This document shows, in pieces, positions 1 to 64,000 of a stretch of 64,000 nucleotides of DNA. The notes below the pieces were generated by a model. That model saw nothing but the letters and a program-made list of their open reading frames with translations. It searched no databases and was not told the DNA's origin. Source of the DNA: Trueperaceae bacterium (lineage in GTDB: Bacteria > Deinococcota > Deinococci > Deinococcales > Trueperaceae); NCBI GenBank assembly GCA_965213705.1, contig OZ243913.1, forward strand, positions 1,984,001-2,048,000, read 5' to 3'. Each line of letters begins with the position of its first letter. The stretch's first letter is position 1. The position numbers and the translations under genes are program-made.

Positions 1-99
1 CCGCATCACCCCGAAAATAAGCGACAGCCCCACCCCGATGAGCGCGTACACGCCGCCGATGAGGATGCCGCCGGAAAGGTTTTGAATAAAAGCTTCCAT
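1..99 (-). CDS. Branched-chain amino acid ABC transporter permease (LivH-like), N-terminal part; runs off the window
   Basis: Manual translation from ATG at 99: MEAFIQNLSGGILIGGVYALIGVGLSLIFGVMR, a typical LivH N-terminus; lies downstream of the substrate-binding gene. Confidence 0.85.
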   Translation of the reverse strand, partial: MEAFIQNLSGGILIGGVYALIGVGLSLIFGVMR

Positions 100-134
100 A
101 AAAATAGGGACGAGAAACGCGCTTCTCGTCCCCT
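100..134 (-). terminator. Hairpin with U-tract between the SBP and permease genes (intra-operon terminator or stabiliser)
   Basis: GGGACGAGAA/TTCTCGTCCC stem; A-run at 100-104 gives a U-tract on the minus strand. Confidence 0.6.
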
Positions 135-140
135 AAAGGT

Positions 141-1352
141 TTAGCGTTCGTTCCAGTTCGGAGCCGGAAACTGCGTGTCGCCGACGGCGGCCTCTTCGGG
201 GAACACCGTAGCGAACGTGCCGCCCTGCACCTGCTCGGCAATCATCTTGACCGGGTTCTGGTTCATGTAGCCGTTTTCGCTCGTGAACTGAATCGGGCCG
301 TAGGCTGTGTCAGGCAGGTTGGTGGCGGCGAGCGCGTCGCGCACCGCTGCCGGGGTCATGTCCGTAGCGCGGCGCAGCGCGTCGGCGGCGGTGATGACGG
401 CGGCGTAACCCTGCGCCGCGTGGTAGGAAGGTTCCTTGCCGAGTTTTTCGACGAGGCGCTCGTACAGGCTCTGTGCGCCGGGATAAGAAACGTCTTGCGT
501 CCAGGCGGTCGCCGTCACCACGTAGTCGGCCGCGTCGCCCGCGCCTTCGATGAATGAGGGCAGCGCGAACCCGGCCGCGCCGCCCGCGAACAGTTTCGCG
601 TTCAGTCCGACCTCTTTGGCCTGCCGCATGATGGCGATGCCGTCGTCTTCGTAAGAGACCATCATCACCACGTCGGGGTCGGCGGCGGCAAAGCGGTTCA
701 GCACCGGGCGAAAGTCGGTCACGCCTTTGTCGTAGTTTTCATCTTCGACTATTTCGTAGCCGCGCTCGTCGGCAAGTCTCAGCGCCGCGTCCGAAACGGC
801 CGACTCGAAGGTGCCGTTGCCGTGGATGATGGCGATGGTTTGCAGGGTGCCATCACCACCGGCGTTGATTTGGTCCATGAGGTCGAACAACACCTCGGCG
901 TAAGCGGCGGCGGGTTGGTTGAGCCGGAATACCCATTCCGAGCCGGGCTGGGTAATTGAGTCCGCCGACGAGGTAAAGACCAGGAAAGGGTATCCCTGAC
1001 GGGCGAAATACTGGCTCAGCGGGTTGGTGATGCTGGACGAATACGCGCCCATGACGAGCGGCAAACCCTGGTTGACGAGCTGTTCGGCGGCGGCGAGCGC
1101 CACGTTGACTTCCGAAGTGTCGTCCTCGAGCACCAGCTCCATCATCATTCCGTTGATGCCGCCGGCCTCGTTGACCTCCTCGAGCGCCACGTCCATCCCG
1201 GCCTGCTGCTGCTCGCCGAAAGTAGCGAAGCGCCCGGTCAGGCTGGTAATCACGCCCACTCTGACGCTGTCTTGTGAAGCGTCTTGGGCGAGAACGCTCG
1301 AGCCGACAGCCAGGGCGACCAAAAGCGTAAGGCTTGCTGCGAACCGTTTCAT
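141..1352 (-). CDS. Branched-chain amino acid ABC transporter substrate-binding protein (LivJ/K-like)
   Basis: Signal peptide MKRFAASLTLLVALAVGSSVLA; VGVITSLTG and INGMMMELVLEDD motifs; start reset to ATG 1352 after AGGAGG. Confidence 0.9.
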   Translation of the reverse strand: MKRFAASLTLLVALAVGSSVLAQDASQDSVRVGVITSLTGRFATFGEQQQAGMDVALEEVNEAGGINGMMMELVLEDDTSEVNVALAAAEQLVNQGLPLVMGAYSSSITNPLSQYFARQGYPFLVFTSSADSITQPGSEWVFRLNQPAAAYAEVLFDLMDQINAGGDGTLQTIAIIHGNGTFESAVSDAALRLADERGYEIVEDENYDKGVTDFRPVLNRFAAADPDVVMMVSYEDDGIAIMRQAKEVGLNAKLFAGGAAGFALPSFIEGAGDAADYVVTATAWTQDVSYPGAQSLYERLVEKLGKEPSYHAAQGYAAVITAADALRRATDMTPAAVRDALAATNLPDTAYGPIQFTSENGYMNQNPVKMIAEQVQGGTFATVFPEEAAVGDTQFPAPNWNER

Positions 1353-1607
1353 GTTGCCTCCTGTTCGTTTTTGTGTTTGCTGTCGCAGCCTACCAGACCC
1401 GTGTGGGCGCGTCAATCTCGGCGCACACGGGTCTCTTCAACTACGACTTGCGAACCCGCAAGCGTCGTTGAAAGAGGTATCAGGGGTCTCCCAAAGCTCA
1501 CTTTTCTCGGGCGCTGAGGGTGGGGTCCAAAGTTATGCTGAGCCGCCCTCACTTGCACATTCGGTACGCTCTTCCTCCCGCGTACAAGATGTGGTAATCT
1601 CCGCAGC

Positions 1608-2345
1608 GTGGCGGCTGTCGAAAATGTCGAAGCGTCAGGTTTTCAGGTCGTGACGGCTCACTTCACGGGCACGCTGGGCGAACTCGCCCACGCCCTGCGC
1701 ACGGCCAAACTCAGCCCCCAACACCTGGACGTGTTGCAACTCGTGCGCGATTACCTGGCCTACTTCACCGTCGCCGCCGAGGCCGACCTCGAACTCGCCT
1801 CGGAAGCGCTGCCGCTGGTCGCGCGCGTCGTCGAGCTTAAAATTCGCTTTTTGCTGCCGCGTCCGCCTAAAGAACAAGAGGATGAAGCCGAGGTGCTCGA
1901 GGAGACGCTTGAGACCGTCACCTTATTGGAGGACTTAGAAGACGCCATCGGGTTTCTAAAACGCCGCCGCGAGGCGAGGCGCGTCGTGTTGACTGCAAAA
2001 ACGCCCCGGCCCGACTACCCGCGCCCGGAGCGGCCTCTCAAGGTCGGCGTCGACAAGCTTAAACAACTCGCCTCGCGCTACTCGTCGGGTGCGTACTTCG
2101 AACTCGCCTTTGAACGCCTCACGATGGCGGGGGCCATCAAAAACCTGCTGACCAGGCTCCGGCGGGTGCGGCGCGGGACGTTGGGCGACTTGCTCGAGCA
2201 CCGGACTTGGGCGGTGCTTACCGTAACGTTTTCGGGGCTGCTCGAGCTGGTCAAAGAAGGTAAGGTGCGGGCGTACCAGGACGAGGCTTACGGCCCGATT
2301 GTCGTTGAGTTGGCAGAGGCGCAAGAAAAGCGCGAAGCGGCGTAG
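1608..2345 (+). CDS. scpA: Segregation and condensation protein A
   Basis: F-x-G-x-L N-terminus, ELKIRFLLPRP, C-terminal TFSGLLELVKEGKV..Q...YGPI winged helix; TAATCT 7 nt before GTG. Confidence 0.8.
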   Translation: MAAVENVEASGFQVVTAHFTGTLGELAHALRTAKLSPQHLDVLQLVRDYLAYFTVAAEADLELASEALPLVARVVELKIRFLLPRPPKEQEDEAEVLEETLETVTLLEDLEDAIGFLKRRREARRVVLTAKTPRPDYPRPERPLKVGVDKLKQLASRYSSGAYFELAFERLTMAGAIKNLLTRLRRVRRGTLGDLLEHRTWAVLTVTFSGLLELVKEGKVRAYQDEAYGPIVVELAEAQEKREAA

Positions 2346-4031
2346 TCAGTCCCCCGGCTCATACCGCCCCAACCGGTAACCCCCGTAAAGCAGCGGTAAA
2401 ACGGTGCTCAAAAACGTTATGAGCGCGAGCAGCGTGAGCACCAACAAACCTTCCGGCGTGCGCCAGACCAATAAATTTGGATTTTTGAGCGTCTGCCAGG
2501 CGGGCCAGGCCAAAACAAGGGTCATGAGGGCGGTAAAAGCGAGCGACAGGGTCATGTAGAGCAGGCCGCCCGCCGCCAGCGGAATCTCGCTCGGGGTAGT
2601 CGCGTCGAAGCGGGGAAAGGCCGCGCCCAACCCGACGCCCAAACCGGTCGTGGCGAGGGCGGCGCACAGTCCGGCCACAGGACTCGCCCAAGCTAAGTTC
2701 TCGCTCACGTCGAGCAGGCGGGCGGCTGCCACGCCCAGCCCGACGCCGAGGAGCAACATCGGTACCAGGGCTTGCCAGAACTTGCTCAGCACAATGGCAC
2801 GAGCACTCAACGGCCCCGTTTTGAGAAGCCAAAACCCTTCGCCCTCCAAGCTTACGACCGGGTAGCTCATGCGGACGCCGGTTCCGGCCAGCAAAAAGCC
2901 CATAAACAGCAAGTTCAGGGTGCCGAGCGCGTCGCGGAAGCGCTGGCCGTCCAACCCTTCGACCGTGAAGCTGCCGACGCTGACCAGGTACACCCCCGCC
3001 AGCGCCACCAACACGAGCAGTTGCGACCACTGGGTCGGGTCGCGCCACAGCAGTTTGAGGTCTTTGGCGACCACCGCGCCCGGCGGGCCGAAACGGTGGA
3101 GTATCCGCTCGAGCCCACTCGCACGCCGCGCCCTGGGGTCGAGTTTGGGTGTGCCCGAGTCGAGCGCGCGTATCCAGCCCTCCCGGTAAGCAAAAGCCGC
3201 CAACCTCGCGCTACCCCACAGCAAAATTAGGCCGGAGCCGGCGAGCGCGTAGGTACCCAGCGTGAGGTTGCCCGAAAGCGCCCCCCAAACCGCCTGCGAG
3301 GCCCAACTCGTCGGCAACCAGTTCAGCTCGAAGCTGGCGAAGCGCTCCAAAAACCGGCTGAGTTCTTCCAAAGACATGGTGGCGAGTTGCTCGGGGCGCA
3401 GCACGCGCAGGCCGACGACAAAAGCGGCGGCCAGGACGACGCTCACGCCCGTCGCCACCTCCTTGACCCGCCCCGCCGGGGCGACCCGCATGAGGAAGAG
3501 CGCGACCACGCAACCGAGCGCCACCGGCAGCGCGTACAGCGCCAATACCGCGGCCAGCGCCAAGCCGTAATAGGCGAGCGGTGCGGTGCGCTCCACGCCG
3601 AGCGCCAGCAGCACCGGCAGGGTGAACAGTGCGGGCAGCAGCGCCGCGCCCACGTAGGTCTCGGCTACCTTGAGCGTAAAGACTGAGGCGGGCGAGATGG
3701 GTAAACTCAGCAAAAAGGGCAGGTCGTTAGAGCTGTAAAGCGTGTGTACCGCCGTGGTGAGCACGCTGAAGGTCACGCCCAAAACGAGTACCAAAGACAG
3801 GGTTTCCAAACTGCGCTGCAACACGGCGTCGGCGATGTCCTCGTTGCCGAAGCGCAAAAACCGGTCTATAAAGCGCACGCCGCGCTTTGTGGCGCTGAAC
3901 ATGCCCCAGTAAACCAGCAGCAACAGGCCCAACCCGAGCAGGTACTGGGCGGGCCGCCGTTTGGCACTGTTTGTAAAACCGCGCAGGCGCATGGCGAACA
4001 GCAGCAGGGGTTTGTCGTAGCTCGTCAGCAC
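2346..4031 (-). CDS. ABC-2-type transporter permease
   Basis: Many TM segments; DLPFLLSLPI, KDLKLLWRDPTQWSQ and SLEGEGFWLLK motifs; coupled to an ABC ATPase. Confidence 0.85.
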   Translation of the reverse strand: MLTSYDKPLLLFAMRLRGFTNSAKRRPAQYLLGLGLLLLVYWGMFSATKRGVRFIDRFLRFGNEDIADAVLQRSLETLSLVLVLGVTFSVLTTAVHTLYSSNDLPFLLSLPISPASVFTLKVAETYVGAALLPALFTLPVLLALGVERTAPLAYYGLALAAVLALYALPVALGCVVALFLMRVAPAGRVKEVATGVSVVLAAAFVVGLRVLRPEQLATMSLEELSRFLERFASFELNWLPTSWASQAVWGALSGNLTLGTYALAGSGLILLWGSARLAAFAYREGWIRALDSGTPKLDPRARRASGLERILHRFGPPGAVVAKDLKLLWRDPTQWSQLLVLVALAGVYLVSVGSFTVEGLDGQRFRDALGTLNLLFMGFLLAGTGVRMSYPVVSLEGEGFWLLKTGPLSARAIVLSKFWQALVPMLLLGVGLGVAAARLLDVSENLAWASPVAGLCAALATTGLGVGLGAAFPRFDATTPSEIPLAAGGLLYMTLSLAFTALMTLVLAWPAWQTLKNPNLLVWRTPEGLLVLTLLALITFLSTVLPLLYGGYRLGRYEPGD

Positions 4032-4783
4032 ACCGCCGCGACTTCCGTGGCGGCGTGCGTTTGCGCCGACTCTTCGGTGAGTTGAAAAAAGATGGCTTCC
4101 AAGTCGGCGTGCGCGTCACCGACTTGTGTTCTCAAATCGTCCAGGGTTCCAGCGGCAGCGACGCTGCCGCGGTGAACGAGCAGCACGCGGTCGGCGACCT
4201 CGGCAGCCGTTTCCATCGAGTGGGTAGTGAGGAGAACGGTGCGCCCCTTGGCCGCGTAGCTTTTCATGAGGTCGCGCACCTGCCGCGCGGCTCGAGGGTC
4301 CAACCCCACCATCGGCTCGTCGATGACCAAGACCTCGGGTTCGTGAATCAGCGCGGCGATAAAGGTGAGTTTTTGGCGCATCCCGTGCGAGTAAGTTTCG
4401 ACGAGTTCGTTGCCGAAGTCCTGCAAGCCGAACAGCTCGAGCCACGTTTGCGCTTTGGCCTCGCCGTCCACAACGTTGCGCAGTTTGCACAAAAACCGTA
4501 GCAACTCGCGCCCGCTGAGCTTTTGGTACAGGTAGGGTCGGTCGGGCACGTAGCCGAGCCGCGCCTTGGCCTGGGTGCCGCGTCTTACCACGTCGTAACC
4601 CGCTAAGCGCACCGTACCCGAACTCGGCCGGATGAGGCCGGTAATAGCTTTCAGCGTCGTCGATTTGCCCGCCCCGTTCGGGCCGAGCAGCCCGAGCACC
4701 TCGCCGGGCCGGGCCGTAAAGGTAACGCCTTTGACCGCCTCGACACGGCCGTAACGTTTGACGAGGTCGGTGACTTCAATCAT
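4025..4783 (-). CDS. ABC transporter ATP-binding protein
   Basis: GPNGAGKST Walker A, YSHGMRQK signature, LVIDEP Walker B. Confidence 0.95.
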   Translation of the reverse strand: MIEVTDLVKRYGRVEAVKGVTFTARPGEVLGLLGPNGAGKSTTLKAITGLIRPSSGTVRLAGYDVVRRGTQAKARLGYVPDRPYLYQKLSGRELLRFLCKLRNVVDGEAKAQTWLELFGLQDFGNELVETYSHGMRQKLTFIAALIHEPEVLVIDEPMVGLDPRAARQVRDLMKSYAAKGRTVLLTTHSMETAAEVADRVLLVHRGSVAAAGTLDDLRTQVGDAHADLEAIFFQLTEESAQTHAATEVAAVC

Positions 4784-4826
4784 CGTGCGACCTCACCCTC
4801 GACCAACCTCGTCCCGCACCCTTTTT

Positions 4827-4863
4827 CTCCCCTTTCAGGGGAGGTGCCCGTAGGGCGGAGGGG
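4827..4863. repeat. REP-like GC-rich double hairpin
   Basis: CTCCCCT-TTC-AGGGGAG followed by GCCC-GTA-GGGC GGAGGGG in the intergenic region. Confidence 0.45.
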
Positions 4864-4890
4864 TCGGGTCGAAGGGTGACGAAAAGTCAC

Positions 4891-4925
4891 AAAAAAGCCC
4901 CCGCTCGAGCTGACGAGACGGGGGC
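4891..4925 (-). terminator. Rho-independent terminator of ctpA
   Basis: GCCCCCG...CGGGGGC stem with a 6-A run (U-tract on the minus strand). Confidence 0.75.
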
Positions 4926-4941
4926 GCAGTTGAAACTTTGG

Positions 4942-6282
4942 TTAGTTGGACGGGGCGGCGGCAACCTCATTGAGAAGGGTATCGTACGCCACCTTGAGCG
5001 CGCTGTCTGTTGACAAGTCCACGACCGCCTCGCCCTGCACTTCGCTGTAGTCGCGGGTGCGGCCGGTCGAAACGAAGTCGAAGTTGCCGTCTTCGTTGGC
5101 CGTCGCCGTGCCGACGACCTCGCCGTCGACGACCAGTTGGAGTTCCTGACCCGGCTGGGCACCTTGACCTTCTAAAGAAATCACGTTCGGCGTGCGGGTG
5201 TCTTCGGCCAGAATGTCCGGCGTGATGCCCTTGTCGGCGATGCTGTTGCGCTCGGGCGTAAGCCACTCGAACGACACGTAAGCGAGTTGCCCGCCGTCGG
5301 ACAGTGAAATCACGTTCTGCGCGACGCCTTTGCCGAAGGTGTCCTCACCGATGACGAGGGCGCGGCCGTTTTCTTGCAACGCGCCCGCGACGATTTCCGA
5401 AGCGGAGGCCGAATTGCGGTTGACGAGCACCACCATCGGCAGGTCGAACCAGGCGGGGTCGGCCGCCGCGATGCGCTGCGTCACGCCGCGCGCCCGCTGA
5501 AACACGATGTCGCCCTCGTTCAAAAACTCGTCGGCGACCAAGATGCCCTGGTTGAGCAAACCGCCGCCGTTGTCGCGCAAGTCCAAAATGAGCGAGGTGA
5601 TGCCTTGGGCTTGAAGATTCTCTAGTTGCGCCAACATCTGGTCGTAGAGTTGCTGGTTGGCGAACGTGGACAAGCTCAGGTACCCGACGTCGCCGGGCAA
5701 CACCGCCGTCTCGACGCTGACGATGTCGATGGTGCCCCGTTCGATGCTGAACATCACCGGCTCCTCGACGCCGGGGCGCAGCATGGTGATGTTGACGACG
5801 GTGCCTTTGGGGCCGCGCACCACGTCCGCGACTTCGGCGGGGTTGAACTCGGACACGTCTTGGCCGTCGACCTCTAAAAAGATGTCACCCTTTTTGACGC
5901 CTGCGGTGTAGGCGGGGCCGTCACGGTAAACGTTCAAGATTTCGACACCTTTGCTGGTTTGCCGGTTGCGCACCTGCAGCACCGCGCCGATGCCCTCGAA
6001 CGAGCCCGACATGTCTTGGTTGCGCCGCGCGGTCGCTTTGGGGTCGGCGTAGTAGGTAAACGGGTCGTCGAGCGCCTCCAACATGCCGTTGATGGCACCC
6101 TCGATAATGGCGTCGTCTTGGACGTCGTCGAGATAGTTCGACTTCAGCGCGCCGTAGGTCTGGATAAAAGCGCGTCCGGCGGGCGTGTTCAAAAACTCTT
6201 CCGAGTAGTCGCCTTGGCGCTGGGCGTAGACGGCGACCAGTGAAAGTGCGACGAGCAACGCCGCCAAATAAGCTCGCTTCAT
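4942..6282 (-). CDS. ctpA: S41 C-terminal processing peptidase with PDZ domain
   Basis: Signal peptide; GSFEGIG PDZ loop, LILDLRDNGGGLL, SASASEIVAGALQ, TFGKG. Confidence 0.92.
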   Translation of the reverse strand: MKRAYLAALLVALSLVAVYAQRQGDYSEEFLNTPAGRAFIQTYGALKSNYLDDVQDDAIIEGAINGMLEALDDPFTYYADPKATARRNQDMSGSFEGIGAVLQVRNRQTSKGVEILNVYRDGPAYTAGVKKGDIFLEVDGQDVSEFNPAEVADVVRGPKGTVVNITMLRPGVEEPVMFSIERGTIDIVSVETAVLPGDVGYLSLSTFANQQLYDQMLAQLENLQAQGITSLILDLRDNGGGLLNQGILVADEFLNEGDIVFQRARGVTQRIAAADPAWFDLPMVVLVNRNSASASEIVAGALQENGRALVIGEDTFGKGVAQNVISLSDGGQLAYVSFEWLTPERNSIADKGITPDILAEDTRTPNVISLEGQGAQPGQELQLVVDGEVVGTATANEDGNFDFVSTGRTRDYSEVQGEAVVDLSTDSALKVAYDTLLNEVAAAPSN

Positions 6283-6489
6283 AAAACCTCCGCGCGTATT
6301 AGGGTCATAAAGTCAAGTATAAGCAGCCCGGTGACAAAGCTCGGTAAGGATTGTTACGAGGTTGGCTTGGGTTCGCGCGGGTGCGGCTCGAGTTCGGGTC
6401 AGTTGGGTTGAACCACCGGTGCACCTTGCCCGTCCCCAGAGTGCTCACGGTTCGAACGCCGTGACCCGAGGTTTGTTACCCTGACTGTT

Positions 6490-7101
6490 ATGCCCTTTTA
6501 CGAATTCGGCGGCGGCCACTTAGAACTCATCGTCGGCCCCATGTTTTTAGGCAAGTCCGAAGAACTCATCCGCCGCGTCAAGCGTGCGCTCCTCGCCAAG
6601 CAAAAAGTTCAAGTCTTCAAACCTGCCGTCGACGACCGCTACGACGCCGTCCAGGTGGCCTCGCACGACGGCCGCACTTTCGAGGCGGTAGCGGTCGAAA
6701 ACGTCTCAGCGCTGACAAACCTGGTAGAGGCGGACACGCAGGTCGTCGCCATCGACGAAGCTCAGTTTTTTGATGAAAGCCTCGTCGGGTTCGCTCTGGA
6801 CTTAGCCGAGGCGGGCAAGCGCGTCCTCATCGCTGGACTCGACCTGGATTTTCGCGGCGAGTCGTTCGGCCCGCTGCCCGAGTTGCTGGCCCAGGCCGAG
6901 GTTGTAGAAAAGCTCACCGCCATTTGCAGCTGTGGCCGCGCGGCGACGCGCACGCAACGGCTCATCGGCGGGCACCCGGCGCACTTCGACGACCCCGTTA
7001 TCTTGGTGGGTGCGGCCGAAAGCTACGAACCGCGCTGCCGCAGCTGCCACGACGTGCCGCGCCGCGCACGCGTTTCGCCGCTTTTTACGGCGGCCGACTA
7101 A
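6490..7101 (+). CDS. tdk: Thymidine kinase (type II)
   Basis: GPMFx[24 protein letters not shown], Zn-binding Cys pairs, YEPRCRSC. Confidence 0.95.
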
Positions 7102-7199
7102 GTATCTCCATGGTGAATTTGCAGGAGCAAATTCACCCGAGTGGAGCGAGTACGGATAGACCAACTAAGCATTCTGCAAATTCACTATGGATTAGCTTA
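7099..7199. repeat. About 100-bp element with imperfect terminal inverted repeats (MITE-like)
   Basis: CCATGGTGAATTTGCAG (7108-7124) pairs with CTGCAAATTCACTATGG (7174-7190); TAAG/CTTA at the ends. Confidence 0.5.
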
Positions 7200-7255
7200 A
7201 ACGAAACCGCACGCGCTTTGTTGAGACGCGTGCGGTCGACGAGTTTAAAGTCGGG

Positions 7256-7513
7256 CTACGAAGGCTTTTCGGGCGTGTCGTAACGGGAAGTTGCTTCGCG
7301 AACAAGCGTAAACTTGAACTTGAGCACCAACAAGACGACCGCGCCTACGACGACGAACACGAACAGGCGCGTGACCAGGGCCAGGACGAGAGCCGCCGCC
7401 ACCCAGGTCAGGGCGAGCTTGAACACGCGCACGCCTTCGGGGTTGCGCAGCTCGAGCTGCCGCACTTTCAGAAACGCCACTAGCTGCTCGAGGCTTCTTT
7501 GTAAAGTTTCCAC
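7256..7513 (-). CDS. Small membrane protein, DUF4342-related
   Basis: Hydrophobic stretch; RQLELRNPEGVRVFKLALT resembles its upstream neighbour; translationally coupled. Confidence 0.6.
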   Translation of the reverse strand: METLQRSLEQLVAFLKVRQLELRNPEGVRVFKLALTWVAAALVLALVTRLFVFVVVGAVVLLVLKFKFTLVREATSRYDTPEKPS

Positions 7514-7875
7514 TACACCACCCCTTCCGACGTCGACTTTTCTTGCCCGGCGAGGTCGCCGTGCTCACGTGTAGGTTCGCGCTCTATACGGATGTTGAGG
7601 TTGGCTATCAAAGCGCCGACCGCGCCCAACGCCGCGAGTTGGGGCGCTATCAGGGCGCCGACCACACCGACGGTGAGGGGGATTTCTAACAACACCTTGT
7701 CCGCGTCGTTACGAATCGTGATGCGGCGGATGTTGCCCTCGCGCAAAACTTCTTTGACCTTGCTGACGACGGCCTCACCGCTGACGTTAAACTCTTCGGT
7801 CGTCACCTCGTTTTCGGCGGTGACCCCGGAGCTGGAACCGCTTTTTGTAACACCGTTCGTATTCAAGTCCGACAC
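7513..7875 (-). CDS. DUF4342 domain protein
   Basis: VKEVLREGNIRRITIRND..LLEIPLTVGVVGALIAPQLAALGAVGAL pattern. Confidence 0.8.
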   Translation of the reverse strand: MSDLNTNGVTKSGSSSGVTAENEVTTEEFNVSGEAVVSKVKEVLREGNIRRITIRNDADKVLLEIPLTVGVVGALIAPQLAALGAVGALIANLNIRIEREPTREHGDLAGQEKSTSEGVV

Positions 7876-7988
7876 GTTACTCCCCTTTCCGGTTTGGAAC
7901 CGTTCGGGTCAGCTTAGCGGGGCGGCTTTCTTTTGTCCTCCTACCAAAGGGGGAGGGTCAGACCAGAACCTGCTAAACTGCTGTAACT

Positions 7989-8531
7989 ATGAAAGAAATA
8001 GACGAACTTTTCCCAAAGGCGTTTTTGGCGCGGCAGGGCGTAACCCCGGAGGCTTTGCGGGCGCGTCTGGAGGTCGTCGGCAGCGACTTTGCGACGGCGC
8101 TGGGCGCGGTGGACGAAGCCGCTTTTTACAGTTCCGAACCCGGAAAGTGGTCGCCCGCACAGCTCGCCGACCACGTTGTGCAGGCGGGTGGGCTGTTCGC
8201 TTACGCCCTCGAGCGCGTTTGTGACGGGCGCGAAACCCTGGTCATGCCGCGGGGCAGGGTTACCCAGGACGGCCGGGCCGTAGCGCCGGGGGAAGAGCCC
8301 GCAGCGGACCGCGGCCGGGCCGACCTGCTCCAAAGTTTTGCGGCCATGCAGGAGAGAGTCGGGGCGGCGGCAGGACGCGCCGCGCAGGCCGACCTGTTGG
8401 ACACGGTTTGTCTCGACCAGTCTTTTTTCGGGCCGATGACGGGGCTCGAGTGTTTGCAGCTGTCCGTCTGGCATATCCGTCACCACACGAAGCAGCTGCC
8501 CGACCCGGCAGGCCAAAGTTCGTCGGCTTGA
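7989..8531 (+). CDS. DinB family protein
   Basis: PGKWSPAQLADHV and FFGPMT...WHIRHHTKQL metal-binding His triad. Confidence 0.85.
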   Translation: MKEIDELFPKAFLARQGVTPEALRARLEVVGSDFATALGAVDEAAFYSSEPGKWSPAQLADHVVQAGGLFAYALERVCDGRETLVMPRGRVTQDGRAVAPGEEPAADRGRADLLQSFAAMQERVGAAAGRAAQADLLDTVCLDQSFFGPMTGLECLQLSVWHIRHHTKQLPDPAGQSSSA

Positions 8532-8621
8532 GTCTGCAATTCGGCCCAAAGCTCGGCCCTGCAACTTGAGCCGGCAACCCGGCGCAGAGTTTGAGCTAAA
8601 ACAGCCCCGCGAAGCGTCGAC

Positions 8622-8798
8622 TCAATAGTTCGGACTGTAGGTCGGGGTTGACGTCACCGTCTCGGCGGCGTTGGCCGAATAAGCGCTTTCGGCTTCTTTT
8701 TGCACGTCTTGCAAAAGAGCCAAGTCGCTGACGAAAACTCGTCCCTCGGCCGTCACCCTGAAACCTCCAAAAACCTTGTCCTGCCTGTTTGTGTTCAT
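8622..8798 (-). CDS. Hypothetical 58-aa protein
   Basis: ATG 8798 preceded by SD AAGGAGA; MNTNRQDKVFGGFRVTAEGRVFVSDLALL... Confidence 0.55.
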   Translation of the reverse strand: MNTNRQDKVFGGFRVTAEGRVFVSDLALLQDVQKEAESAYSANAAETVTSTPTYSPNY

Positions 8799-8898
8799 GA
8801 CTGTCTCCTTAGTCTGAAACCTGTCCAAAAGCCACACGGAAAGTGCCCACCTGCATTCCCTCTTGGCCCTAGTAGACGCTTTTGGCGTTAGCGGTTCG

Positions 8899-9987
8899 TT
8901 ACGAAACCGTTACCGGAACGTTAGCAAGCTCAAGGCTCAAAAAAGCGTCGACCACCTGGGGGTCGAACTGCGCGCCACGCTGAACGAACAGTTCTCGTCT
9001 GGCCGCAGCGGGGGTCCAGCCCGCCTTGTAGGGCCGTTCTGAAACGAGCGCGTCGTAAACGTCGGTCACAGCAAAAATCCGGGCGAGCAAAGGTATGTCT
9101 GCGCCGCGCAGACCGTCGGGATAACCGCGGCCGTCAAAGCGTTCGTGGTGGTGACGCACGATTTGACGCACCGGCGTGGGCAAAAAGCCCACCCGTTGCA
9201 GCATCGCCTCGCCGCGGGTGACGTGGGTCTGAACGAGCGCGTACTCCTGCGCGGTGAGACGGCCCGCCTTGAGCAGGACGGGGTCGGGAATCGCCATCTT
9301 ACCGATGTCGTGGAGGTAAGCGCCCCAACGAAGGTGCACGAGCGCCCCTTCGGCCAAACCCAGAGCTTGGGCGAGCGCCAGAGACGAGTCGGCAACCCGG
9401 TCGGTGTGGCCTTTGGTTTCGTAGTCGCGGTATTCCAAACTCAGACCTATCATCCAGAGCGCTTCTTCGTGGCTCTGGGTGACCCTGCCGAGGGCGTTGG
9501 CGAGGTCGCGCGTGCGCGTTTCGACGGCGCTTTCCAACTCACGGTTGCGCGCTTGCAGGGCCAGGTTCAAAAAGCGGGTTTGCAGCAGGTTTTTAACCTT
9601 TAACAGCAGGTCCAACTTTTGAAAAGGTTTTGCCAAAAAATCGTTTGCTCCGGCCTGCAGCGCCTCAAAACGCACGGCGTCGTTCGCGAGCGAAGTCAGC
9701 ATCAAAACGGGCAAGTAGTCCAGGGGCGCGTGCTCGGTCCGCACGGCGGTCAAGACTTCCAAACCGCTCATAAAAGGCATGGTGATGTCGAGCAAAACGA
9801 GGTCGGGCTGGAACGCGGCGACGTGTCCGAGGGCCTGAGAAGCGTCGTCAACGCACAGAATATGCCGGTAACCCGCTTCTTTAAGCACATGTCTCAGCAA
9901 AACGAGCACGCTTTCCTGGTCGTCTACCAAGAGCAGACGCGCTTTTGACAGGTCCGGGGACGCGCTGTTTACCGAGACCTCATCCAT
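8899..9987 (-). CDS. Response regulator with HD-GYP cyclic-di-GMP phosphodiesterase domain (RpfG-like)
   Basis: Receiver motifs LLLVDD, LLDITMP, KP; HDIGK, HHHERFDGRGYPDGL, DVYDAL..RPYK. Confidence 0.92.
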   Translation of the reverse strand: MDEVSVNSASPDLSKARLLLVDDQESVLVLLRHVLKEAGYRHILCVDDASQALGHVAAFQPDLVLLDITMPFMSGLEVLTAVRTEHAPLDYLPVLMLTSLANDAVRFEALQAGANDFLAKPFQKLDLLLKVKNLLQTRFLNLALQARNRELESAVETRTRDLANALGRVTQSHEEALWMIGLSLEYRDYETKGHTDRVADSSLALAQALGLAEGALVHLRWGAYLHDIGKMAIPDPVLLKAGRLTAQEYALVQTHVTRGEAMLQRVGFLPTPVRQIVRHHHERFDGRGYPDGLRGADIPLLARIFAVTDVYDALVSERPYKAGWTPAAARRELFVQRGAQFDPQVVDAFLSLELANVPVTVS

Positions 9988-10177
9988 ACGAACATCCTTT
10001 TGGCGGCCCCCGCAAACAGGGAACGTGAACGGTTCTGGGCGCAAGCTGCAATAGGAGACGGAACCCTGCAGCGTGCTGATTCCATCTCCTATTGAGTTGA
10101 CTTTTAAAGTGGGTCTTGCAGTTCAGTCTTGTAGTCCACAAGTCTCACTTCGACGCCGTTTATTACAAGCGACCCCA

Positions 10178-10220
10178 GTTAGCAACGGGTTAGCAACCCC
10201 TGTTAACAGACTGCTAACCC
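10178..10220. promoter_or_regulatory. Array of four TG(C/T)TAAC heptamers in two divergent pairs, each with 11-bp period
   Basis: GTTAGCA at 10178 and 10189 (TGCTAAC on the minus strand); TGTTAAC at 10201 and TGCTAAC at 10212 on the plus strand. Confidence 0.65.
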
Positions 10221-10294
10221 AAGCTACGTAAAGTACGTGACAAGTGAGGTATCACACAGGTGGGGCAACTTCAAAAGGGATTGGGGAGATGGAT

Positions 10295-10420
10295 ATGAAA
10301 AAGGTAATGTTGACCGTGGTCGTTTTGGGTACGCTTCTCGGTGCGGGTTTGGGCTTTGCTCGGAACGCAAGCGATAACTTTCCAGGGCTGAACATCACGA
10401 CCGTCGACACTCGCTCTTAA
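10295..10420 (+). CDS. Unannotated 41-aa secreted propeptide (putative signalling peptide)
   Basis: Manual translation MKKVMLTVVVLGTLLGAGLGFA-RNASDNFPGLNITTVDTRS*; SD GGGGAG 6 nt upstream; n/h/c signal-peptide regions; below the ORF-track cutoff. Confidence 0.8.
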   Translation: MKKVMLTVVVLGTLLGAGLGFARNASDNFPGLNITTVDTRS

Positions 10421-10445
10421 AAAGCTTTGCGGCTCACTTACAAAC

Positions 10446-12905
10446 TCAACTGTTCAACCAGCTCTTGCGGACTTGCTCCGCTCGAGCTTTTATTATGGGA
10501 AAACGCGGGTCGCTGGTGTGAAGGGCCGCTTCGGCCGCTTCCCACAGTTCCAAGTCGGCAGGCATCTTTTCCGCCAGTGCCAGCAACGCTTCGGCGTCGT
10601 TCGACAAAAGCGTGGCTTGGCGCAACGCCTCCTCGGCCGCTTCGCGCGCCTCGACGATGCCGGGCGCTTCGGAGTCGGGCAGCAACGGGCCCCGGTACAG
10701 GTCCACGGCGCGCCGCACCCGTCCTTCGACCAACAGGTCGTGCAGGCTGAGAAAGTCCGCCTGGTAGCCCGTTTCCAGCCGGTAGGGTTGGTGGGACACC
10801 GGTACGTGTTTGCGCAGTTGCGACAGGGCCACCTTGACCGCGCCGCGACTGCCTTCGTCACCGTACAGCAGCAGCAAAATTTGTTCCAACGACAAACCCT
10901 GCTTGTTGAGGGCCAACAGCGCGAGGATGTCGCAGGCTTGGGGTGCCAGCTTGAGCAGTTTGTCGTTGAACCAGGCGTCGCGGCTGCCCAGAAAACGCAG
11001 TTCCAGGGGGAATTCGTGCCCGTTGAGCAGCGTCCATACCTCACGAAAATCACGCTCGGGACCTGACAACAGGGTAAGACCCGTCTGGGACAACTCCGAC
11101 AACCCTTGTTCGCCCTCCTTAAGAGCCAGCCTCGCCGCGTCGGTGTCACCTGTTTGCAAGTAGGCCCAAGCCAGGTACAAGGCTTTTTGGGTAACCAAGT
11201 GAACCGGCGGCGTGTAACTTTCGTCCTTGGGGGTAAGGGCGAGCTGGCGTCGGCCCGACTCGGGGTCGCTCATCGCCAGGGCCATACCGTAAGCGAGGTG
11301 GGCCGTATAACTGAAGTTTGCGGACTCGCCCGCCGTGAGCACTTTTGCTTGGGTCGCCAAGTTCAGCGCGGCGTCGTGTTCGCCGAGGTGAAGCAGGGCT
11401 TGGGTTACGCCCAAAACATTTTCACCCGACATGACGCGGGACGCCGCCGCCCAATTTTTTCGGTAGTACACGAGCGCTTTTTCGGCCTCGCCGGTCGCGA
11501 GTAGATAGTCCCCCAGAGTTTCCCGGTAGAGCTGGGCCAAGGCGGGAAAAGCCTCGGCGAGTTGGGTTTCGCCCTCGCGTAAGCGCTCCAACAGACCGGC
11601 CGTTTCACCTATCAAAATGCGCGCGAAGGCCCAGTTGTTGACTAAGAGCAACCGTCTTTGGGCGTTGCCCAGACCGTGCCGGTCAAACTGGGTTAGGGTC
11701 CAGTCGCCCCAGTAGACCGCCTCGTTGTAACGACCGATGTCGATGAGTTGGTTCATGAGTTCACCAGCGTTGCGCGTGACTTCGTAAGCCCGCCCTTTGT
11801 GCTCGGCGAGGCGGACGGCCCGCTGCAACACTTGTACGCGTTCCTCTCTATCTGAGAGCCTGCGTCCGTACTGGTAAACGCTCAAAGGAGAGGCTTGCGC
11901 CCGGTACGCCCGCTCGGCCTCGTTTTCCGCCGTTTCGATAGGCGCGAGCACGCCCGCGTAGAGTGCGCGCAGGTCGGGGGCTTCGCGGACAGCCAAAAAG
12001 CGTTCGACGCTTTCACGTATGTGTTCGGCCTTGCCCAGCCAACCCCCGGCCGACAGTTGCCAGAACAACACGGTTTCGTCTTGCAGGTGTTCGGGTAGGT
12101 CTTGTAAAAGCTCCCACAGGCGTTTGTGCAACCCGCGCTCGTGGTACAGGTGGCCCGCTTGCTTGAGAATGTCCGGCACCCGCTCCGGCAGCGCGGTCAC
12201 TGCGAGCTCGAGCGCTTCGGTCCACTTGTCCCTGGCGCTGAGGACTTTGAGCAGCGTTTCCGGGTCGACCTCGACCGCCTGACCCTCGGGCAACCTGGGG
12301 CCGTCGGGTCCGGGGCGCAGTGGGGTAGGCAGGTGCAAGCGACCGTGCAACCGGGTGGTGAAAGCCTCGAAAGCCCCGTCGCTTTTGTGCAGCAACTCGT
12401 CGACTTCTCCGGGCAATAAGTCGCCCGCCAGTTCAAAAGCTTCTGCGCGGCTGAGCCGCAACTCGGCCGCGCGGAGTACGAGCGCCGTGGCGGGCAAGTC
12501 GAGGTCGTCGGGCAACCGTGAAAAAGCGAGCACCACGCGGCTGCCGCTACGGTTGAGGGCCGTCAGAGCGGTCGCGAACTCGGCACCGTACTCGGCGTTC
12601 GAGAGTAAAAAAGTAAAAGGCCCCAACAGTTCCAAGTGCAGGTCCAAAACTTTGAGCCCGTAGCTGTATGGTAAGGAATACTCGAAGAGCGCGTTTCCCA
12701 AAGTCTTTTTGATACCCTCGGCGAGCAGGTTGCCCTGCGCGACCGGGTCTTCTTGTTCACTTGTACCGAACTCGAGCCAAACAGGTGTCGCCGCGGCGTC
12801 TTTCAAGGCGCTGATGATGTGTTGCGTCCCGAACGACGCCGCGCCCGCCAAAACGACGGGTCCGAGATGAGCGCCGATAAGTTTTAAACGGTTGGACAGC
12901 CACAT
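10446..12905 (-). CDS. Large TPR-repeat transcriptional regulator with C-terminal OmpR-type wHTH/BTAD (SARP-like) region
   Basis: Helical TPR-like repeats; C-terminal LELRFLG...ILALLAL..GLSLEQI..LLYGD..AVKVALSQLRK..PYRL..AVDLYRGPLLP; start reset to ATG 12905 after GAGG. Confidence 0.8.
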   Translation of the reverse strand: MWLSNRLKLIGAHLGPVVLAGAASFGTQHIISALKDAAATPVWLEFGTSEQEDPVAQGNLLAEGIKKTLGNALFEYSLPYSYGLKVLDLHLELLGPFTFLLSNAEYGAEFATALTALNRSGSRVVLAFSRLPDDLDLPATALVLRAAELRLSRAEAFELAGDLLPGEVDELLHKSDGAFEAFTTRLHGRLHLPTPLRPGPDGPRLPEGQAVEVDPETLLKVLSARDKWTEALELAVTALPERVPDILKQAGHLYHERGLHKRLWELLQDLPEHLQDETVLFWQLSAGGWLGKAEHIRESVERFLAVREAPDLRALYAGVLAPIETAENEAERAYRAQASPLSVYQYGRRLSDREERVQVLQRAVRLAEHKGRAYEVTRNAGELMNQLIDIGRYNEAVYWGDWTLTQFDRHGLGNAQRRLLLVNNWAFARILIGETAGLLERLREGETQLAEAFPALAQLYRETLGDYLLATGEAEKALVYYRKNWAAASRVMSGENVLGVTQALLHLGEHDAALNLATQAKVLTAGESANFSYTAHLAYGMALAMSDPESGRRQLALTPKDESYTPPVHLVTQKALYLAWAYLQTGDTDAARLALKEGEQGLSELSQTGLTLLSGPERDFREVWTLLNGHEFPLELRFLGSRDAWFNDKLLKLAPQACDILALLALNKQGLSLEQILLLLYGDEGSRGAVKVALSQLRKHVPVSHQPYRLETGYQADFLSLHDLLVEGRVRRAVDLYRGPLLPDSEAPGIVEAREAAEEALRQATLLSNDAEALLALAEKMPADLELWEAAEAALHTSDPRFPIIKARAEQVRKSWLNS

Positions 12906-13115
12906 GCTGGACCTCGTTCGGTGCGAAACCGCCTGCGTAGAGCCGCCTGCGTAAAGCGGCTTGCGTAAAACCACTTGCATAGACCGTCAGTGTGAAGCCG
13001 CCGGGGCGAAACCGTCCACTGTAAAACCTGCTCGAGCAAAACCTGGTTGAGCAAACGTACTGTTGCGGCAGTGACGGACCCTCAGCTTAGCACTTTGCAA
13101 AAGCCGGTTTCGGGC

Positions 13116-13538
13116 TCAACCGAGCCGGTCCGCACGGACCAAGCCACTTACCAACCACACGGGCGGCGCGGCCGCTTGCGGCTCTTCGACGAGGCTGAAC
13201 AAATAAGGTGTTGCGGCGCCGTTTTTCTCGACCACAACGGTCTGCCGCGCCGCCCGCCCGCGGCGCTCAAGAGGCTCGGCGCGCGACCGGGCGTGCCCCA
13301 GCAGCGGCGCATAAAGCTCGTTGTGCAAAACGCGTTTGAGGGTGGCTAAGTCCCCGACCTGGCCGCGCAACTTGGCTGCGGCGAACCTGTACAGGGTCTC
13401 GACGCCCGCGTCTGCACGGGGCGAGTCGTTGTGCCGCAACGCCGTCAAGAGCAGTGCAACAACGCCTTCAGGCCCCAGGTCGGGACGAGGCAGGTCAAGG
13501 TGGGGCGTTACGGGTTCTTGACCGTCGTCACGGTTCAC
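13116..13538 (-). CDS. Hypothetical protein (DUF4864-like, NTF2-like)
   Basis: P.PDL.PE.VV..LL.AL..ND.P..DAG...YRFA..Y.PLL.H..WLV pattern. Confidence 0.65.
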   Translation of the reverse strand: MNRDDGQEPVTPHLDLPRPDLGPEGVVALLLTALRHNDSPRADAGVETLYRFAAAKLRGQVGDLATLKRVLHNELYAPLLGHARSRAEPLERRGRAARQTVVVEKNGAATPYLFSLVEEPQAAAPPVWLVSGLVRADRLG

Positions 13539-13547
13539 AGGCTCGGG

Positions 13548-14984
13548 TCAGCGCGGCAAACCCAAAGAGACGTACTTCGTTTCCAAGTACTCGTCGATGC
13601 CCCAGTGCCCGCCCTCGCGGCCCAAACCCGACTGTTTGACGCCGCCGAAGGGCACGTACGGCGTCGAGGGTACACCGTCGTTCACCCCGATGATGCCGTA
13701 GTCCAACGCCTCGGCCACCCGAAAAGCGCGGCTCAGGTCGTTGGTGTAAAAGTAGGCCGCCAGACCGTAGGGCGTGTCGTTGGCGAGTCTTACCGCTTCT
13801 TCCTCGGTGTCGAACGAAATGACCGGCGCGACCGGCCCAAAGGTCTCCTCGCTCATGAGGAGCATGTCGCTCGTGACGCCGGTCAGGACGGTCGGCTCGA
13901 AGTAAAAGCCGTCCAGCGCGTGGCCGCCGGTCACCAGTTCGGCTCCCTTTTGCAGGGCGTCTGCGACGTGGGTCTTGACTTTCTCGAGACCTTGCGCATC
14001 AACCAGCGGCCCGATGTCGGTGCTCGCGTCCAGCGGGTCGCCGACGGTGAGCTGCCGCGCGGCGGCGGCGTAACGTTCGGTAAAGGCGTCCAGCACCGAC
14101 GCTTGAACGTAAATTCGGTTGGTACACACGCACGTTTGGCCGGCGTTGCGGTACTTGCAGGCCATCGCCTCGGTGACGGCGCGCTCTATGTCGGCGTCCT
14201 CGAACACGATGAAAGGCGCGTGCCCGCCGAGTTCCAGCGAAATCTTCTTGACCGTGTCGGCCGCCTTTTTGTACAAAATCTTGCCGACCTCGGTCGAGCC
14301 GGTAAAGGTGATTTTGCGTATGCGCGGGTCGGCGAGCAGCGTGTCGGACAGTTCGACCGGGTCCCGGCAGGGCAAAACTTGCAGCGTTCCGGCGGGGCCG
14401 CCCGCCTCTTCCCACAGCGCCGCCAGGTGCAGCGCGCTCAGCGGCGTCTGTTCGGCCGGTTTGAGAATAAAGGTGCAACCCGCCGCCAGCGCGGGCGCGG
14501 CCTTACGCGTCACCATCGCCGCCGGAAAGTTCCAGGGTGTCACGGCGAATACCGGGCCGACCGGCTGTTTGAGGGCGAGCAGGCGTTTGTCCGCGACGTG
14601 GCTCGGCATCGTCTCGCCGTAGACGCGTTTGGCTTCTTCGGCGTACCACTTGACGAACCCCGCGGCGTAGGCGATTTCGCCGCGCGACTCTTTGATGGGT
14701 TTGCCCATCTCCTCGGTCATGGTGCGGGCGAGGTCGTCCTGGTTCGCCAGGATGAGGTCATGCCAGCGCATGAGTATTTCGCTGCGCTCGAAGGCGGTGG
14801 TCGCTTTCCAGGTCTCAAACGCACCCGTGGCCGTTTCGGCGGCCTGCGCAGCCTCGTTCGCGCCGCAGTCGGCGACTTCGGCGACGGTTTCGCCCGTGGC
14901 GGGGTTGGTGACCTTGAAGGTCCGCTTTGCCTCGTGCCAGGTGTCGGTGAGGTAGCGGGGTCGGGATGAATCTAAAATAGCCAT
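13548..14984 (-). CDS. gabD: NAD(P)-dependent succinate-semialdehyde dehydrogenase
   Basis: TPWNFP, FTGSTEVG, LELGGHAPF, RNAGQTCVC, EETFGP, PFGGVKQSGLGREG; TACACT 5 nt before ATG 14984. Confidence 0.9.
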   Translation of the reverse strand: MAILDSSRPRYLTDTWHEAKRTFKVTNPATGETVAEVADCGANEAAQAAETATGAFETWKATTAFERSEILMRWHDLILANQDDLARTMTEEMGKPIKESRGEIAYAAGFVKWYAEEAKRVYGETMPSHVADKRLLALKQPVGPVFAVTPWNFPAAMVTRKAAPALAAGCTFILKPAEQTPLSALHLAALWEEAGGPAGTLQVLPCRDPVELSDTLLADPRIRKITFTGSTEVGKILYKKAADTVKKISLELGGHAPFIVFEDADIERAVTEAMACKYRNAGQTCVCTNRIYVQASVLDAFTERYAAAARQLTVGDPLDASTDIGPLVDAQGLEKVKTHVADALQKGAELVTGGHALDGFYFEPTVLTGVTSDMLLMSEETFGPVAPVISFDTEEEAVRLANDTPYGLAAYFYTNDLSRAFRVAEALDYGIIGVNDGVPSTPYVPFGGVKQSGLGREGGHWGIDEYLETKYVSLGLPR

Positions 14985-15245
14985 AGTCAAGTGTAGCAAG
15001 GCGGGGTATTAGAAAGGCAACCCGCGCTTCATGACCCTGCTTTGACCCGTTTGGGTGTCAGCGCTCGAGCACAGACATTGACCTGAAGGGTGCCAGCGTT
15101 CGAGGTCTGCAACGTGGGTCTCGAGCCCCCGGCTTTTTGAAGATTAATCTTTTTGAGGTCGGTCGAGATGGCGGCTCGAGTGGGCTCCCACTTGTCGACA
15201 GGGGTCCGTGTAACTCAAAACAGGAAGCTCCTGTCGTCCAAGCTT

Positions 15246-15257
15246 TACCGGTTGGTA
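15246..15257. promoter_or_regulatory. Putative TetR operator TACC-N4-GGTA
   Basis: Palindrome upstream of tetR; matching site TACT-N4-AGTA at 15892-15903 upstream of the SDR gene. Confidence 0.55.
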
Positions 15258-15292
15258 CAAAATGTGCTAGGCTGCTCGCAGAAGGGAGAAAG

Positions 15293-15865
15293 ATGCCTCG
15301 CCCGTTGGCTTTTAATCCGCAGGACGCGCTCGAGCGTGCCACCGAAGTTTTTTGGCGGCAGGGCTTCGAGGCGACGAGTCTCGACGACCTCACCCTGGCG
15401 ATGGGCATCAACCGGCCGAGCCTCTACAACACCTTTGGCGACAAACGCAGCCTGTACCTGCAGAGTTTGAAACACTACCGCGCACGCCACGGCGCGGCAA
15501 TGGTGCGGGAACTTGGCGGGGCCGACAGTGTGCGCACCGGCCTAAGGCGGGTTTTCGAAGCGACGGCGCACGCCGAGCGCGCCTGTTGGGGCTGCCTGGT
15601 GGTGAACGCGGCGACCGAACTGGCCTCTGAGCGGGAAGAGGTTCGGGACTTCGTCAACCGCGCCGCCATAGAGAACGAGCGCGCCTTTGCCGCGAGCATC
15701 CGTTTGGGTCAAGCAAGGGGCGAGATTTCCGTGGACAAAAACCCCGAAGCCGTGGCAAAGCTGCTTTACAACGGCATGATAGCCGTTAGGGTACGCGCTC
15801 GAGGGGGCGCGACTAGGAAGGAGTTGCTGGAGAACGTCAACCTGACTTTGTCGCTACTCGACTAA
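15293..15865 (+). CDS. TetR/AcrR family regulator (NemR/ComR-like)
   Basis: MPRP..F...ALERATEVFWRQGFEATSLDDL..AMGINRPSLYNTFGDK; GCLVVN motif. Confidence 0.92.
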   Translation: MPRPLAFNPQDALERATEVFWRQGFEATSLDDLTLAMGINRPSLYNTFGDKRSLYLQSLKHYRARHGAAMVRELGGADSVRTGLRRVFEATAHAERACWGCLVVNAATELASEREEVRDFVNRAAIENERAFAASIRLGQARGEISVDKNPEAVAKLLYNGMIAVRVRARGGATRKELLENVNLTLSLLD

Positions 15866-15891
15866 CCACTCAAAAATTTTTAACCTTTTTA

Positions 15892-15903
15892 TACTATATA
15901 GTA
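15892..15903. promoter_or_regulatory. Putative TetR operator overlapping a TATACT -10 box
   Basis: TACTATATAGTA palindrome. Confidence 0.55.
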
Positions 15904-15944
15904 CAGAATCGGCCTCTCCAAAACCAGGCCAGTGAGGAAACAGC

Positions 15945-16694
15945 ATGAGCGATTTGACAGGAAAAGTAGCCGTCATCACCGGGGGCAACAGCGGTATCGG
16001 GCTCGCCACCGCGCAGGAGCTGAAAAACCGAGGTGCAATGGTCGCCATCACCGGGCGCAGCGCCGAGTCCTTACGGGCGGCGGTAAGCCAGCTGGGCGGC
16101 GACACCCTCAGTTTTCAAGGCGACGTAACCGACCACGACCACCTGGAAAAAGTGTTTACCGAGGTCGCGGCCAAGCTCGGCAAGATAGACATTTTGTTCG
16201 TCAACGCGGGCGTCGCTAAGTTTGCGCCGCTCGAGGGGGTCACCGCCGACTTTTTCGACGAAATCATGGACATCAACTTCAGGGGCGCGTTTTTCAGCGT
16301 CCAGCAAGCGCTGCCCTGCTTGAACGACGGCGCGTCCATCGTTTTGAACACTTCTATCAATGCGCACATCGGGATGCCCAATTCCTCGGTTTACGCGGCG
16401 TCCAAGGCGGCGCTTATCAGCCTGGTCAGGACGCTCTCCGCCGAGCTCGTCGGCCGGGGTATCCGCGTCAACGCGGTGTCGCCGGGACCGGTGACCACAC
16501 CTATCTACGGGCGGTTGGGAATGCCGGAAGCCGACCTGCAAGCGTTCGCCGCGGGCGTGGCCGGGCAAATCCCGCTGGGGCGCTTCGGCAGGCCCGAAGA
16601 AATCGCCAAGACCGTCGCCTTCCTCGCTTCGCCGGACTCGTCATTTATCGTCGGCAGCGAAATCATCGCCGACGGTGGCATGAGCCAACTTTAG
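15945..16694 (+). CDS. Short-chain dehydrogenase/reductase
   Basis: TGGNSGIG, VNAG, YAASK, VNAVSPGP. Confidence 0.95.
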   Translation: MSDLTGKVAVITGGNSGIGLATAQELKNRGAMVAITGRSAESLRAAVSQLGGDTLSFQGDVTDHDHLEKVFTEVAAKLGKIDILFVNAGVAKFAPLEGVTADFFDEIMDINFRGAFFSVQQALPCLNDGASIVLNTSINAHIGMPNSSVYAASKAALISLVRTLSAELVGRGIRVNAVSPGPVTTPIYGRLGMPEADLQAFAAGVAGQIPLGRFGRPEEIAKTVAFLASPDSSFIVGSEIIADGGMSQL

Positions 16695-16975
16695 TGCTGG
16701 ACCTGAACCCTCAGCCTGTACAAGCCGCCCCTCACAAAAAGTGGGGCGGCTTCGTCCCCAAGCGTTTTGAAATCGTCGTGTTCTCGTTCTTTTTATCGCT
16801 GTTCATGTCGCTCTTGGTGTCAGGCATTTCGACTGCGCGGACCCTGGGGCTGACGGACCTCTTCCTCGCGGCTTGGCCCGGCACTTTTTTGTCCTCTTGG
16901 CTGGTCGCTTTTCCGGCCGTGCTGGTCGTCGCCCCATTAGTGCGCAGGTTGGTGGCCCGGCTCGTCAAAGCGTAG
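16694..16975 (+). CDS. DUF2798 family membrane protein
   Basis: FMSLLVSGIST...W...FLSSWLVAFP.VLVVAPLVRRLV. Confidence 0.75.
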   Translation: MLDLNPQPVQAAPHKKWGGFVPKRFEIVVFSFFLSLFMSLLVSGISTARTLGLTDLFLAAWPGTFLSSWLVAFPAVLVVAPLVRRLVARLVKA

Positions 16976-17042
16976 GGGCCTCTCCCAAAGCTTTGAATGT
17001 GGCCCCTACGCCGTTGACCCTACCGAGCTGACCCTACCGAGC
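16971..17042. repeat. GTAG-type REP-like inverted pair plus a 14-bp tandem duplication
   Basis: CGTAGGGGCC (16971) pairs with GGCCCCTACG (17001); TGACCCTACCGAGC twice at 17015-17042. Confidence 0.5.
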
Positions 17043-17056
17043 GCTCGAGGCCAACC

Positions 17057-17758
17057 CTATACTCCCCGTAAAACACCTCGAGCCTCCCCCTGACAAACGT
17101 GCAGCACGCTGTGTGCGGTCTCGAGCCGCAAACACCCCCGCTCGTCCAGCCCCCGCGCCACGCCGCGTTTCAGTTCGCCCTTAAAAACAACCTCGACCTC
17201 GCAGTCTTTCAGCACGTCGAAAGGTTCGAACAAGCCGGGCAAGTCGTGGGGTTCGCTCAGCAGCTCGAGCCCCCGCTGCACGCCCGCCAACACGAACCCG
17301 CTCACGCCTTGTACGTCCAGGCCGTGCAGACTCGTCGCGCCCACGGGCGCTTCGTTGTTCACGTTCACCCCGACGCCGACGAGCAGGTGGTTTGACACGT
17401 ACTCGCAGAGGATTCCGGCGACCTTTTTGCCGCAGTAGTAAAGGTCGTTTGGCCACTTGACCCTTGTTTGAATGCCGTACTCGGGCAGGGTTTGGGCGAG
17501 GCCGATGCCGACCATGACGGCGGCGTAGGGTTTGTTGAGGACGGGTGGCGTGAGGTCTTTGACGGCGAGCGTCTGGTAGCTGCCGCCGAGTCCGGCCGAC
17601 CAGTCGCGCCGCCGCTGCCCGCGCGCGCCGCTTTGTTCCAGGGCGCGGACCACGAGGCCGTGGACGTTTTCACCTTCGACCAACCGTTCACGCACGGCGT
17701 CTTGGGTAGACGCCAAAACGTCGAAGGTTTCGATTCTAAAGGGAATGGCGAGGGGCAT
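17057..17758 (-). CDS. birA: Biotin--[acetyl-CoA-carboxylase] ligase, without HTH
   Basis: STQD, Q..ARGQRRRDW, KWPND, KKVAGILCE, GVGVNV. Confidence 0.9.
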   Translation of the reverse strand: MPLAIPFRIETFDVLASTQDAVRERLVEGENVHGLVVRALEQSGARGQRRRDWSAGLGGSYQTLAVKDLTPPVLNKPYAAVMVGIGLAQTLPEYGIQTRVKWPNDLYYCGKKVAGILCEYVSNHLLVGVGVNVNNEAPVGATSLHGLDVQGVSGFVLAGVQRGLELLSEPHDLPGLFEPFDVLKDCEVEVVFKGELKRGVARGLDERGCLRLETAHSVLHVCQGEARGVLRGV

Positions 17759-17769
17759 TTCGGTCGAGA

Positions 17770-17958
17770 CTAGTGAGATGGCTGCTCGAGGTCCGACGGT
17801 TTGTGCTCTTCATCGTCTTCCCCGCGCATCTCGCGCACCCATTCGATAACCTTTTGTTCGCTCTCAAAAGCGGGCAAAGCCCCAACCCACTTTTCGAAAG
17901 AGTTTTTGTCTTTGACGGGCTGCATTCCTAAGGATACATCTTCTTTGCACCTGTTCAA
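17770..17958 (-). pseudogene. Small ORF resembling the C-terminal half of an AbrB/VapB-type antitoxin
   Basis: SFEKWVGALPAF...EWVREMRGEDDE; no DNA-binding N-terminus and no toxin gene next to it. Confidence 0.35.
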
Positions 17959-19625
17959 ACGCTTTCCGGCACCGGCGTTGAGACGTTTCCCTCCGCCTCG
18001 ACGCCCACGTCCTGCACGCCGAAGTCCTCGGCAATCACGCGCGCGGTCATCTTCGCCGACATCATCACCGACGGCGTGCCCGCGCCGGGCTGGGTGCTCG
18101 CGCCGACGAGGTAAAGGTTGGACACGTCCTCGCTCCGGTTGTGCGGCCGGAAAAACGCCGACTGCACCAGCACCGGCTCAACCCCAAAGGCGTTGCCGAG
18201 GTGGCTGCCGAGCGTGTGCTCGAAATAGTCGGGCGTGATGAAGCGCTTAAAGACCAGGCGCTCACGCAGTTCGGGGATGTAGCCGCGCGTCTCGAGAAAG
18301 TCCAGCACCTTGTCGGTGAAGGGTTCACCCAAAAGGTCCCAGTCGAGCCGGCTCCCCTGGTGCGGCACCGGGACGAGCGTGTAAGCGGCGTGGTGACCGG
18401 GTGGGGCCAAGCTCGGGTCGGTCAGCGTCGGCAGGTGCAGGTACTGCGAAAAGTCCTTGGCGAGGGTTTTGGTGCCGAAGATGTCCTGCAGCAAACCCTC
18501 GTAGCGGGGTCCTAAGATGATGTTGTGGTGGCGCAAGTCCAGGTCCAGGCCGTCGCTGCGAAAACCGAAGTAGATGACGACGAGTGACATCGACTGCCTG
18601 GCGAGCTTGACCCGCACGTCCGAGTTGATGGGGCGATATTTAGGCTCGACGAGCTTGAGGTAGGTGTTGGCGTAGTCGCCGTTGGAGGCGACCACGTCGG
18701 CGCGAAGAGACTCGCCGCTCGCCAGGGTGACGCCCGTCGCCCGCTTTTTGCCGAAGCGCGCGCCCTCGACTTCGATGCGGGCTACCTCGCTCTCAAAGCG
18801 AATCGTCCCGCCGAGTTCCTCGAACTTCTTGACCAGCGCCGCGACCAGCGCGCCCGTGCCGCCCATCACGTAGTGAATGCCCCAGGTTTTTTCGACAAAG
18901 TGAATCATCGCGTAAATCGCCGGGACTTTCAGCGGGTTGCCGCCGACGAGAAGGGTTTCGAAGCTGAACACCTGCTGAAGTTTGGGGCTCTTGAAATACT
19001 TTTTGGTAAACGAGAACAGCGTGCGTACCGCGTCGAGTTTGAGGAGGTCGGGCAGCACGCGGAGCATCGAGGCCACGTCGCCGAAGTAGGTGTAGCCCAG
19101 CTCGAGAAAGCCCCGTTCGAAAATCGCTCGAGCGTCCGCGTGAAACCGTTCATACCCGGCCAAGTCGGCGGGCTCGATGGCCGCAACCTGCGCCCGCGTG
19201 CCTTCGGGGTCGCCGTCGTAGTCGAAATACGTGCCGTCGTCGAAATAAATTCGGTAAAAGGGCAAAATCGGCACGATGTCCACGTATTCAGAGGTGCGCG
19301 GCCCGCCACTGATGCCTTCGGTGACGCGTTCCTGCTTCAAGACGGCCGCGGGAAAGTCGGGCTCTTCAAGGTTCGCCGCGCCGCGCTCCAGCGCGAACAG
19401 TTCTTCGATAAAGTGGGGCACGGTGATGACGGTCGGCCCCATGTCGAAGGTGAAACCGTTCGCGCGCAGCACGGCCGCGCGCCCGCCGGGGCCGCTCATC
19501 TTCTCAACGACGGTCGTTTGAAACCCCAAGCTCTGTAAGCGTAAACCCAGGGCCAGCCCGCCGAAGCCCGACCCGATGACGACGGCTTGGCGGGCCTGTC
19601 TTTGGTCCTGCTGTTCGTTCTGCAC
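17955..19625 (-). CDS. crtI: Phytoene desaturase
   Basis: [12 protein letters not shown] motif, [19 protein letters not shown]...[24 protein letters not shown]. Confidence 0.9.
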
Positions 19626-19679
19626 AGTTTATTATCCCAGGCGGGGCCGGGCGGGCTGTGTAGTGTGCGTGGGGTTTAG

Positions 19680-19964
19680 CTAGCGGCGCGTGTCGCTGAT
19701 GAGTTGCTCGAGCGCCTTTTCGTCCTCGCCCCACAGGTGGACGTACGTGTCGCCCGCCCGAACCGTGATGCGTTCCGAGTTGTGGTGCTCGCGCACGCAC
19801 TCGGTATAGATGTCGGCGTCTTTCCCACCGACCTTGGCCTTGACGCTGCGGAAGCTGGGCCGGTTGTTCAGCACCGACGCGGCCATCGTCTGCAACTTGA
19901 AAGCGTCGTTGCGGTCGATGGTGGCGGTAAGGGTAGCGGTGGTCGAACCAAAAACAATGTCCAT
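19680..19964 (-). CDS. Hypothetical protein
   Basis: GAGG SD, host-like codon usage, AT-rich promoter upstream. Confidence 0.65.
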   Translation of the reverse strand: MDIVFGSTTATLTATIDRNDAFKLQTMAASVLNNRPSFRSVKAKVGGKDADIYTECVREHHNSERITVRAGDTYVHLWGEDEKALEQLISDTRR

Positions 19965-20225
19965 AAAAGCCTCGGTACTCGTAAAAATTCGGTCGTCTCA
20001 CGACCAAGCTTTATTCTAATACATAGCTGTATAGTTTGTATATGCAGAAATCACATAACTGTATGCAAGTTGGAAATCTCTCTGTTTTTGCTTCGTCTCA
20101 AGCCGGGCAGTCGTCCGCAGTTCGGGGCGGCGTGTCCAACCGTCTGTACAAGATTCCAAAGCACTTTTCTCGAGCTTTTGTCTCGGCTTGCTCGTTCCCG
20201 GTGAGCTTAGGGCTAAACTGACGGT

Positions 20226-20645
20226 ATGAAATCCGTCGCCCTGATAGCTCATGACAAGAAAAAGCTCGACCTGGCGCTGTTCGCGCGTGACAACAGCGCG
20301 GTGCTCAGCCGCTTCGCCCTGGTGGCGACCAGCACGACGGGCAGTGTGTTGGTCGACAAGGCCAAGCTGCAGGTCGAACGCTTGAAGTCCGGCCCCGAAG
20401 GCGGCGACTTACAGGTCGGCGCGCGCGTCGCCGAGGACAAGGTTTTGGCCGTCATCTTTTTTCGCGACCCGCTGACCGCCCAGCCCCACGAGCCCGACGT
20501 GTCCGCCCTGATGCGCATTTGCGACGTTCATAACGTCCCCCTGGCGACGAACTTGGGCACCGCCGAGGCGATTTTGGCTTGGCTGGAAGAGCAGCTCGAG
20601 CACCATACGTTAGAGCACCACACAGAGGTGAGCCGTGACAGATAA
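20226..20645 (+). CDS. mgsA: Methylglyoxal synthase
   Basis: ALIAHDKKK, SGPEGGDLQVGA, FFRDPLTAQPHEPDVSALMRICDVHNVPLATN. Confidence 0.96.
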   Translation: MKSVALIAHDKKKLDLALFARDNSAVLSRFALVATSTTGSVLVDKAKLQVERLKSGPEGGDLQVGARVAEDKVLAVIFFRDPLTAQPHEPDVSALMRICDVHNVPLATNLGTAEAILAWLEEQLEHHTLEHHTEVSRDR

Positions 20646-20889
20646 AAACGCCATCGCCGCTTTCATCCAGGAAATGTTTGAACGCCACAGCGGTGAAGTG
20701 GACGGCATCGACCTGCCCGCGGGCACGCGCGACTACGTCGCCGAGCGCGCCGAAGCGGGCGACCTCGACACGCTGATGTTCATGCTCAAGCTGGGTTACC
20801 TAATGGGTTTGCAAACCGGCTTCGCCGCCCGGCAAGCCGAGGACGCAAAGCCGCCGTCGGGTGGCTCTTGGGGTCCGCTCGAGGCGTGA
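20635..20889 (+). CDS. DdrH-like small protein
   Basis: LP.G...Y......GD.D.L.FMLKLGY..G.Q.GFAA resembles Deinococcus DdrH (from memory). Confidence 0.55.
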   Translation: MTDKNAIAAFIQEMFERHSGEVDGIDLPAGTRDYVAERAEAGDLDTLMFMLKLGYLMGLQTGFAARQAEDAKPPSGGSWGPLEA

Positions 20890-21064
20890 AGCGCTAAAAG
20901 GGGAGACGCCCACCAGGTCTTTCGAACCGAGCAACTCGCTTCGGTTTGTAACGAATAACAGAAACCAAAAAGCTGTGTATCCGCCGACTGCTGCCGGCTC
21001 TTTCACTTGACCCTAAAGCAAACAGGGTTTGACCTTGCCTCCCCTTTGCGGGGCGGGGTCTGTT

Positions 21065-21535
21065 TCAACTCGCCAACAGGTAAACCGCCGGGCGCTCGAA
21101 AGTAAGCTCGAGGCTGGTCTTGCCCCCGCTGCGGCGCTCGGTCACGCCGCTCAGGCGCACGTCCGGGCCGTGCAGGGTGCGCATCGTCTCGATGACGTCT
21201 TCCAGACTCGCGTTCATGGTGGCTTCGCGCTTGCCGTCCAGGTGAATGAGTTTCTCCATCACGTTGGCCGGGCTGACGCCGTAGCTCTTGTTGAGGACGT
21301 AGCGCGCTTCCTCGGCGCTCTGAATCGCCTCGTCGAGCGATTTGTGGACGAGCATAAAGGTGATGACGCGCGCCCGCTGGGCGGGGGTCATGTACTTGGC
21401 CGAGCGCGAGCCGGTCAAGCGGTGAAGAAGCTCGCGGTAGTCGTCGCCGGAGAGCCCCAACTTGTCCCGCAGGGCGTGGATGGTCTGGAGCTGTTCGATG
21501 TAGGTGTCGCGGTCTAGTACAGTCACGTTTTCCAT
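21065..21535 (-). CDS. Protein with N-terminal GemA/DUF1018 (phage Mu gp16-like) motif
   Basis: IHALRDKLGLSGDDYRELLHRLTGSRSAKYMTPAQRARVI. Confidence 0.7.
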   Translation of the reverse strand: MENVTVLDRDTYIEQLQTIHALRDKLGLSGDDYRELLHRLTGSRSAKYMTPAQRARVITFMLVHKSLDEAIQSAEEARYVLNKSYGVSPANVMEKLIHLDGKREATMNASLEDVIETMRTLHGPDVRLSGVTERRSGGKTSLELTFERPAVYLLAS

Positions 21536-21571
21536 ACCTTAAATTATAAGGTATGAACGTGTCTTTGTCCA
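21533..21571 (-). promoter_or_regulatory. Leaderless sigma-70 promoter TGGACA-N17-TATAAT with an operator palindrome covering the -10 box and ATG
   Basis: -35 at 21566-21571, -10 at 21543-21548; CATACCTTA-N5-TAAGGTATG at 21533-21555. Confidence 0.75.
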
Positions 21572-21615
21572 GTGCTGGACGGGTCAAACGACAGGTCTCG
21601 TTTGCGGTTTCGGGC

Positions 21616-21648
21616 GGCTGTAACACGGCTGCGACACGGTGGCAACAC
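21616..21648. repeat. Three 11-bp direct repeats
   Basis: GGCTGTAACAC GGCTGCGACAC GGTGGCAACAC. Confidence 0.7.
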
Positions 21649-21758
21649 GGGATTGAAAATCCTCCGGAAGCGGGTTTTTGCAAACCTCTTTATTCTAGTG
21701 GCCGCTAACCGTGTAGCCGAAACTGCGTCTTTGTCGGGTGAGCAAGTAGAATACGTCT

Positions 21759-24700
21759 ATGCCGAAACCCCCTACCGAAAGCCCCTGGCGAGCCGTGTTC
21801 GAAAGCTTGCGTGCGCTGGTAGGCAACCGCCGTGACGAGCACGGCGCGCTGGGCAGCATCAACTGGTTGCGGGTTCGGATGAGTGAGCGTGGGGCCAACC
21901 CCAACGTGGTACGCAACATCATCTACCGTGACAAAGGGAAGCTGGCGGACAAGAGGGCGCTGTTCGACATCGTCACGACGTTGTGGGCGCTCTACAGCGA
22001 CGCGCCCCTGCAAGCGCCCGAGCTTGAAGCGCTGCTCGCGACCGACGGCGGGGCCGAGCAAGACGCGCAGCTTTTGGGCGGTGAAAAGCGCCGCGCGTAC
22101 AGCGCTTTTGTGAGCGGGGTGCGTGCGGGTCAAAGCCCCAAGGTTCTCGTTACCGGTCGTCCCGGCTCGGGTAAAACGCTGCTGCTCGACCACGTGCAGC
22201 AGGCCCTCGAGCTGCCCCCCCGAACGGCCAAAACAGTCCGTTTGGAGTTCGGTGCCGACTTGAGTGCCGGGCTGACGCGGTTGGCGGTCGCCCTGGGGAC
22301 GCCGCGTGAGGTCGCCGAAGCGAAACTCGTCAAGGCCGCGGCGCAAAGTGCCTTTGCGGTGCAAGCGGACGCGCAAGCCGAGGTGGCGCGCAGCCTGCTG
22401 GAGGCCGCGCGCGCTCACAAAGGGCCGCTCGTGTTGTTGGTTCACCTCTCGCAAGCCCTGGCGGAACAGCGCAGCTTGGGCGCGGTCGACCTGCGCCTCA
22501 ACACGCCGGACGTGCCCCGGGTAAGCGCGGCCGAGTGGTTGTGGCTCGGGGTGCTCGAGCCCTTGAGTCGTCTGGGGAACCTGAGCCTGCTGGTAAGCGC
22601 GGCGACCCTGCCGCTACGCGCGGCGCAAGCCGTGGGCGGCTTCGAGGAGCCGGTCAAACTCAAGCCGCCCACGGCAGCCGAGGCGCGCCGCTTTGTGCGC
22701 GCCCGCCTGCCCCAGTTGGACGACGTCCAGCAAGAGGCCGTCGTACAGCGCTCCGGGCGCTCGTTCGAGGAACTGCGTACCCTGACGTTACTCGCCACCT
22801 TGCGCGAGCCTGGGCTGGCGCGTTCGAACAAATCCGAGTCCGGCGATTCTCAAAGCGCAGGGTTTCAATCCATTGTGTTTCAAGACGGTCGCTCAGAACA
22901 CGACCCTCGACATGGCGGCCCCGAACACAGCCATCCCGAACACGGTGATGTTGAATACGGTTTCAACCACAGCGATTCCGAACCTACAGCGCAGCTCGGC
23001 CGTCTGCTCGACACGGCGGGTGACGCCCGCCTGCGCGACTTTTTGTGCGCCCTGGCGGTCGTGTCCCTGCCGGACTTTCCGGCCTTCAGCGAACAGGCGC
23101 TGAACACGGTTCGGGACGGTACTCAGGCGCGCTTGAGCGGTCTGGAAGTCGCGTTTCTGGACCCGGTGCCGGGACGAGAAGACGTGTACCGACCCTTCTC
23201 ACGTCAGTTTGCGCGAGTCTTGCGGGGACGTTTCAAGGCGGGACAGGGTAAGGCCTACCGAACGTTTCACCGCAAAGCGGCCGCGTTTTACGAAACCGCG
23301 GCGCAAGACGACCCCGGCGGCGAAACGGCTGCGCGCTACCTTCATCATTTGTTTGAGGCGCGCGACTGGGACGCGCTTTACGGCTGGTCACAGACCTTGA
23401 GCGTTCCCCAAACGCTGTTGCACCGCCTGTGGGCCGCGGCCGCGGCCGAACTGCCGAGCGGTGAGGTTTTGGAGCGGCTGGCCGTCCAGGTCGCCATGCA
23501 CTATGTTCGCTTGGGCAGCTACAGCCATCCGGACGCCCTTCGCGCTTTTGAGATGCTGGACCGTTCCCGGCAGGATGATTTGCGCCTTTGGACCCTGCTC
23601 AAACGCGCCGAAGGTGCCGTTCTAAAGGGACAGATAGAGGTCGCCGAAACGCTGTTGCGGGGTTGGAGCGAAAGTGCCTCGCCTGGGTTGAAAGTCGAAC
23701 ACGGTTTGTTGACGGCGAGCTTGGCGCGCTGGCACAGCGACTTGCCCCGCGCCGCCGACATCGTTGCAGAGACCGTACGGCCCCTGCTGAGCGAGGTTCC
23801 CGACGACGCTTCGGGACGTCTCGTTCACGCCAAAGTAGCCGTGTGGGCAGGCCTCATCGCCAAGGACGACGGTGACTTGGAGGGCGCTTTGCGAGACTTT
23901 GGCAGCGTTACCTCGGCGGACGACCTCGTCAGCGCCCGCGTCGCTTTTCAGCGGGGTGACGTGCTGCTGCACCTCGGCCGTTTCGACGCCGCCTTAGCAG
24001 CGCTCGACGAAGCGGTCACGCGCGCCCGGCGCAGCGAGGCGCTCGCGCAAGAACAAAGCCGCTACCTGGCGCGGCGCGGCAGTGTGCAGCGTTTGCGGGG
24101 TCAGTGGGCGGCGGCCGCCACGGACTTTGAGCTGGCGCTGAGCGGTTTGGCGGTTTGGGCGGACGACGGGCTCGAGCAGGCTTTTTGGCGGGCCAAGGTC
24201 GAAGACGAGCGCGCGCTGCTGTTGCTGGCGCAAGGAGATTTCGGCGCGGCCGTCGTGCGACTCAAACGCAACCGTGAGGTTTTTTCGAGGTACGAGGTCA
24301 GTTACCGCGTCGACGCCGGTTACCGCATCCTGCGAAGCGGTCTGCGCTTGGCATTGGCTTACGGTTTGCGCGGGTTGGGGCAGCCTTACCGCTTGCCGTT
24401 CGCTCGCGCCGCCGGCTCGGTCGAGAACGCCGACCTGCGCCACGCGCGGCGGCTCGTGCGAGACGTCGGCGCGGCGGTCGAAGCGCGGGCCGCTCACCGC
24501 GCTGCCTACGAAACCTTGCAACGCGAAACCCTACTTGTCGGCAGTCTGCTGGCCGCGTCGCCGAACGAGGCGGCAACCTTAGCGAAGCGCGCCGCCGCGG
24601 CGGCGCGTTTCGCTTACCAACAAGCGCAGGCTTGCGTTTATTTGGCTACCGCCGAACTGCGCGCGAACGAGCCCGAAGCGGCCCTTACAACCGCGCGGCG

Positions 24701-25058
24701 CGGTCTGGCAGCGCTCACCGAGGCAAACCGTCGCGGCGAGCCGGGAGAGCGCGGCGACTTGGGGCTGCGCGCTTGGCTGCAGGCCCTGGAACTACAAGCC
24801 CTCGTCGCTAAGGGGGATGTGGCCGCCGGGCTCGAGTACACGCTGACAAGCTTGCAAAGCCTGCAACAGGACTACCGGGAACCTTTGCTGCGCGCCTTGG
24901 GTGAAAGCCTGGAAATGGCCCTCGGCGACGAAGCCCGCCGCCACCCTGCCGTAACGCGTCTGTTTGGCGACGCGCTCAGCGACGAAACCTTGCGTCTTCC
25001 CGACGCTTTCGTCGCGTGTGCTGACACACTGAGCACCTTCGTTGTAACGGTGGCTTGA
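21759..25058 (+). CDS. Large putative HTH + P-loop NTPase (STAND-like) + TPR protein
   Basis: N-terminal GSINWL..M..RGANPNVVRNIIYRDKG; Walker A GRPGSGKT; long C-terminal TPR array; TAGAAT 6 nt before ATG. Confidence 0.8.
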   Translation: MPKPPTESPWRAVFESLRALVGNRRDEHGALGSINWLRVRMSERGANPNVVRNIIYRDKGKLADKRALFDIVTTLWALYSDAPLQAPELEALLATDGGAEQDAQLLGGEKRRAYSAFVSGVRAGQSPKVLVTGRPGSGKTLLLDHVQQALELPPRTAKTVRLEFGADLSAGLTRLAVALGTPREVAEAKLVKAAAQSAFAVQADAQAEVARSLLEAARAHKGPLVLLVHLSQALAEQRSLGAVDLRLNTPDVPRVSAAEWLWLGVLEPLSRLGNLSLLVSAATLPLRAAQAVGGFEEPVKLKPPTAAEARRFVRARLPQLDDVQQEAVVQRSGRSFEELRTLTLLATLREPGLARSNKSESGDSQSAGFQSIVFQDGRSEHDPRHGGPEHSHPEHGDVEYGFNHSDSEPTAQLGRLLDTAGDARLRDFLCALAVVSLPDFPAFSEQALNTVRDGTQARLSGLEVAFLDPVPGREDVYRPFSRQFARVLRGRFKAGQGKAYRTFHRKAAAFYETAAQDDPGGETAARYLHHLFEARDWDALYGWSQTLSVPQTLLHRLWAAAAAELPSGEVLERLAVQVAMHYVRLGSYSHPDALRAFEMLDRSRQDDLRLWTLLKRAEGAVLKGQIEVAETLLRGWSESASPGLKVEHGLLTASLARWHSDLPRAADIVAETVRPLLSEVPDDASGRLVHAKVAVWAGLIAKDDGDLEGALRDFGSVTSADDLVSARVAFQRGDVLLHLGRFDAALAALDEAVTRARRSEALAQEQSRYLARRGSVQRLRGQWAAAATDFELALSGLAVWADDGLEQAFWRAKVEDERALLLLAQGDFGAAVVRLKRNREVFSRYEVSYRVDAGYRILRSGLRLALAYGLRGLGQPYRLPFARAAGSVENADLRHARRLVRDVGAAVEARAAHRAAYETLQRETLLVGSLLAASPNEAATLAKRAAAAARFAYQQAQACVYLATAELRANEPEAALTTARRGLAALTEANRRGEPGERGDLGLRAWLQALELQALVAKGDVAAGLEYTLTSLQSLQQDYREPLLRALGESLEMALGDEARRHPAVTRLFGDALSDETLRLPDAFVACADTLSTFVVTVA

Positions 25059-25144
25059 GAGGCCTGAGTCCTTTTGTACCCCTTCAAGGTGACGGGTCGG
25101 CGTGGCCTGTGGCGGACAGCGACGCCCTTGGCGAAAAGCCGTCC

Positions 25145-26728
25145 TCAAATCCTTTCGTAGGCCGGCAGCGTCAAGAACGGCACGAACTCGTCGGTCAGCA
25201 CAAGGCCGTCCAAAATCTGCGCCGACTCTTCGAAGCGGCTCTCGCCGTACTCGTCCTGCAAACGTCTCAGTTCCTCGTTCCGAACCGTGCGGTACATCTC
25301 TTCGGTGACGGGGCGACCGCCGGACAGTTCGGCGTCGTTTTGCAGCCACTGCCACAGTTGGGCGCGAGAGATTTCAGCCGTGGCGGCGTCCTCCATCAGG
25401 TTGTAAATCGCCGCCGCGCCGTTGCCGTTCAGCCAGGCGTTTAGGTACTGAAGACCTACGTCCACGTTCATGCGTACGCCGTCCTCGGTAATGGAACTCT
25501 CGAAGTCGGTGTCGAGGAGGTCTTTTTGCGTGACGCGCAAGTCCTCGCGCAACTTGTCTTTCTGATGCGGCTTGTCGCCCAACACCTTGTCAAAGGCGTC
25601 TCGAGCCACTTTGACCAGGTCCGGGTGGGCAACCCAGGTGCCGTCGTAGCCTTGTTGGGCTTCGCGGGTTTTGTCCTCGAGCACCTTCGCAAAGGCTTTT
25701 TTGTTGACCTCCTCGTCGCGGCGACTCGGGATGAACGCGGCCATCCCGCCGATGGCGTGCGCGCCGCGGCGGTGGCAGGTTTTGACTAGCAGTTCGGCGT
25801 AAGCCTGCATAAACGGCACGGTCATGGTGATTTGGGCACGGTCGGGCAGGGTTTTGTCGGCGTGGTTGCGCAGCTTTTTGATGAAGTTGAAGATGTAGTC
25901 CCAGCGCCCAGCGTTCAGCCCGCTCATGTGGTCGCGGAGTTCGTACAAAATTTCGTCCATTTCGAACGCGGCCAAAAGCGTCTCGACGAGGACGGTCGCG
26001 CGCACCGAGCCCTGCGGGATGTTCAGCTCGCCTTGCGCCGTCACGAACACGTCGTTCCAGAGTCTGGCTTCCAAGTGCGACTCGAGCTTGGGCAGGTAAA
26101 AGTACGGTCCGCTGCCGTGCTCGAGCAAGTACGCCGCGTTGTGATACAGGTACAACGATGCGTCGAACAGACTTGCGCTCACCTGCTCACCGTCTACGAG
26201 CATGTTCTTCTCGACCAGATGCCAACCCCGCGGGCGCACCACGAGGGTGGCGGTGTCGTCGTTCAAGCTGTAGCTTTTGCCGCGCTCGCTGTCTTCCAAG
26301 CTGATGTTTTTCCGCACCGCGTCGCGCAGGTTGATTTGGCCCTGGACGACGTTTTGCCAGGTGGGGGAGAGAGAGTCTTCCAAGTCCGCCATAAAGACCT
26401 GCGCACCGGAGTTGAGGGCGTTGATCATCATCTTGCGGTCGACCGGGCCGGTGATTTCGGCGCGGCGGTCGCTCAAGTCGGCGGGCGTGGCGGCGACCGT
26501 CCAGTCGCTTTCACGGACTTCGCGGGTCTCCTCCAAAAAGTCCGGTAGCGCGCCCGCGTCGAAGTCTTTCTGACGTTCCTGGCGTTTGGCTAACAGCTCG
26601 AGCCGCCTCCCATTAAACGCGCGCTGCAGCTTGGCAACAAAGGCGAGCGCTTCGGGCGTGAGGATCTCTTCAAACGCGGGCGTGAGGTCGCCGGTAATTT
26701 CGACGTTTTCTACTGAAGGGCTGGGCAT
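25145..26728 (-). CDS. aceB: Malate synthase A
   Basis: [63 protein letters not shown]. Confidence 0.96.
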
Positions 26729-26798
26729 GGTGGAACCTCTTTCCGTGCGGGTCGTGGTTTAGCGTAGTTTCAGTTTAACGGTAGAGCAAGGAGAAAGG

Positions 26799-27275
26799 CT
26801 AAACCTTTTCGGTCCAGAAGTTTGCGTGGACAGCTCGAGCCTCGTCCTCTAAAAGCGGGCCGACAATCTCCACTTCGTACTGCCCGTGTTTGAAGACCTC
26901 GTGCGCAGGAAGGTTGAGGGTCGGGTTCTCGGGGTTGTCGCCGGTCAGTTTCAGCAGTTCGCTTTCGCGCAAACCGAAGACGACGCGCCGCACGTTGCCC
27001 CAGTAAATCGCGCCCGAGCACATCACGCAGGGTTCCGTGCTGGTGTAGAGAGTGCAAGTGCTCAGAAAATCCCGGTCGAACTGCTTGGAGGCGAGCCGCA
27101 TCAGGTTCGTCTCGGCGTGGCCGGTGCAGTCGCGTTCCGTCGTGACGGTGTTTTCGGCCTCCGCGACAATGTTGTTATCCGCGTCGACCAAAACAGCGCC
27201 GAACGGGTGGTTGCCGTGCGCGACGGCCTGACGCGCCAGGGAAAAGGCGCGGCGCAGGTGGGCTTCGTAGTTCAG
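26799..27275 (-). CDS. Nucleoside/guanine deaminase (cytidine deaminase superfamily), probable CTG start
   Basis: HAE and EPCVMC motifs; the conserved N-terminus (..A..HGNHPFGAVLV) extends 28 codons above the called TTG to a CTG overlapping the xdhC stop. Confidence 0.85.
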   Translation of the reverse strand: MNYEAHLRRAFSLARQAVAHGNHPFGAVLVDADNNIVAEAENTVTTERDCTGHAETNLMRLASKQFDRDFLSTCTLYTSTEPCVMCSGAIYWGNVRRVVFGLRESELLKLTGDNPENPTLNLPAHEVFKHGQYEVEIVGPLLEDEARAVHANFWTEKV

Positions 27276-28060
27276 AAGCTCTCCTCCGGCAACTCTAAAA
27301 AGGTCAACAACTGCGCGGCGGTGGCGATGGCGATGGCCTGTGGGCTTTTGCCGGGCACACCGGGCAAGCCGATGGGCGTGGTGACGCGCGTCAAAACCTC
27401 CTCGCTGTGGCCTTGCTTCGTAAGTTCACGCCGAAAATGTGCCCACTTCGCGCTGCTGCCGATAAGTCCGATAAAGCCGAGGTCTTCCCGCCGCAGCGCC
27501 GTGTCCAAAATAGCGATGTCCTCGGCATGGTCGTGGGTCATGACGAGAAGGTGTGAACCACTCGGCAGGCTCTCGAGCACCGTCTCGGGAACGGGAGCGT
27601 GTCGCTTGTGAAGTGTGGCCTCGAGCTTGGGAAAGTCGGGCTCGAGCTGCGCCTCCCGAGAATCCACCAGGTAAAGCTCGAGCGGCAACATCCCCAATAC
27701 CTGAACGAGCGCCCAGCCGACATGCCCCGCGCCGAAAATGGCGACGCTCTCACGTGCAAGATTCACCGGTTCCAACAGCAGCGTCACCTCGCCTCCGCAG
27801 CATTGTACGCCGTGGGGGCCGCTTTTTGGACTCAGGGTCATGGTCAAAAGCTCGGGGGTTTGGGCTTGATTTGTGAGGAGGGCTCGAGCTTTCTCAATCG
27901 CCACTTGCTCCAAATTGCCGCCGCCCACACTGCCGTGAACATCCTCAAAGGTCACAACCATCTTGCTGCCCGCACCGCGCGGGGCGTGGCCGCGCACCTG
28001 CGCGACGGTGACTAGCACGGAAAGCTCTTTGAGTTGGGCGAGGGTCTCGAGCCAAGCCAT
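27272..28060 (-). CDS. xdhC: Xanthine dehydrogenase accessory protein XdhC
   Basis: GHAPRGAGSKMVV, GSVGGGNLE, QCCGG, FGAGHVG, MTHDHAED, GLIGS. Confidence 0.93.
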   Translation of the reverse strand: MAWLETLAQLKELSVLVTVAQVRGHAPRGAGSKMVVTFEDVHGSVGGGNLEQVAIEKARALLTNQAQTPELLTMTLSPKSGPHGVQCCGGEVTLLLEPVNLARESVAIFGAGHVGWALVQVLGMLPLELYLVDSREAQLEPDFPKLEATLHKRHAPVPETVLESLPSGSHLLVMTHDHAEDIAILDTALRREDLGFIGLIGSSAKWAHFRRELTKQGHSEEVLTRVTTPIGLPGVPGKSPQAIAIATAAQLLTFLELPEESF

Positions 28061-28714
28061 TTAAGAAAGGATGGTTCTGAGCGCCTGCAAATTCTCCGCG
28101 CCGTCAAAAATAGCTCGAATAGGAATCTCGAACCCTTTGACCGCTACGCTTTTGACCGTTCCAGAGCCGGATTTCAACATCAAATCATAAGTCTCGTCAG
28201 CCGACCAAAGGTACTGCTCGAGCGTTTCTTGTCCAGGGTCGATAAGCCAGTATTCCTTGACGCCGTGCGCTGCATAATCGTTGAACTTGATACCGCGGTC
28301 TTTGTCCGCCGTACTCTCGGACAACACTTCGACTATAAAGTCGGGAGCAGGAAACTTCATCTGGTCCGCTCGGAAGCCTTGGGCTTTGTCTTGACTAAAA
28401 AAGCACAAGTCAGGCTCATAGTCGTTGCGGGTCAGCGTGATGAGGATTTTTTCAACGCCCACAAAGCCTAACTCGTGTTGCTCGACATACGTGTCTATCA
28501 GTTTGAGCAAGCGCTTGACGCAGTTGTTATGGCGTTTCTTAACGGGTGAATGCACGACGACCTCTCCGTTGATGAACTCGAGCTTTTCACCCTCGGTCAT
28601 CTCGTTGTAAAAACGCTCTCGAGCCACTCTTTCGCGCTCCAACACGGCCTCGAAGCGGCGCACGTAGAGGGCCAGGCGGGGAGACTCGAGCAGTTGTTCG
28701 ACGACGGCGTCCAT
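28061..28714 (-). CDS. Uma2 family (DUF820) endonuclease-fold protein
   Basis: EFINGEVV..SP, YEPDLCF, PDFIVEVLSEST..DRG.K...YA..GVKEYWLIDP. Confidence 0.9.
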   Translation of the reverse strand: MDAVVEQLLESPRLALYVRRFEAVLERERVARERFYNEMTEGEKLEFINGEVVVHSPVKKRHNNCVKRLLKLIDTYVEQHELGFVGVEKILITLTRNDYEPDLCFFSQDKAQGFRADQMKFPAPDFIVEVLSESTADKDRGIKFNDYAAHGVKEYWLIDPGQETLEQYLWSADETYDLMLKSGSGTVKSVAVKGFEIPIRAIFDGAENLQALRTILS

Positions 28715-28741
28715 AGTTTCAGTATAGGCGTTTCAAGAGGT

Positions 28742-29266
28742 TTACCGCTTCAGCGCTTTTCGAATAAGCCGAATCTGCCCGCGGTGGTTGATTTCGTCCT
28801 CGAACACGTGGAACCACTTGAAGTAGTTGTTGGCGGGCTCGTCGTCCCAAAAAGGAGTTTGCTCGTAGAGCCAGTCGTCGTCTCGCTGGGCAAGTTCGAC
28901 AAGGGTCTTTTCGCGCACAGCGGCTAAGTTCTCAAGGTAATGCTCGAGGTCATGGCTTTTGATGTGTTCCCGGCCCAACGCGCCCAGCTCGAGCCCCGGT
29001 TCCCAGCGGGCGATTTCATCCTCGGTCAGGTCGCGATTTTCGAAGGTGGACGCCCCATACGCGACTTCGACGGCGGCCATGTGCTCGAGCAGCATCCCGA
29101 TGGAGTTGCCGTCGTTTCGTGGGTGAAAGTCGAGCTGGGTTTGAGAGAGGTCTTTGACCGCCCACAGGGTCGTATAGCGCGCGTAGCTCATCATCACGAC
29201 GAGTTCGCCGATGCGCGACGAAAAGCCGTCTAAGGGTTGGACGAGGTAGGGGTGCTCGAGGGTCAT
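28742..29266 (-). CDS. DinB family protein
   Basis: NSIGMLLEHMAAVE and WFHVFEDEINHRGQI. Confidence 0.85.
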   Translation of the reverse strand: MTLEHPYLVQPLDGFSSRIGELVVMMSYARYTTLWAVKDLSQTQLDFHPRNDGNSIGMLLEHMAAVEVAYGASTFENRDLTEDEIARWEPGLELGALGREHIKSHDLEHYLENLAAVREKTLVELAQRDDDWLYEQTPFWDDEPANNYFKWFHVFEDEINHRGQIRLIRKALKR

Positions 29267-30726
29267 GATGTTTCCAAATCGGCCTTTTTCCAGTATTTAT
29301 GCTGTTTGATTTGGGAGCTTGTAAACAAATACTTCTGATTGCGATTGAAGAGTTTTAAGCAATGCTCTCGTGATAGCCCCAATTCAAAAAGCATACACGC
29401 TTGTAATATGTAAGAAAGAGTTTGTACAGCCCGAAAGAGTTCTTCATTTTCCATAACGTGCTTCGATTTTCTTGAGTAGTGCGTTAAAAAGTTGCGGGTA
29501 TCTGTAACTTTTCTGGCGAATCCCTCAGTGTCTTCTACTAATCTTGCCAATACTTCAGTGGTGTGTTCTACTAATTCTATTACTCTGTGAAATAACCGAG
29601 GTTCGTTGCTGTGGGCTAACTGTTGTTGCAGCCATTCACGATAATTTTCTGGAACACTTTCAATAATTTCCTTTTTCTTGATCTTGAAATCTGCTTTCGG
29701 GACAACAGTGTTATCGAATCTTTCGCGGTGATAAACTTCCAGTGCTTGTGCTAAGTTCAAAAACTCATTATCAAGATACATGCCATTTGACATTTCTACG
29801 CCAAAAAACAAATCCAATGAACTTTTTAGTTCCTTGCGTCTTATAGAAAGCCAATTTTTCAGTATTGTATCTAGCTCCCTTTGAATATCTTGAAAACTAA
29901 AAAGCATAGCGTAATCGTTAAGAATCTTTGATTTTCTTTTGTTTTTAGCAACAGATTGTTGATAGTAAACTTTGGTAGCAGACTCTCTGAAACCATTCGA
30001 AGTCTGAATTCTGTTCTGTTCTGAAAAGAGTGAGAGGAAGGTAATTGCGTTCTGCTGTTGAGTTGCTAGGGTCATTAGTTCTTGGAGGGGAACAATGAAG
30101 TTCTCTAACCAGCTTTTTAAATTAGTTTCGCTATCAGCTTCTATCTCAAGCCAAATGACTGGCTCTAAACTCACCCCTGTTAGAGAATTGCCGCGTTTAG
30201 AATATCCCTGAGCGATTAACACCGTAGAATCTTCTAAATCTGTCATGATTTTATTTACTGACGTATAAACTATCTCAATTTTATCAATAACTTTGGTGTC
30301 TTTGTTAAAGGAAAATGTCTCTTGAATTCCGGAGAAGCCAACCCAATCAGGAAGATAAGTGAATTGTACATGCGCCTTATTAAATGCTGTGGCGACAGCT
30401 TTCTCAGGTTCCTTATGTTGGTTTTCGAAAGCATACGACCCCCGAAATGTTTCACTTGAAAATCCAGGTAATGAGGCCGAAATGCCATCAAATGAACACC
30501 CAAAAATACTAAAGCGCTTTCCATTGCGAGTAATTCCCTCAATTAACGGGTAGCCTCTTTCTATACCTGTTCTTTCATCAATCTTGTGCTTAGTTGCATC
30601 GAAAGAGAACGAACCATAGACTTCAAGCGATAGCCCATCGGTATGCGAGAAGGTGAGTCGTCCCAATTTTCTGTTATCCATGTTGTGAGGAAGCCACCAC
30701 TCACCAATAGTTTCAAATTCATCCAC
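29263..30726 (-). CDS. ApeA-type HEPN domain protein (putative anti-phage RNase), AT-rich
   Basis: GEWWLP...G.L.FS N-terminus; FLNLAQALEVYHR and HEPN RxxxxH motif RNFLTH; markedly lower GC. Confidence 0.8.
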   Translation of the reverse strand: MDEFETIGEWWLPHNMDNRKLGRLTFSHTDGLSLEVYGSFSFDATKHKIDERTGIERGYPLIEGITRNGKRFSIFGCSFDGISASLPGFSSETFRGSYAFENQHKEPEKAVATAFNKAHVQFTYLPDWVGFSGIQETFSFNKDTKVIDKIEIVYTSVNKIMTDLEDSTVLIAQGYSKRGNSLTGVSLEPVIWLEIEADSETNLKSWLENFIVPLQELMTLATQQQNAITFLSLFSEQNRIQTSNGFRESATKVYYQQSVAKNKRKSKILNDYAMLFSFQDIQRELDTILKNWLSIRRKELKSSLDLFFGVEMSNGMYLDNEFLNLAQALEVYHRERFDNTVVPKADFKIKKKEIIESVPENYREWLQQQLAHSNEPRLFHRVIELVEHTTEVLARLVEDTEGFARKVTDTRNFLTHYSRKSKHVMENEELFRAVQTLSYILQACMLFELGLSREHCLKLFNRNQKYLFTSSQIKQHKYWKKADLETS

Positions 30727-30744
30727 TGTGGTACCTAGGCATTT

Positions 30745-33053
<2,309 letters not shown>

Positions 33054-33057
<4 letters not shown>

Positions 33058-34487
33058 GCGGGAACCTCAATGGTTTCAAAATAAAATTTCTCGAGCAAGT
33101 TCCCCACAAGGCGGTTGCGATAAGCGGCAGAGGCGCGCAGGTCGTCGAGCGGTTTGAAAGTAGTCTGCAAGCTCGCTTTTGCCTCTCGCACCGTTTTCTC
33201 GTTCCAGGGCTTGCCGACGAGTGAGGCTTCGACTGCTGTAGCTCGAGCCGGCGTCGCCGCCACACCGCCGTAAGCGAGCCGCGCCTGCACGACGCGGTCG
33301 TCCGCGTTCAAGTCGATGGCGAAGGCCGCCGCGACGATGCTGATGTCGTCGGTGCCCCGCTTGCCGACTTTGTAGGCGTTGCTCAGTCGGCGCACCGCGC
33401 CCTCGGGCAGCGTTTGGGGGATGAGGACGGAGACGATGACCTCCCCCTTCTGCAAGACGGTTTGGCGGTAGCCGGTAAAAAACTTCGCCAGTGGGACAAG
33501 ACGCTCGCTGCCCGCGTTGCGCAGCCGCACTTCGGCGCTAAGGGCCAGCAGCACCGGCGGCAAGTCGCCGATGGGCGAAGCGGTGCCTAAGTTGCCGCCC
33601 AGCGTGGCGCGGTTGCGAACCTGCCGCGCGGCGAACCAGTAGAGCATCGTGTCCAGAGCCGGGAACAGCCCGCGCAGCTTGGTTTCGATGTGGCTGAGCG
33701 GCAGCCCCGCGCCGACCTCTAAAAAGCTCGAGCCCGCTTTGACAACCTTCAACTCTTCTACGTCCTCGAGTGAGATGAGACAGGGAAAGTGCCCCGAGTG
33801 GTGCGACAGCTCGAGGCCCAGGTCGGTGCCGCCGGCTATCAAGACAGCGTCGGGATGGGTTTGCATGAGGCTGAAGACATCGTCTAGGCTCGAGGGGCGG
33901 AAAAAGGCCTCCTCTTCACGTTCAAAGGCTAGGGGCTCGAGCGGAGGCGCGTGTTGCAAAGTCCACAAATGTGGGTCGTCCTCGGCGGGTTCGCCGAGCG
34001 AGCGAGCGGCGCGGCGAATCGGCAGGTAGCCCGTGCAGCGGCACAAGTTGCCCTCGACGACGCTGTCAGTTAAACCAGTATCTCCCAGGGTGCCGTCGTC
34101 CAACTGCCCGCCGTAGTAGCCCGCAAACAGGCTCATCACGAAACCCGGCGTGCAGTAGCCGCACTGCGAGCCGCCCGTGTCGACCATCGCTTGTTGAACT
34201 GGATGCAGCATGTCGCCCGCCACGCCCTCGACCGTCACGACCGCGCGCCCGGCGACCGAACCCAGGGGGAGCAGGCAACTGTTCACCGCCTGGTACTGCG
34301 CCTTCCCCTCAACGTCCGTGCCGACGAGGGCGACGGTGCAAGCGCCGCAGTCGCCGTCGCCGCAGCCCTCTTTGGTGCCGACGCGGCCCGTGGCGCGAAG
34401 GTACTCTAAAAGCGTCGCCGTGGGCGCGGTGTTCCGAGGTGTTTCGGTCTCACCGTTGAGGGTGAAGGTCAAATTAGCTTGCGTCAT
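33054..34487 (-). CDS. xdhA: Xanthine dehydrogenase small (2Fe-2S/FAD) subunit
   Basis: GTKEGCGDGDCGACTV, SQCGYCTPGF, GNLCRCTGY, QVRNRATLGGN; TAAACT 5 nt before ATG 34487. Confidence 0.95.
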
Positions 34488-34540
34488 GAACCAGTTTAGC
34501 ACGGGGGTTTGGGCGGTCGGCAGGCGGAAAGTTACTCGTG

Positions 34541-34612
34541 AGAGGCTTGTGGCGAGTGGCTTGTAGCTTATAGGTAAAACCACGGGCTACAGGCTACGAG
34601 CCACCGGCTCAC
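34541..34612. repeat. Inverted arrays of degenerate 7-bp repeats
   Basis: GGCTTGT GGCGAGT GGCTTGT AGCTTAT ... CCACGGG CTACAGG CTACGAG CCACCGG. Confidence 0.5.
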
Positions 34613-35712
34613 GGTTCGTTCAGCCGCCCGTGTCGCCGCAAAACCTCCTGCATTCTCTCTGTAGGCAGCGCGTGGACCGTGTTGCCGTCCACACCCGTCA
34701 TCGTTTCTGCCCCGGTGAGGGCGTTCAGGATGGCCTCTTCGGTGGCTTGGACGGACGCCTCGAAAAGCGGGTCCAAGCCGTCGTTCGGGAGCATGGTGAG
34801 GTTTACGGGGCCGGCCCTTGCCGCCGCTCCTGAGTTCGCCGTCGAAAAAGCGAGAAACAGGTCGCCCGAGCTGTTGCCGCCCACGCCGCCGACGCGGGCC
34901 ACTCCGAGCGGGGCGCGTTTGGCGAGGCGCTCGAGCTGGTGAGGCAACAGCGGCGCGTCGGTCGCGACGACGCCGATGATAGAGCCCGTTTCCCGTTGCT
35001 TGGGGCCGAAGTTCAACTCGGGCAAAAGGTCGCTGATTTCACGTCCGACCGGCACCCCGGCGACGGTGAGCTGTGCTCGGAGGCCGTAGTTCGCCTGGAC
35101 GAGCACGCCGACGGTGAAACTTTCGGTGCTGAAATCGACAACTCTCGAGGCCGTACCGATGCCGCCCTTGAAGCCGTGACAAACCATCCCCGTGCCGCCG
35201 CCCACGTTGCCCTCGGCGACGGGGCCGCTTGCGGCGCCGTCCAAGGCCTCGAGCACGTGCGTCTCTTTCACGTGAAAGCCGTTGATGTCGTTCAGCAGGC
35301 CGTCGAAAGTCTCGGCGACGACGGGCAGCAGGAAAAACTGGTCGGCGAAAAAGGGGTCGTACAGCCCCCGCTCGAACTGCCACTTGACAACAGCGTCGCG
35401 TACCACGCCGACGCTGTGGGTGTTGGTGAGGAGAACAGGGCCTTCCAAAAAGCCGGACTCTTGCAGCCAGTGGGTGCCGGTCATCTCGCCGTTGCCGTTC
35501 AGGGCGTAAAAGCCCGCAAAACAAGGGTCGTAGACCTTGCCACGCGGCAAAAGCGCGGTGACGCCCGTGCGCACCGGCCCCACGCCGACGTTGAGCTTGC
35601 CTTCGTCCTCGATAAGCGTGCAGTGGCCGACCTCCACACCGGCAACATCCGTAATGGCGTTGTTCGGGCCGGGTGTGCCGACGAGGGGGACGCCGAGGGC
35701 TCGAGCTTTCAC
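34609..35712 (-). CDS. P1 family peptidase (DmpA/BapA aminopeptidase)
   Basis: NAITDVAGVEVGH, LNGNGEMTG, GNVGGGTGM, GSII self-cleavage site, SGDLFLAFST. Confidence 0.92.
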   Translation of the reverse strand: MKARALGVPLVGTPGPNNAITDVAGVEVGHCTLIEDEGKLNVGVGPVRTGVTALLPRGKVYDPCFAGFYALNGNGEMTGTHWLQESGFLEGPVLLTNTHSVGVVRDAVVKWQFERGLYDPFFADQFFLLPVVAETFDGLLNDINGFHVKETHVLEALDGAASGPVAEGNVGGGTGMVCHGFKGGIGTASRVVDFSTESFTVGVLVQANYGLRAQLTVAGVPVGREISDLLPELNFGPKQRETGSIIGVVATDAPLLPHQLERLAKRAPLGVARVGGVGGNSSGDLFLAFSTANSGAAARAGPVNLTMLPNDGLDPLFEASVQATEEAILNALTGAETMTGVDGNTVHALPTERMQEVLRRHGRLNEP

Positions 35713-35721
35713 ACCCTCACT

Positions 35722-36816
35722 CTACCGCGTAGGTGCCAGCACCACCGCTTCGGGCAGGGCGACCGTGACCGCGCCGCTCGGCGCGGTGTTTGAACGTTGC
35801 GCCAAACTCAGCACGTCGTCGAAGCGGAGTACCAGGTCTTTGGTGCGCTCGGTAACGAACAAGTTCCGGCCGTCGAAGGCGATGCCCGTCGGGTTGCCCA
35901 GCAGCGTGCTCGGGCCGGTGAGTTGCAGGCGCACTTCGGTAGCGCCGTCCGCCAGGCTGGCGTTCTCGAGAACGAAGATGCTCCCGTCGGAGTCGAAACC
36001 GGGCTGGTCGGCGGTGGTGGCGCGGCCCACGTCCGAGGCGATGAGCAGGTCCCGGTCTGCCACATAAACGAGGTCGTGGGTGTTGGCCGAGACTTGTTCA
36101 CCGTCTAAAACCGGCGTGACGACGCGGTCGGGTCCGTCCCCACCCCGGTCGATGAGGAAGTCGTCGAACACGAGCACGGTGCCGTCGGTGCCGCCGACGA
36201 ACAGCCGGTCGTTCGCGGTGTCGAAAGCGACACCCCAAGGCCGGCGCGCTTCGCCTGCCGAAGTTGTGCCGAGGTCGTCCACGACGAACAGGGGTGCGGC
36301 GTCGCTACCGGCCTGCATGTCGAAAGTTGCCACCTTCGCCCCGGCAAAGTCCGCCACGACGACAACGCCCAACGTGTCCGCCACCGCGAGGTCTTTGGGC
36401 TCGAGCAAGCCCGTCGCCGCCCCGCTGATGAGCCGGTCTCTGGAAGCGTCGAAACTGCCGCCGTCGCGCTCCAAAAACTCGTCAATCACCATGATTCCGC
36501 CGGGAAACGTTTCGTCCGGCCCGTCGTCAAAGGTGATATAAGCGTCGCCCTGCGCGTCGAATTGAAGGTACTCGAGGCTTCGTGGCCCACCCGCGGTGTC
36601 GAACGCGGGGCTCGAGGCCGACATGCTCGGCGGCAACCCGAAAACAAGGCCCTGCGGCGGGTCACTCGGCACCACGGGTACAGGCGGTTTGCTGACCACC
36701 AAGACCTGAGCTTCGACCTGCGCTTCGACCTGTACAACGGCACCCGCAACCAGTGCGAGCGTCATCACTGTGCCTACACACAGCCCAAACCCCGCCCTCT
36801 TGCCGTTTCTTTTCAT
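35722..36816 (-). CDS. Exported single beta-propeller protein, paralogue of the repeat unit of the 39.8-43.2 kb lipoprotein
   Basis: N-terminal hydrophobic signal; DAYITFD, FDASRDR, VADF, NDRLFV..TDGTVLV, N.H, SDVG, LGNP motifs shared with 39837-43157. Confidence 0.75.
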   Translation of the reverse strand: MKRNGKRAGFGLCVGTVMTLALVAGAVVQVEAQVEAQVLVVSKPPVPVVPSDPPQGLVFGLPPSMSASSPAFDTAGGPRSLEYLQFDAQGDAYITFDDGPDETFPGGIMVIDEFLERDGGSFDASRDRLISGAATGLLEPKDLAVADTLGVVVVADFAGAKVATFDMQAGSDAAPLFVVDDLGTTSAGEARRPWGVAFDTANDRLFVGGTDGTVLVFDDFLIDRGGDGPDRVVTPVLDGEQVSANTHDLVYVADRDLLIASDVGRATTADQPGFDSDGSIFVLENASLADGATEVRLQLTGPSTLLGNPTGIAFDGRNLFVTERTKDLVLRFDDVLSLAQRSNTAPSGAVTVALPEAVVLAPTR

Positions 36817-36897
36817 TTTCGCACCCCCTTGACAAAAATGACCCCGACTCATCCTAACAAGTTGGAGGTCGGACGGGTTCCGGTCTCGTGCCGGGGG

Positions 36898-37920
36898 TCA
36901 ATCCGAAGGCTTGTAAACGACGGTGACGGACTGCGTTACGGGTTCACCCGTTGCCGTCGTCGCGGTGACCGTGAGCGTGTTTTCGCCTATGTTCAAGCCG
37001 GTGGCGGTAAAGGTGAAGCGGTTGTTGGCAACAGCGATGTCGGTCGGCTCACCGCCGTTGACCCGGTAACGTAAAGCACCGACGCCCTCTTCGAGCGTAC
37101 CGCTGACGATGACGCTGCTCGAGCCGGTTTCACCCCCCTGAACCGGGCTGCTAAGCTCGAGCACGTCGTTCGGCCGCGCCTTGAGCAGCGACACCTTGCT
37201 GAGCGGGTCGGTCGGTTGGGGACTGCCGCCTGCGGGTTCCAAGCTCACGTAAAGGGACGCAAATTCGCTGGAAGATACCTCGAACACCCCGCTGCGGGAC
37301 ACGCCCAACGAGGTGAGTTCTTCACCCCGGTCGGGGTCCCAGTCGCTGTTGGTGTGGCCCCACGCTTGGTAGGTGCGGCCTTGCGGCGCGGCGTCGGCTA
37401 GAACGAACAGCGCTGTCCCTGCGGGCGTCAACAAGACGCTGCCGGGCGACTCGGTGCGACTGCTGCCGATGACGTTCTCGAGAACGACTTTTTGCACCTG
37501 GGGCTGCGCTAGGAAGCTGCTCAGCAACTGCGTTTCGGCCCTGGCCTGCCGGTACGCGTCGTTGCTGCGGACGCCCCAAAAAAGGCTGCCGCCCGTGACG
37601 GCCAAGGCGAGGCAAGCCGCCAGCAGCCACGGGTAAACGGGGCGTGTGGACGCACGTGCGGGTTCGGCCAAGACGGTTACGTTCTCCGGCTCGTCGTCCT
37701 CAAGCTCTTGCGAGAAGCGCACCCGCAACGTTTCCCAAACGCGCTCGGGCGGGCGCGACTGCGGCAGCGCCTCGGTCAGTAGGGCGACGGGAGCGGCCAA
37801 CCGCGCTAATTCCTCGCGGCAGGCGGCGCAGTTTTCTAAGTGAGTTTCTATTTTCCGCACCTCTTCAGGGCTCAGTTCACCCAAAAGGTAGTCCGGCAGC
37901 AGGTCGGTGGGATGCGTCAC
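36898..37920 (-). CDS. RskA-type anti-sigma factor (zf-HC2 + TM + RskA domain) with an extra C-terminal Ig-like domain
   Basis: LLPDYLLGEL...IETHLENCAACRE, PPERVW, TM helix, GRTYQAW, VSLEPAGGSPQPT; start reset to GTG 37920. Confidence 0.85.
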   Translation of the reverse strand: MTHPTDLLPDYLLGELSPEEVRKIETHLENCAACREELARLAAPVALLTEALPQSRPPERVWETLRVRFSQELEDDEPENVTVLAEPARASTRPVYPWLLAACLALAVTGGSLFWGVRSNDAYRQARAETQLLSSFLAQPQVQKVVLENVIGSSRTESPGSVLLTPAGTALFVLADAAPQGRTYQAWGHTNSDWDPDRGEELTSLGVSRSGVFEVSSSEFASLYVSLEPAGGSPQPTDPLSKVSLLKARPNDVLELSSPVQGGETGSSSVIVSGTLEEGVGALRYRVNGGEPTDIAVANNRFTFTATGLNIGENTLTVTATTATGEPVTQSVTVVYKPSD

Positions 37921-37975
37921 GGCTTCTCCATTTTTTTCATCACGACGTTTGGCACAGTGTTGTTCATGGCGTCTT

Positions 37976-38509
37976 TCACAGCGTTTCCCAGTGGTCCCGC
38001 AGTTTGAGAAGTGCTCGGCGCAGTTTGCTCTTGACCGTGCCCAGGGGCAAACCGGTGTGTTCCGAGAGTTGCGCGTGGGTAAAGCCGTCGTAAAAATTTT
38101 GTTCGACCAAGGCTCGCTCGTCGTCGGCGAGGTGAGACAGCAACTTTTCGGCGAGTAAGACGGTCGTGGGGTCGCCGGGGTCGGGCGCGGCAAAGTTTGC
38201 GTGGGGGTCGTACACGTCTCGAGCCTCCGCTTTGAGCGGTCTCGCTCGACGCTTGCGCAGTTTTGACAGGGCCAAGTTGCGTGCGATGGTGTACACGTAA
38301 GCGCGCGGCGACTGACTGAGCGTGTGGTAGCTGTCCGCCCTGTAGAGCTTTAGAAACGTGTCTTGCACGACCTCTTCGGCCTCCTCGTGACTTTTGAGCA
38401 ACCTCAGCGCCAAGGTATAAACTTGCGTACCCAAGCGCTCGTAAAGTTCGGCCAATGCCTGCTCGTCCCCACGCTGTAGCCGCGCCACCAACGATGCTTC
38501 CGGCTCCAT
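37976..38509 (-). CDS. ECF RNA polymerase sigma factor (SigK-like)
   Basis: GDEQALAELYER, AEEVVQDTFLKL, YTIARN, GLPLGTVKSKLRRAL. Confidence 0.93.
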   Translation of the reverse strand: MEPEASLVARLQRGDEQALAELYERLGTQVYTLALRLLKSHEEAEEVVQDTFLKLYRADSYHTLSQSPRAYVYTIARNLALSKLRKRRARPLKAEARDVYDPHANFAAPDPGDPTTVLLAEKLLSHLADDERALVEQNFYDGFTHAQLSEHTGLPLGTVKSKLRRALLKLRDHWETL

Positions 38510-38613
38510 TACCCTCTATTCGGAGTGACGTGTTTCCTCATAACGGTACTCCGTCCCCTCGTCAACGTTTTACTTAAGCCAGCCCGAAAATACGGCGTCC
38601 CCAGACTACCGCG

Positions 38614-38970
38614 TTACCTGAACGAGGTGGGGAAAACCTCGTGCCACTGCCGCCTGGACAACTCTCCTTGGCAGAGAACGAACGCCTCGTAGTCCTCTAT
38701 TTGCGCCGTTCCCTTCGAGACCGCGTTTTCGATGCGGCGAACGGTGTCGAGCAACTCTTGGGAGCTGCGCCGCGCGACGCTTGCCGGTGTGGTGTCACTG
38801 GGTGGGTCGTTTTTACCTTCGACTTCGGCGGCTTCGTTTTTTACACCCACTTTTGCACCACCCACTTTTACACTGCCCACTTTTACACTGCCCACTTTTA
38901 CACCAACGCCGCCGGAGTTGGACACCGGGTCGCCCGTTTTGCTTGAGGGGTCGTTCGCAGTTCTACTCAT
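38614..38970 (-). CDS. Hypothetical protein with a VKVGS pentapeptide repeat
   Basis: ATG 38970 with GGAGG SD; preceded by the ECF-type promoter motif. Confidence 0.6.
   Translation of the reverse strand: MSRTANDPSSKTGDPVSNSGGVGVKVGSVKVGSVKVGGAKVGVKNEAAEVEGKNDPPSDTTPASVARRSSQELLDTVRRIENAVSKGTAQIEDYEAFVLCQGELSRRQWHEVFPTSFR
38846..38905. repeat. Four 15-bp in-frame tandem repeats
   Basis: CCCACTTTT(A/G)CAC(TG/CA) four times. Confidence 0.85.
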
Positions 38971-38987
38971 GCCTTGCCTCCACTTTA

Positions 38988-39017
38988 CGAAACGCCCTAC
39001 GGCGCGCTTTGGATGCA
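38988..39017 (-). promoter_or_regulatory. ECF-type promoter, copy 1
   Basis: TGCATCCAAA-N13-CGTTTC on the minus strand. Confidence 0.65.
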
Positions 39018-39153
39018 TTTTGGTTCAACGACCCCGAAAACCGCGCGGCACCCCAAAACGAGACCTGTAAGAAGAGCCGGTGAGAAGGGCTGGTGAGAAG
39101 GACCGGGTGAAAGCGGAGCGACAGCGAACCCTTCCGGCCCGCGTTTGCGACCG

Positions 39154-39183
39154 TGCATCCAAATGTTGCGGGCGCACGTTACT
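39154..39183 (+). promoter_or_regulatory. ECF-type promoter, copy 2
   Basis: TGCATCCAAA-N13-CGTTACT. Confidence 0.7.
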
Positions 39184-39240
39184 TAGACCGGGAGTGGTGG
39201 GTATGGCTAAGCGTCGAACAGGCGACGAGTTGGGGACGGT

Positions 39241-39471
39241 ATGACTTTTGATACTTTGCGGGGCCGGCTGCAACGGCTCAAAACCTTGGCCGAAGTCGTA
39301 GCTGCGGACGACTACGCGACAACGTTGCGGGAGATTCTTGGAGAGTTGGAGAATGAGCTGGAGGGGGGGCTCGAGCCTTTTTCCTCCGGCAGTGCGCGCG
39401 AGGTCGACCCGGCGCTGCTGGGCAGTTTGCACCGCCGCCTGGTAAAAGCCGGGCGTCCCGGAGGCGCGTAG
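39241..39471 (+). CDS. Hypothetical 76-aa helical protein
   Basis: GGGGA SD; lies downstream of promoter copy 2. Confidence 0.6.
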   Translation: MTFDTLRGRLQRLKTLAEVVAADDYATTLREILGELENELEGGLEPFSSGSAREVDPALLGSLHRRLVKAGRPGGA

Positions 39472-39496
39472 CCGCGCTGAAGCGTCAGCGTCCTCG

Positions 39497-39624
39497 GTAA
39501 AACCGTGCTGCTGTAAAAAAGCTGTAAAAAACCGTGGTGCTGTAAAAAGTGCCGCCGTGTGAACAGGTCGTCTGTGTAAACAGGTCGCCTGTGTAAACAA
39601 GTTGTCCGTCCAAACAGCGTCGCG
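39497..39624. repeat. Compound intergenic repeats: GCTGTAAAAA three times and 3-4 copies of a 17-bp unit
   Basis: GCTGTAAAAA at 39510, 39521 and 39539; GTGT(G/A)AACA(G/A)GT(C/T)G units at 39557, 39574 and 39591, degenerate at 39608. Confidence 0.75.
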
Positions 39625-39678
39625 CCAGAAAGCTCGAACACCCGTACGTCAATGCCAAAAGAGCTGCTCTGAGGTCGT

Positions 39679-39708
39679 TGCATCCAAACAACTACCACGC
39701 ACGTTACT
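39679..39708 (+). promoter_or_regulatory. ECF-type promoter, copy 3
   Basis: TGCATCCAAA-N13-CGTTACT upstream of the lipoprotein gene. Confidence 0.7.
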
Positions 39709-39836
39709 AGAAACAGGAAGGGAGAAAGTATCGACCTCGATTATGGACGATACCGCCGAACCGGCTCGAGCCCTGCAACACCGCTGGGTTCTTGACTCGA
39801 AACTCCTATAAAAACAACCAGGGAGGTTGTAAATAC

Positions 39837-42800
39837 ATGACCGATAGTCCAAAGAGACCGAACGCAGCAAGGCTGTGGAGCTTGCTGGTCACGCTGATAC
39901 TTTTGGTCGGCGTGCTCGCGGCCTGCTCCGGCGCACCGACGCCCGGCCCCGACCCCGACGCGCCCGCCATCAACATCACGGGGCCGTCCGAAGAGTCCGT
40001 GGTCAGCCAAGACAACGTGGTGGTGACCGGCGTCCTCAACGACAACGTGACCGCGATGAACTACGCGCTCAACGGCGGCCAAGGGCAAGACGTGGCGTTT
40101 TCGGACAACGAGTACGCCTTTCCCATCACGGGCCTGCTCAACGGTAAAAACGAAATCACCGTCACGGTGAGCAACGCCGACGGCGACACCGTCGTCGTCA
40201 TCATTATCATCATCTTCAACCCGGACGCCGGGGGCGACGTGGCCGACACCTTTTACGTGTCGAACAACGGCCCTCAAAATGCCGGCGAGGTGGACACCTT
40301 CGACGAGGACTTCGACCAGCAAAACACCTTTTTCTCAGGCAACAACGAGGGTGTAGACCTAGACCGTTTCGGCGACCTCTACCACGCGGGCGACGGCGAC
40401 AACGGCCCGAGCATCCGCATCGTTTCGCAGTTCTACCTGCGCGAAGGCGGCTCGTTCGACCCAAGCCAAGACCGCGAAATCAAGGGCGACCAGACCGGCC
40501 TCGTCGCGCCCAAGGGCATCGACCTCGCCGAAGACGAAGGGTTCATCCTCGTCGCCGACTTCGGGGCGGACCCGGGCAGCGACAACCTCAAAATCTTCAA
40601 CACCTCAGACAGCGGCGACGTATCGCCCGTGGGAACGACCAGTTTGGCGGTCAAACCCTGGGACCTGGCCTATGACGGCGAGAGCGACCGGCTGTTCGTC
40701 GCGCTGACCGACGGCACCGTGGCGGTGTTCGACCGCTACTTGCAACAAGGCGACTTCGGCAGTGACGGCCCCGACGCCGTTTTGACCCCGGTCGACCGCC
40801 GTGGCGACAAGATTTCCGACAACCTCCACGGAATCGCTTACGACGCGCTGAAAGACGCGCTCGTCGTGACCGACGTCGGTGACGCAGCCGTAGCTGACGA
40901 CGGCGGCATCTACGTGATTCACGACGCGGGCAAAGCGGGCAAACGGGACGGCAAGGTCATTCCGGGGCGCACGATTTTCGGCCCCGACACCCTGCTCGGC
41001 AACCCGGTGGACATCATCCTGAACGGCGACGAAGCGCGTGTGATGGAAAAGGCTGGGGACAAGCTGCTCGTCTTTGACAACATCTTCTACGGCAAAAGCG
41101 GCGAGGTCGAGCCCGACCTCGCGGTGAACGAAACGAAACCTGAGTCGATTGTGGCCGCGCGAGACGACTACGACGCCAAGCCGGGCCAGCCGAACCCGCC
41201 CGCCGGCGGGTTCGATTCCGACTTCGACCTGAACGTTTACCTGTCCAACAACGGCCCCGACAACGCAGGCGACGTTGACACCTTCGACGAAGCGTTCAAC
41301 CTCAAGGACACCTTTGTCTCGGGCAACAACGAAGGCGTGGACCTGGACGTGTTGGGCAACCTCTACCACGCGGGCGACGGCGACAACGGCCCGAGCATCC
41401 GCATCGTCTCGCAAATTCGCAACCGGGACGACGGCGGCATGTATCAGGACAACGTCGACCGCGAAATCAAAGGCGACAAGACCGGCCTGGTCGCGCCTAA
41501 AGGCTTCGACATCGCCGACGAAGCGGGTTACCTCATCGTCGCGGACTTTGGCGACAAAAACCTCAAGGTCTACGGTAGCGCCGCAGACGGCAACGTCGCG
41601 CCCGTCGCCGTGACGCAGGTGCCGGCGGCAGCTTGGGACGTCGCTTACGACTCCGTGCACGACCGGCTGTTCGCCGCCCTGACCGACGGCACGGTCGGCG
41701 TGTTCGACAGGTACTTGGAGAAAAGCTTCGGCGCGGGCGGCCCCACCAAAATCATCACGCCCGTCGACGACGGCGGTAAAAAAATCTCCACCAACCTCCA
41801 CGGCGTCGCCTACGCGCAAGACCGCAACACCCTCGTCGTGACCGACGTCGGTGACGCAGGTGTTGCCGACGACGGCAGCCTTTACGTGCTGAGCAACGCC
41901 AGCAGGATAAACGGCAAGGTCAAACCCGACCGCGTCGTCCGCGGCCCCGCAACGATGCTTGGCAACCCGGTGGACGTCATCCTGAACGGGGACGAGGCGC
42001 GCATCGCTGAAAAAGCGCGCGACAAGCTGCTGATTTTCGACAAAGTTTTCAGCGGCGACAGCGGCGACGTCGCGCCCGACCTGATGGTGGACGAGCTAAA
42101 ACCCGAATCGCTCGTGGCTGAGGACGCCGCCTTCAGGCTGACCAATCCCGACGTGACCGACGTCGACGACGGCGGCACGATGCTCGACGCCGTCTTTGCG
42201 ACCAGCAACGTGCCCGACGCCGGGACCGACTTCGTGGTCGGGCTCGAGCCCGACCTGTCGGGTCAGACCAGCACCTTCGATACAACCGGCGCGACGGTGA
42301 ACCCCGAAAACATCACCTTCGACCTCTCGGGCGACGCCTACGTCACCTTTGACAACGGCATGACGCCGAGTGAGGGCGGGATTCTGGTTGTTAACCGCTT
42401 GGCGGGTAGCCGTGACGGCGGTAACTTCGACGCCTCACGCGACCGCACCATCCAAGGCGACCAGACCGGCCTCGTCGCGCCGAAAGGCTTAGACGTGGTG
42501 AGTGCGAAGGGCCTCGCCATCGTTGCGGACTTTGGTGACAAGAACGTCAAAGTGTTCAGCACCCAGACCGGCGGCAACGTCGCGCCGCTTTACGTCACCA
42601 ATGACCTTGGCAGTGACACGCGCAGCGTCTGGGACCTCGACTACGACCCCGGCAACGACCGCCTGTTCGTCGCCGCGACCGACGGCACCGTACTCGTCTA
42701 CGACGACTACACGGACGGCGGGGGCGCGAGCGGCCCCACCCGCGTCATCACGCCGACCGTGAACGGCGCAAAAGCGTCGGTCAACCTTCACGGCGTCGTT

Positions 42801-43157
42801 CACGTCTCGTCGGCCGCCGGTTACAGCGGCGACGTGCTCATCTTGTCGGACGTGGGCGACGCGGCCAGCAACGCGGACGGCCAGCTTTTCACGCTCGAGG
42901 ACGCCGGCACCGCGAGCGGCAACGTGGCGGTAAGGGCGCAAATCGGCGGCCCCAACTCGACCCTGGGCAACCCGGTCGACATCACCTTCGACGGTGACAA
43001 CCTCTACGTCGCCGAAAAGACCAAGGACACCGTGCTGCGCTTTGACAACATCCTCAACCAAACGGGTCAAAAGGATGTCAGCCCGGACAAGTCTGTGAAA
43101 GTCGACAACGTCGAGTCGGTGGCGCTCGCGCCCGAGTACCTCACCGACTTCCGCTAA
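39837..43157 (+). CDS. Large acidic lipoprotein: Ig-like domain plus three tandem beta-propeller-like domains
   Basis: GGGAGG SD, lipobox VLAAC; three repeats of about 320 aa (GLVAPKG, VADFG, WD..YD..DRLF, NLHG, DVGDA, LGNPVD). Confidence 0.85.
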   Translation: MTDSPKRPNAARLWSLLVTLILLVGVLAACSGAPTPGPDPDAPAINITGPSEESVVSQDNVVVTGVLNDNVTAMNYALNGGQGQDVAFSDNEYAFPITGLLNGKNEITVTVSNADGDTVVVIIIIIFNPDAGGDVADTFYVSNNGPQNAGEVDTFDEDFDQQNTFFSGNNEGVDLDRFGDLYHAGDGDNGPSIRIVSQFYLREGGSFDPSQDREIKGDQTGLVAPKGIDLAEDEGFILVADFGADPGSDNLKIFNTSDSGDVSPVGTTSLAVKPWDLAYDGESDRLFVALTDGTVAVFDRYLQQGDFGSDGPDAVLTPVDRRGDKISDNLHGIAYDALKDALVVTDVGDAAVADDGGIYVIHDAGKAGKRDGKVIPGRTIFGPDTLLGNPVDIILNGDEARVMEKAGDKLLVFDNIFYGKSGEVEPDLAVNETKPESIVAARDDYDAKPGQPNPPAGGFDSDFDLNVYLSNNGPDNAGDVDTFDEAFNLKDTFVSGNNEGVDLDVLGNLYHAGDGDNGPSIRIVSQIRNRDDGGMYQDNVDREIKGDKTGLVAPKGFDIADEAGYLIVADFGDKNLKVYGSAADGNVAPVAVTQVPAAAWDVAYDSVHDRLFAALTDGTVGVFDRYLEKSFGAGGPTKIITPVDDGGKKISTNLHGVAYAQDRNTLVVTDVGDAGVADDGSLYVLSNASRINGKVKPDRVVRGPATMLGNPVDVILNGDEARIAEKARDKLLIFDKVFSGDSGDVAPDLMVDELKPESLVAEDAAFRLTNPDVTDVDDGGTMLDAVFATSNVPDAGTDFVVGLEPDLSGQTSTFDTTGATVNPENITFDLSGDAYVTFDNGMTPSEGGILVVNRLAGSRDGGNFDASRDRTIQGDQTGLVAPKGLDVVSAKGLAIVADFGDKNVKVFSTQTGGNVAPLYVTNDLGSDTRSVWDLDYDPGNDRLFVAATDGTVLVYDDYTDGGGASGPTRVITPTVNGAKASVNLHGVVHVSSAAGYSGDVLILSDVGDAASNADGQLFTLEDAGTASGNVAVRAQIGGPNSTLGNPVDITFDGDNLYVAEKTKDTVLRFDNILNQTGQKDVSPDKSVKVDNVESVALAPEYLTDFR

Positions 43158-43181
43158 CGTTTCAGCTTAGCTGAACTGTTC

Positions 43182-43217
43182 CCGGATACCGCGTCCTGCG
43201 CGGTGTCCGGCTTTTTG
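43182..43217 (+). terminator. Rho-independent terminator
   Basis: CCGGATACCGCG/CGCGGTGTCCGG stem followed by CTTTTTG. Confidence 0.75.
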
Positions 43218-43258
43218 TTGTCGGAGTTTACTTTGGAGTCTTTACTTGAATAAGGTGT

Positions 43259-44503
43259 TCAGGCGGCAAGCGCGGCAAGGGTTTGCGCCAGGGTCTGCAC
43301 GCCTTTTTCAATCGCTTCGGGCGAAACGTACTCGTCCGGGCGGTGGCTCACGCCGCCCCGGCAAGGAATAAAAATCATGCCGACCGGACACAGTCGCGCC
43401 ATAAAAAGCGTGTCGTGGTAGGCGCGGCTCACCATCGGTAAGCTGCCCAGACCGAGACTTTTGGCGGCGGCTTCGACGGCGTGAATCACCTCGGGCGCGC
43501 AAACTGCGGGCGGGTCGGCGTTCAGGACCTTTAGTTCAAGTCCGACGTTGCGACCTTCCGAGACCTCCTCCGCCGCCTTTTTGACACTTTCCACCACGCG
43601 GTCGCGCCGCGCCAAACTGGTGTCGCGGGCGTCGACGCTCATTGTCACGCGGCTCGGGATGCTGTTGACGGCGCGCGGATGCACGTCGAAAATACCGACC
43701 GTGGCGACCGTGTCGACGCTGCCGCTGCTGTGCGCGGCTTCTTCGGCGGCCAGGGCGATTTCAGCCCCGGCGAGGAGCGCGTCGCGGCGCTCCGGCATCA
43801 GCACCGCCCCGGCGTGCCCGCCGCTGCCCGTGAGGGTGAGGTGCAAGGTTGCCGGGGCCGCAATCGCGGTGACCACACCGATGTCCAAGCCTTTTTGTTC
43901 CAGGAGCGGTCCTTGCTCGATGTGCAGTTCGACGAAAGCGTGGTAAAAATCCTCGGCTAAGCGCACGTCTTCTAACCGCCCCGTAAAGCCGGCCGCGCGG
44001 CGCACGTCGTCCGGGTTGCGGCCGTCTTCGTCTGTGAGCTGCCGAACAGCGTCCGGACTGAGCGTGCCGGACATGGCCCTCGAGCCCAAACAGCCTATCC
44101 CGAAACGCGTCGGCTCCTCGCTCGTAAACAAGACGAGTTCGAGGCTGCGCCGCGGCGTAAAACCGCTTTCTTGCAACGCGCGAATCGCCTCGAGCCCGCC
44201 CAACACCCCGACCGTTCCGTCGTAGCGGCCAGAGTGGGGAATGGCGTCGATGTGCGACCCCGTGGCGACGGCGCTCGCTTCGGGTTCGCTGCCAACCCAA
44301 CGTGCGAACACGTTGCCGAGCGCGTCCTCACGCAGTTCGAAACCTGCTTCTCGACACAACGTTTTAAACCAAGCCCTGGCCGCCAAGTCCTGCGCGGTGT
44401 AGAGCACCCGCGTCACGGCGGGCGCGGGCGTGTCCGAAAAGGTGGCTAGGTGCTCGAGTTCGGCGCTCAGCCTAGTTGAATCGACCTCAACACCTTGAAT
44501 CAT
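43259..44503 (-). CDS. M20 amidohydrolase, ureidoglycolate/allantoate amidohydrolase type
   Basis: GSHID, GRYDG.VGVLG, FTSEEPTRFGIGCLGSR, ELHIEQGP, GHAG, MVSRAYHDTLFMAR, SH.PDE. Confidence 0.88.
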   Translation of the reverse strand: MIQGVEVDSTRLSAELEHLATFSDTPAPAVTRVLYTAQDLAARAWFKTLCREAGFELREDALGNVFARWVGSEPEASAVATGSHIDAIPHSGRYDGTVGVLGGLEAIRALQESGFTPRRSLELVLFTSEEPTRFGIGCLGSRAMSGTLSPDAVRQLTDEDGRNPDDVRRAAGFTGRLEDVRLAEDFYHAFVELHIEQGPLLEQKGLDIGVVTAIAAPATLHLTLTGSGGHAGAVLMPERRDALLAGAEIALAAEEAAHSSGSVDTVATVGIFDVHPRAVNSIPSRVTMSVDARDTSLARRDRVVESVKKAAEEVSEGRNVGLELKVLNADPPAVCAPEVIHAVEAAAKSLGLGSLPMVSRAYHDTLFMARLCPVGMIFIPCRGGVSHRPDEYVSPEAIEKGVQTLAQTLAALAA

Positions 44504-45951
44504 TCACCCAAAGCCTCTCTCGCTTTTTGCTCGAGTTCCGCCAACATATCATCTATAAGTCCTTGCACAAAAATAGCCAACCTCATCTGCACGGCGGCGC
44601 TGGGTTGAGGTAGCAGTTCTGATACGCGCACCTCAAACAAGCTTTTCTCTTTGGTGCTTCCGCCACGGGGGTCGGCAGTTTGGATGATGATGTCATCTTC
44701 AGTACCGCTGTTTTTTGGTACTGATACGGCATAAGCTCGCTGTAGGTAGATGTTCGTAGGTAGAGATTGGGTAGAGAGGTTAATGAATGCTCCCTTAATG
44801 CCTTGAATTTTCAAAGGCACTCTGTAGTTGGGGTACACAGGTTCATAAGAGCCTCCAAATCCATTGGCCTCTGCTTTCAAAATGCCATCACTATTGCTTG
44901 CTTGTCCCTTTAGCTCATTAGAGATTTTTTCATAAAATGACTGTGCCAAGTCTAAGGCCGCCTGGTCTATCTCGGCATGAGTGTAACCGCTTTGGGTGCG
45001 ATTCAAACTCCTCAAACCTTGTAAGCTTTCCTTCGATGAGCGGGGCTCGGCGGCGCGTAAGCTTTCTTCGACGAGTTGAACGGAATCCAGGGTTCGTTCC
45101 AAAACGAAATTGATAAAGGTTTGAGGCTTGCCTTGGTCGGCCTTCTCGAGCGCTTCGAGGTATTCGTCACGTTTTTCGAAGAGGATGAGGAGAGGAACCG
45201 ATTGTGCGCGGTAAGTAAAAACGGAAGCTAGGGCTCGAGCTACGCGGCCGTTGCCATCGGCAAAGGGGTGAATGACGACAAAAGCGTAATGTGCGTAGGA
45301 AGCTTGCAAAGCGGGGTGAGCGTTTACAAAGTTTTCTGAGCGAAGCTCTTGAATGAACCTGTACATTTCACTCGGTGTAATGTCGGCCGGAGCGTAGGCA
45401 TGAATGTCGCCACTCCGACCGCGCACGTGGTTGGGGGAGGACTTGTACTTGCCCTTTTTGAGCCGGACCTGTTGAGGGCCGATTTCGGTTATGGCACTAT
45501 ACGTTTCCTGATTGCGACACATAATTTCGTGCAGGCTGCGGATTGAAGCTTCGCTGATGGGCGTTTCTTCGGTAGCCAAGTTGAGAATGTATTCGTAGGC
45601 CTCGAGTTGCGCCTCGATGTAGCCGCGAGCCTCTTCACCTTTTTCTGCTAGGGCCGTTTCCCAAAAAGCGGCTTGGGTGGCGATGGTAAAGGTAAAGCCT
45701 CTGTCGACTTCGTACAAGCCTTCGATGGCCCCCGTGTCGACGGCGGCTGCGCGCCGGACGATGTCGTTCGCCTTTTTGAGCAATTCGGGGGAGGCTGTGT
45801 TCCGCCGCTGCTCCAACTGTTGAGTGTAGCGGTTCCACCTCGTCAGGTTGACTGGATATTTTGACCACGCCTCGAATGAGGGGAACGGCCTATAACTCGC
45901 GTCGATAGCACGAATGTCACCGGCAGTGAGCGACGTATTTTGTTCTGCCAT
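44500..45951 (-). CDS. Fic family protein with N-terminal inhibitory motif and a C-terminal extension of unknown function
   Basis: HPFADGNGRVAR catalytic motif; TGAIEG fits (S/T)xxxE(G/N). Confidence 0.9.
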   Translation of the reverse strand: MAEQNTSLTAGDIRAIDASYRPFPSFEAWSKYPVNLTRWNRYTQQLEQRRNTASPELLKKANDIVRRAAAVDTGAIEGLYEVDRGFTFTIATQAAFWETALAEKGEEARGYIEAQLEAYEYILNLATEETPISEASIRSLHEIMCRNQETYSAITEIGPQQVRLKKGKYKSSPNHVRGRSGDIHAYAPADITPSEMYRFIQELRSENFVNAHPALQASYAHYAFVVIHPFADGNGRVARALASVFTYRAQSVPLLILFEKRDEYLEALEKADQGKPQTFINFVLERTLDSVQLVEESLRAAEPRSSKESLQGLRSLNRTQSGYTHAEIDQAALDLAQSFYEKISNELKGQASNSDGILKAEANGFGGSYEPVYPNYRVPLKIQGIKGAFINLSTQSLPTNIYLQRAYAVSVPKNSGTEDDIIIQTADPRGGSTKEKSLFEVRVSELLPQPSAAVQMRLAIFVQGLIDDMLAELEQKAREALGE

Positions 45952-45954
45952 TTC

Positions 45955-46370
45955 TCAGTCTACCTCACTATCCCCATCAACTTTCTCGAATGCGAACACA
46001 TCCCGGTTCGTTTCTTTGTAGAGCAGGTAAGACGAGACTTCCGTCCCCAGCGCCCCGAACCACTGCGGGCAGTACGGCCCCAACCACAGCGCGTCGCCCG
46101 CTTGAACCGGATACCAGGCGTCCCCAAGTCGGTGGACAGCATCAGCAGGCCGTGCTCCATAAAGTGCGTCTCGGCGAAGGGTAGGGTCGCGCCGGGGCGA
46201 AAGTTCATGGTGTTCACCGCCAGGTCGAAGCGCGGGTCGCCGGGGGAATCTTTTGACGGTGACGTTGGCGTCGCCCAAAAACGGCTCGCCCGCAACCTCG
46301 GCCTCGTCGCCGACGACGATGGGCAGGGGCTCGTCAGTTTCCGACGGAATGAAGCGGCGTAGCCCAAGAT
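45955..46370 (-). pseudogene. allE: Truncated, frameshifted (S)-ureidoglycine aminohydrolase
   Basis: Cupin segments split over two frames: GEPFLGD..VKR / [34 protein letters not shown] / [40 protein letters not shown]-terminus missing. Confidence 0.8.
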
Positions 46371-46431
46371 TGGAACCCGAAAGAAAGCCGGCTCGACAAA
46401 CTTCCGGGCCCCCTTTCGGTAGACTGACCTG

Positions 46432-47658
46432 GTGACCGCTACCTCTCCAACCATCGTCGTCATCGGGGGCGGCGCGGCGGGCTTTTTCGCCGCCGTGACC
46501 TGCGCCGAGGCGAATCCGCAGGCCCACGTCACCCTCCTGGAAAGAAGCGGTCAACTCCTCTCCAAGGTACGCATTTCCGGCGGCGGTCGCTGCAACGTGA
46601 CGCATAGTCTGTTCGACCCCGCCCTGTTGGTCGAGAACTACCCGCGGGGCGGGCGCGCTCTGCGCGGGCCGCTGACCCGGTTCGGCCCTCGAGACACCGT
46701 GCAATGGTTCGCGGCGCGGGGCGTCGAACTGGTAGCCGAGGGCGACGGGCGGATGTTCCCCGTTACGAACAGTTCCGAGACGATTGTAGATTGTCTGCTC
46801 GAGGCGGCGAAAACAGCCGGGGTCGAGATTCGCACCAAGGCTGCCGTGGCTTCTCTCGAGAAGAATCGAGAAGGCTTCTCAGTCGAGTTGGCAACAGGCG
46901 AGCTTTTACAATGCGAGCGGTTACTGTTGGCGACCGGCAGTAATGCCAAAGCCTACGCCTGGGCGCAAGCGCTGGGCCACTCGGTCGAACCTCCGGCTCC
47001 GTCGCTGTTTACTTTCAACGTTACCGACCCGCGGCTCGAGGGTCTAGCCGGAATCTCGGTGCCTCACGCTCGAGTGCGGCTTGACGGGACGAAGCTCGAG
47101 CAGCGCGGCCCCCTGCTCATCACGCACTGGGGGCTGTCCGGCCCCGCCGTGCTCAAACTGTCGGCGTGGGGGGCTCGCGAGCTTCAGGCGCGCAACTACC
47201 GGACGCCGTTGGAAGTCAACTGGTTGGGAGACGTTCAGCCGGACGAGGTGAAGCGCACCCTAGCGGCGTTCAAAGAGGCCGAAGCCCGAAAAACGGTCGT
47301 GGCGAACAGCCCGGTCGCCGTGCCGCAGAGGTTGTGGCGGTCGTTGGTTCAGGCCGCCGGGATTCTCGAGTCCAAACGCTGGGCGGACGTGTCCAAGCTC
47401 GAGCTGACCCGGCTTGCCGACGAACTGAGCCGCGGCTGTTACCAAATCACCGGCAAAGGCGTGTTCAAAGAAGAGTTCGTGACCTGCGGCGGCGTGAGCT
47501 TAAACGAGGTGAATTTCAAAACGATGGAAAGCCGCCTTTGCCCCGGCCTTTACTTTGCCGGTGAGGTTTTGGACATCGACGGGGTGACGGGCGGGTTCAA
47601 CTTTCAAAGTGCCTGGGCGACGGGTTGGTTGGCGGGGCGGGCGATGGCTGATGGTTAG
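46432..47658 (+). CDS. HI0933/BaiN family flavoprotein
   Basis: [55 protein letters not shown]. Confidence 0.93.
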
Positions 47659-47690
47659 GTGATTTGTGAGTGTTTGGAGAAGGAATTGCA

Positions 47691-48047
47691 ATGAGCAAAA
47701 TCAAAAGTTTTCCCAATAGCTTGATAGGTGAGCCGTGTAACGCAGTTTGCTTTGTCATGGATTACGTGCAATTCCAGTTTGATGAACAAGGTCTCACAAG
47801 TTTAAGCGACCCGATTATCCAAGTTGGTGCAAGTCGTTTCCAGTTTCCTCAAGAAGGTTCACGCGACGCTCTTTGCTCTCTGATAGGCAAAGAGGTTGAA
47901 GATATTTCAGTGGATGAGGCTTACGAAATTAGGTTTCTGTTTGCTTCCGGTGAAGTGCTTATCATTCCTTTAGATGAAAATAGGAGAACAGGGCCAGAGG
48001 CGGGATATTACTCCCCTGGCCCCAATCAGCCTATCGAAGTTTGGTAA
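47691..48047 (+). CDS. Hypothetical AT-rich protein (possibly immunity-like)
   Basis: AAGGA SD; lower GC; V.FVMDYVQF.FD...RDALC.LIG..V pattern. Confidence 0.6.
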   Translation: MSKIKSFPNSLIGEPCNAVCFVMDYVQFQFDEQGLTSLSDPIIQVGASRFQFPQEGSRDALCSLIGKEVEDISVDEAYEIRFLFASGEVLIIPLDENRRTGPEAGYYSPGPNQPIEVW

Positions 48048-48079
48048 CTACAGGCACTGAGCCGAATTTCTTCTGTCCT

Positions 48080-48205
48080 TCAGGCGAGCGGATACCCCCC
48101 GCCTCATACGCATCTTGCGCCAGCTCACGCCGCAGTTCGATAAGGTCTACGCCGTGCTCGGCCAGGTAAGTGTTCAGTTTGGGAATGTGGGTGTTGCCGC
48201 CACCG
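48080..48205 (-). pseudogene. Displaced, diverged copy of the 3' end of the acyl-CoA dehydrogenase gene
   Basis: Encodes GGGNTHIPKLNTYLAEHGVDLIELRRELAQDAYEAGGYPLA* versus GGGKHMGKLHAYLAEHGVDLIELRREAAQDAYEAGGYSLA* at 49014-49139. Confidence 0.9.
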
Positions 48206-48229
48206 AGGGCAAGCAGAAACCGGTTGCGG

Positions 48230-48637
48230 TCAGCCCTTTAAGTGAGCCAAAAAGTTAATGGGTGAAGCGATGGGCTTGCCCTCAAAATTGCTGAGAGCTA
48301 GGAGCGCTTTGTCACCTGTCACCAGTCCTTCGGCGTCGCTGTCACGCAGCATCGCCAAGAGGTAACGGTCTTTGGGGTCTTCGAATTCGGGGAAGGGCTG
48401 CCGGGGCCGCACCACCTCACTGAATGCTAAAAGGTCGCGAACAAACTGGGCGCGGTCTTCTGCTGTCAGGTAGGGTACAAACTTAGCGCGGCCCAACACG
48501 TCTTCGACCTCGGCGAGCAGGTAAGGACTCATGAGCGACGAAAACCGCTTGGCTCTCCAAGCGTCTTGTAACGGCTTCAAGGCGCGGCTACGCAGGGCGA
48601 AGCTTACCAGCACGTTGCTGTCGAGGACGACCAGCAT
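48230..48637 (-). CDS. PIN-domain toxin (putative TA toxin)
   Basis: VVLDSNVLVS, EVEDVLGRAKF, DPKDRYLL, LVTGDKALL. Confidence 0.9.
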   Translation of the reverse strand: MLVVLDSNVLVSFALRSRALKPLQDAWRAKRFSSLMSPYLLAEVEDVLGRAKFVPYLTAEDRAQFVRDLLAFSEVVRPRQPFPEFEDPKDRYLLAMLRDSDAEGLVTGDKALLALSNFEGKPIASPINFLAHLKG

Positions 48638-48640
48638 AGC

Positions 48641-48943
48641 TCAGGCGCTCGAGTCCCCTTTGGCGTGGCGCTCGGCGCGTACGTTTTGAACTTCCTCGAG
48701 GATCATCTCGTCCATCTCCTCGTCGGTGACGCCCTCGGCTCGCCACGCGGCCTCGGCTTTTTCGGCGATGGCGGCCATGCGGGTAAAAGCGGCGGCGCGG
48801 TCACTGACCTGTTTAGGTGTGTAGACGAGGCGGCCGTCTTCGACCTGGGCTTCCAAGATGTCACCCTCGCCGATTTGCAAAACGTCCCGAACTTCTCGCG
48901 GAATAACCACCTGGAACTTTTTTTTGACCGTCACGAGCGGCAT
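48641..48943 (-). CDS. AbrB/MazE/SpoVT family antitoxin
   Basis: VKKKFQVVIPREVRDVLQIGEGDILE. Confidence 0.9.
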   Translation of the reverse strand: MPLVTVKKKFQVVIPREVRDVLQIGEGDILEAQVEDGRLVYTPKQVSDRAAAFTRMAAIAEKAEAAWRAEGVTDEEMDEMILEEVQNVRAERHAKGDSSA

Positions 48944-48961
48944 GGTTTTGTCTCCTTTTTA

Positions 48962-48989
48962 TAAACGGTTTAGGCGATGAACCGTTCAT
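48962..48989. promoter_or_regulatory. Tandem palindromic operators upstream of the TA operon
   Basis: TAAAC-G-GTTTA and ATGAAC-C-GTTCAT. Confidence 0.6.
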
Positions 48990-49013
48990 AGGTTAACGCA
49001 TGGGAGTAGGCTG

Positions 49014-50768
49014 TCAGGCCAGCGAATACCCACCCGCCTCATACGCATCCTGCGCCGCCTCACGCCGCAGTTCGATAAGGTCTACGCCGTGCTCGGCCAA
49101 GTAAGCGTGCAGCTTGCCCATGTGCTTGCCGCCGCCGGGAATCCGCCGCAACGCCTCGAGCCCCCACGCCCTCGCCTCGTCCACGGCTTCAAACGTGTAC
49201 AGCCGAGCGAGTCTGGCGGCCTTCGCGCCTTTGCCCCCGTTCAACAACCGCTCTGCCCGCAGCAGCGCGGACTCGGACAGGTAGACCGCGGCTATCATAT
49301 CGGCGGCTCGAGCCATGATTTCTTGTTCTTTCTCGAGGGCCTGCATGTACGTCATCGCTCCCAAGCCAGCGACGAGCAGCACCGCCTTTTTCATGTTTTC
49401 GACGGCTAAAAAGGCGTCTTTCAGTTCGTCGGGAGCATCTGTTTCTGTAACCGGCTCGCCCTGCGCTGCCCCCTGTGCGGCGCTCATTATCTCGAGCTTG
49501 CCCTTCATAGCGCGTTTCAGGAGTTGGCCGCTCGTGAGCATCCGGTTGATTTCGTTCGTGCCTTCGAAAATGCGGTTGATGCGCGCGTTGCGGTAGGCGA
49601 GTTCGATTGGGTACTCGGCGCTGAAGCCGTTGCCGCCGAAAATTTGCAGCGTTTCGTCGACGGTGTCGCCTAAGATTTCCGAGCCCAACACCTTGATGAG
49701 CGAATACTCGACCACGTACTCGTCGATGGCGCTCAGCTTGGATTCTTGGTTTTCTTTACCGGCCAAGTTCGCGTCCAGGTCGCCGGTCATGCGGTAGACG
49801 GCGCTCTCGAGGGCGTAGGTATCCGCCGTCATCCGGCCGACCTTTTCTTTAATCATCCCGAAGTTCGCAATCGGCGTGCCGAACTGCTCACGGTCTTGGG
49901 CGTAGGTGCTGGCGAGGCGAATCATCTCCTTGCAACCGCCGACCGCGCCCGCCGCGAGTTTGAGGCGGCCCACGTTGAGAATCTGAAACGCGATGACGTG
50001 CCCGCGCCCCGCCTCGCCGAGCAAGTTTTCTTTGGGAACGCGGGCGTTCTCGAGAATGACCTGCCGCGTCGAGGAACCCTTGATGCCCATTTTCTTTTCT
50101 TCCGCGCCGAAGCTCAAACCCAGCGTGTCCCGCTCGACCAAAAAGGCCGTAAACTGCTCGCCGTCGATTTTGGCGAACACCGTGAATAAGTCGGCGAAAC
50201 CCGCGTTGGAAATCCACATCTTCGTGCCGTTCAGGACGTAGTGCGTGCCTTCGTCGTTCAGCACCGCCTTTGTTTTCGCCCCGAGCGAGTCCGAGCCGCT
50301 GCCGGGTTCGGACAGGCAGTAGGCCGCCACCCACTCGCCGTTGGCGAGCTTGGGGAGGTACTTTTCTTGCTGCTCCGGCGTGCCGAAGTAGACCAGCGGC
50401 AAAGTGCCGATGCCCGTGTGCGCGTTGAAGGTGACGTTGAACGAGCCCGCCCCAGCGAGCTTTTCGGTGACGAGCATCGAGGCGGCCTTGCTCGAGTCCA
50501 GCCCCCCATACGCTTCCGGCACATCGACGCCGAGCAAGCCCTGTTCGCCCGCTTTGCGCATCGCTTTTACAGACAATTCATAGTCGAGCTTCTCGAGGTC
50601 CTCGAGCACAGGTTTGATTTCGCGCTCGACAAACTGCTGCGCGGTCTGCCCGACCATTTTCAACTCGTCGTCAAACGCCTCGGGAATGAGAACGTTTTCG
50701 GCGGGGTGGCGCTCGAGCAGGAAACTCCCGCCCTTGTTCGGTGTGGTGGACTTTTCTGCGATTGCCAT
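49014..50768 (-). CDS. Acyl-CoA dehydrogenase (long, FadE-type)
   Basis: YCLSEPGSGSD, LNGTKMWISN, KMGIKGSST, LNVGRL, QIFGGNGF, RINRIFEGTNEI. Confidence 0.95.
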   Translation of the reverse strand: MAIAEKSTTPNKGGSFLLERHPAENVLIPEAFDDELKMVGQTAQQFVEREIKPVLEDLEKLDYELSVKAMRKAGEQGLLGVDVPEAYGGLDSSKAASMLVTEKLAGAGSFNVTFNAHTGIGTLPLVYFGTPEQQEKYLPKLANGEWVAAYCLSEPGSGSDSLGAKTKAVLNDEGTHYVLNGTKMWISNAGFADLFTVFAKIDGEQFTAFLVERDTLGLSFGAEEKKMGIKGSSTRQVILENARVPKENLLGEAGRGHVIAFQILNVGRLKLAAGAVGGCKEMIRLASTYAQDREQFGTPIANFGMIKEKVGRMTADTYALESAVYRMTGDLDANLAGKENQESKLSAIDEYVVEYSLIKVLGSEILGDTVDETLQIFGGNGFSAEYPIELAYRNARINRIFEGTNEINRMLTSGQLLKRAMKGKLEIMSAAQGAAQGEPVTETDAPDELKDAFLAVENMKKAVLLVAGLGAMTYMQALEKEQEIMARAADMIAAVYLSESALLRAERLLNGGKGAKAARLARLYTFEAVDEARAWGLEALRRIPGGGKHMGKLHAYLAEHGVDLIELRREAAQDAYEAGGYSLA

Positions 50769-50833
50769 GTTGGGCTCCTAAGTCTTTGGAATTGTTTTGT
50801 GACGGCTGCTTAGGAACAGTATAGGCGATAAGG

Positions 50834-50848
50834 TTGAACCGAGTACAA
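50834..50848. promoter_or_regulatory. Putative FadR (TetR-type) operator
   Basis: TTGAACCGAGTACAA fits TTRNACYNRGTNYAA, the Thermus FadR palindrome as I recall it; upstream of acyl-CoA dehydrogenase. Confidence 0.6.
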
Positions 50849-51166
50849 GATTGTGGGGCTCGAGGGCAAACGCAAGGTCGGCTTCCATCCACCTTTGTCT
50901 TTGTGTTCACGCAGTCGGGCGTAGCCTTGGGCGCGGAAAGCTTTGAGGCAACCTTACGCACACTCCACTGCACTGCCAAACTGTACTGCCAACGCACTTC
51001 AAAGGTTGAGATTGCCGCGCTTCACTACGTTACGCTCGCAATGACGGACGGTTTTGCTCGGCTTAACAACTTTGCCTCAGGCTGAACTCGAGGGTTTTCG
51101 TCTAACATCGTTCACCCTGTGGAATGCTTCATCTTTTTTACCCGCAAACTTGATAGCCTTGGCCTA

Positions 51167-52231
51167 GTGATTCGCTCGGAAATTACCCTGCCCGTCATCG
51201 CCGCAGTTTTGCTGGCGGCGGGCTTGTTGACGCTCAGCACCGCCGCGCCCGAGGGCGCGTTCGTGGTGCGGCAAGTCGTTTACATGGGCATCGGGTTGGT
51301 TTTGTGCGGGGTCGTTCTGTGGCTGGGCCGTGAACGCATCATGGCCGCCGCCTACCCGCTCTACGGCCTCAGCCTCGGCCTGCTCGTGCTGACTCAACTC
51401 GTCGGCACCGAGAAAAACGGGGCGAAGTCCTGGCTGAACTTGGGCCCGCTGCCCGAGTTTCAGCCTTCGGAGTTGGCGAAAATCGCGCTCATTTTGGCGT
51501 TGGCGGTGACCCTGCACGAGCGGCCCATCCGGGGGCTGCTGAGTTACGTGCGGCCTGTGCTTACGATTCTGATTCCGTTCGCCCTGGTGTTTTTAGAGCC
51601 CGACCTGGGCAGCGCCCTCGTGTTGGCCGCCGTCGGCGGCGGAATGATGCTGGTGCGGGGTTTGCCTTGGAAACACCTCGTTTTCTTGGGTGTGGTGTTT
51701 GTGGTGGCACTGCCGACGGTGGTGTGGCCGCAACTCAAACCGCACCAGAAAGAGCGTCTCGTCATCTTTTTGAACCCCGAAGCCGACCCGCAAGGCAGCG
51801 GTTACCAGGTTATCCAGTCGCGCATCGCCATCGGCTCGGGCGGGATTTTCGGCAAGGGGTACAAGCAAGGGACGCAAGCCCAGTTCGGTTTTATCCCTTA
51901 TCGTTACGCCGACTTTATCTTTCCGGTTCTGGCCGAAGAAGGCGGTTTCGTCGCCGCGGCAAGTTTGCTGTTGCTGTACGGACTGCTGTTCTGGCGGCTC
52001 ATCGGCATGGCGGCGGAATGTCCTTTTGAACGAGACCAACTTGTCATTGCGGGGGTGCTGTCGCTTGTTGGCTTTCAAGTCCTGGTGAACGTGGGCGTCG
52101 CCCTGGGCCTCGCCCCGGTCACGGGCATCACGTTGCCGTTGGTATCGTTTGGCGGGACGAGCCTTATCTCCACGATGCTAGCGCTGAGCTTGGTGTACCT
52201 GGTTCACCGGGACAGGTTTAAGGATTGGTAA
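51167..52231 (+). CDS. rodA: SEDS family protein RodA
   Basis: GAKSWL, FQPSELAK, EPDLGSA, GSGYQVIQSRIAIGSGG, DFIF..LAEE, PVTGITLPLVSFGG. Confidence 0.85.
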   Translation: MIRSEITLPVIAAVLLAAGLLTLSTAAPEGAFVVRQVVYMGIGLVLCGVVLWLGRERIMAAAYPLYGLSLGLLVLTQLVGTEKNGAKSWLNLGPLPEFQPSELAKIALILALAVTLHERPIRGLLSYVRPVLTILIPFALVFLEPDLGSALVLAAVGGGMMLVRGLPWKHLVFLGVVFVVALPTVVWPQLKPHQKERLVIFLNPEADPQGSGYQVIQSRIAIGSGGIFGKGYKQGTQAQFGFIPYRYADFIFPVLAEEGGFVAAASLLLLYGLLFWRLIGMAAECPFERDQLVIAGVLSLVGFQVLVNVGVALGLAPVTGITLPLVSFGGTSLISTMLALSLVYLVHRDRFKDW

Positions 52232-52249
52232 CGCAGTGGGGGAGAAGTG

Positions 52250-53563
52250 TTACACGTCTTGGGGCAGGTCGTCGGGCGGAGGCAACACGATTTTGACCTC
52301 GCGGATGGCGAGGCCGTCGACGGCTTCGACGTTCATTCTCAACCCCGCCGCTTCGGCCGTGTCGCCGACAGTGGGCGGGCGACCGAGTTCGTCGACGATA
52401 AAGCCGCCGACCGTCTCACTGCGGTCGGTAGCCAGCTCCAGGTCGTAAAGCCGGTTGAGGTCGGTCAGCAACACGTCGCCCCGCACTCGGAGCACGCCGG
52501 GCTCGAGCAAGGAGACAGTGTCGTCTTCGTCTTGCACCTCGCCCACGACCTCCGCCAGCAAATCTTCCAAGGTGACGATGCCCGCGGTGCCGCCGTACTC
52601 GTTCATGACCACGGCCATGTGAATTTTGAGGCGTTTGAAGGCTGCCAACAAACTCTCGGCGGGCAGGTGCTCGGGCACACGGGGCGCGCGGCGCATAAGG
52701 TGACGCAGGTCGGTGTCAACCCCGGTTGTCTGCGCCTTGATGTAGTCCTTGACGTGCAAGATGCCGACGATGTCGTCTAAGTCTTTTTCGAACACCGGAA
52801 AGCGGCTGTACCCCTCTTCCAGCAGGTGCATCACGTCTTTTAAGTTCCCGTCGACCCCTAAGCCGACCACGCGAGGACGCGGCGTCATGAGCTGCCCGAC
52901 CTCGCGCTCGCTGAAGCTGAAGATGTTGTCGATCAGTTCGTGTTGCCGCTCTTGCACCTCACCCTCCTCAGCGCTTTCATCGACGAGGTGCTCGAGTTCC
53001 CGTACCGAGTAAAACTGCCCGTGCCCAGCTATTGGAATACCCAGTGCTCGCAGGCACAGGTTGCCCAGGGCGTTCAGCAGCCACACCAGGGGCGCGAACA
53101 CCGTGCCGAACACGGCCATCGGCGGTGACACGCGCAGCGCCGTCTTTTCAGGTGCTATAAGCGCCATCGCCTTGGGCACCATCTCGCCGATAACCACGTG
53201 CAGGTAGGTCATGAGCGCCACGGCGACGACGACGGCGACGGTGTGAGCGAGCGCCCCGCTGCCCGCAACGCCCCAACGTTCCAAGGGGGCCAGCAGCCAC
53301 TCGGCGATGACCTCCTCGCCGTACATGCCCAGTCCGATGCTTGCCAGGGTAATCCCAAGCTGTGCGGTGGCGATGTAGCGGTCTTGGTTGGCGGGGCTTG
53401 CGAGGACGCGGCGCACCCGCACGGCGGCGCGGTTACCCGCCTCTACAAATTTGTCCATACGCGCCTTGCGCGCCGCGACCAGTGCGAATTCGGCCGCCAC
53501 GAACAGTCCGTTTATAACGACCAGGGCCAAGATTATGAGGCTGGGGATAAGGTAGGTCGTCAC
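52250..53563 (-). CDS. CNNM/DUF21-CBS-CorC (hemolysin family) protein
   Basis: FVAAEFALV, QLGITLAS, GEMVPK, MTPR, YSRFPV, EYGGTAGIVTLED. Confidence 0.92.
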   Translation of the reverse strand: MTTYLIPSLIILALVVINGLFVAAEFALVAARKARMDKFVEAGNRAAVRVRRVLASPANQDRYIATAQLGITLASIGLGMYGEEVIAEWLLAPLERWGVAGSGALAHTVAVVVAVALMTYLHVVIGEMVPKAMALIAPEKTALRVSPPMAVFGTVFAPLVWLLNALGNLCLRALGIPIAGHGQFYSVRELEHLVDESAEEGEVQERQHELIDNIFSFSEREVGQLMTPRPRVVGLGVDGNLKDVMHLLEEGYSRFPVFEKDLDDIVGILHVKDYIKAQTTGVDTDLRHLMRRAPRVPEHLPAESLLAAFKRLKIHMAVVMNEYGGTAGIVTLEDLLAEVVGEVQDEDDTVSLLEPGVLRVRGDVLLTDLNRLYDLELATDRSETVGGFIVDELGRPPTVGDTAEAAGLRMNVEAVDGLAIREVKIVLPPPDDLPQDV

Positions 53564-54843
53564 GGTTCGTCCTCGGCGCTGTCGGGCAAAGTGAAGCTGA
53601 CCCCGGTTACCGCGTTGCCGCTGACTCCGGTTACCTGCAAGGTCACGTCGCCGACCGTCACCTCGTCGCCCACCTCGGGGGCTCTTTCCAGCTCTTCTAG
53701 CGTCATCCCGCCGACGGTGTCGGCCTCGTCCTCGGGCAAGTGCAGCAAAAACTGCCGGTTGAGGGTGGTAACGAGGACGTCGCCACGCACGCTCACCCGG
53801 TCACCGCGCCGCTCGAGCCGCTGCTCCTCGTTGTCGAACTCGTCTTGCACCTCGCCGACGATTTCTTCGATGATGTCCTCTAAAGTAACCAGCCCGACCG
53901 TGCCGCCGTACTCGTCGAACAGCACCGCCATGTGGTTTTGACGCTGTTTGAGCGTGTCCCAAACCTCGCTGACGGTGTTGGTCTCGGGCAGCAAGGGCAC
54001 CTCACGCAATACGTCGTGCAAGGTGCCGCTCGTGCCGGATTGCACAAAACCGAACAGGTCTTTCAGGTTGAGGACACCTACGACGGTGTCGATGGCGCCT
54101 TCGTAGACGGGAAAGCGCATGTGCGGCGTCTGTACCAAGCGGGCGAGCGCCGCGGCGGGGGGTTCGGACACGTCCGCGCTCACCATGCGGTTGCGCGGGA
54201 CCATGATTTGGCGGGCGAGGCGGGTCTCTAACTGCAAGACGTTGGCGAGCATCTCTTTTTCGTCCGAGTCTAAAAAGCCTCCCTGGGCACTTTCGCTGAA
54301 AACAAGCTCGAGCTCTTCCGGGGAGTGCGCGTGCGTCTTTGTTTTGGACTCAACGCCGAACAAGCGCAGCAGCAGCAGCGCCGAGCCGTTAAAGAGCGCG
54401 ATAAAGGGGTACAGGATAAACAGCGACCAGCGCAGCGGCCTGACGGTGACCAGCGCCAAACGCTCGGGGTAGCGCAGCGCGATGGACTTGGGTACAATCT
54501 CACCGAAAATAACCTGTAGGGTCGTCAGAAAGGCTAAGACGACAAGTGCCGCTACCCCGGTCGAGAGCCCAAAGCCCAAATAGGGTGACAACTGCGCTTG
54601 ACCGTAAAAGCCCACCATCAGGCTGGACAAGGTGATGCCGACCTGACACGCCGCGATGTAACGGTCAAGCTCGCGGGGGCTCTCTAAGTAGGGCAGCAGC
54701 GCTCTTGCCGCGCGGCTGCCGTCGTCGGCAAGGTTGGAAACGCGAGCACGCCGAGAGCTGATTGCTGAGAACTCGGCGGCGACGTAAAGGGCGTTCAAAC
54801 TTAGAAGAAGAACGACGACGGCTATGACAACGACTAGACCCAC
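53560..54843 (-). CDS. CNNM/DUF21-CBS-CorC (hemolysin family) protein, tandem paralogue
   Basis: YVAAEFS, QVGITLSS, GEIVPKS, MVPR, DEYGGTVGLVTLEDIIEEIVGE; start reset to GTG 54843 after AGGAG. Confidence 0.9.
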   Translation of the reverse strand: MGLVVVIAVVVLLLSLNALYVAAEFSAISSRRARVSNLADDGSRAARALLPYLESPRELDRYIAACQVGITLSSLMVGFYGQAQLSPYLGFGLSTGVAALVVLAFLTTLQVIFGEIVPKSIALRYPERLALVTVRPLRWSLFILYPFIALFNGSALLLLRLFGVESKTKTHAHSPEELELVFSESAQGGFLDSDEKEMLANVLQLETRLARQIMVPRNRMVSADVSEPPAAALARLVQTPHMRFPVYEGAIDTVVGVLNLKDLFGFVQSGTSGTLHDVLREVPLLPETNTVSEVWDTLKQRQNHMAVLFDEYGGTVGLVTLEDIIEEIVGEVQDEFDNEEQRLERRGDRVSVRGDVLVTTLNRQFLLHLPEDEADTVGGMTLEELERAPEVGDEVTVGDVTLQVTGVSGNAVTGVSFTLPDSAEDEP

Positions 54844-55067
54844 ACCTACGTGTCTCCTGTCTGTCTTTTTGGCAAAAGGATAGCGCAGTTGTAAAGAAAA
54901 TACATACAAAGGTAAGGAGGGGGCATGAACATTTGCAAGGGTAGTATACCGGAGTCGCAAACGTGGGCGCTCGACTTGCAAAGCCGAGCGCTCGAGCCAG
55001 CCCGAAAGAGGTGACTCAACCCGCGATTCGGTTGCTTTACTTCAGCGCCGCCGGCTCCGTGGGCGCT

Positions 55068-55628
55068 CTAAGGTGCCGGGGAAGAGGGTGCCACCGCCCG
55101 GAGCGAATAAACCGGCGCAGGCGCTTCGGGTAGGGGGATAAGCACGCCCTGTTGTTTGGGCTTGGGCACGCGGTAGCTCTCGAGCAGGGGTCGTTCTTCG
55201 GCAAGAAGCAGTTCAAGCTCTTCGAGGCCGCGTTCGTGCATGGCCTCGCCCTCGATGACGCTTTCGGCCAGCGCGGCCTGCGTTTGCGCGCTCGAGGCCG
55301 CAATCATGCCCCTGGCCGTAAACAAAAACGACAGAGCGATAAACGTCCCCATCGCGATGACGATGCCGCTGCTGAAAAAGCCGGTGTAGATGGGGTCGTC
55401 GTCGCGCAGGTGCATGTAGATGGCGATGACGAGCGCGAACTTGAGCAGCGACATGCCGACGAGCAAAACGAGGGTCGCGAAGCCGTTCAACCAGGCGACG
55501 TCGTACTCGACGATGGCGAATTCTAGGTAGGTAATAGCCATCAAAACGAACGCGATGACGTAGTAAAACGAGGTACCGCCCTTGTGGTGGCCCGCTTCTA
55601 CGTCTTGGTCTTGGTTGGTTTTTGCCAT
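55068..55628 (-). CDS. Cytochrome c oxidase subunit IV family protein with C-terminal extension
   Basis: L..IT.LE, KFALVIAIYMHL motif; last gene of the oxidase operon. Confidence 0.75.
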   Translation of the reverse strand: MAKTNQDQDVEAGHHKGGTSFYYVIAFVLMAITYLEFAIVEYDVAWLNGFATLVLLVGMSLLKFALVIAIYMHLRDDDPIYTGFFSSGIVIAMGTFIALSFLFTARGMIAASSAQTQAALAESVIEGEAMHERGLEELELLLAEERPLLESYRVPKPKQQGVLIPLPEAPAPVYSLRAVAPSSPAP

Positions 55629-56248
55629 CAGACGAACTCCACAAGGTAGATGACCGTAAAAATCACGATCCAGACGATGTCGACAAAGTGCCAATAGAGC
55701 GCCGCCACGTCGAAGTAGACCTCGTCACGGCTACTTATCGGCCGTATGTAAGAGGTGACGAGAATCGACAACAACCACAGCACGCCGATGGTGACGTGAA
55801 TTCCGTGGGTGCCGGTCAACACGAAAAAGGTCGTGCCGAACAGGTTTTGTTGCAGGGTCAGGCCTTCGTGGACGAAGTGCCTGAACTCGTAAATCTGAAA
55901 ACCCAGAAAAACCGACCCGAAAAAGCACACGCCGAAAGTGAACAACCTGAACTTGGGAATGTCGTTGTTGCGCAAGTAGTAAAGCGCCACGACCATAAAC
56001 ACGCTCGACATGAGCAGCACGAACGAACTCAGGGTCGTCAGCGGAATGTCCAAAATGTCGCGGGGGTAAGGCCCCTGGATGCTGCGGTCTTTGTAAACGA
56101 GGTACGTCCCGATGAGCGACCCGAAAAACATGCAGTCCGAAGCCAGGAACACCCACATGAGCAGTTTGGGGTCGGGCAGCTTGGTACTGCGGTAACCGTG
56201 GTTGGTTACCGCAGCGTGGGGGTTGGGGATGATGGCGGGTTCACTCAT
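55628..56248 (-). CDS. ctaE: Cytochrome c oxidase subunit III
   Basis: MWVFLASD, LLMSS, FFVLTGTHGIHV, YWHFVDIVW. Confidence 0.92.
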   Translation of the reverse strand: MSEPAIIPNPHAAVTNHGYRSTKLPDPKLLMWVFLASDCMFFGSLIGTYLVYKDRSIQGPYPRDILDIPLTTLSSFVLLMSSVFMVVALYYLRNNDIPKFRLFTFGVCFFGSVFLGFQIYEFRHFVHEGLTLQQNLFGTTFFVLTGTHGIHVTIGVLWLLSILVTSYIRPISSRDEVYFDVAALYWHFVDIVWIVIFTVIYLVEFV

Positions 56249-56283
56249 AAAAGCTCCAGCACGGCTTTAAGCTTCGACACGGC

Positions 56284-58248
56284 TCAGTCTCCGACCGCGT
56301 CGACGGCGCGGCGTGACGGAAACACGTGGGTGCCGCCCACGCCTTCCAGGGCCCAGCCGTACGTCCCGGCCAGGATAATGAGGGCGCAGACCGACCCTAA
56401 CAGCCAGTTGTGGTAGATGACTGCGTAACCGCCGACGAACATGGCTGCGCTCATCACAAAGGGGTACCAGGACTGGCCCGGAATGTGAATGCCGTGGGCG
56501 TCGTAGTCTTCGGCGAATTCGCCCGCGTCTTCGACCGCCTCGACGTTGTTCTCGTGACCGTCCTCGAGCGGCGCGAACGGGTCGCGGTCGGTTTCATAAA
56601 AGTGCAGTTCGGGGTGTTTGGTGTGCCAGTAGGGGTCGCGGTCGAGGACGATGGGCATGGTGTCGAAGTCGTGCTCGGGCGGCGGCGAAGTCGTGCTCCA
56701 CTCCAAGGTGCGGGCGTCCCAGGGGTCGTTGCCCGCAGGCGCGCCGTTTCTGAGCGAGCGGAAAAAATCGTAGGCGAACAGCAGCGCGCCGGTAAGGGCG
56801 ACGAACACGCCCAGGGTTGAAAGCAGGTTGTAAATCTCGAAGCCGTAGCCCGGAAAGTAGGTCTGCGTGCGCCGCGGCATCCCCAGCAGCCCGACGATGT
56901 GCTGCGGGAAGAAAATCAGGTGCAAACCGCCCGCCACAAAACCGAACACCCACTTGCCGAGTTTTTCGGACAGCATCTTACCGGTGATTTTAGGGAACCA
57001 ATAGTAGGTCCCGGCAAAAAAGGCCAACAACGCGCCCCCACCCATCACGTAGTGGAAGTGGGCGACCACAAAGTAGGTGTCGGTGGCTTGGCGGGTGAAA
57101 GCCGGCATGCCCAGCATAACGCCCGTGACGCCGCCCATTGTAAAAGTGATGATAAACGCGATGGCGAAAAGCATCGGCGTGGTGAAGCGCAGTTTGCCGC
57201 CTACCATCGTACCCAACCAGTTGAAAATCTTTGCGCCGGTCGGGATGCCGATGATAATGGTTGTTACCGAGAACGCGGCGTTGGCGACCGCGCCCAGGCC
57301 GGTCGAGAACATGTGGTGGCTCCACACCGCAAAGCCCATAAAGCCGATAAAAATGCCGGCCAAAACCATGATGGGGTAGCCGAACAAGGGTTTGCTCGAG
57401 AAGGTTGGAACAATCTCGTTGATGACGCCGAAGGCGGGCAAAATGATGATGTACACCTCGGGGTGGCCGAAAATCCAGAACAAGTGCTGCCACAGTATGG
57501 GCATCGCCCCCGCCTCGGGCACGTAAAAGAGTGTGCCGAACGAACGGTCCATGATGACTTGGAACAGCGCGATGGTTAGGGCCGGGAAAGCGAAAACGAT
57601 CAAGAACATCGTCACTAGAATCATCCAGGTGAAAAGCGGCATCCGCATGAAGGTCATGCCCGGCGCGCGCATGTTGATGATGGTGACAATTAAGTTCATA
57701 GCCGTAATCAAGGTGCCGATGCCGCCGATAAACAGCGCGACCATGTAAAAGTCGGTGCCGTGGCCGGGGTTGTTGCTCAAGGATGTCAGGGGCGAGTAGG
57801 CGAACCAACCCACGTCCGGCGCGCCGCCCAAGAGCCAGCTCGACAAAAACAGCAAACCGCCGAACAGGTAAATCCAGTAGCCGAAAGCGTTGAGCCGCGG
57901 AAAAGCCAAGTCCCTCGCGCCAATTTGTAGCGGGACAAGGTAGTTAGCAAACCCTATCCCCATCGGCATGATGGCGAGAAACACCATCGTCACGCCGTGG
58001 GCGGTGAACATCTCGTTGTACAAGTCGGGGTTTAGGAGTTTCATGTTCGGCGCGATGAGTTGCAGGCGAATCAGGGTTGACTCGATGGTGCCGACACCCA
58101 GAAAGAAAAAGCTCGAGACCAGGTACAAAATACCCAGCTTTTTGTGGTCGATGGTGGTGAGCCAACTCAGCGCCCCCGTTTTCCAGGTGGGCCGTTGTAA
58201 CAAGCCCGTTTGGCTCGCGGGTCTGCTGGGCTGCCGACTAATCGCCAT
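56284..58248 (-). CDS. ctaD: Cytochrome c oxidase subunit I (A1 type)
   Basis: DHK, HG..M, FPRLN, FWIFGHPEVY, WSHHM, AHFHY, GMPRR. Confidence 0.95.
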   Translation of the reverse strand: MAISRQPSRPASQTGLLQRPTWKTGALSWLTTIDHKKLGILYLVSSFFFLGVGTIESTLIRLQLIAPNMKLLNPDLYNEMFTAHGVTMVFLAIMPMGIGFANYLVPLQIGARDLAFPRLNAFGYWIYLFGGLLFLSSWLLGGAPDVGWFAYSPLTSLSNNPGHGTDFYMVALFIGGIGTLITAMNLIVTIINMRAPGMTFMRMPLFTWMILVTMFLIVFAFPALTIALFQVIMDRSFGTLFYVPEAGAMPILWQHLFWIFGHPEVYIIILPAFGVINEIVPTFSSKPLFGYPIMVLAGIFIGFMGFAVWSHHMFSTGLGAVANAAFSVTTIIIGIPTGAKIFNWLGTMVGGKLRFTTPMLFAIAFIITFTMGGVTGVMLGMPAFTRQATDTYFVVAHFHYVMGGGALLAFFAGTYYWFPKITGKMLSEKLGKWVFGFVAGGLHLIFFPQHIVGLLGMPRRTQTYFPGYGFEIYNLLSTLGVFVALTGALLFAYDFFRSLRNGAPAGNDPWDARTLEWSTTSPPPEHDFDTMPIVLDRDPYWHTKHPELHFYETDRDPFAPLEDGHENNVEAVEDAGEFAEDYDAHGIHIPGQSWYPFVMSAAMFVGGYAVIYHNWLLGSVCALIILAGTYGWALEGVGGTHVFPSRRAVDAVGD

Positions 58249-59356
58249 TTACGCCTCCTACTTGCGCCTGCGGCGCTCGTTCTGTGCCTAAACTCTCTAA
58301 GTAAGCGACCAACGCCGTGATTTCCTCATCCCGCTTGGGGTCGTCGGGACTCCACAGGGTCGGCATGTAGTTACCCGGCTTGACCGCTTGCGGGTTGGCA
58401 AGCCACAAGGCCAAGTTGTCCGGCGTGTTGTCTATAACGCCCGCCGCCAGCGACGTGCGCAACCCGAAGTTCGTCAGGTCGGGTTTGTCGGGTGCGCCGC
58501 CCGCATACCCCCGCACGCTATGACAAGACGCGCAGCCTTTTTGCTTGAACAGTTGCTGTCCCGCCTCGACGAGCGGGTCGGCCTGGACTCGCTGCACCGG
58601 GGGTTGGCCGACTTGTTGCTGCAGCGGCGTGATGTCTTGAAACGAGGCCAGCCACGCGTCGTAGTCGGCGGGTGTGTCGACGACGACGCGCATCCGCATG
58701 TAGGCGTGCGCGCCCAAACACAGTTCGGCACACTCGCCGTAGTACACGCCCAACGGTGTATTTTCGTCGGTGGTGAACCAGAGTTGGTTTTGCTGGTTGG
58801 GGATAAGGTCCGTTTTGCCCGCGAGTTTGGGCACCCAAAAGCTGTGGAGCACGTCGCCCGAGTCGAGGTTCAAGATGACTCGAGCCCCCTGCGGAACGTG
58901 GATTTCGTTGGCGGTAAGCACACCCTCGTTGGGATACTCAAAAGCCCACCACCACTGCCAGCCGGTCACGTTGACGACCACGTCTTCGTCGGTCGGAACG
59001 GCGCGTACCCCGGTCGTAAAGTTGGTGCGTACCGACGGTATGGCGACAGCGACGGCGATGCCCGTCGCCGCCAAAATCAAACTTATCTCAATAAACGCGT
59101 TGCCGTGAACTTGCTTTGGAATGCTGTCGTCACCGGGCTTGGCGCGGTAGCGGACGATGGCGTAAACCAGCACGCCGCCCACGCCGACCAAAACCGGTAC
59201 GCTCCACCATAATGCGTACCAAAATAGCCCCATCTGCTCCCTGGCGACAAAAGCTTGGGGGTCGAGCGCCGACTGAACGGTATCGAGCGCACAGCCCCCG
59301 AGCAGCGCCACGGCAACGAGGGCGACGCCGAACGTCAGCCACCTCTTTTTTAGCAC
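58238..59356 (-). CDS. ctaC: Cytochrome c oxidase subunit II with fused cytochrome c (caa3 type)
   Basis: Lipobox LGGC, QWWW.FEY, DVLHSFW.P, CAELC...H..M CuA site, CASCH haem c; GTG 59356 after AAGGAGGAG. Confidence 0.93.
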   Translation of the reverse strand: MLKKRWLTFGVALVAVALLGGCALDTVQSALDPQAFVAREQMGLFWYALWWSVPVLVGVGGVLVYAIVRYRAKPGDDSIPKQVHGNAFIEISLILAATGIAVAVAIPSVRTNFTTGVRAVPTDEDVVVNVTGWQWWWAFEYPNEGVLTANEIHVPQGARVILNLDSGDVLHSFWVPKLAGKTDLIPNQQNQLWFTTDENTPLGVYYGECAELCLGAHAYMRMRVVVDTPADYDAWLASFQDITPLQQQVGQPPVQRVQADPLVEAGQQLFKQKGCASCHSVRGYAGGAPDKPDLTNFGLRTSLAAGVIDNTPDNLALWLANPQAVKPGNYMPTLWSPDDPKRDEEITALVAYLESLGTERAPQAQVGGVNGD

Positions 59357-59491
59357 ATTCTCCTCCTTTTTCCACTTCGAGATACCCAACGCTGAAATAC
59401 CTGCAAGGCGTGACCAACCCGAGTCTTTGGGCTTAAATGTAACACAGGTTTTGGCAGCGTGTCGTAGGGCATTTGTCCCGTCGGCAACACC

Positions 59492-60997
59492 CTAAACGAC
59501 TTCTCGGTAGCTTACGGCTTCGGCCAGGTGACTTTCCGTAATGGCGTTTTCATTTGCTGAACTTTCACTCGACAGGTCGGCGATGGTCCGCGCCACGCGC
59601 AGCAAGCGGTCGTAGCCGCGGCCCGACAGGGAGAGTTGCTTGATAATCGCGCGTGCGAACGCTTCAGGGCCTGCACCTAAACGCGCGTGTTTGCGCAACG
59701 CTTGCCCCGTCAGGTGCGCGTTCGCCACGCCTTGGCGCTCGACGGCCAGGGTGCGCGCCGCGGCGACGCGAACCCGCAACGTTTCGCTACTTTCGCCCGG
59801 CGGCGCGCGCAACAGGTCGTCGGCCGATAGGCGCGGCACGCTGAAACGCAGGTCGATGCGGTCGAGGAGCGGCCCGCTGATGCGGTCGCGGTAGCGCTGG
59901 CGCAACGTCGGGGTACACGAGCAGGCTTGCTGGCTGTCGCCGAAATAGCCGCACTGGCAGGGATTTTGGCTGGCGACAAGCATGAAGCGAGCCGGAAAGG
60001 TTAGCGAGGCTCGAGCCCGGCTGATGGTGACGATGCCGTCTTCTAAGGGTTGGCGCAGGACCTCCAGGGCCTTACGGCTGAATTCGGGAAACTCGTCCAA
60101 AAACAGCAAACCGCGGTGGGCCAGGCTCACCTCGCCGGGTTTGGGAATGTTGCCGCCGCCGATAAGCCCGGCGTCCGACACCGTGTGGTGCGGCGCGCGA
60201 AAGGGCGGGTGCTGGACGAGGCCGTGGCGGCTGAGCAGCCCGGCTGTGGAGTGGATGCGCGTGACCTCGACGGCCTCGGCGCGGTTTAGGGGCGGCAAGA
60301 TGCCGGGCAGTCGCCGCGCCAACATCGTCTTGCCCGAGCCGGGTGGGCCGGTCATGAGGACGTTGTGACCGCCGGCGGCGGCAATCTCGAGCGCCCGTTT
60401 GGCCGCCGCCTGGCCCTTGACGTCTTGAAAGTCTTGAAAGCGTTCTTCTTGCACGGCCGCGTCGGGGTGAGCGGGCTCGAGCCTTTTCTCACCGCGCAAA
60501 AACTGCACGACCTCCAACAGGGTCGCCGGCGCGTACACCTCGACCTCGTCCAGAACCGCGGCTTCGGCGGCGTTGTCGGGCGGCACCAGCAGACGCCTTA
60601 TGCCGGCCCCGGCGCAGTACAGGGAAATGTTGATAGCGCCCCGCACGGGCCGAATCGCCCCGTCGAGCGCAAGTTCGCCGGCGATAATCGTGGCCTGCAG
60701 CGCCGCCTGCGGCACCACGCCCTGCGCCGCCAACACCGCCACGGCTATGGGCAGGTCGAAGGCGGGACCCTCTTTGCGCACGTCGGCGGGGGCTAAGTTG
60801 ACGACGATGCGGCTCGCAGGAAAGGGAAAACCGGCGTTTTTGATGGCGGCGCGCACGCGCTCTTTGGACTCTTGCACGGCCGCGTCCGGCAGGCCGACGA
60901 CCATGACGGCAGGTAAACCGCCCGCGACGTCGACCTCGACCTGAACCTCGTAAGCGTCGACGCCGAAAACCGCGGCGGACGTGACTTTGGCAAGCAT
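59492..60997 (-). CDS. comM: YifB/ComM Mg-chelatase-like AAA+ ATPase
   Basis: [63 protein letters not shown]. Confidence 0.92.
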
Positions 60998-61127
60998 GGT
61001 TTCAGCCTATCGTGAACGGTCTCTTTCTACAGCGCGACCTTTTCACACTGCGAGTTTGATTCACACTGCGACTCTAACGGTTTAATTTGATTAAAAGCGC
61101 GCGCAGCCGTACTTCTGTTTAAGCGTG

Positions 61128-61589
61128 CTATTGCTTGATAATGTGGCTGAGGATACAAGGCGGCTTACCCCTGACCTCGACACCCTCGAGGCAGGGCGAA
61201 CTGAAATAAGGTTCGTTATAAACCACGCCGACACTAACGCTCGGCACCAGCACACCCTCCGCTGAGATGTAACCTATCTCTTCGCCCGCTGCACCGTAGC
61301 ACCACGCTTCCGCTTTGACTCGGTCCCCTTGGTCTATGCCGTCCCGAAGTTTATTCTCGGCATAGTTTTCGCCGAGCGGCACGACGGGACTCGCGAACAT
61401 GACTGTAGCTCCAGACATCAAGCGACCTTTTAAGCCCCCTGTGCAGATAGTCGCATTGGCCTCCGGCCCATTGAATACTTGATAGCCGATGGTGCCACCC
61501 AGCTCTGTCGGCCCTATACAGCCGGAGAGCATAAGCAGGAGCAGACTGATAAGTGCTGACAAACTAAAGAGAACACTTTTCCATTTCAC
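61128..61589 (-). CDS. Hypothetical lipoprotein, lower GC
   Basis: Basic N-terminus, hydrophobic core and lipobox LSGC; four further Cys. Confidence 0.65.
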   Translation of the reverse strand: MKWKSVLFSLSALISLLLLMLSGCIGPTELGGTIGYQVFNGPEANATICTGGLKGRLMSGATVMFASPVVPLGENYAENKLRDGIDQGDRVKAEAWCYGAAGEEIGYISAEGVLVPSVSVGVVYNEPYFSSPCLEGVEVRGKPPCILSHIIKQ

Positions 61590-61720
61590 GCTGAATCCAA
61601 TCTCGCGTTCCTGTTCCGTGTTGACGTGGTGAGTATCTTACACTACACTCTAACTGCCCCCTGTCCGTAGTAGGCAGTGACTTCAAGCAACGGGGGCGCG
61701 CACTATGGAAGGTTTTAACA

Positions 61721-62017
61721 ATGATTAAGAAGCAACACGTCAAAAGCCGCAACGTCACCAAAGTAACTTTCGAACTTCCCGCCGACCTAGAAGCCGACGC
61801 CGTTCACCTGCTCGCCGACTTCAACAGCTGGCAACCCGTCGCTTTTGAAAAACTGAAAAGTGGTAAGTGGAAATTGCTGCAAGAAGTCACGGAAGGCAGC
61901 TACCAGTTTCGCTACATGGTCGACCACGAAGGCCACCACCACTTTATGAACGACCCCGAGGCCGACGACACCGTACCCAACGACAAGGGCACCGAAAACG
62001 CCGTCCTGAACTGCTGA
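61721..62017 (+). CDS. Isoamylase early-set (CBM48-like) domain protein
   Basis: KVTFELP...V.L.ADFNSW...KLKSG.W...YQFRY.VD...NDPEAD..VPN..G.EN.VL. Confidence 0.85.
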   Translation: MIKKQHVKSRNVTKVTFELPADLEADAVHLLADFNSWQPVAFEKLKSGKWKLLQEVTEGSYQFRYMVDHEGHHHFMNDPEADDTVPNDKGTENAVLNC

Positions 62018-62213
62018 ACCTGGTAACGGCTGTGAACAAGACGTTGGACGTGCATAGGATGTTGGCGCAGCGTCTTTGCAAGACTTTTCTTTTGGAAGCG
62101 CCCTGAAACTTTCAGTGCCGCGCAAGCCGCTCCGATAAGTTCTTAACACCCTGTACGACGTCCGAGCCTTTTTAAGGCGTTCGGTCGAGAGTGTTGCTGA
62201 GCTTGATGTGAGG

Positions 62214-62570
62214 TCAACTCGAGTCGCCGCTTTTTAGGCTGCGCCATACCTTAAAAGCGGCGACGGCCTTGGGGAAACCGACGAACATGGCCGCGTGCAG
62301 CAGGGTCTCCTTGATTTCTGTTGGCGTTGCGCCGCAGTTGAGCGCGCCGTAGAGGTGCGTTTTCAGCTCGGCCTCGCTGCCCACGCCGACCAGGTGCGCA
62401 ACCGCTAGCAATTCTTTTGTTTTCAGCTCGAGCCCGGGCCGGTCAAACACACCGTAAGCGACGTTGACGACGAGGTCGGCCAAGTCCGGGTCGAGGTCGT
62501 ACAGTGCGGCCTCCAGGGCTTTAGCCTTTTCTCCCCAAACCTGCGTTTTGACGCTCTCAGCGGTTTGTGC
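62214..62570 (-). CDS. Carboxymuconolactone decarboxylase family protein (start unclear)
   Basis: AYG.FDRPGLELKTKEL, H..GALNCGATP.EI.E, FVGFP; frame stays open from TTG 62483 up to the thiN stop codon. Confidence 0.75.
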   Translation of the reverse strand, partial: AQTAESVKTQVWGEKAKALEAALYDLDPDLADLVVNVAYGVFDRPGLELKTKELLAVAHLVGVGSEAELKTHLYGALNCGATPTEIKETLLHAAMFVGFPKAVAAFKVWRSLKSGDSS

Positions 62571-63221
62571 TTACCTAAACTCGGCTCTTAAAGTGGGTTC
62601 GATAACCAGGGTGACGAGTCCGGCGTCCACGGTGACCCTGAGCGGCGGCTCGGCGACGCGGTTGGACACACCCAAACCGACGCCAAAGGGGAGAGGGGCG
62701 CGCTCGAGGTCGAACTGAGACCCCCGCACGCTCACCGTCGACGTTTCGGCCAAGCTGAGCAGGCTGAAGAGTTGGCCGGGTTCCAAGGGGCTTGAGTGCG
62801 AGCTGCCTCCCGCCAGCAAAAAAACCTCTTGCCGACCGTTGTGGAGAGACACCGTCAAGCCGTCTCGAGCGTACCTAGCGCCAATAAAAACGGCGGCGAG
62901 CGACTGGTCGAAGCGTTCGCCCAGCGTCCCGACGAGTACAAGGTCTTTCGCGCCGCGCGCCACGGCTTGCGCGATAGCGAGTTCTAAGTCGAGTTCGTCC
63001 TTGTCGACAGGGTGGCGCAGACGCGGCACCTCCGCAAACCTCGTCAGCACCTCCGGTGACACCGAATCGAAGTCGCCGACGACGAGGTCGGGACGCAAAC
63101 CGAGGGAACCGGCGTGCCGCAGACCGCCGTCGGCAGCTACGACGAAGTCGGCTTGCCGGGTCTGCGCCACAAGCCGAGGCGTCACGACGACGTCGCTGCC
63201 CGCCAAGATGACGGCTTTCAT
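62571..63221 (-). CDS. thiN: Thiamine diphosphokinase
   Basis: VAADGG, PDLVVGDFDS, KDELDLELA, G.R.DQ.L, GVSN. Confidence 0.92.
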   Translation of the reverse strand: MKAVILAGSDVVVTPRLVAQTRQADFVVAADGGLRHAGSLGLRPDLVVGDFDSVSPEVLTRFAEVPRLRHPVDKDELDLELAIAQAVARGAKDLVLVGTLGERFDQSLAAVFIGARYARDGLTVSLHNGRQEVFLLAGGSSHSSPLEPGQLFSLLSLAETSTVSVRGSQFDLERAPLPFGVGLGVSNRVAEPPLRVTVDAGLVTLVIEPTLRAEFR

Positions 63222-63242
63222 ACCGTTACGTCCAGACTCTCA

Positions 63243-64000
63243 CTACACCGTCTCGGCAGCGGCTTCGGGCAGCTCGAGCCAGGCCTGCGCGGGGATGTCC
63301 AGTGCAACCCGGTCGCCGACCTTGAGTGCGGAGGGCAGTTCGCGGGTGTAGCCCTGCCAGCGCAAACTGAGCCCGAGTTGCGGGACGTTGAGCCACAGCT
63401 GGTGGACGCCCCCCAACACCTGGTGGGCCTGCACGTCCGCGGTATACGCGCCGCGGCCCAAACCGACCAAGTCGGTGCGCAAGACCGCCGGGCCGCCGAG
63501 TTGCGGCACGCGCTCGAGCTGCCGGGCGCTGTAGAGGTTGGGGTGACCCAAAAACTGCGCGACCCAGCGCGTCGCGGGTTGGTGGTACAGCTCGTTCTGG
63601 CGCGCCACCTGGATGATTTCACCCCGCCGCATAACAGCGATGCGGTGGGCCAGGGCGAACGCCTCGCCCTGGTCGTGGGTTACGTAGACGGCGCGGATGT
63701 CAAGCTTGGACAGGATAAAACGCAGTTCCCGTTTGAGGTTCTCGCGCAGGGTCATGTCGAGGTTGGAAAGCGGCTCGTCGAGCAGTAGGATGGGCGGGCG
63801 CGGCGCCAAGGCTCGAGCCAGGGCGACGCGCTGCTGTTCGCCGCCGGACAGCTCATAAATGCGCCGGGCACCGTAGTCCTTCAGGCCGACGAGGTCCAGG
63901 AGTTCCGCGACCCGCTCCCGCTTGACCGCGCCGCTCATACCGGTCAGTCCGAACATGACGTTCTTGGCTACGCTCAGGTGGGGAAACAGGGCGTAGTCCT
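63243..64000 (-). CDS. ABC transporter ATP-binding protein (thiamine/Fe3+ type); N-terminus outside the window
   Basis: DYALFPHLSV, LSGGEQQRVALARALA, LLLDEP, YVTHDQGEA. Confidence 0.9.
   Translation of the reverse strand, partial: DYALFPHLSVAKNVMFGLTGMSGAVKRERVAELLDLVGLKDYGARRIYELSGGEQQRVALARALAPRPPILLLDEPLSNLDMTLRENLKRELRFILSKLDIRAVYVTHDQGEAFALAHRIAVMRRGEIIQVARQNELYHQPATRWVAQFLGHPNLYSARQLERVPQLGGPAVLRTDLVGLGRGAYTADVQAHQVLGGVHQLWLNVPQLGLSLRWQGYTRELPSALKVGDRVALDIPAQAWLELPEAAAETV

Follow-up and report, generated by a model that had tools for sequence, protein, structure and literature searches.

A likely peptide-signalling circuit in Deinococcota comprising a small, predicted Sec-type propeptide, a STAND-like TPR regulator and a predicted c-di-GMP phosphodiesterase

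Results

Organisation of the locus

The genes considered here lie at positions 8899–12905 of the window, by which we mean the whole 64,000-nt stretch of DNA that was analysed. A short open reading frame (sORF) encoding a peptide is flanked by a convergent regulator gene and by a divergent response-regulator gene, with the following features.

8899–9987, minus strand: gene for a REC-HD-GYP response regulator (362 aa; Pfam), a predicted c-di-GMP phosphodiesterase and the likely output gene
10162–10167, minus strand: candidate −10 box TGTAAT of the HD-GYP gene, putative in function, 10 nt past the left-facing repeats and kept in the sister species
10178–10195, minus strand: left-facing direct repeat TGCTAAC-N4-TGCTAAC with an 11-bp period, candidate SARP-type operator, kept in the sister species
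10201–10218, plus strand: right-facing direct repeat TGTTAAC-N4-TGCTAAC, candidate operator of the peptide gene, assigned from its sequence
10229–10234, plus strand: candidate −10 box TAAAGT of the peptide gene, at 10-nt spacing from the repeat
10283–10288, plus strand: Shine–Dalgarno sequence GGGGAG, 6 nt 5′ of the sORF ATG and identical in the sister species
10295–10420, plus strand: peptide sORF (41 aa)
10295–10360, plus strand: predicted Sec signal peptide, propeptide residues 1–22 (n/h/c pattern, −3/−1 rule)
10361–10420, plus strand: predicted exported 19-aa tail and stop codon, candidate signal or its precursor, assigned from the sequence
10446–12905, minus strand: regulator gene (819 aa), its stop 25 nt from that of the sORF
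10446–11009, minus strand: regulator residues ~633–819, OmpR-type wHTH and BTAD-like region, the SARP module (Trans_reg_C, PDB, Atlas)
11010–12365, minus strand: regulator residues ~181–632, linker and TPR sensor, the predicted peptide-binding part (TPR profile matches; approximate boundaries)
12366–12905, minus strand: regulator residues 1–180, degenerate MalT-type STAND nucleotide-binding domain (hhalign)

Rule-based inspection of the sORF product shows a basic n-region (MKK) and an h-region without charge, and the −3/−1 rule predicts cleavage between the A and R of G-F-A-R, after residue 22, leaving a 19-aa tail, RNASDNFPGLNITTVDTRS. Against the sister species, codon changes in the signal region come to 8 silent and 1 replacement, compared with 4 silent and 8 replacement changes in the tail (8 of its 19 codons replaced). 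Judging from this pattern, purifying selection acts on the signal region. Because of the same pattern, and because such sORFs are few genome-wide (40 signal-peptide sORFs found by a custom detector in the whole 4.25-Mb genome, 16 of them intergenic), we take the ORF to be more than a chance occurrence; in its codon changes it behaves like a real gene. The good Shine–Dalgarno sequence and 19-aa tail ascribed to it in the preliminary description are confirmed, as is a signal peptide by prediction. That description also had the sORF as missing from the ORF track; the gene does appear real, but its protein is already annotated in the public NCBI/ENA gene sets. No model in Pfam or NCBIfam matches the peptides.

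The product of the divergent gene matches Response_reg (E = 8e-26) and HD_5 (E = 1e-36) in Pfam. The layout and the domains first described for this gene pair both hold. Its score against the NCBIfam model of NosR-family c-di-GMP phosphodiesterases (E = 3e-58) is below the cut-off of that model. LHDIGK and an intact HHERFDGRGYP, the motifs of a predicted phosphodiesterase, are both present. Only the 3′ tip of this gene is left in the sister species, in which the peptide, box and regulator are kept.

Domains of the regulator

The convergent regulator of about 820 aa had been described as a TPR protein with a C-terminal OmpR/SARP-like region, which stands, but its N-terminal degenerate STAND domain had gone unnamed. 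Alignment of the N-terminus with a pair of MalT-like AAA_16 proteins using hhalign (P = 93.7%, E = 1.8e-7, 174 columns) and the Atlas look-alikes, the nearest of which are WHD_MalT, AAA_22 and BTAD clusters, point to a STAND-type NOD. An HMM of this region searched against the PDB did not reach MalT; its best match there, isochorismatase (E = 0.0014), was taken as chance. The family does not have the intact Walker A and Walker B motifs of MalT-type STAND proteins, the P-loop GxxxxGK[ST] being found in 0/137 homologues, with the G kept in 135 and the K in none.

Pfam detects TPR_12 in 32 and TPR_MalT in 12 of the 59 aligned members, and TPR matches in the PDB fall at profile positions 353–534. 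Trans_reg_C matches the regulator itself with E = 0.009, alongside weak PDB matches to OmpR, RstA and CpxR; among the 59 members it is found weakly in 13, and BTAD, also weakly, in 1. The SARP order of wHTH followed by BTAD is thus weakly indicated by Pfam, and both an alignment with BTAD proteins of the same genome and the Atlas look-alikes agree with it. The GerE/LuxR HTH has no match among the 59 members. The AimR model matches 1 of the 59 at E = 7e-4 and RapJ matches at E = 0.027. Full-length homologues have about 800–860 aa; Truepera and Meiothermus are among their named sources. Judged by its domains, the regulator is not an RRNPP receptor but resembles a MalT-type STAND protein in which the P-loop is dead, the TPRs follow and a wHTH-BTAD (SARP) module forms the C-terminus.

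Recurrence across Deinococcota

Relatives of the regulator occur in 224 of the 364 genomes of the phylum. Using a strict detector, we find a signal-peptide sORF within 800 nt of the regulator at 53 of 88 loci outside clade c, compared with 12 of 562 controls (own-genome genes of 500–1200 aa), locus counts being inflated by kinship, since clade b makes up about half of the loci. sORFs do therefore lie beside homologous regulators, a point on which the preliminary description had staked its proposal. With clade c included, the same detector gives 62/111 loci, and with a gene-overlap filter 50/112 loci compared with 7/562 controls and 11/254 flanking-gene sides. The 27 clade-c loci were left out of the conservative count because at 26 of 30 loci the 33-aa peptide of this clade comes after a second receptor; these peptides were rejected as partners of this regulator. 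At 17 of the 88 loci no peptide gene was found, HMM rescue included. The pairing of sORF and regulator is kept in three orientations, with unrelated tails across the tree, and in clade b an ORF of 60–70 aa sits between the regulator and propeptide genes. A search of the 364 genomes with the peptide alone returned the sister species, two chance matches and nothing else, because the tails are too divergent. Of two pattern scans for related loci, one gave none and the other one weak TPR-only match outside the phylum; in a search for the range beyond Deinococcota, 690 representatives, which are without taxonomy, score E ≤ 1e-30.

The partner propeptides are mostly 38–69 aa long, reaching 107 aa where they are multi-copy, and share a conserved C-terminal D-x-D-x-G end. 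Tandem copies of a 12–13-mer number four in the precursors of loci L086 and L139, three in L090, at least three in L082 and two in L080, L106 and L113; tandem-copy propeptides are described for Rap-Phr (PMC11343458). Set against each other, TPR region and tail give a weak sign of co-evolution among 24 clade-b pairs (rho 0.50, p = 0.012), smaller than the first signal (rho 0.62), which fell once clade was controlled; the other 9 pairs give rho −0.18 and a window scan gives a family-wise p of 0.33.

An EAL (55) or HD-GYP (19) gene lies within 4 kb of the regulator at 74 of 139 loci compared with 28 of 552 controls, and these two unrelated domains substitute for each other between clades. In the window's own genome, a signal-peptide sORF adjoins 4/10 HD-GYP genes compared with 24/2199 genes. 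In the EAL proteins of clade b the metal-binding motifs are retained, but activity is uncertain because the DDFGxG loop is present in just 1/41. The trio of peptide gene, repeat-rich regulator and predicted c-di-GMP-degrading enzyme recurs across Deinococcota.

Repeats and promoters

Between the two divergent genes, the predicted boxes have heptamer repeats of 11-bp period next to a −10-like hexamer, which is the operator geometry of SARP target promoters (PMC5930380, PMC10936776). Perfect 7-mer repeats of period 11 are found upstream of 52 of 98 peptide genes compared with 49 of 3097 control upstream regions, and at any one of the other periods from 8 to 22 upstream of at most 3 of the 98. 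In clade b, 43 of 44 promoters have TAnnnT at a distance of exactly 10 nt past the repeat. For the left-facing repeats, the pattern GTTAGC-N5-GTTAGC occurs a single time within the genome. A genome-wide regulon scan that allowed the repeat pair ≤2 mismatches and required a −10-like hexamer at 10-nt distance finds only three sites, two of them at this locus. No sigma-70 consensus promoter was called at the peptide-gene promoter, and Rfam has no match in 8 loci, the TGGGAG-rich leaders of clade-c peptides included. The two-armed SARP-type box, which faces both genes, joins the neighbour counts and the domain swap between clades in supporting the suggested link to c-di-GMP.

Discussion

Proposed circuit

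From these features, the trio is likely to be a circuit by which cells signal to each other through a peptide, with a receptor unlike the known ones of Bacillus and Streptococcus. We consider it probable that the peptide, exported and re-imported, switches on the regulator and so induces both itself and the phosphodiesterase. The 41-aa propeptide would be exported by Sec and its tail trimmed, then re-imported, likely by an Opp/Dpp transporter (the genome has 13 Opp/Dpp-type systems; Opp/Dpp binding-protein genes are found in 21 loci and oligopeptidase F in 11), and would likely bind the 819-aa regulator encoded alongside, in its TPR region. The bound regulator, its SARP module contacting the heptamer repeats, would activate the predicted two-armed promoter, giving more peptide and more REC-HD-GYP enzyme, which is predicted to lower c-di-GMP. 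Passing between cells, the signal could report density. The REC domain may provide a second, kinase-dependent input, the kinase not being encoded at the locus. Activation by the peptide is somewhat favoured over inhibition because of STAND auto-inhibition logic and the positive-feedback layout; according to PMC10936776, NOD and TPR domains keep the AfsR SARP domain inhibited until activation. Several points count against the proposal: the loci with no peptide gene, the weakness of the co-evolution signal, the inflation of counts by kinship, the probable outer membrane of the hosts, the uncertain activity of the clade-b EAL proteins, the loss of the HD-GYP gene in the sister species, and the 10 nt between the window repeat and the −10-like hexamer, compared with 8 bp quoted for Streptomyces SARPs.

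The peptide might instead be an output only, the regulator sensing a small molecule and inducing an exported effector peptide together with the phosphodiesterase. The repeats mark the peptide gene as a likely target rather than the peptide as a ligand, the loci with no detectable peptide gene fit such a reading, and sugar inducers are given for MalT (maltotriose) and GutR in PMC10936776. We nevertheless regard it as unlikely, as the pairing persists although the tails are unrelated between clades, the tandem 12–13-mers and D-x-D-x-G end fit a processed signal, and three receptor families share the same pairing.

A ligand of the regulator need not leave the cell that made it. The peptide could stay periplasmic and be re-imported by the same cell, serving to time events or to sense confinement or a leaky envelope instead of density. 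The hosts appear diderm: most genomes have BamA, 253 of 265 across the phylum and 75 of 80 within the family, and the sister species has it too, for which reason an outer membrane probably lies between the Sec-exported 2-kDa peptide and the medium. The commonest neighbours include no exporter dedicated to the outer membrane. BamA has no match in the window's own genome, which speaks against a periplasmic signal; the idea which this absence prompted, that the host family has lost its outer membrane, was rejected on these BamA counts. We hold a private signal to be quite unlikely, given also that the tail replacements between close species suggest strain-specific dialects and that precursors with several copies look selected to yield more signal.

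The receiver domain of the window phosphodiesterase, with no kinase gene adjacent, would also suit a membrane histidine kinase that senses the peptide outside and has the REC-HD-GYP protein as its phosphorylation target, while the STAND regulator does no more than drive transcription of the locus. This is very unlikely, since in clade b the output is an EAL protein of about 270 aa that stands alone and lacks a receiver match, and none of the 30 neighbour representatives scanned is a kinase cluster. Most improbable is that the sORF encodes a bacteriocin or the precursor of a RiPP, with the regulator governing the cluster: 8 loci have a radical SAM/SPASM gene convergent to the regulator followed directly by a signal-peptide sORF, and upstream no distinct SD-led precursor was found; an asparagine-synthase-type (lasso-cyclase-like) gene lies near L045, but the window locus has no maturase, transporter or immunity gene, a Sec signal would take the substrate away from a cytoplasmic maturase, and in streptococci such operons are targets of peptide–Rgg pairs (PMC13361665).

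Relation to known systems

Descriptions of peptide signalling via cytoplasmic receptors concern Bacillota and the mobile elements they carry. The likeness of the proposed peptide circuit to RRNPP(A) systems (Rap-Phr, NprR-NprX, PlcR-PapR, Rgg-SHP, AimR-AimP), as outlined in PMC10075063 and PMC9765709, lies in a gene for a small, predicted Sec-type propeptide (41 aa, within the RRNPP range of 10–100 aa) directly adjoining the gene of a cytoplasmic TPR receptor, in variable C-terminal tails, multi-copy precursors and nearby Opp genes, and in likely feedback on the peptide promoter. Their receptors, however, have about 250–500 aa, with an N-terminal HTH or 3-helix bundle and C-terminal TPRs, whereas here 819 aa run from a STAND-derived N-terminus to a C-terminal wHTH-BTAD; direct-repeat SARP-type boxes, an apparently diderm Deinococcota host and recurrent c-di-GMP enzyme neighbours are further differences. 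The earlier suggestion of a different architecture, analogous to but outside RRNPP, therefore agrees with both size and domain order. A published RRNPP detector would pass over a receptor of this size.

The order NOD, TPR sensor, C-terminal DNA-binding domain is that of MalT-type STAND activators, but these have an LuxR HTH and a sugar ligand in place of a wHTH-BTAD and a candidate gene-encoded peptide, and the P-loop lysine is lost throughout the present family. With SARP/AfsR proteins (PMC10936776, PMC11301090, PMC5930380) the regulator shares the OmpR-type wHTH and BTAD, NOD and TPR as control domains, and heptamer repeats that are spaced by 4 nt and lie immediately before the −10 box; unlike theirs, its SARP module is C-terminal, its NOD degenerate and its repeat-to-−10 distance longer. 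Deinococcus DqsI/DqsR (AHL) and LuxS/AI-2 (PMC6300522) provide cell–cell signalling in the same phylum, by enzyme-made small molecules and without propeptide or TPR receptor. We found no description of this Deinococcota peptide–regulator system in the literature searched.

If the circuit is as proposed, this design would have evolved anew, in parallel, with STAND/SARP as its scaffold and in cells probably with an outer membrane, and a gene-encoded signal would be tied directly to c-di-GMP turnover. Evenly balanced, to our mind, is the wider reading that Deinococcota hold a family of peptide-pheromone circuits evolved apart from RRNPP, in which secreted peptides are ligands of NLR-like STAND/SARP factors of at least three architectures (dead-ATPase NOD-TPR-SARP; NOD-less TPR-SARP; AfsR-type SARP-NB-ARC-TPR with an NTPase domain) that converge on c-di-GMP phosphodiesterases. 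If true, it would put forward a class of candidate ligands, the first, for TPR sensors of the AfsR type; PMC10936776 states that the AfsR TPR domain has no known inducer. Inducer binding by the TPR sensors in AfsR-type STAND regulators also becomes a testable matter. The tandem-copy precursors point to likely mature peptides and the repeats to likely operators, which makes experiments cheap.

The locus and its small gene

The three-gene feature is real, and each gene, the small ORF (sORF) with its Shine–Dalgarno (SD) sequence, the convergent regulator and the divergent HD-GYP gene, lies where the preliminary description had placed it:

8899–9987, − strand, REC-HD-GYP gene, 362 aa, divergent from the sORF
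10295–10420, + strand, sORF, 41 aa, SD 6 nt upstream
10446–12905, − strand, regulator ORF, 819 aa, stop 25 nt from the sORF stop

Public gene sets already annotate the sORF as protein-coding. Compared with the sister species (locus L035, whose regulator is 85% identical), its codons 1–22 show 8 silent changes and 1 replacement, and its last 19 codons 4 silent changes and 8 replacements, a pattern indicating selection on the sORF as a protein. The product thus appears to keep its export signal while its tail changes faster. This agrees with its earlier reading as a signal peptide plus a 19-aa tail, the signal-peptide call being rule-based (a basic n-region, then an uncharged hydrophobic stretch of 10 residues, with small residues at −3/−1). 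The regulator is preceded on its own strand by a succinate-semialdehyde-dehydrogenase-like aldehyde dehydrogenase gene and a DUF4864-like gene (13116–14999); the former also precedes the regulator in L035, L039 and L041.

Architecture of the regulator

The regulator is a single-copy protein in its genome. Its own Pfam matches are only weak; across 59 aligned homologues they are TPR_12 (32), Trans_reg_C (13), TPR_MalT (12) and BTAD (1), in keeping with the TPR protein with a C-terminal OmpR/SARP-like region recognised at the outset. Its profile finds TPR proteins in the PDB and, weakly, OmpR-type DNA-binding domains. Since a search of the PDB with the N-terminal profile missed MalT, assignment of the STAND nucleotide-binding domain (NOD) comes from comparison within the genome, from look-alike protein clusters in the Atlas (its own Deinococcota cluster first, then MalT-winged-helix, AAA_22 and BTAD clusters; a lead rather than an alignment) and from alignment of the N-terminal 180 residues to a pair of MalT-like proteins whose P-loop is intact (P = 93.7%, E = 1.8e-7). 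The C-terminal half also matches one of that pair (P = 96%). The motif GxxxxGK[ST] is kept in 0 of 137 homologues. From the domain matches and this loss, the protein is best described as a putative degenerate NOD followed by TPR and wHTH-BTAD regions. Among the five closest proteins, divergence is greatest at residues 521–600.

Pairing of regulators with signal-peptide sORFs

At E ≤ 0.001 the regulator is matched in 224 of 364 phylum genomes and in 112 of 127 of the window's family, outside which many matches are weak and partial; homologues come from sources named Truepera, Trueperaceae and Meiothermus. Loci were taken from the 150 matches listed (there are 197 further). Of those listed we set aside the match to the window itself, both matches from the unpublished genome G324, and one that fell as a second hit within another locus; 140 of the 146 left were fetched with 4-kb flanks. 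G324 enters the phylum-wide tallies (regulator matches, BamA) as one genome, and the other results are independent of it. Counts leave out the near-duplicate loci L037 and L051 and, where stated, regulators that cover fewer than 600 profile positions or lack 800-nt flanks.

Loci and controls were screened with a single detector, which requires 28–80 aa, an SD, an n-region and an h-region and excludes a second hydrophobic segment. Among the matches listed, 62 of 111 regulators have a signal-peptide sORF no more than 800 nt away, against 12 of 562 genes of the own genome encoding 500–1200 aa. Excluding sORFs that lie within long ORFs gives 50/112 regulators (among the matches listed), 7/562 controls and 11/254 far sides of neighbouring genes. 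A conservative count omits the 27-locus regulator subgroup clade c, whose 33-aa peptide belongs with a second receptor. The partner sORFs looked for beside homologous regulators are then still present at 53 of 88 loci among the matches listed (12/562 in controls). Peptide HMMs and a 1.6-kb reach give a partly circular 71/88 among the matches listed; at the 17 of these 88 without a peptide gene even so, a relaxed look gave one plausible case, L070. At L042, L044 and L055, where no peptide gene was detected, an Opp/Dpp operon follows the regulator on the same strand; these may be listeners to imported peptides.

The loci are related by descent, so that the sORF counts are not independent trials. 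The stronger point is that the pairing is kept across clades whose tails are unrelated. On the tree, receptor clades differ in peptide layout and tail type:

Convergent downstream: window, L035, L041, L045, L048–L052, L152–L162
Same-strand downstream: L056–L072
Divergent upstream, C-terminal D-x-D-x-G end: clade b

Seven clade-b precursors among the matches listed repeat a 12–13-mer 2–4 times; the L086 precursor carries ADTSGQPNEYDVG four times and that of L139 QTSNQPGEYDVG four times. When 30 AfsR-type regulators were examined by the same procedure, an sORF accompanied only 1 of the 18 distant ones with adequate flanks, and large TPR regulators in general therefore do not attract such sORFs. 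In clade b (for example L099, L118, L083 and L110) a conserved 60–70-aa ORF beginning M-T-R-E-E-A-L-E-R-L or similar lies 40–350 nt upstream of the regulator, between it and the two-armed promoter; it is possibly an anti-activator or partner.

Candidate operators

Of 98 peptide genes among the matches listed, 52 are preceded by a perfect 7-mer repeat of period 11, compared with 49 of 3097 control regions; other periods from 8 to 22 reach at most 3/98 each in the same set (shuffles 0.8). By group, again among the matches listed, it occurs in 45/51 of clade b, 6/20 of the downstream group, 1/19 of clade c and 0/8 of the peptide genes ending a radical-SAM operon. Among the matches listed, the clade-b repeat is followed by TAnnnT at a distance of exactly 10 nt in 43 of 44 cases; in 31 a mirror repeat pair points towards the regulator operon, and 25 of these pairs have TAnnnT 10 nt further. 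The window promoter has the same two-armed design, and both arms are kept in the sister species:

10178–10195, left arm of candidate operator, towards the HD-GYP gene, TGTAAT 10 nt further
10201–10218, right arm of candidate operator, towards the peptide gene, TAAAGT 10 nt further

SARP operators are described, in the accessible text of PMC5930380, PMC10936776 and PMC11301090, as heptamers with 4-nt spacers next to a −10 box. The repeats fit the regulator's C-terminal SARP module, which by this analogy may bind them.

Neighbouring candidate output genes

The commonest neighbour among the matches listed is a stand-alone EAL protein gene directly behind the clade-b peptide gene on the same strand; HD-GYP ranks third. 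As regards the proposed link to c-di-GMP, an EAL or HD-GYP gene lies in the fetched flanks of 74/139 loci among the matches listed (67/112 of these without clade c) against 28/552 control genes. In the sister species the REC-HD-GYP gene is reduced to its 3' tip of about the last 60 bases (L035:6430–6990 against window 8899–8960) beside an intact promoter; the presumed output is thus exchangeable. Among 41 EAL proteins, E[AV]LxR is kept in 36, DD in 35, EG[VI]E in 39 and QG[YFW] in 40, and DDFGxG in only 1, which makes their activity uncertain. Of the 10 HD-GYP genes in the own genome, 4 adjoin a signal-peptide sORF (3 of 9 excluding the window locus), against 24 of 2199 genes. At L066, L069, L070 and L072 a GGDEF gene lies directly upstream of the regulator; in L066 and L070 the peptide gene is moreover followed by an HD-GYP-like gene, placing genes for synthesis and breakdown in one locus.

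Proposed mechanism and alternatives

We consider it probable that the peptide acts through export, re-import and TPR binding, with release of the SARP module and activation of both promoter arms. The propeptide would be exported by Sec and trimmed, and the trimmed peptide re-imported by Opp/Dpp. Its binding to the TPR region would free the SARP module to activate both arms, giving more peptide and more phosphodiesterase, and c-di-GMP would fall at high signal. The activating direction is taken by analogy with AfsR, whose SARP domain is inhibited by NOD and TPR (accessible text of PMC10936776). Among the matches listed, 21 loci carry an Opp/Dpp binding-protein gene, which at 8 of them follows the regulator within 200 nt, and 11 carry an oligopeptidase F gene (uncontrolled counts); 13 Opp/Dpp-type systems were counted in the own genome.

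Two points limit this reading. Co-variation of TPR region and tail is at best tentative: 24 clade-b pairs give rho 0.50 (p = 0.012; family-wise p = 0.33), and 9 other peptide–regulator pairs gave no such signal. BamA in 253 of 265 phylum genomes implies an outer membrane that the peptide must cross; no BamA/Omp85 match was found in the own genome (assembly gap, search miss or real loss), although the sister species and 75/80 family genomes have one.

That the peptide is an output only, never sensed by the regulator, we regard as unlikely. A private periplasmic signal is likewise improbable. Sensing by a membrane kinase we think very improbable. Least credible is a RiPP precursor. At eight loci (L036, L059, L068, L073, L075, L159, L165, L167) a radical SAM/SPASM gene is convergent with the regulator and directly followed by the sORF, and no separate SD-led precursor was found there. 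This arrangement recalls Rgg/SHP control of RiPP operons (accessible text of PMC13361665).

Relation to known systems

The peptide–TPR receptor systems of Bacillota (RRNPP) are a working likeness, but the window system is not a member: its regulator departs from them in receptor length and in the N-terminal effector (criteria in the accessible text of PMC10075063 and PMC9765709, which does not mention Deinococcota), as the preliminary description had foreseen in calling it analogous with a different receptor architecture. By the features tested it is a predicted degenerate STAND plus SARP-type activator. No peptide–receptor pair in Deinococcota was found in the largely open-access literature searched. 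In the portions available, AHL and AI-2 are given for Deinococcus (PMC6300522), no complete peptide system for thermophiles except a Thermotoga peptide (PMC6022435), and small signal-peptide proteins without a receptor link for D. deserti (PMC4007540).

Other candidate systems

A candidate second system comprises a 568-aa TPR-wHTH-BTAD-like protein without NOD (L177:3409–6924; own genome C1 2873409–2876924), divergent from a 36-aa signal-peptide sORF that is followed by a membrane HD-GYP gene. The 36-aa family is present at 26 of the receptor's best 30 loci, and in its leaders TGGGAG occurs several times, 11-bp repeats being nearly absent; Rfam gave no match there. A candidate third, also in the own genome, pairs a 958-aa AfsR-type protein (SARP, NB-ARC, TPR) with a convergent 46-aa signal-peptide sORF (L179:6011–9040; C1 4122011–4125040); the receptor gene adjoins a WYL gene. 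A similar sORF, ending D-Y-D-T-G-x-G, accompanies each of the protein's three closest orthologues, and the AfsR-type loci L179, L213–L215, L217 and L227 have convergent sORFs of 41–54 aa, most of which have the C-terminus D-Y-[DN]-T-G-x-G. A 44-aa signal-peptide sORF follows each of two HD-GYP genes, one of which has a cupin-like N-terminus (L175:2634–3979, L176:4661–5846); no TPR regulator was found near these genes, and the peptides are possibly orphans. At L174:6614–10847 a 1078-aa BTAD-NB-ARC-TPR gene is preceded by two 46-aa signal-peptide-like sORFs.
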